Source: a virus (taxonomy: Duplodnaviria; Caudoviricetes). Taken from it: DNA of 30,714 nucleotides. Shown here piece after piece: positions 1 to 30,714 of the stretch. Within the stretch, counting starts at the first letter, position 1, and the number at the start of each line of letters is the position of its first letter. Under the pieces are notes generated by a model that did not search any database, had not been told where the DNA came from, and saw only the letters and a list, made by a program, of their open reading frames with translations. The stretch is from the IMG/VR virus record IMGVR_UViG_3300005611_000139, positions 1 through 30,714 of that record, one strand, 5' to 3'. The translations under genes and the position numbers were made by a program.

Positions 1-77
1 TCAGCCGCAGCTGAACAAGCTAGCGAAAACTCCGCAGTACAAGAAACAAATATGGACGACACACTATTAACAGTTAA
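1..77. repeat. 77-nt terminal direct repeat, left copy (circular assembly overlap)
   Basis: Positions 1-77 are identical to 30638-30714. The length matches a common assembler k-mer, and the junction falls in-frame inside the capsid gene. Confidence 0.95.
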
Positions 78-783
78 CGTTGATACTATTGCCGGCCAAC
101 AAGATGTTTCTAAGCAAGCTCTAGATAGGGGCGGGCAACCGGGCTTTAACTTGGAAGATATTATTTTCCAAGACCTAGCTGCTGCTTATTACACAAAACT
201 TGATAACTTACTTTTAAACGGTTCCGGATCCTCCGGGCAACCGTTAGGTCTTACAACTGTTTCCGGTGTAAACTCCGTAACATATACAGACGCAAGCCCT
301 ACAGTAGCCGAGCTTTTTCCTAAATTAGCTGACGCTATTCAACAAGTAAACTCAAATAGGTTCGCACCTGCTACCGCAATAATTATGCACCCAAGAAGAT
401 GGGGCTTTATTACTAGCGGAGTAGATAGCTCTAATAGACCACTAGTACTACCTGCCGGCAACGCACCGCAAAACGCTTATGGCGTAGGCGACGCTGCTAA
501 ATATGGTGTAGTAGGACAAATATTAGGTATACCGGTAATAACCGACGCTAATGTTGCAACCAACTTTGGTACAGGTACTAACGAGGACGAGATCTATATC
601 GTTAGAGCAGAAGACCATATTTTATTCGAGCAAGATGTATTTACAGCTAAGTTTGAAGAAACAAACGCAGGATCACTTACTACTAAGTTAGTGGTTTACG
701 GTTATGTTGCTTTCGCTAGCGGTAGATACCCTGCTGGAATTTCCGTCATTGGCGGAACAGGATTGGTAACACCAACCTTTTAA
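1..783 (+). CDS. Major capsid protein, HK97 fold, C-terminal part (continues from 30092 across the junction; ~442 aa total)
   Basis: Frame is open from position 1. HK97-like segments LLNGSGSSGQPLGL, IIMHPRRW...DSSNRPL, GQILGIPVITD. Follows portal and protease. Confidence 0.92.
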   Translation, partial: SAAAEQASENSAVQETNMDDTLLTVNVDTIAGQQDVSKQALDRGGQPGFNLEDIIFQDLAAAYYTKLDNLLLNGSGSSGQPLGLTTVSGVNSVTYTDASPTVAELFPKLADAIQQVNSNRFAPATAIIMHPRRWGFITSGVDSSNRPLVLPAGNAPQNAYGVGDAAKYGVVGQILGIPVITDANVATNFGTGTNEDEIYIVRAEDHILFEQDVFTAKFEETNAGSLTTKLVVYGYVAFASGRYPAGISVIGGTGLVTPTF

Positions 784-790
784 TTAAATT

Positions 791-830
791 AGTTTTAGTA
801 CGTCGGGCAACCGACGTACTAGAACTTTAA
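791..830 (+). terminator. Strong hairpin after capsid gene (terminator/attenuator or mRNA stabiliser)
   Basis: AGTTTTAGTACGTCGG-GCAA-CCGACGTACTAGAACT: 16-bp stem with one G-U pair, GNRA loop and only a short U-tract. Confidence 0.7.
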
Positions 831-839
831 GGAAAATTT

Positions 840-1013
840 ATGAGTAAGAAAACAGAAAAAATTGAAGCTTTAAAAAAAGAATTAAAGCACTATGAGATTT
901 ATAACAAAGCTGATCGTGCCGAAGAAGTTAAAAAAGAGATTAAAGCTCTTGGCGGAAAAATTGAAAATAAGTCCGCTAAACCTAAAGCCGAAAAAAAGAC
1001 TATAAAGAAGTAG
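840..1013 (+). CDS. Small Lys/Glu-rich hypothetical protein (57 aa)
   Basis: Below the ORF-track cutoff. AAGGA RBS upstream; MSKKTEKIEALKKELKHYEIYNK...; sits between capsid and connector. Confidence 0.75.
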   Translation: MSKKTEKIEALKKELKHYEIYNKADRAEEVKKEIKALGGKIENKSAKPKAEKKTIKK

Positions 1014-1015
1014 TT

Positions 1016-1084
1016 ATGCCTAAGCACTATAAAGGCGGTAAAAAAATGAAAGGCGGTAGTGGTAAAGGCCGTAGGGGTAAGTAA
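1016..1084 (+). CDS. Putative 22-aa Gly/Lys micropeptide
   Basis: MPKHYKGGKKMKGGSGKGRRGK exactly fills the gap between two genes (2-nt and 3-nt gaps). Confidence 0.5.
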   Translation: MPKHYKGGKKMKGGSGKGRRGK

Positions 1085-1087
1085 ACT

Positions 1088-1720
1088 ATGGCTATTACTA
1101 ACGGGTATATAACCCAAAACGACCTTAAAGCTTTCGTTGGAATACCGACTAGCGACACCGCAGACGATGATTTATTAGATAACGCTATTAATGGTGCTAG
1201 CAGACAAATAGACGCTTTTTGTGGCCGTAAATTTTACGCCGACGCAAGCGCAACCGCAAGAGAATATTTTACAAACGATTATTTTAAACTTTACGTAGAT
1301 GATATAAGTACAACTACAGATCTAGTTATTAAATACGATGATGACGACGACGGTACTTATGAAACAACCGTACCTAGTACCGAATATAAATTACTTCCTA
1401 TCAACGGTGTAGTAGGCGGTATAGAGGGTAGCCCTTTTTATTTAATACAACTTAATAGCGACGGAGATTACGAGTGGCCTTTATCTAATACTTCTAATAG
1501 GCCATACGCACAAATTACGGCTAAATGGGGTTACGCTACTACGCCCGAGCCTATTAAATACGCTTGTAAAATGTTAGCTAGCGAGCTTTTCGCTATGCGT
1601 AACGCACCTTTAGGAGTAGCCGGCGTAGGCGACTTCGGGGTAGTTAACGTACAACAAAATAGAGAGGTTACCCGGTTATTACTACCATTTCGTAAAGCTA
1701 GCGTTTTAGGTATTGCATAG
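1088..1720 (+). CDS. Head-tail connector/adaptor (HK97 gp6/SPP1 gp15-like)
   Basis: YIT..DLKAFVG...DDDLLDNAINGASRQIDAFCGRKF N-terminus and WGY...PEPIKYA...LLLPFR C-terminus; position after capsid. Confidence 0.8.
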   Translation: MAITNGYITQNDLKAFVGIPTSDTADDDLLDNAINGASRQIDAFCGRKFYADASATAREYFTNDYFKLYVDDISTTTDLVIKYDDDDDGTYETTVPSTEYKLLPINGVVGGIEGSPFYLIQLNSDGDYEWPLSNTSNRPYAQITAKWGYATTPEPIKYACKMLASELFAMRNAPLGVAGVGDFGVVNVQQNREVTRLLLPFRKASVLGIA

Positions 1721-2145
1721 TGGCTAGTTTACAAGAAGTTAGGGACGGTATTAAAACTACCTTAGAAAATAATATTGACGGTTTAAGGGTTTATGACGTA
1801 GTACCGGATTACGCTATTAACTTTCCGGTAGCTATAGTACTACCTACTTCTATACAATTTAATGTTGCTATGCAACGAGGAACTGATCTATATAATTTTG
1901 ATATTTTAGTCGCCGTAGAACGTGGTAATAGCCGTACCGCCCAAGATAAATTAGACGCTTATATAACAGGGCAGGGTAGTAGTAGTTTAAGGCAGACTAT
2001 ATTTAATAATAGAACGTTAGGTTTAACAGATACCGACGCGACTATAACGGGAGTAGGCAATTATGCTGCCGATGTAAATTTAAACGGTATAGACGCAATA
2101 GGGGCAAATTTAAGCCTAGATGTGTACACTAAAGGAACGAGTTAA
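1720..2145 (+). CDS. Tail terminator/tail completion protein
   Basis: 141 aa with RVYDVVP...FPVAIV pattern; located between connector and tail tube. Confidence 0.6.
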   Translation: MASLQEVRDGIKTTLENNIDGLRVYDVVPDYAINFPVAIVLPTSIQFNVAMQRGTDLYNFDILVAVERGNSRTAQDKLDAYITGQGSSSLRQTIFNNRTLGLTDTDATITGVGNYAADVNLNGIDAIGANLSLDVYTKGTS

Positions 2146-2336
2146 TGCCTAAATTTAAGATAATAGGAACAAAGAAAATAAACGGAAAAGAGCCGGGCGA
2201 AATAGTTGATCTAAAAGATTTAGACCAAATTATTACATTAACTAAAGCAGGCCATATTAAAGAATTAGATAAAAAAGATAAAGCTAAAAAAACTAAAAAA
2301 GCTTTAGATCAAATTAAAAAAGATGAGGTTAAATAA
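2145..2336 (+). CDS. Small basic hypothetical (virion module)
   Basis: TAATG coupling on both sides. Confidence 0.7.
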   Translation: MPKFKIIGTKKINGKEPGEIVDLKDLDQIITLTKAGHIKELDKKDKAKKTKKALDQIKKDEVK

Positions 2337-3061
2337 TGGCTAAATATGTTTTTACCGACGGTAAGTTATTTTTAGGCGGGTACGATTTAAGTTCGCATAC
2401 TAACGCCGTAACTTTAGACGTTACCGCAGATGAAGTAGAAGTTACAACTTTACAAAGCGGTGGTTTTAGAGAAAGATTAGGCGGTCTTAAAGATAGTAGT
2501 ATTTCTATAGACGGATTTTTTGAGGCGGGTACAGAAAAACCCGACGCTTTATTAGGGGCTAACGTAGGTAACGAAATTATATGCACAATAGTTCCGGACG
2601 CAGGTGCAGGTAATACCGCGTACTTTTTAAAGTCTAAATTATTTAGTTACTCAATACTTGGGGCTATAGGCGAAGTAGCGCCGTTTAGTTTATCTAAAGC
2701 TAATAGCACCGATAAAGTTGTAAGGGGTACTATTGATATAGACGGAAGTATTACCGCCACCGGTAATACTACAGGTAGACAATTAGGTGCCGTAGGATCC
2801 ACCGAAAGCATTTACGCCGCAATTCATTGCTACGGTGTAAGCGGTACAAGTACCCCTACTATTACGTTCGTATTAGAAAGCGATGATAACGCGGGCTTTA
2901 CTAGTGCTACTACTAGAGCTACCTTTACAGATATAACCGCTATAAGTAGCGAGATTAAAAAAGTAAGCGGGGCTATAACCGACGATTATTGGCGTTTATC
3001 TTATACCGTTAGCGGTACTACCCCTAGTTTTGATATACACGCTACTATTGGTATAGAATAA
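2336..3061 (+). CDS. Tail tube-like protein, long paralog with ~110-aa C-terminal extension
   Basis: N-terminal ~130 aa aligns by eye with 3650..4057 (MAKYVFTD..DLSSH..VTLDVTADEVE..RLGGLKD..ISID). Confidence 0.7.
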   Translation: MAKYVFTDGKLFLGGYDLSSHTNAVTLDVTADEVEVTTLQSGGFRERLGGLKDSSISIDGFFEAGTEKPDALLGANVGNEIICTIVPDAGAGNTAYFLKSKLFSYSILGAIGEVAPFSLSKANSTDKVVRGTIDIDGSITATGNTTGRQLGAVGSTESIYAAIHCYGVSGTSTPTITFVLESDDNAGFTSATTRATFTDITAISSEIKKVSGAITDDYWRLSYTVSGTTPSFDIHATIGIE

Positions 3062-3070
3062 AAAAAAATT

Positions 3071-3137
3071 AAAAAAACCCGACATTATTTGATCTTTTAG
3101 TATAAAATAGTCTTATAAATTACTTAGGGAGGTAATA
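3071..3137 (+). promoter_or_regulatory. Putative early promoter and shared leader of accessory cassette
   Basis: A-tract, CCGACA (3079), 18-nt spacer, TAAAAT (3103), then TTACTTAGGGAGGTAAT RBS leader (3120-3136). ACCCGACATTATTT is identical to 21157-21170. Confidence 0.65.
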
Positions 3138-3341
3138 ATGGACTATCTAAATACTAAAGAAAAAAAGTTAGTAAATTTTATAGTTAAAGAAACTAGTTTA
3201 CTAGCTAACTTAGATGAAATTAATACTAATACAATCTTAACCGCCGGTAACTTAGCTAACGTAAATATCGATAGCATAAGTACCGTTAAAGTTAGGGTTG
3301 CATTAATGCAAGTTAAAAAAGAACTATTAGGGGGTAAATAA
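3138..3341 (+). CDS. Hypothetical protein, accessory cassette gene 1
   Basis: Strong GGGAGG RBS; 67 aa. Confidence 0.8.
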   Translation: MDYLNTKEKKLVNFIVKETSLLANLDEINTNTILTAGNLANVNIDSISTVKVRVALMQVKKELLGGK

Positions 3342-3523
3342 TGAGCTTATTAGAAGACGCTAAAGCTTTAAAAGATCAAATAGGAGTAGTCGAAAGCTAC
3401 ATAGATAAAAATAATAAAATACTTTTAAAGTTAGCTAACGAAGTAGAAACTATGAAAATTACGTACGAGCAAATAAACGCTAGACGTTTAGACATAAAAG
3501 AAAATTATAAAAACCGTAACTAA
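3341..3523 (+). CDS. Hypothetical coiled-coil-like protein, accessory cassette gene 2
   Basis: TTAGGGGGTAA RBS, TAATG coupling; 60 aa. Confidence 0.8.
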   Translation: MSLLEDAKALKDQIGVVESYIDKNNKILLKLANEVETMKITYEQINARRLDIKENYKNRN

Positions 3524-3545
3524 TACTCCCTAAGTAAAAGTTACG
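3515..3545 (+). ncRNA. Candidate antisense (anti-RBS) hairpin in 3' UTR
   Basis: CGTAACT-AA-TAC-[TCCCTAA]-GTA-AA-AGTTACG. CTCCCTAAGTAA (3526-3537) is the exact reverse complement of TTACTTAGGGAG (3120-3131 and 21195-21206). Confidence 0.55.
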
Positions 3546-3552
3546 TACGTAT

Positions 3553-3584
3553 AAAAGCCGGGTTTAACCGCCCGGCTTTTTCTT
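3553..3584 (+). terminator. Rho-independent terminator (possibly bidirectional)
   Basis: AAAAGCCGGG-TTTAACCG-CCCGGCTTTTTCTT. Confidence 0.85.
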
Positions 3585-3624
3585 ATGTCATACTACTTAT
3601 AGATATAACTACCCGACTTAAAAT
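3585..3624 (+). promoter_or_regulatory. Putative late promoter ATGTCAT-N27-TAAAAT
   Basis: Same motif and spacing at 8496, 12711 and 29273. Lies right after a terminator and upstream of the tail tube gene. Confidence 0.65.
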
Positions 3625-3649
3625 TTAATTATTAAGTAAAGGAGTTAAA

Positions 3650-4057
3650 TTGGCAAAGTTTGTATTAACAGACGCTAGCGTAACAATTAACAGCGTTGAT
3701 CTAAGCGATCACGTTGCTAGTGTTACTTTAGATATTACCGCCGATGAAGTTGAGGAAACTGCGTTCGGCCAAACTTTTAAAAGTAGATTAGGGGGTCTTA
3801 AAGACGGTACCCTAAGTATTGATTTCCAACAGGACTTCGCAGCAAGCGAAGTAGACGCTACATTGTGGCCACTTTTAGGAACAGTAACTACTTTTGAAAT
3901 TAAGGCTACTAGCGACGCTGTATCATCAACTAACCCTAAATATAGTGGATCCGTATTGGTTAACCAACACCAACCGGTCGCTAATGGGGTAGGCGAGTTA
4001 GCAAGTTTTTCTGTAAGTTTTCCAACTTCAGGAACAATAACAAGAGCAACTTCTTAG
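3650..4057 (+). CDS. Major tail tube protein
   Basis: AAAGGAG RBS with TTG start; 135 aa; NPKYSGSVLV...GVGELASFSVSF..SG pattern; precedes the tail chaperone. Confidence 0.8.
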   Translation: MAKFVLTDASVTINSVDLSDHVASVTLDITADEVEETAFGQTFKSRLGGLKDGTLSIDFQQDFAASEVDATLWPLLGTVTTFEIKATSDAVSSTNPKYSGSVLVNQHQPVANGVGELASFSVSFPTSGTITRATS

Positions 4058-4058
4058 T

Positions 4059-4325
4059 ATGGCTACTATACAGGGGTTACACCAACTCACGCTTGTATTA
4101 GATGACGGTACTAAGAAAGAAGTAACGTTAAGGCCTATAGATTTCGTTGCGTTAGAGCGTAAATTCGGACAACGACCGGCAAGCGAGTTAGAGAATTTAA
4201 GTTTTGAGGAGTTAATGTATTTATGTTGGAACGCTAGTAAGCGTACCGGCGTAACAGATGATTTTGATAAATGGCTTAATAGCGTAGCTACTATAGACGG
4301 ACTAGGTGGCGAAAACCCGGAGTAA
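4059..4325 (+). CDS. Tail assembly chaperone (G-like)
   Basis: Position after tail tube; ends at slippery heptamer A AAC CCG (4313-4319). Confidence 0.7.
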   Translation: MATIQGLHQLTLVLDDGTKKEVTLRPIDFVALERKFGQRPASELENLSFEELMYLCWNASKRTGVTDDFDKWLNSVATIDGLGGENPE

Positions 4326-4474
4326 ACGGCGGTTATTACTTAGAGCTAATAGCCGAAACAAGTTTAGCTGCCGGCCTTAACCCAATGGAAGTAGCCGAGT
4401 TACCGCTACCAATGTTTTTAGCGTTACAACAAGCTTTACAAAAACGCGCGGAAGAATATAAAAGAAATGGCTAA
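4319..4474 (+). CDS. Tail assembly chaperone -1 frameshift extension (T-like, ~51 codons)
   Basis: Open -1 frame GVNGGYYLELIAETSLAAGLNPMEVAELPLPMFLALQQALQKRAEEYKRNG* exactly fills the gap; X XXY YYZ heptamer upstream. Confidence 0.65.
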   Translation, partial: GVNGGYYLELIAETSLAAGLNPMEVAELPLPMFLALQQALQKRAEEYKRNG

Positions 4475-5060
4475 AGGAATAACTAAAACAACTAGCGGAA
4501 GTGGTATAGCCGTAGAGGGCTTAAACGAAACTATATTTGGTTTAAGAGAGTTAGATAAAGGCGGTGAAGTACGAAAAGCTTTAAGAGGATTACATAAAGA
4601 AATCTCTAAAGAAGTAGAAACCGTAACTAGAACAACCGCTTTACGCCAAAGTATTAATGGTAGGCCGGCGCCTAAAAGAACGCAGGGCGCTAAAGGTTAC
4701 GTTGGCGGTGGTACCGACCGTAGCGCTTATTTAGATATTAGGCGTACTAATAAATTCGTACGTAACTTAGAATTCGGCCGAGATTATCAATTTTTAAATT
4801 TTTACAATAGATCACAAGCTAAAGGTAATAATACTAGCGCTAACGCTACCGGTATCTTTTTTCCTGCTGATCAACTTAAAAGACGCGTATACAAAAAATG
4901 GGTCGGTAATAAATGGCGTAGTACGGGCGTGTTTCCGGAGGGTACGCGTATACACGGCTACGTTGCCGAGCCAACTATAGCTAAAGCGGTACCGGGTATT
5001 ACAGAAGATTATTCGGATAAGATGTTTAAAACAGTTAAGCAAGCGGTAAAGGGTAAATAA
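4467..5060 (+). CDS. HK97 gp10-like neck/tail completion protein
   Basis: IAVEGLNE...LREL N-terminus, LEFG motif, basic composition. Confidence 0.55.
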   Translation: MAKGITKTTSGSGIAVEGLNETIFGLRELDKGGEVRKALRGLHKEISKEVETVTRTTALRQSINGRPAPKRTQGAKGYVGGGTDRSAYLDIRRTNKFVRNLEFGRDYQFLNFYNRSQAKGNNTSANATGIFFPADQLKRRVYKKWVGNKWRSTGVFPEGTRIHGYVAEPTIAKAVPGITEDYSDKMFKTVKQAVKGK

Positions 5061-7264
5061 TGGCGGCAACAAGCACTAAGACTTTAAGGTTTGAATTTTT
5101 AGCTGATACTAAGAAGTTTTTAGGTAATGTAGGTAAAGTAGGTAAAAAGTTTAGTGATGTAGGCGCCCAAATGAAGTCAACGGGCGATACTATTAATAAA
5201 ATTTTCGTAGGAATAGGAGCTGCTGCGGGAGTTGCCGCTACTAAATCATTAACCGCTTTTAGAGATTTCGAAACCGGTATGAACGAGGTATTTACTCTTT
5301 TACCGGGTACTAGCCAAGAAACTTTTGATCAGATTAATAAAGACGTTTTAAAGCTATCTAAAAGCATAGGTAAACTGCCGGAAGATGTTATCCCGGCTTT
5401 ATATGACTCATTATCAGCCGGCGTACCACCGGATAACGTTTTTGCTTTTTTAGAAGTAGCTAATAAATTAGCCGTAGGTGGAGCTACCGATTTAGGAGTA
5501 GCGGTAGACGGTTTAACTACCGTAGTAAACGCTTTTGGTAGTGATGTAATTAGCGTAGGCCAAGCGTCCGATATTATCTTTACGGCAGTTAAAGGTGGTA
5601 AAACTACCGTAGAAGAATTATCTAATGCTATGTTTAATGTTGCCCCTATAGCTGCGTCTATGGGTGTTGCTTTTGGCGATGTTACTGCTGCAGTAGCTAC
5701 CTTAACCGCGTCCGGTACTCCTACAAGCGTATCTATGACTATGATTAGACAAGCATTAAGCGAATTAGCTAAACCAACTTCTAAATTATCACAACTTTTT
5801 ATGGAAATGACCGGTAAGTCTTTTGAAGAATTTATTAAGAGTGGCGGAAATATGAAAGAGGGCTTTGATATTATTAAAAAAGGAGCTGAGCAAAATGGTA
5901 AACCTTTAGCCGAGTACGTAGGGTCGGTCGAGGCTCTCGGTGCTATTCAAACTTTAACCGGTAAAGGTAGTGAAAAATTCGCTAGTGAAATAGAAAACGC
6001 TGCAAACGCCGTAGGTGCAACCGACGCTGCTTTTGAGCAAGGCTCACAGGGTATAGGTTTAGTTTTAGAAAAATTACAAGCTGCGTTTAAAGTATTACAA
6101 ATAGAAATAGGACAAAAATTAGCGCCGATACTTATTGACGCTATTGAAAATATACAAGCTAAATTTAAAGAGATACAACCCGGCTTACAAGCTTTCGTAG
6201 ATAATGTAAAAAGTTTTTTCGCTAGCGATCAAGTAGTAAATACCGTTAATAAATTAAAAGACTCTTTTAACACTTTACAAAAAAACTTAGCGCCGGTTAT
6301 AGATAAGATACAAGCATTTTTTAGAGCTAACCCTAAAGTATTATTTACCGGTTTAGCGGTCGTTATAGGCGGTATATTATTAGCTAGCGTAGTTTCCTTA
6401 GCTAGCGCTTTCGCTGCTCTATTTAGCCCCTTTACTATCGTTATAGGCCTAATTGCTGCTATTGCCGGTGGTTTTAGATACGCATACGATAACTTCGAAA
6501 GCTTTAGAAACTTTATAGATAATGGTATGGACTTTTTACGAAATCTATTTAGAGGTTTTATAGGATTTTTTCAAAGCGACGGTTTTGTAGGCGCTATGAC
6601 TACAGGGCTAAATTTTGTAAAAGAACAATTTAATAATTTAAAAGATGTATTTAGCGGGGTAGTTAATTTTATAAAAGCTTTATTTAGCGGGGACGTTAAA
6701 GGGGCAGTAGATAGCTTAAAAGATATATTTAAAGGTTTACTAAGTTTCTTTAAAAATAATTGGGATTTATTAGGTACTTTAAAAGATGTATTTTTAAACG
6801 CACTTACTAAAGCTAAAGATTTTATTTGGCCTAGATTAAAAGAGTTTGGCGAGGGCTTTATACAAACTATAACTACCGTATTAAAAACTAGCGCGGGCGT
6901 AGTACTAGAGGGCGTAAAGTTTGTATTTAATAAAGTTATAGACAAGATAAACGGCTTTATAAATGATTTAAATAGCGGTTTATCATTTTCATTTTTTGGT
7001 ATAGATATAGACCCGCCGGATATACCTAATATACCTAGATTAGCTAAAGGTGGTATTGTAACGGAACCTACTACGGCAATAATTGGCGAAGAAGGTCCCG
7101 AAGCAGTAATCCCCTTACCGTCGGGAGTTGGCGACGGTAAAGGTTTAGGAAATAATATAAATATTACCGTTAACGCGGGTATAGGTACCGACGGCGCTGA
7201 TGTAGGCCGTTTAATCGTAGAACAGATAGAAAAATATAATAGACGTAATTTAAGGATAGTCTAA
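5060..7264 (+). CDS. Tail tape measure protein (TP901-type core)
   Basis: 734 aa; DFETGMNEV...ALYDSLSAG...GKTTVEEL core, hydrophobic stretch, aromatic periodic repeats, C-terminal LAKGGIV..P..AIIGE.GPEAVIPL. Confidence 0.92.
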   Translation: MAATSTKTLRFEFLADTKKFLGNVGKVGKKFSDVGAQMKSTGDTINKIFVGIGAAAGVAATKSLTAFRDFETGMNEVFTLLPGTSQETFDQINKDVLKLSKSIGKLPEDVIPALYDSLSAGVPPDNVFAFLEVANKLAVGGATDLGVAVDGLTTVVNAFGSDVISVGQASDIIFTAVKGGKTTVEELSNAMFNVAPIAASMGVAFGDVTAAVATLTASGTPTSVSMTMIRQALSELAKPTSKLSQLFMEMTGKSFEEFIKSGGNMKEGFDIIKKGAEQNGKPLAEYVGSVEALGAIQTLTGKGSEKFASEIENAANAVGATDAAFEQGSQGIGLVLEKLQAAFKVLQIEIGQKLAPILIDAIENIQAKFKEIQPGLQAFVDNVKSFFASDQVVNTVNKLKDSFNTLQKNLAPVIDKIQAFFRANPKVLFTGLAVVIGGILLASVVSLASAFAALFSPFTIVIGLIAAIAGGFRYAYDNFESFRNFIDNGMDFLRNLFRGFIGFFQSDGFVGAMTTGLNFVKEQFNNLKDVFSGVVNFIKALFSGDVKGAVDSLKDIFKGLLSFFKNNWDLLGTLKDVFLNALTKAKDFIWPRLKEFGEGFIQTITTVLKTSAGVVLEGVKFVFNKVIDKINGFINDLNSGLSFSFFGIDIDPPDIPNIPRLAKGGIVTEPTTAIIGEEGPEAVIPLPSGVGDGKGLGNNINITVNAGIGTDGADVGRLIVEQIEKYNRRNLRIV

Positions 7265-8496
7265 TGGCGCAACCAACTATACGGGTACGTTTAGGCTTTA
7301 CCCCTAATACCTTTACTTTAGACGATCTAGTTAGGGGTGTATTAGATACCGGGCAACTGGGTGGCGTGATAGAGTTAACAGATGTTACTAGCGATGTACA
7401 AAATGTAGCTATTAGTCGCGGTAGATCAAAAGATTTAGATAGTTTTTTTACGGGTAGTTGCGCTATAAAGCTTTTAAATAATAGTCGTAAATATGAAAAT
7501 ACCAATACTAGTAGCCCTTACTATCCCGGTATAGAGCCGTTTATTAAAATGCACGTAGACGCTACTACCGACGGCGGTAGTACATACGAAGACTTATTCG
7601 TAGGGTTTGTAGCCGATATTAGTTTAACTTACCCGGATAGTAATAACTCATTTGCTACGTTTACCGGTTTTGACGCGTTTATGAAAATAAATAATACAGA
7701 ATTAGTTAATCAATCTTTTACTAGTACAGATAGCGGTACGTTAATAAATAATATTTTAGATAATGATAGCGTTAAATTTAGTACGGGTAATAGGGATATA
7801 GAAACCGGTATTAGTACTATGCAGGCTTTAAGCGGTATAGATAGTAATACATTAAGTTTATTACAAACTATAGAGCGTTCCGAAAACGGTTTATTATTTA
7901 TGTCTAAAAGCGGTAAGTTAACGTTTAAAAACCGACATACTACTTTTCCAAGTACGGCTAGTATAACCTTTAGCGATGACGGTAGCGATGTACCATATAC
8001 TAGCGTAGATTATATAAACGACGATAATGAGATTTATAATATAGTAAACCTTACCCGTACAGGCGGTACTACGCAAACACAAGAGGACGTCGGTAGCCAA
8101 CTTAAATACTTAATACGTACTTTAACGCGTACCGGGTTATTAAATGATAATGATACGGAAGTAAACGACGCTGCTTTATTTTTATTAGGTAAGTTTAAAG
8201 ACGCTTTACTTAGGTTTGATAATCTTACAGTTAATTTAGTTGATCTAAATACAACTAATCAAAATTTAATTTTATCAAGTGAAGTAGGCGATATAGTAAA
8301 CGTAGAATTAACGCCACCGGGTACAGGTAGCCCTAGCCAAATAACTAGTTTAGAAGTATTAGATAGTATTACCTATAACGTTACACCCGATACTTTTAAA
8401 GTAGCTTATAAATTAAGTAGCGCTAACCAACAAGCTTTTTTACGTTTAGATAACACACTTTTTGGTGTTTTAGATACGGATAAATTAGGTTATTAA
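7264..8496 (+). CDS. Minor tail (tail tip/hub) protein
   Basis: Follows TMP; DVTSDV..VAISRGR, E.GLLFMSKSGKLTFKNR patterns. Confidence 0.75.
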   Translation: MAQPTIRVRLGFTPNTFTLDDLVRGVLDTGQLGGVIELTDVTSDVQNVAISRGRSKDLDSFFTGSCAIKLLNNSRKYENTNTSSPYYPGIEPFIKMHVDATTDGGSTYEDLFVGFVADISLTYPDSNNSFATFTGFDAFMKINNTELVNQSFTSTDSGTLINNILDNDSVKFSTGNRDIETGISTMQALSGIDSNTLSLLQTIERSENGLLFMSKSGKLTFKNRHTTFPSTASITFSDDGSDVPYTSVDYINDDNEIYNIVNLTRTGGTTQTQEDVGSQLKYLIRTLTRTGLLNDNDTEVNDAALFLLGKFKDALLRFDNLTVNLVDLNTTNQNLILSSEVGDIVNVELTPPGTGSPSQITSLEVLDSITYNVTPDTFKVAYKLSSANQQAFLRLDNTLFGVLDTDKLGY

Positions 8497-8535
8497 TGTC
8501 ATATAACCTAGATCACTATAGAAAGGAAATAAAAT
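8496..8535 (+). promoter_or_regulatory. Putative late promoter ATGTCAT-N27-TAAAAT
   Basis: Same motif and spacing as 3585, 12711 and 29273; 6 nt separate the -10 from ATG 8542. Confidence 0.6.
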
Positions 8536-8541
8536 AAAAAT

Positions 8542-8991
8542 ATGCCTAGTGGATTTAAAACTTTCGCAACCGGTGAAGTATTAACGGCGAGCGATGTAAA
8601 TAATTATTTAATGGAACAAAGTATCTGCGTATTTGCCGACGCTACGGCTCGCGACGCAGGAATTACTACACCGGAAGACGGTCAGTTTGTATTTTTAACA
8701 GGATCAAGTACTTTACAATTTTACGGATCTAGCGCTTGGAATAATTTTATTGGCGAGGGCGATATTACGGGCGTAACTGCCGGTGCCGGTTTATCCGGTG
8801 GTGGTACAAGCGGTGCAGTTTCTTTAGCCGTAGATATTAACGGCCAAAGTAGTGCAACAGTTGCAAGTACAGATGAAGTACTTATAGGCGACGTAGATGA
8901 TAGTAATAATATAAAAAAGACAACAGCGCAAGATATTGCAAACCTAGCACCCGCAGGCGCTACGGTAGGTTTAATTTTAGCGTTAGGATAG
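8542..8991 (+). CDS. Minor tail/tail fibre anchor protein
   Basis: FATGEVLTASDVNNYLM N-terminus resembling actinophage minor tail proteins; GDITGVTAGAGLSGGGTSG fibre-like segment. Confidence 0.65.
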   Translation: MPSGFKTFATGEVLTASDVNNYLMEQSICVFADATARDAGITTPEDGQFVFLTGSSTLQFYGSSAWNNFIGEGDITGVTAGAGLSGGGTSGAVSLAVDINGQSSATVASTDEVLIGDVDDSNNIKKTTAQDIANLAPAGATVGLILALG

Positions 8992-9003
8992 AAAGGATAT
9001 ACA

Positions 9004-9333
9004 TTGGCGGAAAGTTATAAAAATGCGTATTTAGATATTACTTCTAGCGCGCAAACACTTTATACTAATTCAAGCGGTGGATCCGGGATTATAGTTACTT
9101 TACGTATAACTAACGTAGACGGTGCTACCGACGATACAATAACCGCAGATATTATTGACGCTACTAGTGGTAATAGTCGTATAGCTTATACTATAAGCGT
9201 CCCGGCAGATAGCACTATAGAGCTAGCGGGTACTTCTAAATTATTTTTAGAAAATGGCGATAGTATACAATTACAAGGCGGTAACGCGTCCGGTGATCTA
9301 GAGGCTTTTGCAAGTATTTTAGAAATAACCTAA
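9004..9333 (+). CDS. Small beta-rich tail-associated protein
   Basis: AAAGGA RBS with TTG start; 109 aa; ends ASILEIT. Confidence 0.6.
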   Translation: MAESYKNAYLDITSSAQTLYTNSSGGSGIIVTLRITNVDGATDDTITADIIDATSGNSRIAYTISVPADSTIELAGTSKLFLENGDSIQLQGGNASGDLEAFASILEIT

Positions 9334-9343
9334 AGGAGTAATT

Positions 9344-9964
9344 ATGCCTTATGGTTATCTAGGACAAAATCAACCTAATCAAACTGTATCTAATAGTGGT
9401 GTCTTTTCTATTACTGATGTAGCTGAACTTCAATCACAGGGAAAACTTGGTGGTAGCTTAGAACTTATTGAGGAACAAACTTATTCATCTGATGTTAATT
9501 ATGTAGATTTCACAAATTTATATACAAGCAAATATGATGTCCATATTTTATATTTTGAAAAATGCTATGCATATTCACTTTCAAATATAAGACTTAGGTT
9601 TTTTGAAAGTGGTGTAGTTCAAACTGGAAGTGTTTATAGATATGCTTTGTGGGCAACTAATTATATTGGTGGAAATGGTGAGTTAAAAAGTAATGGTACT
9701 ACTGAATTGTTTATTGCAAATTATGCAAACAATCAAGGTAGAGATGGTAATGGATATATTATTTTTTATGGTCTTGGGGATAGTACAAAATATTCATCTT
9801 TTAACTCATTTTCAACTGGTGGTCATTTAGAAGATTATGTATTTACAGGTGGTGGAACTATGTTATCTGCTAGTGATGTTGATGGCATAAGAGTACTAAA
9901 TGGCACAGGTACTTCTGCATTTCAAAGCTACAAGATGAAATTATTTGGGGTTAAAAAATTATGA
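9344..9964 (+). CDS. Putative receptor-binding/tail appendage paralog A1
   Basis: N-terminal YGY.G..P.Q...SGVF segment plus a ~170-aa beta-rich domain; clear paralog of 10991..11638. Confidence 0.6.
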   Translation: MPYGYLGQNQPNQTVSNSGVFSITDVAELQSQGKLGGSLELIEEQTYSSDVNYVDFTNLYTSKYDVHILYFEKCYAYSLSNIRLRFFESGVVQTGSVYRYALWATNYIGGNGELKSNGTTELFIANYANNQGRDGNGYIIFYGLGDSTKYSSFNSFSTGGHLEDYVFTGGGTMLSASDVDGIRVLNGTGTSAFQSYKMKLFGVKKL

Positions 9965-10476
9965 GTGCTTTGAGATTAGTGAATGAAACACAAATAACTT
10001 CTAGTGTTTTAACAGTAAATATAGAAAATGTCTTTTCAAATGATTTTAAAGTGTATCAAATTATTTCTAATGGAATAAACAAAGCTACTACTGGTAATGT
10101 AAATATTAACCTAAGATTAATTAATTCATCAAGCACAGTAGTAACTTCTAATTATCAATGGGGCAACATAAATTTAAAAGCTAATACTACTTATTCAAAT
10201 AACTACACAACTAATGATACAGAAGTTGATTATTTTTTTGGTAGAGCTGGGGATAATGAGGGAACTGGAACTGTTGCTTGGATATTCAATCCATATTCAT
10301 CATCAGATAACACTTATTGTATTTTTCAAAACCAATATGACAATAACAATATTGCACCAGAAGGAACTATGGGGCTTTTTTCAATTATGAGTACAACTTC
10401 TTTTACAGGATTTCAAGTTTATTCAACTTCTAATATTGATGAGGGTTTTATAAGAGTGTATGGGTTAAGTGAGTAA
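9961..10476 (+). CDS. Putative receptor-binding paralog B1
   Basis: FS.D..VY, LRL..SS.TV, I.NPY, VYG motifs shared with 11638..12156. Confidence 0.55.
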   Translation: MSALRLVNETQITSSVLTVNIENVFSNDFKVYQIISNGINKATTGNVNINLRLINSSSTVVTSNYQWGNINLKANTTYSNNYTTNDTEVDYFFGRAGDNEGTGTVAWIFNPYSSSDNTYCIFQNQYDNNNIAPEGTMGLFSIMSTTSFTGFQVYSTSNIDEGFIRVYGLSE

Positions 10477-10478
10477 AT

Positions 10479-10988
10479 ATGTCAGTTGGTAAATTAGTAA
10501 AAGTAAATCAAACTATTGGAGATAGCACTTCTACCACAATTTCAGTAACAGGGATTGATAGTGATAATGATTATATTGTTGTAGCTAGAAATTTAGTTAC
10601 AACTTATTCAACTTCATCTTGTTATGCAAGAGTTACAAAAAGTGGAAGTCAAGATAGTACAACAAACTATACTTATACAAGCACTCTAATAAATACAAAT
10701 GGTGCTAAAGCACAAGTTTATAGTTCATCAGCTTCTTTGTTAGAAGTTTTTTCTAGTCAAAATACTGGAACTGGAATATCTGATTGTGGTGTCTTTTGGT
10801 TAAAGAAATTCAATTCATCAAGTGATTATTCATATATTTTATGGCAAACAATTAGAGGTTTTGTACCACAAACTTGGTATGGAACTGGTGTTCATAAAGT
10901 AACTAGTTCAAGTGATGGATTTGGACTTCTTTTAAATGCTGGAAATTTTGCTACTGGAAGTCAATTAACTTTATATAAGGTGGTATAA
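10479..10988 (+). CDS. Putative receptor-binding paralog C1
   Basis: G.L.K.N, TGIDS, T.SG..DST.NY.Y, GTG, FN..S.YS, DGF, FA.G motifs shared with 12156..12677. Confidence 0.55.
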   Translation: MSVGKLVKVNQTIGDSTSTTISVTGIDSDNDYIVVARNLVTTYSTSSCYARVTKSGSQDSTTNYTYTSTLINTNGAKAQVYSSSASLLEVFSSQNTGTGISDCGVFWLKKFNSSSDYSYILWQTIRGFVPQTWYGTGVHKVTSSSDGFGLLLNAGNFATGSQLTLYKVV

Positions 10989-10990
10989 CA

Positions 10991-11638
10991 ATGGCAGATG
11001 ATTTGAAATATGGATATAAAGGTGCAGAGCCAACACAAAGTTTTGGTAATAATACAGGTGTGTTTGACCCTAATGATATTAACAACCTTATAGCAGATAA
11101 TAAATGGACTACTTTTGGACAATTAGAATTAATTGAAACTCAAACATACAGTTCAGGTGTTGCAAATATTGATTTTACTTCTATTGATGAAAGTATATAC
11201 AATGTTCATTTTATGACTATTAGTAATTTAAAATGTACTGCTGCTAGTCAAAGTGTAGGTATTCAATTATATGAAAGTGGTACTTTAGAAACTGGAAGTG
11301 TATATGAATATGCAAATGAATATATAAATTTAGGTGGTGGTGGCTCTGAAGTAAAAAGTACAGGATATACACAAATAAGATTATTTTCTACAAGTTCACA
11401 AGCAATAAATGGAATAAATGCTTATCTTTATTTTTACAATTTAGGGGATAGTGCAAAATACAGTTTTACATCAATGCAACATTTTATGGAGGCAGCTACA
11501 GGAACTATGTATGCTTATTTTGGTAATGGGGTTTTACCTCAAGCAAGTGTAGTTGACGGAATTAGAATTGTAAATCACGCATCAAATAATTTTACTGATT
11601 TTGATATATCCCTATACGGCATAAAGGAATATTCATAA
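10991..11638 (+). CDS. Putative receptor-binding/tail appendage paralog A2
   Basis: LELIE.QTYSS.V..IDFT, ESG...TGSVY.YA, LGDS.KYS, VDGIR motifs shared with A1. Confidence 0.6.
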   Translation: MADDLKYGYKGAEPTQSFGNNTGVFDPNDINNLIADNKWTTFGQLELIETQTYSSGVANIDFTSIDESIYNVHFMTISNLKCTAASQSVGIQLYESGTLETGSVYEYANEYINLGGGGSEVKSTGYTQIRLFSTSSQAINGINAYLYFYNLGDSAKYSFTSMQHFMEAATGTMYAYFGNGVLPQASVVDGIRIVNHASNNFTDFDISLYGIKEYS

Positions 11639-12156
11639 TGGCTACTAATTTAGAATTTATAAAATCTGCTAGTGGAACTTCTGTTAGTTCATTAGATGTA
11701 ACAGATTGTTTTAGTGCTGATTATGATGTGTATAAAGTTGTTATACCTAATTTTGAAATATCATCAGGCTCAACAATATATCTACAAATGAGATTATTAG
11801 ATAGTAGTGGAACTGTTATAAGTGCAAGTGAATATGATAATGCTACTTTCATTTTAAGAAGTAATTCTGCATATAGTAATGGTAGTTACAGTGCTAATTT
11901 AAATTATTTTAGATATCTTGCACAAGTTAATTCAAGTGCCGATGTAGGTATAGGAACAATTTTATATATTTATAATCCTTATAACACTAAATATACATAT
12001 ATACAATATCAAAGCAGTAGTTGGATAGGCTCAGCACTATATGGCTGGAAAGGTATAGGGGTTCATAAAGTAGAAGAACAAATTTCAGGTTTAAATTTTT
12101 TTCCAACTTCTGGAAATATGGATTTTGATGTATCAGTATATGGAGTTAAAAGCTAA
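11638..12156 (+). CDS. Putative receptor-binding paralog B2
   Basis: Paralog of B1; ends VYGVKS. Confidence 0.55.
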   Translation: MATNLEFIKSASGTSVSSLDVTDCFSADYDVYKVVIPNFEISSGSTIYLQMRLLDSSGTVISASEYDNATFILRSNSAYSNGSYSANLNYFRYLAQVNSSADVGIGTILYIYNPYNTKYTYIQYQSSSWIGSALYGWKGIGVHKVEEQISGLNFFPTSGNMDFDVSVYGVKS

Positions 12157-12677
12157 TGGCAGGTTCACTTATAAAAATAAATGAAGTAAATGTAACAAGT
12201 GGTGCAACTATGAACATAACAGGAATAGATAGTACTTATGATGTATATGTTTTACAGTTCAATGATGTTGTGGCAGATACAGATGACAAAGAATTATATG
12301 TTAGATTTACTGCTAGTGGAACTGCTGATAGTACTGCTAATTATGATTATGCAGTAAAAGAGCTAAGAAATGATTTTGATTTTCAAAGAAGAGGTAATAG
12401 TAATAAAACATTTTTACCAGTAAATATATCAGGAAATGGTACAGGAACAGGTGAGGCTTGTAATGGAACAATATATGCTTTTAACTTTAATAATGCTAGT
12501 GAGTACAGTTTTTGCACTATGGAAATAACAAGGATGTCTGCAGATCCTATATTATTTGGTTGGCAAGGTGGTGGAGTATTAACAGTTGCACAAGCTACAG
12601 ATGGATTTGAATTTTTTTGGGAAAGTTCTGTTGATTTTGCAAGTGGTCAGTTTGTTCTGTATGGCTTGAAAAAATAG
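12156..12677 (+). CDS. Putative receptor-binding paralog C2
   Basis: Paralog of C1; ends LYGLKK. Confidence 0.55.
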   Translation: MAGSLIKINEVNVTSGATMNITGIDSTYDVYVLQFNDVVADTDDKELYVRFTASGTADSTANYDYAVKELRNDFDFQRRGNSNKTFLPVNISGNGTGTGEACNGTIYAFNFNNASEYSFCTMEITRMSADPILFGWQGGGVLTVAQATDGFEFFWESSVDFASGQFVLYGLKK

Positions 12678-12679
12678 AA

Positions 12680-12697
12680 TATGGTTTAAAGAAGTAA
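12680..12697 (+). pseudogene. Orphan duplicated gene 3' end (YGLKK-stop scar)
   Basis: TAT GGT TTA AAG AAG TAA lies 2 nt after TAT GGC TTG AAA AAA TAG: same peptide, different synonymous codons. Confidence 0.6.
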
Positions 12698-12710
12698 GTA
12701 TAAGAAATAT

Positions 12711-12750
12711 ATGTCATATTACGTTTAATTTAGATCTACTTACTTAAACT
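12711..12750 (+). promoter_or_regulatory. Putative late promoter ATGTCAT-N27-TAAACT (leaderless)
   Basis: Same spacing as the other three copies; 7 nt separate the -10 from ATG 12758 and there is no SD. Confidence 0.65.
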
Positions 12751-12757
12751 TTATTTT

Positions 12758-13054
12758 ATGACAGAAGAACAAGCTTTAGCGCAAGCTACACAAGAAATAG
12801 AAGACGCTAAACCGTTATATAAGCAAGTAAATAAAGAACGTTTAGAGTTTAGCCAAGCAGATTATGACCAAGCTATTATAGATCGTAAAAATTCTATATT
12901 AGATGAATATAATAACGGCTACATAAGGGCTAGACAAGAACAATATTTAGCTATCCCGGAACAATTAGATTTAATTTATTGGGACGGAGTAAATGGTACT
13001 ACTAATTGGGCAGATCATATAGCCGAAGTAAAGGCTAATAACCCTAAACCGTAA
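12758..13054 (+). CDS. Tail fibre-associated/assembly-like protein
   Basis: Y..AR...Y..I.EQLD.IYWD...W..HI..VKA.NPKP C-terminal pattern, recognised from genes next to phage fibre genes. Confidence 0.55.
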   Translation: MTEEQALAQATQEIEDAKPLYKQVNKERLEFSQADYDQAIIDRKNSILDEYNNGYIRARQEQYLAIPEQLDLIYWDGVNGTTNWADHIAEVKANNPKP

Positions 13055-13330
13055 TTGACCGAACTTCAAAAAATGCGCCTAATAGCGTTAGAGCGCGCCG
13101 GTAATAAATGCGAGTGGCCGGAGTGTATAAACTACGACCATAAATTAGAAATGGCGCATTTAAAAGATATAGGTATGGGCGGTAGCCCAAGCCGTAAATA
13201 CGATATAAATAACGTTGCTATGTTATGTAAATTACACCACGATTTATATGACGGGCGCTCTATATCATTGGCTAAAAAAGAGTATCGCGTACTGTTAAAA
13301 TCTTACTTAGATTATGAGCGACAACAATAA
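13055..13330 (+). CDS. Small HNH-family nuclease-like protein
   Basis: CEWPEC...LEMAH...NNVAMLCKLHH. Confidence 0.7.
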   Translation: MTELQKMRLIALERAGNKCEWPECINYDHKLEMAHLKDIGMGGSPSRKYDINNVAMLCKLHHDLYDGRSISLAKKEYRVLLKSYLDYERQQ

Positions 13331-13499
13331 CTATACGCAGAAAGAAATGACGGCAAAAATAATGCTAGATATTGAAAAGATTTTTAACAAACTTGATGAA
13401 CTACAAAAAGATATAAATACTAGACCTACTAGAGCGGAAATATACGGTTGGATTATAGCCGGTATATCTATAGCTACTTTAGTTAACGTTTTAATGTAA
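13314..13499 (+). CDS. Small coiled-coil protein with C-terminal TM helix
   Basis: IEKIFNKLDELQKDI followed by IYGWIIAGISIATLVNVLM. Confidence 0.7.
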   Translation: MSDNNNYTQKEMTAKIMLDIEKIFNKLDELQKDINTRPTRAEIYGWIIAGISIATLVNVLM

Positions 13500-13693
13500 T
13501 GAAAGTTGATCTAAAAACTATAACTCCTATTTTAGTTACTACGCTTATAGGCGTTATAGGTTGGTTATTTAATACTATAGAGGAACTACAAATAGCTCAC
13601 AGTTCAATGATGGAACAATTACGCATATTAGAAAAAGATTTAGATATGCAAGAAAGTTTATTTAGTGAACTATTATTTAAAATAAGCGGATAA
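13499..13693 (+). CDS. Small protein with N-terminal TM helix and coiled coil
   Basis: ITPILVTTLIGVIGWLF; TAATG coupling. Confidence 0.7.
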   Translation: MKVDLKTITPILVTTLIGVIGWLFNTIEELQIAHSSMMEQLRILEKDLDMQESLFSELLFKISG

Positions 13694-13702
13694 AATAAAG
13701 TT

Positions 13703-13783
13703 ATGGACGCTTTTATAGTTTTTAGTGCGATAATAGGAATTAATTACCTAGCGTGGTGGTTAATTAAACACGATAAAATTTAA
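13703..13783 (+). CDS. 26-aa single-TM peptide
   Basis: MDAFIVFSAIIGINYLAWWLIKHDKI; fills the gap tightly. Confidence 0.5.
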   Translation: MDAFIVFSAIIGINYLAWWLIKHDKI

Positions 13784-13785
13784 TT

Positions 13786-13935
13786 ATGGACTATATAGTA
13801 GGTTTTTTATTAGGTTTTTTTTTAAAAGATATTGTTTCTTTTATTAAAAAAGTAAGTGATCAAGATTGGTCTAGCCGTAACTACTACGATAGAGCTTATA
13901 AGTGGCTAGATTTAGACGAAGAAGATTTACCTTAA
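13786..13935 (+). CDS. 49-aa membrane-anchored peptide
   Basis: MDYIVGFLLGFFLKDIVSFIKKVSDQDW...EEDLP. Confidence 0.55.
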   Translation: MDYIVGFLLGFFLKDIVSFIKKVSDQDWSSRNYYDRAYKWLDLDEEDLP

Positions 13936-14006
13936 TTATTTATTTATAAGCTTTTAATGTCGTATAAAGCGAATATAATTACCCTAAGTTAAAAAAGGGG
14001 CTAAAT

Positions 14007-14279
14007 ATGACACAAATAGACTTTGATAGTTACGCTTTAGGTAAAATAAACTATAAAAGTAAAAATAAATTCGAAAATAAATACCCAAAAGAAACTGAAG
14101 TAATTATTAATTTATTAAAGCAAACTAAAATAAGAAAAAACGAAACTCAACTAAGCGTGTATAGTTATAAAACTATAGCGGAATATTGCATAGAAGTTTT
14201 AAATTATAAAATGGTACATAGTGAAAGTTTACGCAAAATAATAAGCCGTATAGCAAAAGAAAACGGGTGCGAGTTATGA
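14007..14279 (+). CDS. Hypothetical protein (possible DNA-binding)
   Basis: AAGGGG RBS; basic, helical C-terminus YSYKTIAEY...SESLRKIISR. Confidence 0.65.
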   Translation: MTQIDFDSYALGKINYKSKNKFENKYPKETEVIINLLKQTKIRKNETQLSVYSYKTIAEYCIEVLNYKMVHSESLRKIISRIAKENGCEL

Positions 14280-15487
14280 ATTTAGACGAATTTGTAGCTA
14301 CCCGTAAAGATGTACCCGAAGTAAAAAATAAAACTATAAAACCTAGCGCCGATTGGGTACCGGGCGTAGAAATGAACGGCGGTAAAGGTAGTATTACTAC
14401 TAAAGCTATACCTAAAGGCAACCCTAATTGGAACGATTGGATAGATTATTGGCTTGGCGACGGCGCTAGTAAAGACTTTTACGTAAGAGAGGACGAGCCG
14501 GTTAACTTTAGAACGTGGCAAGGTTGGGGCGAAAATGGTATACAAAACTTTTATTATTTTAAAGCTAACATATACGCGCGTAAAAATAATAAGTACCAAG
14601 ATAAAGAATTAAAAACACTAATTAGTAACGCTAAACGTAAAAAGCCGGTAGATCAACCTAAAACTAAAAATAAAAAAGCTTTCGTAATATGTATGTCGGA
14701 TTGGCAAGTCGGAAAAGAGGGTACGGAAGATATGTTAGATAGATATTATAAAGCTTTAGATAATATTGCTTTACAGATAAAACACTTAAAACGTAAATAT
14801 AACGATTTAGATAAGTTAGTAATAGCGGGTTTAGGTGATCTAGTCGAATCGTGTAGTGGCCATTACCCTATGCAAACGTTTACAACCGTTTTAGATGAAC
14901 GGCAGCAAAAAACGTTAGCTCGGCAAATGTTATTAGACGCCTTTAATAGATTTAGTAAAGATTTTAATGAGGTACTTGGGTTATGCGCCTTAGGAAATCA
15001 CGGTGAAAAAAGAATTGGTACTAAAGCCTACACTACGTTTGGGGATAATAAGGACGGCGAATTATTTGACGAGGTAGCGCAGATATTAAAAGCTGATCCT
15101 AGTAAAAAGCACGTTAAATTTACAATACCGGATAATAGTTTAGCTTATAGTATTGAAGTTTTACCGGGTACCGTACTTACTTTAGCGCACGGCCACCAAG
15201 CTAAACGAGGAACGACACCGGCCTTGCGGGTAGAAAATTGGTTTAATAAAATGGCTAGTAAGCAAAGTAAAGGTGGTTTTTATGCTACTAATGTTTTATT
15301 AGTAGGACATTACCACCACCATTGGAGTAAAGAAAATGAAAGGCTTATGTTGGGTGCAACTACCATAGATAACGGTAGCCAATGGTTTGAAGAAGGGGGC
15401 GGGGATAAAAGTTTACCCGGAGTAACAACGCTAGTTTTACATAGCACTAAAGATTTAAGAAAATGGAGTGATATAGAGATATTATGA
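14276..15487 (+). CDS. Calcineurin-like metallophosphoesterase
   Basis: SDWQVG, GDLVE, GNHGE, HGH and GHYHH motifs in canonical order; ATGA overlap favours the start at 14276. Confidence 0.85.
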   Translation: MNLDEFVATRKDVPEVKNKTIKPSADWVPGVEMNGGKGSITTKAIPKGNPNWNDWIDYWLGDGASKDFYVREDEPVNFRTWQGWGENGIQNFYYFKANIYARKNNKYQDKELKTLISNAKRKKPVDQPKTKNKKAFVICMSDWQVGKEGTEDMLDRYYKALDNIALQIKHLKRKYNDLDKLVIAGLGDLVESCSGHYPMQTFTTVLDERQQKTLARQMLLDAFNRFSKDFNEVLGLCALGNHGEKRIGTKAYTTFGDNKDGELFDEVAQILKADPSKKHVKFTIPDNSLAYSIEVLPGTVLTLAHGHQAKRGTTPALRVENWFNKMASKQSKGGFYATNVLLVGHYHHHWSKENERLMLGATTIDNGSQWFEEGGGDKSLPGVTTLVLHSTKDLRKWSDIEIL

Positions 15488-16260
15488 GTACAAGACGAGG
15501 AAGTAGTAATTGGTATTTAGAACATTGGGCAAATGCTTTAGGTAATACCGATGAATTAACAGTAATAAGATTTAACGGAAAAGGGCGGGCGCAAATTAAT
15601 AAGGCCGTATTACCCGCTTTTACATTATTAAATATGTGTTTAACGGAAGATAATTATATTACGCACCGTAATACTACGGGCGGTTATAACTTTCGTAAAA
15701 TAGCTAATAGTAATAGATATAGTTGCCACGCTTACGGTTTAGCCGTAGATATAAATTGGGACTTAAACCCGGTAACGCGCGACGGATCAACTAAAACTAA
15801 TTTTAAAGATAGTACTATTGCTAAAATTTTAGAGATTAAAACGCAAGACGGTTTACCGGTATTTAGGTGGGGCGGTAACTATAAAAGTTACAAAGACCCT
15901 ATGCACTTTGAAATATTTGTAACGCCGGAAGAATTAAATAAAGGTATAGTACGTAATAACTTTAACCAAACCGAATACGTTAAGTTAGGCCTAGCTAGTA
16001 AACCACTACGTAAAGGGGATAAAGGCGAGGGCGTTAAGTATATACAAAAATTACTTAATGAAGTTTTAGATCAACATTTAGTACCGGACGGCGACTTTGG
16101 TAGTTTAACGCAAGCCGCAGTTTTGGTTTTTCAAAAAAAAGCCGGGCTAATAGAGGACGGTATAGTAGGTTCTAATACCTACGCTAAATTAATGGAGTTT
16201 AGGTCTGCTAAAATAAAGGCGGAAAGGAATAGTTTAATTGGCAAATATCAAATCATCTAA
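15484..16260 (+). CDS. Endolysin: M15-family peptidase plus peptidoglycan-binding domain
   Basis: R..SCHAYGLAVDIN..WGG..DPMHFE; C-terminal LRKGDKGEGV..IQKLL..DGDFG..T..AV..FQ..GL..DGIVG. Confidence 0.9.
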   Translation: MSTRRGSSNWYLEHWANALGNTDELTVIRFNGKGRAQINKAVLPAFTLLNMCLTEDNYITHRNTTGGYNFRKIANSNRYSCHAYGLAVDINWDLNPVTRDGSTKTNFKDSTIAKILEIKTQDGLPVFRWGGNYKSYKDPMHFEIFVTPEELNKGIVRNNFNQTEYVKLGLASKPLRKGDKGEGVKYIQKLLNEVLDQHLVPDGDFGSLTQAAVLVFQKKAGLIEDGIVGSNTYAKLMEFRSAKIKAERNSLIGKYQII

Positions 16261-16468
16261 AAATTGGAAAGCCTATTGGGGCTTTATGTTATCTAAAGCT
16301 TTTCGTACCGGTTTACAAAGCGCTATATCTTTGTACTTAGCTAATAGCACCGGAATAATTAGTGCGGATATGTTAGAACTTTTAGCAGTAGCTTTTCTAT
16401 CTAGCTTTATTACAGTAATACAACACGCTTTAGAGCAATATAAACCTAAAGCGACTTGGGATAACTAA
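16238..16468 (+). CDS. Holin (r1t-like, two TM)
   Basis: KAFRTGLQSAI motif, two hydrophobic segments, directly after the lysin. Confidence 0.75.
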   Translation: MANIKSSKNWKAYWGFMLSKAFRTGLQSAISLYLANSTGIISADMLELLAVAFLSSFITVIQHALEQYKPKATWDN

Positions 16469-16496
16469 TTTTATAAGTTAAAATAAATAGATCAAA

Positions 16497-16527
16497 TTGT
16501 GTAATTACCCCCTAAGTAACTGCACAA
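16497..16527 (+). ncRNA. Candidate antisense (anti-RBS) hairpin in lysis-operon 3' UTR
   Basis: TTGTGTAATTAC-[CCCCTAA]-GTAACTGCACAA: 12-bp stem (one mismatch, one G-U); complementary to leaders at 3120, 3327, 16734 and 21195. Confidence 0.55.
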
Positions 16528-16529
16528 CC

Positions 16530-16589
16530 GAAAAAGCCGGGTAATATTTAAAAATAAATAAATATCTAAAAACCCGGCTTTTTTCTTTT
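16530..16589 (+). terminator. Rho-independent terminator with long AT-rich loop
   Basis: AAAAAGCCGGGT...ACCCGGCTTTTTTCTTTT; same stem sequence as the terminator at 3553. Confidence 0.75.
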
Positions 16590-16718
16590 ACAAACATAGG
16601 CCAAATTTACGTTTTGCGCCGTTTGGAATATAGGCCAAGCAGTACTTAGCCTACCCGTTAAAAAATAAAAAAAATTACGTGTCGTACCGAATAAGCTAGC
16701 AATTTTATTTTAAGTAGT

Positions 16719-16749
16719 TATAATTATTGGTAATTACTTAGGAGGTAAA
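16719..16749 (+). promoter_or_regulatory. Putative early -10 and shared RBS leader
   Basis: TATAAT at 16719, then TTACTTAGGAGGTAA (16734-16748) before TTG 16750. Confidence 0.6.
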
Positions 16750-17088
16750 TTGTTAAAATTATATAAACTAAACGACCCTAAAGATACGTTATTAATTAAA
16801 GATAATGTATATAGCGGGGTTTTAAATGATAACGGTAAGGTAACTCTAACCCACGTACTAGCTAGTTTCGGTTTAGTACAACTTTATAACGGGGCGGAAG
16901 TTGATCTAAACCAATTAGAGCTAGTAGATGATAAAACACCTAGCCTTAGTTTTAGAACGCAACCTACTAGCGAGCGAGGATCACGCGCCGCACACGACCC
17001 TTACTTAATTCGTAAAGACGTTTATAACGACGATTGCGTACATTGTAAAAAAATATTTGATTATTGCGGGAGGTTACACGATGTATAA
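16750..17088 (+). CDS. Hypothetical early protein (C-terminal CxxC/C)
   Basis: AGGAGG RBS; CVHC...YC. Confidence 0.75.
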   Translation: MLKLYKLNDPKDTLLIKDNVYSGVLNDNGKVTLTHVLASFGLVQLYNGAEVDLNQLELVDDKTPSLSFRTQPTSERGSRAAHDPYLIRKDVYNDDCVHCKKIFDYCGRLHDV

Positions 17089-17551
17089 AGTTGATTTAGA
17101 GCGTACGCCTACGGTTATTAATAGTTATAGAAAACTAACCGACGCGGGCGTAGTAGCTACGGTAGAAAATTCTATGTATGCTAATCAAATAACTTTAGAT
17201 TATAAAAAAGAGTACGGGGATCTAAAATATACTGATTACTTTATTCATAGGCCTACTAATAACGCTATAGGTGTATTTACTAAAATGTATAACGCTAATT
17301 ATGAGCCTTATTACTTTTTTAGCGGGCTTATTAAGGTAGGTATGCTAGCCGTATACGATATGTATAACTTTAAGTACTTAGGCGAAGTTAAAAGTATAGG
17401 CGATAAAACAGTTACTATTACCGCTTATAAAGGCCACGAATATAACGAAAAAAACCATAGGCTTAACTTTTATACGTTTGCTATGTATAACGGCCAATAT
17501 AACGTTGATAAATGGATAAAAGAAAATAGAGAGGTAAGTTATACAATATGA
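17081..17551 (+). CDS. Hypothetical early protein, Tyr-rich
   Basis: GGGAGG RBS favours ATG 17081 over TTG 17057. Confidence 0.75.
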   Translation: MYKVDLERTPTVINSYRKLTDAGVVATVENSMYANQITLDYKKEYGDLKYTDYFIHRPTNNAIGVFTKMYNANYEPYYFFSGLIKVGMLAVYDMYNFKYLGEVKSIGDKTVTITAYKGHEYNEKNHRLNFYTFAMYNGQYNVDKWIKENREVSYTI

Positions 17552-17709
17552 AAGTAAAAGATTTAAAAAAACTAGTAAAAGCTTTTGATGATGTTAAAAA
17601 TTTTGATCTAGTTAAAAATTGTTGGACTTATAACGAGTATTTATTTTGGGGCGGTACATTAACAGGAATAAATAAATTAAATGAGGTGAAAAATGGATCC
17701 ATTAAGTAG
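17548..17709 (+). CDS. Hypothetical protein (53 aa)
   Basis: GAGG RBS, ATGA overlap; MKVKDLKKLVKAFDDV... Confidence 0.65.
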   Translation: MKVKDLKKLVKAFDDVKNFDLVKNCWTYNEYLFWGGTLTGINKLNEVKNGSIK

Positions 17710-17848
17710 TATGTCTATTTTAGCTAAGTGGGGTTTACTAATGATGTTGGGGGTAACTATAGCTTTAGTCGTTTTTACAGATGACGACGAAGAAGAAATG
17801 GACTTACCTGATTGGGTAAAAGATGAAAGCGACTTATTTAATGATTAA
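17693..17848 (+). CDS. Small membrane protein with acidic tail (51 aa)
   Basis: GAGGTG RBS; WGLLMMLGVTIALVVF then DDDEEEMDLPDW. Confidence 0.6.
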   Translation: MDPLSSMSILAKWGLLMMLGVTIALVVFTDDDEEEMDLPDWVKDESDLFND

Positions 17849-17995
17849 AAAAATAATTTTAGTAAGCGCTTATAATTTTTTATCTTATCTTAAAAGTATA
17901 ATCAACAAACTTATGTATTACTTTTTAGTAAAGCTAAATAGTCATTATAAGAGGGTAGAAGTAAAAAGTATAAAATGGAAAAAAAGGAAGTAAAA

Positions 17996-18439
17996 ATGGA
18001 TAAAAAAGAGTTACTCATTTTAAAGCAAGTTAGCTTAAAGGCAGCAGCCAACTTAGGTGGTACTAAAGAGGAAGTTGTAGTTAATGCTAGCTTTTTTAAT
18101 GATTGGTTATTAGAGGGGGTTGATCTAACCGTAACTAAAGTAGATACTACTAGTAGCAACGGTTTTGAGCCTAAATGCCCGGCTTGTGATAGTTTTGTTT
18201 GGGATAACCGCGAAACCGCAAGCGCTATACAACCTAAATGGCGTTGTAAGAACGAGGATTGTACCGGCGGTAGCTTTAGTAAAAAATATAATAAGCTAAT
18301 GGCGTGGGCTAGTTGGGACGAGGACGAGTTCGCTAATGCAGAATTACAAAGAAACACCAACGGGGTAGATGACGCTAAAGTAGATAGCGTTGATAACGCC
18401 GGCCAAGTTAACGATGACGAGGATATAGCGCCGTTTTAA
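17996..18439 (+). CDS. Zn-ribbon protein with SSB-like acidic C-terminal tail
   Basis: CPAC...WRCKNEDC; ends DDEDIAPF; AAGGAAG RBS before ATG 17996. Confidence 0.6.
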   Translation: MDKKELLILKQVSLKAAANLGGTKEEVVVNASFFNDWLLEGVDLTVTKVDTTSSNGFEPKCPACDSFVWDNRETASAIQPKWRCKNEDCTGGSFSKKYNKLMAWASWDEDEFANAELQRNTNGVDDAKVDSVDNAGQVNDDEDIAPF

Positions 18440-18777
18440 TGAATAAACAGGAATTTTTATCTAACTTAAAGTGGGCTAGCATACGTTGGAGTAATGTAAG
18501 CTTAGATAAAGATACCGTAAGTAGTTTATACGACGACTATAAGGGCTTTAGTTATAACTCTTTAGCTAAAGCCCTACGGCTTTTATATGAAAACGGATCT
18601 ACTTATTTAGAATTACCTAAACTTTATAAGATAACAAAAGATTTACATAACGACGAATTAATTACCCGGCCGCAATTAGATCAACCTAAAAATATAAACG
18701 GGTTAAAAGAGTATTTAAAAGAAAATAATTTTACTAGTATCAAAGACGCTATAAAACACAACAGGAGTAAAAAATGA
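18439..18777 (+). CDS. Hypothetical replication-module protein (possibly helicase-loader/inhibitor-like)
   Basis: Coupled to the initiator gene; helical 112 aa. Function is positional inference only. Confidence 0.5.
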   Translation: MNKQEFLSNLKWASIRWSNVSLDKDTVSSLYDDYKGFSYNSLAKALRLLYENGSTYLELPKLYKITKDLHNDELITRPQLDQPKNINGLKEYLKENNFTSIKDAIKHNRSKK

Positions 18778-19523
18778 CCGATAATGTAGAAATAAAATAT
18801 GATATACCGCCCTTTACCATAGTACCGCATTGGGTAGCAGAATTACTTAAACCTACCGAGTTAGCTACGTACGTAGTTTTAGGTAAATACGCAGATAATA
18901 AGACTAAAGAGTGTTGGCCTAGCTTAAATACTATAGCTAGAGATTTAGACAGATCTAAAACTGCTACTATAACCGCTATTAAGGGTTTAGAGGAAAAAGG
19001 CGTATTAAAAATAGAAAAACGTAAAAACGATAAAGGCGATTGGGATAGAAACCATTATACGCTTATAGTTAACGGGGGTAGTAAAGAAAACTTAACCACC
19101 CCTAGTAAAGAAAATAATACTACCCCTAGTAAAGAAAACTTAACTACGGGTAGTAAAGAAAACTTAACTCTAACTATACCCAATATAACTATACCCAATG
19201 AACTATATTTTGATACCTACGATAAAGCTAAACAAGATACTTATGTAGAAACTTTAAAAGCGTGTTTTAGTAAAGATAGACCTACTCGTACGGAATACGG
19301 CGCAATGGTTAATACGGCTAAAGAGTTATTTACGGCCGGTATAAAACACGATGAAATACCTACGTTAGTTAAAAATATGGTTATTACTTACGGCGAAAAA
19401 TATACGACGGTAAGTAGTATAAAAAAACATACCGAATTATTAAACGGCGCTAAAACTAAAAATAATAAAGATGTTAAAAAACTAGTAGATCAAAACCAAT
19501 TAGAAAGGTGGGCTAATGAATAG
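18774..19523 (+). CDS. Phage replication initiator (N-terminal HTH, lambda O-like organisation)
   Basis: FTIVPHW...YVVL..YADNKTKECWPSLNTIARDL.RS..T...AIK.LEEKG; internal iteron array. Confidence 0.85.
   Translation: MTDNVEIKYDIPPFTIVPHWVAELLKPTELATYVVLGKYADNKTKECWPSLNTIARDLDRSKTATITAIKGLEEKGVLKIEKRKNDKGDWDRNHYTLIVNGGSKENLTTPSKENNTTPSKENLTTGSKENLTLTIPNITIPNELYFDTYDKAKQDTYVETLKACFSKDRPTRTEYGAMVNTAKELFTAGIKHDEIPTLVKNMVITYGEKYTTVSSIKKHTELLNGAKTKNNKDVKKLVDQNQLERWANE
19079..19207. repeat. Iteron array/replication origin inside initiator gene
   Basis: TAGTAAAGAAAA starts at 19079, 19103, 19127 and 19151 (24-bp period), then TAACTATACCCAAT at 19171 and 19186. Confidence 0.85.
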
Positions 19524-19815
19524 CGAAATAAATAAAGGGGCTATAGGGGTAACGGAGTTATTAGATAATGTACCCGGTATAGATAAACTAATTACCGAAA
19601 AAAAGACTATCCCGGAAAGTAAAGAGGGTTGGGGCGGTTTAGAGTTTAAGCTTAAAAGTAAAGGTACTATTTTTAAGCATAGTATATTTTTAAATTTTAA
19701 TGATTTATACGATGTTACCGCTAACGGTAAAACTATTAAAAATATGTTTGTAGGCGAAGTACACCAATTATTAACTTGGGTAGTAGCTTTTGAAGATTAT
19801 AAGGAGGAAGAATAA
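19516..19815 (+). CDS. Hypothetical protein
   Basis: AAGGTG RBS; overlapping operon gene. Confidence 0.7.
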   Translation: MNSEINKGAIGVTELLDNVPGIDKLITEKKTIPESKEGWGGLEFKLKSKGTIFKHSIFLNFNDLYDVTANGKTIKNMFVGEVHQLLTWVVAFEDYKEEE

Positions 19816-19955
19816 TGAAAGACTATTTTTTTGAAGTAGCGGTATATAAAAGAGTAAAAGCTAAAGATTTAGATAGCGCTAAAAATATTATAGAAAATAA
19901 AACTAAACATTTTAACGAATGTTGTAAATTTACATTAATAAGCGTAGATAAATGA
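19815..19955 (+). CDS. Hypothetical protein (46 aa)
   Basis: AGGAGG RBS; TAATG and ATGA coupling; MKDYFFEVAVYKRVKAKDLDSAK... Confidence 0.65.
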   Translation: MKDYFFEVAVYKRVKAKDLDSAKNIIENKTKHFNECCKFTLISVDK

Positions 19956-20230
19956 GCGAAATTAAAGACGCTAAAAAAAGTACGTATTTAACCGAACTTA
20001 ATAAGCGTAAAAAAGATTATAAAGACCCGGAGTATAAAAAAGTAGTAGTTGCCGCCGAAGTAGTTATGTGGCTTGAAAGCAAAAAAGTAAATAAAGATTA
20101 CGCTAAAGAGTGTGCGGAGTTTTTAATTGACGCGGGTAAAGTAAGGCGCGTAGATTTTACGCAAAGGGACGGGCGCGAAGTTTTAGATCACATTAAATAC
20201 GGCGAAGTAAAAACTTATAAATATGATTAA
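19952..20230 (+). CDS. Hypothetical protein
   Basis: ATGA overlap; 92 aa. Confidence 0.7.
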   Translation: MSEIKDAKKSTYLTELNKRKKDYKDPEYKKVVVAAEVVMWLESKKVNKDYAKECAEFLIDAGKVRRVDFTQRDGREVLDHIKYGEVKTYKYD

Positions 20231-20711
20231 AGCCTGCGTTTTACTATACGCTTTAATAATTAATAATTTTAGCGTAGGTATACCACCAACTATAGAACAA
20301 CTAGATGATTTAAAAAAATGTTATGAAGATTTATCGGGTAATTGCTTAACCTATAGCCCGTTATTAGTAGAACATTTTTACGAGGATAATTTAGAAACCG
20401 CTTTTAAAATAATGTGGTGCGAAAGTAGGGGTTTACCTAACGCTTATAGGTGGCAAGACCAAGATAGCGGGCTTTATCAATTTATACCGCGTACTTACGG
20501 GTGGGTAGTAAAAAATAGTGATTTACCATATTGGGATTATCCTATTTACGATACGTACGCACAATTTATACCCGAAGTAAACATAAAAGCAGCAGCAATT
20601 TTGGTACAAGATTTACATAGTTATCAACCCTATTGGAAACCGTTTAGTAGTTCGGAAAATTGTTGGAAAGATACTAAAATTTTTTTAAATTTAGTAAAAT
20701 TAGAAAAATGA
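20223..20711 (+). CDS. Lytic transglycosylase (SLT/Rpf-like) with N-terminal hydrophobic signal
   Basis: IMWCESRG..N...DSGLYQF...P..NI.AA...W..F lysozyme-like motifs; MIKACVLLYALII N-terminus. Confidence 0.8.
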   Translation: MIKACVLLYALIINNFSVGIPPTIEQLDDLKKCYEDLSGNCLTYSPLLVEHFYEDNLETAFKIMWCESRGLPNAYRWQDQDSGLYQFIPRTYGWVVKNSDLPYWDYPIYDTYAQFIPEVNIKAAAILVQDLHSYQPYWKPFSSSENCWKDTKIFLNLVKLEK

Positions 20712-21136
20712 TAGATTTAAACGAGCCCCACGTTATAGATATACTAAATAAAATTAATTTTAGGGGCGGTAACTTTATAAAAAGTGTAGATCCCTACGAA
20801 CATTACGACGCGGAAAACTTTAGTAACATTTTAGAGATTAAAGTACGTACGCAAGATTATGATAAGCATATTATAGAACGCTTTAAGTACGAGCGTAATA
20901 TTGAACATAGTTTAACTAGTAAAAGAAACTTTTTTTACGTAGCGGTAGCTTACCCTTATTTATACGCGTGGGATATAAATTACTTAGATAGCATAGGCTA
21001 CAACTATTTATGGAAAACTAAAAACTTACGTAAAACTACGCATTATGAAAATAATAATGAAATACCTAAAGTAGTAGGTTATTTAGAAAAGCCGTTTAGC
21101 CTATGTATAAATTTAGTAAATAGTAAGTTGATCTAA
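20708..21136 (+). CDS. PD-(D/E)xK nuclease-like protein
   Basis: EHYDA...LEIKVR...IIE..K pattern. Confidence 0.6.
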   Translation: MIDLNEPHVIDILNKINFRGGNFIKSVDPYEHYDAENFSNILEIKVRTQDYDKHIIERFKYERNIEHSLTSKRNFFYVAVAYPYLYAWDINYLDSIGYNYLWKTKNLRKTTHYENNNEIPKVVGYLEKPFSLCINLVNSKLI

Positions 21137-21150
21137 AAATAAATTTTTTT

Positions 21151-21213
21151 AAAAATACCCGACATTATTTTAAAAAGTATGCAATACTTGAGTATTACTT
21201 AGGGAGGTAATAA
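21151..21213 (+). promoter_or_regulatory. Putative early promoter and shared leader
   Basis: ACCCGACATTATTT (21157-21170) and TTACTTAGGGAGGTAATAA (21195-21213) are both identical to the 3077/3120 copies. Confidence 0.65.
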
Positions 21214-21552
21214 ATGGAAATAAAAGAAAAATTACAAAACGACTTAAACGACGCTAAAAAAGAATTAGCTAGTTTCAAAGAAAATAAAACTTGTTCTTAC
21301 GAGTTAGTAGAAAGCGAATACGATTATATCTGTACCGTATGCGACGAAACTATAAATGCAGGCGATAACGCTTACTGTATTGAATATATAGACGAAGTTT
21401 ACGTATGCGAAAATAATATGGAATATTACTTAATTCAAAAAGTAGGAAATATCGCTTTACGTTTAGAAATGTTAAAAGATATTAATACCGAAGTATCAGA
21501 TGAAACAAATAAAGAAGTAGAGGAATATTTTAAAAAATACGGTGGTAATTAA
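21214..21552 (+). CDS. Hypothetical acidic Cys-containing protein (stand-alone accessory gene)
   Basis: CTVC...YC...VC; has its own promoter and terminator. Confidence 0.8.
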   Translation: MEIKEKLQNDLNDAKKELASFKENKTCSYELVESEYDYICTVCDETINAGDNAYCIEYIDEVYVCENNMEYYLIQKVGNIALRLEMLKDINTEVSDETNKEVEEYFKKYGGN

Positions 21553-21591
21553 TCTAAGTTGCGCATAATAGCCTTTTATTAATTCTAAATT

Positions 21592-21617
21592 ACCCGGTAC
21601 AAGCTACCGGGTTTTTT
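21592..21617 (+). terminator. Rho-independent terminator
   Basis: ACCCGGTA-CAAGC-TACCGGGT-TTTTT. Confidence 0.85.
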
Positions 21618-21633
21618 AGTGTATAATCTAAAT

Positions 21634-22038
21634 ATGAACGGTATAGGTTTTAATAAAATAAATAAACTAATAAAAGATATAGGCGGGCTAGACGCTTATA
21701 TACAAGAACTTACGCCGGTAGAGAGCCTAAATACCCCTTACGGACATAAAGGCGGGGTAAACTTTAGCGTATTATTACCTAATGACGCTTTTACTAAGTT
21801 TGTAATAAGATATTTTAGCGATGACCAATATAGCGTAGAGGTAAGTAAGTTTAATAAATTTAACCTTAACTATGAAAGCGCTATAGTAGATAGCCAAAGT
21901 TTAATTATATTATTTAAAGCCGTTTACGAAGAAATAAGTTTATTAAATAACATACTATTAGACGATTTAGACTTTACATTAAGTAAAACCGGTAAAAAAG
22001 ATTTAAACGCTTTAAAAGATTTAGATAATAACTTCTAA
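21634..22038 (+). CDS. Hypothetical protein (probably leaderless, start ATG 21634)
   Basis: TATAAT at 21622-21627 lies 6 nt before the ATG; the GTG 21619 start would overlap the promoter. Confidence 0.7.
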   Translation: MNGIGFNKINKLIKDIGGLDAYIQELTPVESLNTPYGHKGGVNFSVLLPNDAFTKFVIRYFSDDQYSVEVSKFNKFNLNYESAIVDSQSLIILFKAVYEEISLLNNILLDDLDFTLSKTGKKDLNALKDLDNNF

Positions 22039-22066
22039 TTACATAAATAACGACTAACCTTAGCTT

Positions 22067-22714
22067 ATGGTATGGCTTAACAGGGCTAGTTGTAATAATG
22101 TAGATACTAATTTATTTATTAACCCTAGTAGGCGTAAATATAGTGATCTAAATATTTGGAACGCTAATAAGATGTGCCGGGAGTGTCCGGTTAATATAGA
22201 TTGCCTTACCTATGCTTTAGATAACGACCTAGAATACGGCTTATTTAGTTTACCCGAACGGGTACGCCGCAGAATACGTAAAAAAGTTGATCTAAATAAA
22301 TATATGGTAGATACGTTTAAAACTATGGACGTAATAGACCCTACCTTTAATAAAGACGGTAAGTTAGTTAAGAAACGTTGCTTACGGTGTAATAGATACG
22401 TTAAGGGCTATAGCAAAGATAATAGTAATTGGGGTGGTTATAACCATATTTGTATTAGTTGCTATATATCCATTAAAGATAAAAAGCGCGTAGATAAACT
22501 ATTAGATAGAGATAAGGCAAGCCAATCTATGCCGATCTTTGATAGTTACGGTAGCTTAGAGAGTAAAAGATGTACTAAATGTTGGGTAAGGCAAGACGCT
22601 AATAGCTTTAGTAATAGGCCGGCGGGTATAGGCGGTAAAACTTCGTGGTGTAAAGGGTGTACTAGAGATAACTTAAAGAAGTGGCTAGATAAAAAGAAAA
22701 TAGATAATGAATAA
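22067..22714 (+). CDS. whiB: WhiB-family transcription regulator fused to two CxxC..CxxC zinc-finger-like domains
   Basis: W..RASC...D..LF...A.KMCRECPV..DCL.YAL...G..; then CLRC/CISC and CTKC/CKGC. Confidence 0.8.
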   Translation: MVWLNRASCNNVDTNLFINPSRRKYSDLNIWNANKMCRECPVNIDCLTYALDNDLEYGLFSLPERVRRRIRKKVDLNKYMVDTFKTMDVIDPTFNKDGKLVKKRCLRCNRYVKGYSKDNSNWGGYNHICISCYISIKDKKRVDKLLDRDKASQSMPIFDSYGSLESKRCTKCWVRQDANSFSNRPAGIGGKTSWCKGCTRDNLKKWLDKKKIDNE

Positions 22715-23045
22715 GCCTAGTAGGCCTTGCTTAAAATGTAGAGCTTTATTTATACCTAGTAAAGATAGCCCTAGTTATTGTACGTTACATAAACCTATTA
22801 AACGGCAGAATAGTAAACGTAAACCGCATTATAACGACCCGGAATATAGACGTAACCGTAAGTACTTAATAAAAGAATACGGGCGTTGCTTTAGATGTAA
22901 TACGGGGGGTACCCCTAACAATAAATTAGAGATAGACCATATAGTACCGGTAAGCGAGGGCGGAAGTAATAGATTGTCAAACTTACGTATATTGTGCCAA
23001 AACTGTCATCGGTTAAGACATATAGTAGAAAAGTACCGTAAATAG
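22707..23045 (+). CDS. Packaging-associated HNH endonuclease (HK97 gp74-like)
   Basis: CFRC...LEIDHIVPVSEGGSN..SNLRILCQNCH; upstream of the terminase module. Confidence 0.88.
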   Translation: MNKPSRPCLKCRALFIPSKDSPSYCTLHKPIKRQNSKRKPHYNDPEYRRNRKYLIKEYGRCFRCNTGGTPNNKLEIDHIVPVSEGGSNRLSNLRILCQNCHRLRHIVEKYRK

Positions 23046-23291
23046 CTATATCTAAATAAGCCTACAAATAGGGCGTTTTAAGGGGGACAGGGGGCGTTTT
23101 TTTCTATACGCCACAGGGCGAACACCCCCCCCATTACCTTACTTTTTTTTTACCCAAATTTTAGGCGTTTTTTACTCTATAACTTTTTAAACGTTGTTAT
23201 ACGAGGGGTACTATATGTAGTGGTATGTTAAATTAGAGCGGTTTTACGTAAAGGAGTACCCCTAGCGTAAAATACGACTATAATATTTTTT
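23046..23291. other. Candidate cos/packaging region
   Basis: Long gap after HNH with G-runs and C-runs, GGCGTTTT three times (23072, 23093, 23164) and a 9-bp inverted repeat (23204/23255). Position inferred from HK97-like phages. Confidence 0.45.
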
Positions 23292-24608
23292 ATGAAACAT
23301 AAAATACACCCCGACTTAGATAAATTAAAAACGCCGTTAGATCAACTTAAACATTTAGAGGGTAACCCTCGTAAAGGTGACGTAGACGCGGTAGCCCGTA
23401 GTTACGATGAGTTCGGACAACGTAAACCTATAGTAGCTACAAGCGACGGTACGGTAATAGGAGGTAACCACCAATTAGCAGCAGCTAAAAAATTAGGTTG
23501 GACGCATATAGCGGTGGTAGTAACTAACGATGACGAATTAAAAGCTAAAGCGTTCGCCCTAGCAGATAACCGTACGGCAGATTTAGGTACTTACGATAAT
23601 GATTTACTAAGCGAAATGTTATCTAGTGTTTCTAGCGATCCAAAGCTTTTAGCGGCAACTAGTTTTAAAGAAGAAGATTTATTAAATTTAAGTTATGTAC
23701 CCGATGACGACGAGCATAGAGATTTTATTACAGAATTTGGGGCGCCACCATTTACTACGTTAGATACCCGGCAGGGCTATTGGCAAGATAGAAAAAGAGA
23801 GTGGCTAGAGTTTGGAATTAAAAGCGAGTTAGGTAGAGAAGAAGATTTACTATTCGCTATTAAGCCCGGCGAATATCAAAAAACTAAAAGTAATGTTTCT
23901 AATACAAGCGTTTTCGACCCCGTACTAACAGAATTAATATATAAATGGTTTACCGCACCCGGTAGTAAAATATTAGATCCGTTCGCAGGTGGTAGCGTAC
24001 GCGGTATAGTAGCTAGCGTATTAGGTAGAACTTATACCGGTATAGATTTAGCTAAAGACCAAATTAAAGAAAATAATAAGCAAGCTAAAGAATTAACGCC
24101 CGATAATTTACCTAAATGGATAGTTGGCGATAGTAAAAACGTAGTTGATCTAGCTAAAGATAGTTATGACTTTATTTTTACCTGCCCTCCGTACGGATTT
24201 TTAGAAGTTTATAGCGATGACCCTAATGATTTAAGTACTATGAGTACCGAAAACTTTAATAAAATATATAGCGAAATTATAAAAGATAGTTGTACTTTAC
24301 TTAAAAACGACCGTTTCGCCGGTATAGTTATAGGCGAATACCGGGAAAAAAAGACACACGGCTACGTAGATTTCGTAGGTACTACCGTACAAGCCTTTAG
24401 GGACGCCGGTTTAGAGTATTACAACGAGTTCGTTTTAATAAATGTACCGGGTAGTGCGCCATTAAGAGCCGGCGCTTACTTTGATAAAGGCCGTAAGGTA
24501 GCTAAAACCCACCAAAACGTTTTAATATTTGTTAAAGGCGACTATAAAAAAGCTACCGAGTACTGTGGTAAAGTAGTAGGGGTAGACCTACAAAATGAAA
24601 CCGAGTAA
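23292..24608 (+). CDS. ParB/Srx-like N-terminal domain fused to amino-DNA (N4-C/N6-A) methyltransferase
   Basis: NPRKGD..FGQRKPIV..VIGGNH..AAAKKLG..ADNR; ILDPFAGGS (SAM motif I) and TCPPY (catalytic motif IV). Confidence 0.85.
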   Translation: MKHKIHPDLDKLKTPLDQLKHLEGNPRKGDVDAVARSYDEFGQRKPIVATSDGTVIGGNHQLAAAKKLGWTHIAVVVTNDDELKAKAFALADNRTADLGTYDNDLLSEMLSSVSSDPKLLAATSFKEEDLLNLSYVPDDDEHRDFITEFGAPPFTTLDTRQGYWQDRKREWLEFGIKSELGREEDLLFAIKPGEYQKTKSNVSNTSVFDPVLTELIYKWFTAPGSKILDPFAGGSVRGIVASVLGRTYTGIDLAKDQIKENNKQAKELTPDNLPKWIVGDSKNVVDLAKDSYDFIFTCPPYGFLEVYSDDPNDLSTMSTENFNKIYSEIIKDSCTLLKNDRFAGIVIGEYREKKTHGYVDFVGTTVQAFRDAGLEYYNEFVLINVPGSAPLRAGAYFDKGRKVAKTHQNVLIFVKGDYKKATEYCGKVVGVDLQNETE

Positions 24609-24625
24609 TGAAATAAAAATAAGAA

Positions 24626-25147
24626 ATGAGTAAACGGGGCAGAATACCAAAGCAGGCGGAACTTAAAACCGGCCATAGAGATAATAATTTACAAGTACTT
24701 AAAGGCGGTGCCGAGTTTCCTAAACCTAAAGCACGCCACCAATGGTTAGCTAGTACCCGGCGTAATTGGAAAAATTATTGGGATAGCGAGCTTAGTAGTA
24801 CGGCGCAAGCAGTTGATCTACCCGCTTTTTATAGATTATTTCAATTTTACGACGCGGTAGAGCGCGCTAATCGTATGGTGTTAAAAATGGGTAATAAAGG
24901 TTTATTAAGTGTAGGTAGTCAAGGCCAACCAAAAGTTAACCCGCTTATAGACTTAACGGTTAAATTAGAGCCTAGTATTTTAAAACTAGAACAAGAACTT
25001 GGCCTAACACCTTTAGCCCGCCAACGTTTAGGTATAGCTTTCGGCGAAGCTCAAATAGGTTTTAAACAATTACAAGAATATTTAAAAGATGATGAGATAG
25101 AAACAGTAGATCCTCGTATTTTATTAGATCAACTAGAAGAAGAATAA
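24626..25147 (+). CDS. terS: Terminase small subunit (P27 family)
   Basis: RGRIPK N-terminus; G...KVNPL....ELGLTPLARQRL. Confidence 0.85.
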   Translation: MSKRGRIPKQAELKTGHRDNNLQVLKGGAEFPKPKARHQWLASTRRNWKNYWDSELSSTAQAVDLPAFYRLFQFYDAVERANRMVLKMGNKGLLSVGSQGQPKVNPLIDLTVKLEPSILKLEQELGLTPLARQRLGIAFGEAQIGFKQLQEYLKDDEIETVDPRILLDQLEEE

Positions 25148-25275
25148 TGACTTTAAGTAATAAGTCGGGCGAAGATTTAGTTAGATGTAAAGAGTGTGGC
25201 GATTACTTTTATTCATTTAACGGTAAATTAAAATTATGTTTTTGGTGCGATACTAAATTAACAGAGGAAGAATAA
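25147..25275 (+). CDS. 42-aa zinc-ribbon peptide
   Basis: CKEC...CFWC; TAATG coupling on both sides. Confidence 0.65.
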   Translation: MTLSNKSGEDLVRCKECGDYFYSFNGKLKLCFWCDTKLTEEE

Positions 25276-26720
25276 TGACTAAAGAGTTACCTAAAACTAA
25301 AGGGGCGCGGGTAGTTAAGTTTATTGAAAAATTTTGTGTACACGGCGAGGGCGACTTCTTCGGCGAGCCGTTTAAATTAGATAATTGGCAAAAAGCAATT
25401 ATTTATGAACTATATGAAGTTAATAGTAATAATAGCCGTAAGTACCGCGAGGCTCTTATCGGTTTACCGAAAGGAAACGGCAAGACCGCTTTAGCAGCAG
25501 CTATAGGTTTATACGAGCTTTTAGGTAGCGGGGTAACTAGCCCTTTAGTAGCGGTAGCAGCAGCTAGTTACGAACAAGCTAACTTAGTTTTTGGAACTAT
25601 GAAAGTTATGTGTGAGGAAAGTATCTTTTTAAAAGATATGGTCGAAACATTTGAAAACGAAATACAAGTTAAAAATAGTCCGGGTAGGGCTTATAGAGTT
25701 GCAGCTAAAGCAGGAACGGCCGACGGCGGACGTAATAGTTGCCTTATAGCAGATGAAATACACGAGTGGGCAAACATAAACCAAGAGCGCGTACATTATG
25801 TACTAAGTAATAACACCGCTAAACGTAAAGACGGTTTAGTACTTAATATAACTACCGCCGGTTATAACTTAGATAGCCTAGCGGGTAGGTTATACCAACG
25901 TGGATTAAAAAAAGAAACCGGCGAAAGCGATGATCCGGAATATTATTTTAAATGGATAGGCGCTAAAGAGGGCGATAACTACGAAGATCAAAAAACGTGG
26001 GTAGATGTAAACCCGGCAATTAAAAATGATTGGTGGCCTTTAGAAAACCTTAACCGTAGATTTAAAAGCTTACCATTACACGAGTTCCAACGTTACCATT
26101 TAAACCAATGGACGCGTACGGAAGAAGAAAGTTGGCTACCGCCTAACGCTTGGGATAATTGTACGGGCGAAGTTGTATTTAACCCGGACGCCGAAACTTA
26201 TGTTGGGGTTGATATGGCGCTACACCACGATAGCGTAGCTATAGTACACGGCCAAAAAGATAAAACCGGTAAAATTATTTTAGATAGTAAAATTTGGCAC
26301 CCGGACGATTACGACGTAATAGATATACAAGCAGTAGAGCGTTACATATTAGATTTATGTAAAGAGTTTAACGTAAAAGAAGTAGCATACGACCCGGCTT
26401 TTTTTGAACGTAGCGCGCAGATACTTTTAGATAATGGCGTGCCTATGGTTAACTTTCCGCAAAGCCACGCCCGTATGGTTCCTGCGTGCGGAAACGCTTA
26501 TGATTTAATAGTAAATAATAAAGTTATACATAACGCAACGGCTACATTTACCGACCAAGTTTTATCCGCCGCACAAAAAGTAACGGATAGCGGTTGGCGA
26601 CTTAGTAAAGGTAGATCAAAAAGAAAAATAGACGGTGCTATAGCTATGGTAATTATGTTAGATAGAATTACGGCGCCGGTTGTTGATACCGAGCCACCGG
26701 TAGCTATAATTAATTTATGA
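25275..26720 (+). CDS. terL: Terminase large subunit
   Basis: L.NWQ, PKGNGKT (Walker A), IADEIHE (Walker B), ITTAG, GVDMA..D, KIDGAIA. Confidence 0.96.
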   Translation: MTKELPKTKGARVVKFIEKFCVHGEGDFFGEPFKLDNWQKAIIYELYEVNSNNSRKYREALIGLPKGNGKTALAAAIGLYELLGSGVTSPLVAVAAASYEQANLVFGTMKVMCEESIFLKDMVETFENEIQVKNSPGRAYRVAAKAGTADGGRNSCLIADEIHEWANINQERVHYVLSNNTAKRKDGLVLNITTAGYNLDSLAGRLYQRGLKKETGESDDPEYYFKWIGAKEGDNYEDQKTWVDVNPAIKNDWWPLENLNRRFKSLPLHEFQRYHLNQWTRTEEESWLPPNAWDNCTGEVVFNPDAETYVGVDMALHHDSVAIVHGQKDKTGKIILDSKIWHPDDYDVIDIQAVERYILDLCKEFNVKEVAYDPAFFERSAQILLDNGVPMVNFPQSHARMVPACGNAYDLIVNNKVIHNATATFTDQVLSAAQKVTDSGWRLSKGRSKRKIDGAIAMVIMLDRITAPVVDTEPPVAIINL

Positions 26721-26860
26721 ACATTAATAATATGACAACGTTAGCCGAAGTTATAGGCGCCGGCCTTATAATTTACGGTGTATATACATTTAGTATCGGT
26801 TTAGCTACCATAGTTGCCGGTGCGTTTTTAATAATAGGAAGTTATTTAGTGAGTAGATGA
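26717..26860 (+). CDS. Small two-TM membrane protein between terL and portal (47 aa)
   Basis: ATGA overlaps at both ends; VIGAGLIIYGVYTFSIGLATIVAGAFLIIG. Confidence 0.7.
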   Translation: MNINNMTTLAEVIGAGLIIYGVYTFSIGLATIVAGAFLIIGSYLVSR

Positions 26861-28071
26861 GTTTATTTAATCGTGAAAAAAGAGACGCTGCTTTAGGTAA
26901 TTTAACCGATCTTTTACAACTTAGAGAGGGCGGGCTTTACAACTATACCGGCGAAAAAGTTAATGAAAAGAGCGCTTTAGGTATAAGCGCCGTATTAAGT
27001 GCAATATCTTTAATAGCAGATAGTATCAGTATTTTACCTATAAAAACTATTAGATACGACGGTAATAAGAAAGTTTTTACAGAAAAACCTAAGATATTTG
27101 AAAAACCTAACGCCAACCAAACTATTTTTGAAGTTATACACCAAGTTATTACTAGTTTATTAATGCACGGTAACGCTTTTATTTTAATAGATAGAGATAG
27201 ACAAGGTAGGCCTATAGCTATGACGCCTATACATAGTGATCGGGTAGTCGTAGAAATGCACGGCGGAGTTAAAACTTACGTTATAGGTACTAATAGTAAT
27301 AAACGTTCTTTAACAGATGAAAATATATTACACCTTAAATGGTTTAGCTATCCCGGTAACTTAGTAGGTATAAGCCCGTTACGAGTTAACGGTAATACTT
27401 ACGGTTTAGCTTTAGCTATGGAACGACACATAAGCCAATATTATGGGCAGGGTGGAACGCCTAGTAGCATATTAGAAACCGATAGAGATTTAACTAGCGA
27501 GCAAGCTAAATATTTACAAGAAAATTGGACACTTAACCATAATAGAAATAGAAAACCGGCCGTACTTACCGGCGGTTTAAAATGGAAATCTATTAGCGCG
27601 GGCGCGGGTAACGAACTTATAGACGCTAGAGATCAAATAGTAAACGAGGTAGCCCGTATATTTAGGGTACCGGCTCATTTAATACTTAGTAAAGACGGTA
27701 GTAACGTTTATAGCAATATAGAGAGTAACGGCCTAGCTTTTATTAGACATACTTTATTGCCTTACATAAGGCGCATAGAGGACGGCCTAACTACTTTATT
27801 ACCGGGCAGGCAAATGGTTAAATTAGATACGGAAGAATACGCGCGCGGTGATCTATTTAGTAGAGTACGTACTTACCAAGTAGCTATATCTAGTGGTTTA
27901 ATGACACCTAACGAAGCCCGTACTAAATTAGACTTAGAGCCTTACGAGGGTGGCGATAGTTTCTACTTAGGATTACAGGGCGCCGCAGTAGACCCTAGTA
28001 TTCCTCCTTTAGGTAGCGACGAACACGACCCTAAAAAAGATTTACTAAACCCGGAAATACAAGATGATTAG
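26857..28071 (+). CDS. Portal protein, HK97 family
   Basis: PN..QT..E, LLMHGNAF, ILHLK, GISPL, ARIFRVP.HL, SNIE, MTPNEAR..LDLEP.EGGD. Confidence 0.96.
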   Translation: MSLFNREKRDAALGNLTDLLQLREGGLYNYTGEKVNEKSALGISAVLSAISLIADSISILPIKTIRYDGNKKVFTEKPKIFEKPNANQTIFEVIHQVITSLLMHGNAFILIDRDRQGRPIAMTPIHSDRVVVEMHGGVKTYVIGTNSNKRSLTDENILHLKWFSYPGNLVGISPLRVNGNTYGLALAMERHISQYYGQGGTPSSILETDRDLTSEQAKYLQENWTLNHNRNRKPAVLTGGLKWKSISAGAGNELIDARDQIVNEVARIFRVPAHLILSKDGSNVYSNIESNGLAFIRHTLLPYIRRIEDGLTTLLPGRQMVKLDTEEYARGDLFSRVRTYQVAISSGLMTPNEARTKLDLEPYEGGDSFYLGLQGAAVDPSIPPLGSDEHDPKKDLLNPEIQDD

Positions 28072-28318
28072 CGAAAGTTTTACTATTGCACCCGATACGG
28101 CTAGTAAAATACTAGATAGTCAAAACTTTGAGCAACATATTTATATTCATAATAACCACTCAAATAAAATGTATATAGGCGGTAGTAACGTAACGGCTAG
28201 TAACGGTTTACATTTAGATAATGGCGAAATGATTGAAATTAGAGTACCGCAAGATAATGAGTTATACGCTATAAGCGAAAGTACTACCGGCGATATTTCT
28301 ATACTAAGACCTAGATAA
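28064..28318 (+). CDS. Small beta-rich hypothetical (head module)
   Basis: YIGGSNVTASNGL.L..GE...LYAI pattern; coupled to neighbours. Confidence 0.7.
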   Translation: MISESFTIAPDTASKILDSQNFEQHIYIHNNHSNKMYIGGSNVTASNGLHLDNGEMIEIRVPQDNELYAISESTTGDISILRPR

Positions 28319-30021
28319 TGCCCTATTATATTTCAATGGAACACCCGGATTGTCCGAACGGCCACGCGGTAGTTAAAGAAGAAAACGACGAATTAATTAC
28401 TTGCCACGAAACACACGAGGACGCAGAAAAACATTTAACCGCCCTTAATATAGCTATGGCAGAAGAAGAAAAAAATAGTGATCTAGTAGCAGAAACTAGA
28501 GCAGTAGATTTAACCGCACCGGCTTTTATGAAAAAGAATATGCAACGCGGTTTAGATAACTTAAATAGAGCGGGCGACGGCTTAACACCTAAAACTATAA
28601 GGGACGCTAGAAGTATTATTAGTAGCGGTAAGGTAAGCCCGGCTAAAGTAAAGTTAATGTATGCTTGGCACGCTCGACATTTAAGTGATTTAAAACGAGA
28701 AAAAAGCAACCCTAACGATAGCGACACTTGGCGCGCTAGCGATGTTGCGTTTTTATTATGGGGTAGTAATCCGTGGACGGCGCCTACGCAAGCAGGCGAT
28801 TGGGCTAAAAGAAAATTAGATCAACTAGCTAACGAGGAAAGAAGTTTAGATAAAAGAGCGCCTAGCGACCCTAGTACGCCGGCACCTAAAGAGGATCAAA
28901 TAGAGGGTAGCAAGAAAAACCCTAAAGGAAGTGCTACCGGTAAAAGTAATAATATTAAATTTAACGACGCTACTTTAAAAGCTATACAAACTATCGTAGA
29001 TAACCATAATGAAGAAGTTAAAGATATGTCTAGTTGGCGTAAATTACGTGTACCTACGGCTAAAGCAGTTGTACGTAGGGGCTTTGGTGCTTATAGTACT
29101 TCGCATAGGCCGGGCGTTAGTAGGCAAGCGTGGGGTTTAGCTAGATTAAAAGCTTTTAGTTATTTATTAAAAAATGATCGGCCTAAAAATTCTAACTATA
29201 GGGGCGATAATGATTTACTACCCGAAAGCCACCCACGTTTTAGCGGTAAGGAAGAAAAAAGCAACAATTTTTATGACATTAAAGGCGACGCTATGACAGT
29301 TACCACTAAAATACTTAATAAGCGAAGTAGGATTAGTTCATATATGAAAGAAAAAGAAAATAGAAGTTTTAGTTTAGCTAACGTAGAAATAAGAGAAAAA
29401 GAGGACGATAAATTTACTTATAGCTTTAGCGGTTACGCAAGCGTATTTAATAAACCGTATGGCGTAAGAGATAGTAAAGGCGCATATACCGAAACAATTA
29501 AACCGGGCGCATTTAAAAAGACTTTACAAGAACAAGATGACGTTAGATTTTTAATTAACCACGACGGAATACCGTTAGCGAGATCAAGTAGCGGTACTTT
29601 AAAATTAGAAGAAGATGACTACGGCCTATTTGTTGAGTGCGAGCTAGACCCGGCTAACCCTAAAGTTGCCGAAGTTGCAAGCGCTATGAAACGCGGGGAT
29701 CTAAACGAAATGAGTTTTGCTTTCGCAGCAGTACGCGATGACTTTGACGGCGAAAAAAGAGATGTACAAGAAGTTAGATTATTCGACGTAAGCGTAGTTA
29801 CTTACCCGGCTAATAGTTACGCCGGCGCTACATTACGTGGGCTAGATATATCCGAAAACTTAAAAGAGCTAGTCGAAAGTCGTAATAGTGAAAAAGCAGT
29901 AGAAGTTTTAGAGCAAATTATAAATTCTTTAGATGAAAATAAAGATGAAGATAAGCGCTCTAAAAGCAACCCTAAATTAGAAGTCTTAAAATTAAAGATG
30001 AAAAAAGACGGGTTGTTATAA
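28318..30021 (+). CDS. Prohead maturation protease (HK97/S78 type) with ~340-aa multidomain N-terminal extension
   Basis: C-terminal FSGYASVFN..ETIKPGAF..LINHD..LAR..GTLKL..D.YGL..MSFAF..LFDVSVVTYPA. Confidence 0.9.
   Translation: MPYYISMEHPDCPNGHAVVKEENDELITCHETHEDAEKHLTALNIAMAEEEKNSDLVAETRAVDLTAPAFMKKNMQRGLDNLNRAGDGLTPKTIRDARSIISSGKVSPAKVKLMYAWHARHLSDLKREKSNPNDSDTWRASDVAFLLWGSNPWTAPTQAGDWAKRKLDQLANEERSLDKRAPSDPSTPAPKEDQIEGSKKNPKGSATGKSNNIKFNDATLKAIQTIVDNHNEEVKDMSSWRKLRVPTAKAVVRRGFGAYSTSHRPGVSRQAWGLARLKAFSYLLKNDRPKNSNYRGDNDLLPESHPRFSGKEEKSNNFYDIKGDAMTVTTKILNKRSRISSYMKEKENRSFSLANVEIREKEDDKFTYSFSGYASVFNKPYGVRDSKGAYTETIKPGAFKKTLQEQDDVRFLINHDGIPLARSSSGTLKLEEDDYGLFVECELDPANPKVAEVASAMKRGDLNEMSFAFAAVRDDFDGEKRDVQEVRLFDVSVVTYPANSYAGATLRGLDISENLKELVESRNSEKAVEVLEQIINSLDENKDEDKRSKSNPKLEVLKLKMKKDGLL
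29273..29312 (+). promoter_or_regulatory. Putative internal late promoter ATGACAT-N27-TAAAAT
   Basis: Same spacing as the other copies; lies in the linker just upstream of the protease domain (in-frame ATG 29344). Confidence 0.55.
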
Positions 30022-30091
30022 GACGTAACGCCGGGTACATACCCACCTTACGCATTAAGTACAAGCAGAATAAAAACGAGGAATAATTAAA

Positions 30092-30714
30092 TTGAAAAAA
30101 TTAATCGAATTAAGGGACGCTAAAGCTGAAGAACTTAATGGCCTAGTTTCCGAAATGGACGAAATGGACGCCGGCGAAGAATTCGACGGGAAAATGGAAA
30201 GATCCAACGCTTTAATGGAAGAAATTAAAGAGCTAGACGAAAAAATTAAGGCTGACGCAGATATGCGCGCTACCCTTAAAGAAGTAGAGGAAAGCAGAAA
30301 GTCTTTAGAAATTAAAGATGAAGATATTTCCGAAACCCGTATGGAAGTTAAAGAGCCTGATATGTACCGTAAAGGTGGGGAAAACTCATTTTTCGCAGAT
30401 ATGTACCAAGCAAAATTTAATTCTGACTACGACGCACAAAAAAGATTGTCCGACCACCAAGAATTCTCAAAAAGAGATGTTGGTACAGGCGCTTTTACAG
30501 GATTAGTAGTCCCTCAGTACCTAGTAGAAGATTACGCACCACTTGCAAGAGCGGGCGCTAACTTTTACAACGCAGTACCAAAAAGAGAATTACCTGCTTT
30601 TGGAAATAAAGTAGAAATATCAAGAATTACTACCGGATCAGCCGCAGCTGAACAAGCTAGCGAAAACTCCGCAGTACAAGAAACAAATATGGACGACACA
30701 CTATTAACAGTTAA
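30092..30714 (+). CDS. Major capsid protein, N-terminal part (delta/scaffold coiled coil); runs through the junction to 783
   Basis: GAGGA RBS with TTG start at 30092; open frame MKKLIELRDAKAEELNG...GLVVPQYL; in frame with position 1. Confidence 0.9.
   Translation, partial: MKKLIELRDAKAEELNGLVSEMDEMDAGEEFDGKMERSNALMEEIKELDEKIKADADMRATLKEVEESRKSLEIKDEDISETRMEVKEPDMYRKGGENSFFADMYQAKFNSDYDAQKRLSDHQEFSKRDVGTGAFTGLVVPQYLVEDYAPLARAGANFYNAVPKRELPAFGNKVEISRITTGSAAAEQASENSAVQETNMDDTLLTV
30638..30714. repeat. 77-nt terminal direct repeat, right copy
   Basis: Identical to 1-77. Confidence 0.95.

Follow-up and report, generated by a model that had tools for sequence, protein, structure and literature searches.

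A hairpin-terminator unit of a probable marine actinobacteriophage as a candidate small RNA paired with tagged early-gene leaders

CopA and RNAI are cis-encoded, fully complementary antisense RNAs. Two described RNAs come nearer to the locus considered here, namely c4 RNA of P1 and P7, a phage antisense RNA whose relative-specific differences give heteroimmunity (PMC12197685 and PMC8198154, both in excerpt), and the 6C sRNA of Actinobacteria, whose C-rich loops bind several mRNAs without the help of a chaperone (PMC6486639, in excerpt). Known phage sRNAs mostly act upon one overlapping gene or upon host mRNAs, according to the excerpted text of PMC12197685.

The DNA analysed here, referred to as the window, is a stretch of 30,714 nucleotides (IMG/VR record IMGVR_UViG_3300005611_000139) that represents a circular 30.6-kb phage genome with a 77-nt end repeat. 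All of its recognisable genes lie on the + strand and encode head, tail and lysis functions, a replication initiator and a WhiB protein (Pfam/PHROG). The host is likely Ca. Actinomarina, a group of tiny marine actinobacteria, because a phage contig from a Ca. Actinomarina single-cell genome encodes a tail protein with 77% identity to that of the window, a contig described in the excerpted source as 29 kb in length, with 35.5% GC and a double-length WhiB (PMC7771536). The WhiB of the window (22067-22714) is a fusion whose C-terminal part resembles the Lar-like family (PHROG 5558, E 8e-7), and the replication initiator gene carries three tandem 24-nt repeats (19079-19162) that are likely origin iterons. 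A conserved inverted-repeat segment of the AGGCC..GGCCT type (16590-16665 and 23054-23175), placed between terminator and early promoter and, in L027 and L049, upstream of tail cassettes, is a possible DNA site or origin. The motif TGTC(A/G)TA (3585-3600 and 13955-13980), which in relatives recurs 5' of both the second tail gene and the exonuclease-lysis operon, is a candidate late or WhiB-dependent promoter element.

The subject of this article is a hairpin with a C-rich loop that precedes an intrinsic terminator and is present twice in the window, as module H1 behind the lysis operon and as module H2 in the tail region (Table 1). It is best read as a variant of c4- and 6C-like antisense regulation that belongs to no Rfam family; Rfam covariance models gave no match at E<=5 in the window and none at the gathering score in six loci of relatives. 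As with c4, a structured phage RNA would pair through its loops near the ribosome-binding site of the phage's own mRNA, which is supported here by predicted duplexes and co-variation. Whereas c4 belongs to a temperate phage that has a protein repressor, and acts there on a single antirepressor operon, the present element combines a hairpin and terminator in one unit and faces several dispersed, tagged leaders; an antirepressor operon in a temperate phage was not found as its target, and the ten records searched, some of them fragments, contain neither integrase nor repressor (no tyrosine integrase, resolvase or HTH_3 protein in any). With 6C, as excerpted, it shares the C-rich loop, the plurality of targets and the host phylum, but 6C is chromosomal and has host targets, whereas here the seed passes from the C-run into a co-varying, phage-specific tag. 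The likeness to CopA/CopT, ColE1 RNAI/RNAII and hok/Sok lies in a predicted loop-loop start with YUNR in the target loop. The analogy with CopA and RNAI drawn in a preliminary description of this DNA thus holds in so far as YUNR in the interacting loop fits loop-loop initiation; full complementarity from the opposite strand was not found, and in being encoded elsewhere, imperfectly paired and directed at several targets, the element is nearer to c4 and 6C. These last three properties, judged on predicted pairing, are those of trans-encoded sRNAs. The terminator is clear; promoter-like sites, recognised by pattern only, stand at 7 of the 12 loci on the + strand and at 17 of the 18 on the - strand. 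Hairpin and targets lie 0.2-17 kb apart on one strand, with mismatches in their pairing. No description of such a system was found in the literature searched, most subscription papers lying outside its reach.

The coordinates that the preliminary description had assigned to the hairpins and terminators of both modules, and to their pairing, were all verified, with two corrections to the folds. The H1 hairpin is real, but its stem, given as 12 bp, consists of 11 pairs and one A.C mismatch; the second module at 3515-3584 is real and of like design, but its predicted loop is the 5-nt CCCUA rather than UCCCUAA. Hairpin and terminator together have fold z-scores of -4.6 in module 1 and -5.1 in module 2.

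Table 1. Positions of the two hairpin modules, their predicted promoters and their target leaders in the window.
Feature	Position	Strand	Basis or remark
Holin gene, last of the lysis operon	16238..16468	+	PHROG 443, E 0.003; Pfam Phage_r1t_holin, E 3e-4, under the curated cut-off
H1 promoter, predicted, TTGGGA-17-TAAAAT	16456..16484	+	Putative; -35 overlaps the holin Trp codon
H1 anti-leader hairpin, loop CCCCUAA	16497..16527	+	Seed is loop and 3' arm
H1 intrinsic terminator	16530..16585	+	Fold; long internal A/U hairpin; A-tract 5', T-tract 3'; conserved in relatives
H2 anti-leader hairpin, 3' end of the tail cassette	3515..3545	+	Fold; variant forms in relatives
H2 intrinsic terminator	3553..3584	+	Linker ACGTACGTATA connects H2 and terminator
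Early-type promoter, predicted, CTAGCA-17-TATAAT	16696..16724	+	Putative, from reading of the sequence; TATAAT-like -10 here in relatives
Target leader, first gene of the non-structural operon	16734..16752	+	14/15 pairs with H1
First target gene, 112 aa	16750..17088	+	Predicted SH3/KOW-like N-terminal barrel; conserved CxxC..CGxxH tail
Early-type promoter of the tail-region accessory cassette, CCGACA-18-TAAAAT	3079..3108	+	Predicted; repeat D17 with 21128-21170
Target leader of cassette gene 3138-3341	3120..3140	+	Weak hairpin fold, SD in loop and 3' arm
Target SD of second cassette gene 3341-3523	3327..3343	+	Loop match only; 11/11 pairs with H1
Early-type promoter, third accessory cassette	21159..21188	+	Putative, from reading of the sequence; repeat D17
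Target leader of gene 21214-21552	21195..21216	+	Cassette without anti-leader hairpin

The genes behind the target leaders had been taken for host-takeover genes, a designation that was not borne out, the four target proteins (60-112 aa) having no match in Pfam or PHROG. For the first of them no match was found at E<=0.001 in the ESM Atlas, among PDB sequences or with Foldseek; it has two homologs only, and its fold model reached a pLDDT of 67 (36 for a single-sequence model). The leaders have promoter sequence in common (repeat D17), and therefore part of their likeness is due to common descent. The tail cassette is flanked by two paralogous major-tail-like genes (2336-3061 and 3650-4057). 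The regions 3062-3649 and 21137-21616 are insertion hot spots for promoter-leader-gene cassettes, the content of which varies in nearly every relative; empty alleles occur, and genes swap sites. The cassette with the leader at 21195 is missing from several relatives and from one variant contig.

Complementarity between the H1 core (16504-16519) and its targets is as the preliminary description had it: 16 pairs with one bulged A are formed with each of the leaders at 3120 and 21195, and the matches at 16734 and 3327 were likewise confirmed. By duplex energy the four targets occupy ranks 1-4 among 53 predicted leaders, at -21.9 to -17.8 kcal/mol, against -12.2 for the next leader and a median of -5.0. 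H1 and H2 are the only intergenic + strand sites of the window that are complementary to at least two GG-containing leaders over at least 9 nt (4 of 55 leaders matched; P ~1e-4 by shuffling), GG being required for this result; without that requirement 12 genome stretches match at least three leaders. One look-alike, at 13979-13990, was rejected for its lack of conservation as an anti-leader site, and in a partial Actinomarina genome the anti-leader seed has a single occurrence, which is not above control. The bare palindrome TTAC-N6-9-GTAA is barely enriched (16 occurrences vs 9.6 expected, a number reached in 3 of 100 shuffles), and the information therefore sits in the asymmetric core. This core reaches 5' beyond the pairing of the host 16S tail (GAUCACCUCCUUUCU), its 5' tag not being complementary to 16S, while the self-complementary arms supply half of the 16 pairs of H1. 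When the full predicted RNA was folded against leaders from their predicted 5' ends, the three promoter-proximal leaders had a net binding near -11 kcal/mol. When a fixed window of 50 nt was taken over 54 starts, the leaders of 21214 and 16750 came out ahead in net binding and 3341 was fourth; 3138 was seventh at -5.6, behind two genes outside the list of targets. Loop-loop initiation fits these leaders: 11 of 12 first leaders carry, directly 5' of their SD, the YUNR motif described in PMC6562991 (excerpt), and the motif is present in 8 of 12 hairpins.

The firmest evidence comes from relatives of the window's clade. The post-holin hairpin is found in 22 of 24 endolysin loci, the remaining two contigs stopping short of its position. 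Between types the outer stems are wholly different, yet they fold in 12 of 12 loci (z -1.9 to -5.6), in keeping with the earlier proposal that the fold is kept although the stems change. The loop was found to co-vary with the leader, which had been put forward as the check to be made: there are five seed types (TTACTTAGG, ATACTTGG, TAGCTTAGG, TTACTAGG and GTACTTGG), in each of which the leader that follows is matched by the loop together with the 3' arm. Over 12 loci, the rows of which are related, the longest perfect pairing averaged 10.3 nt for cognate pairs vs 7.1 nt for permuted ones, a value reached in none of 100,000 permutations. Among the five seed types the cognate combination tops every row and column and forms the single best of 120 possible assignments. 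On the exonuclease tree the five seed states require at least four independent hairpin-leader changes, and the L018 type is nested inside a supported clade of a different type; the endolysin tree is without resolution. Loop C-to-T changes in G001 and L034 retain pairing as G.U, and in L008, from which the first leader is deleted, the SD of the next gene pairs over 10 nt with the 5' arm and loop. In G019 (L150:11116), the SD of the second early gene matches the 5' arm of its own hairpin over 8 nt, a possible second register that is not general in other types; clear co-variation between second-gene leaders and the hairpin 5' arm was not found. RNAalifold, applied to sequence alignments of H1, H2 and the sister-clade unit described below, returned terminators only and no consensus hairpin, and for the distant H2 hairpins of G012, G018, L070, L096, L098 and L100 no clear cognate leader was found in the DNA examined. 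Cassettes and promoter-leader units are visibly shuffled between relatives, and a hairpin could recombine with its nearest leader as a single block. The feature is real and selected, and the natural compensatory evidence for it is unusually clear.

Whether the RNA acts in trans can be judged from leaders far from H1. H1 tracks the tail-cassette leader 12-14 kb away, being the best match in four of four seed types (1 of 24 arrangements), and the corresponding figure across six genomes is 4 of 720, as the trans action originally proposed would have it. H1 and the tail-cassette leader form 15 of 15 pairs in G009; H1 of G002 (12 nt) suits the cassette better than does the genome's own H2, which mismatches; and in G004, where H2 is lost, H1 matches the unusual leader end, GCGT. 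A partial action in cis is possible for H2, because this hairpin is tied to the cassette: H2 and its terminator come and go with it, both are absent where the tail genes are 61-64 nt apart, and the H2 loop is degenerate where the tail cassette is empty. A general explanation in cis, by which H2, standing last on the cassette transcript or on the late head transcript, folds back onto its own leaders, H1 reaches the 16734 leader only via read-through, and early-type genes are kept silent on long late mRNAs, is rather improbable. The joint movement of H2 and terminator with the cassette speaks for it, as do the lack of a predicted terminator from the first tail gene to the cassette and the position of each hairpin near one target, but it does not accommodate leaders that H1 follows over 12-14 kb, a transcript of leader 21195 that has no hairpin, the strong terminator downstream of H1 or the opposite-strand unit of a sister clade. 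For H2, such folding back may go alongside parallel action in trans.

This sister clade came to light in two holin scans, which gave 160 loci in 66 clusters that were sorted by eye. Another gene or coding-like sequence follows the holin in 37 of the 66 clusters, and two are incomplete; the remaining 27 clusters are informative, in that the holin is followed by a terminator and the early operon, and every one of them has an anti-leader hairpin next to that terminator. It stands on the + strand before the terminator in 10 clusters (37 loci) and on the - strand after the terminator in 17 clusters (28 loci). The - strand unit, of about 65-80 nt, has the order extended -10, hairpin, often a TACGTA linker, and terminator, and is divergent from the early promoter (e.g., L214:1725-1850 and 16 other clusters). 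TGnTAnnnT is present in 17 of 18 - strand loci vs 1.5 expected, the sequences being related, and the TACGTA linker is common to this unit and H2. The - strand is not known to bear a gene at this place, and at the one locus checked it has only ORFs of 20-34 codons. The loops track the leaders, CACUCC going with GGAGTG, and AUACCC with GGGTAT; GGAGTG occurs in three leaders per record in six records tested. The hairpins of this clade fold weakly (z -1.3 to +1.0), GGAGTG-type pairing is short (5-9 nt), the loop CACUCC resembles the plain 16S tail, and 3 of 18 adjacent leaders deviate (GGAGTT). We infer that the sister-clade hairpin is a homolog of H1 through inversion. A promoter-hairpin-terminator unit on the opposite strand that co-varies with the leaders points to a stand-alone, trans-acting sRNA.

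The same observations bear on the origin of the RNA. Its description as a late 3' UTR was not borne out as a general account, given the sister unit on the opposite strand and a promoter-like TTG-17/18-TAnnnT 6-12 nt upstream of the hairpin in 7 of 12 loci (pattern match). A late 3' UTR is possible, because both modules of the window terminate probably late operons; no less probable is a discrete RNA with a host-type promoter, because of these promoter-like sites and because the sister-clade unit lies behind an extended -10 of its own. No transcript of the unit was seen among assembled metatranscriptome contigs; one run contained 8% of the words, in contigs from relatives, and neither module fell within the DNA covered.

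The hairpin-terminator unit is thus probably a small RNA, one that would pair in trans with tagged early-gene leaders and block their translation. Antisense pairing to SD leaders, the core of the preliminary description, is supported by sequence complementarity, predicted duplexes and co-variation. Hairpin and terminator would yield a small RNA of a predicted 70-95 nt, which may have a host-type promoter to itself or may arise as the 3' end of lysis- and head-operon transcripts. The C-rich loop is predicted to be open and may nucleate loop-loop pairing at the YUNR turn of the leader, from which the duplex would extend through weak stems to cover the SD, needing no chaperone, as for 6C RNA. Its targets would be leaders of genes downstream of predicted early promoters, which are marked at the ribosome-binding site by a phage-specific tag, and accumulation of a stable RNA would then place a delayed brake on the first early-operon gene and on the accessory cassettes. 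Such delayed feedback by an RNA from a host-type promoter is suggested because promoter-like sites precede the hairpins.

That the repeated motif is instead a DNA operator, TTAC-N-GTAA, recognised near early promoters by a phage- or host-encoded protein irrespective of orientation, is very unlikely. In its favour, the sites follow directly on promoters, the two clades carry the copy in opposite orientations, reversed in one and sense in the other, and the phage encodes WhiB; against it, the spacer is both 7 and 8 within one genome, the palindrome is gone from the L018 and G004 leaders, sense copies are always on an SD, no HTH_3 repressor was found in 10 records, and promoter, hairpin, linker and terminator flip orientation together. 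There is equally little to commend a real RNA that serves as a decoy titrating a hairpin-reading protein or as an adaptor that opens the leader hairpin to aid translation: the UAC/GUA-type closure is common to leaders and hairpins and the leader folds hide part of the SD, but a decoy would be expected to carry the site in sense, while the copy is antisense, and the predicted duplexes span the whole SD. Least credible of all are non-functional inverted leader copies made by template switching or gene conversion, since the copy, for all the shuffling of cassettes and promoter-leader units between relatives, is always in a hairpin loop just before a terminator (27 of 27 informative clusters), with stems that change.

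A pattern of related design may exist in cluster K mycobacteriophages. SAS are unexplained SD-containing repeats before non-structural genes, with one reversed copy in four K1 genomes (Pope et al., PMC3203893, in excerpt). In Anaya the reversed SAS forms the loop of a long + strand hairpin (L159:31851-31901), at which Rfam gave sub-threshold matches only; in Adephagia its place is the gap that separates gene 92 from gene 93 (L172, 58685-58693), in which late transcription of this phage starts (PMC11373665, in excerpt). The K1 hairpin is part of a conserved multi-hairpin region, present in 150 records, behind a SigA-like promoter, and the excerpted text of PMC12699233 does not mention a reversed SAS. 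Perfect anti-SAS loops were found in 5 of 12 aligned sequences, those of K3 and K6 being degenerate or absent; the prediction of changed SAS from K6 loops failed, and 7 of 10 cluster K genomes tested have no reversed core and retain 12-19 forward cores. The element described here thus resembles SAS in having an SD-containing repeat before non-structural genes and, in K1, a reversed copy in a hairpin loop, but the two have no likeness in sequence (the four target leaders do not conform to the 13-bp SAS consensus GGGATAGGAGCCC), and co-variation of loop and leader was not seen in cluster K. The link to SAS is accordingly a lead and not support; it makes a question that has been open since 2011 testable in Mycobacterium smegmatis with cultured phages.

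A more far-reaching proposal, which we regard as speculative and on the whole doubtful, is RNA-only immunity, by which the small RNA would replace a CI protein and shut off the leading early gene of any superinfecting relative whose tag is identical. Tags would then diverge into incompatibility groups. At least in subcluster K1, the SAS would find their explanation in this principle too, and phages would be seen to have a widespread means, so far overlooked, of addressing a class of genes. The sister-clade RNA appears to run divergently from the early promoter, at the position expected of a repressor gene, and fast paired divergence of close relatives would be expected under heteroimmunity, by analogy with c4 of P1 and P7; paired divergence through drift with compensation is a possible alternative. 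If the reading of the unit as a trans-acting small RNA is true, a phage could use a private tag to time or restrict, without protein, a class of genes in its own genome. The natural compensatory variants, with their five to seven seed types, provide swap controls and possibly orthogonal regulators for Actinobacteria.
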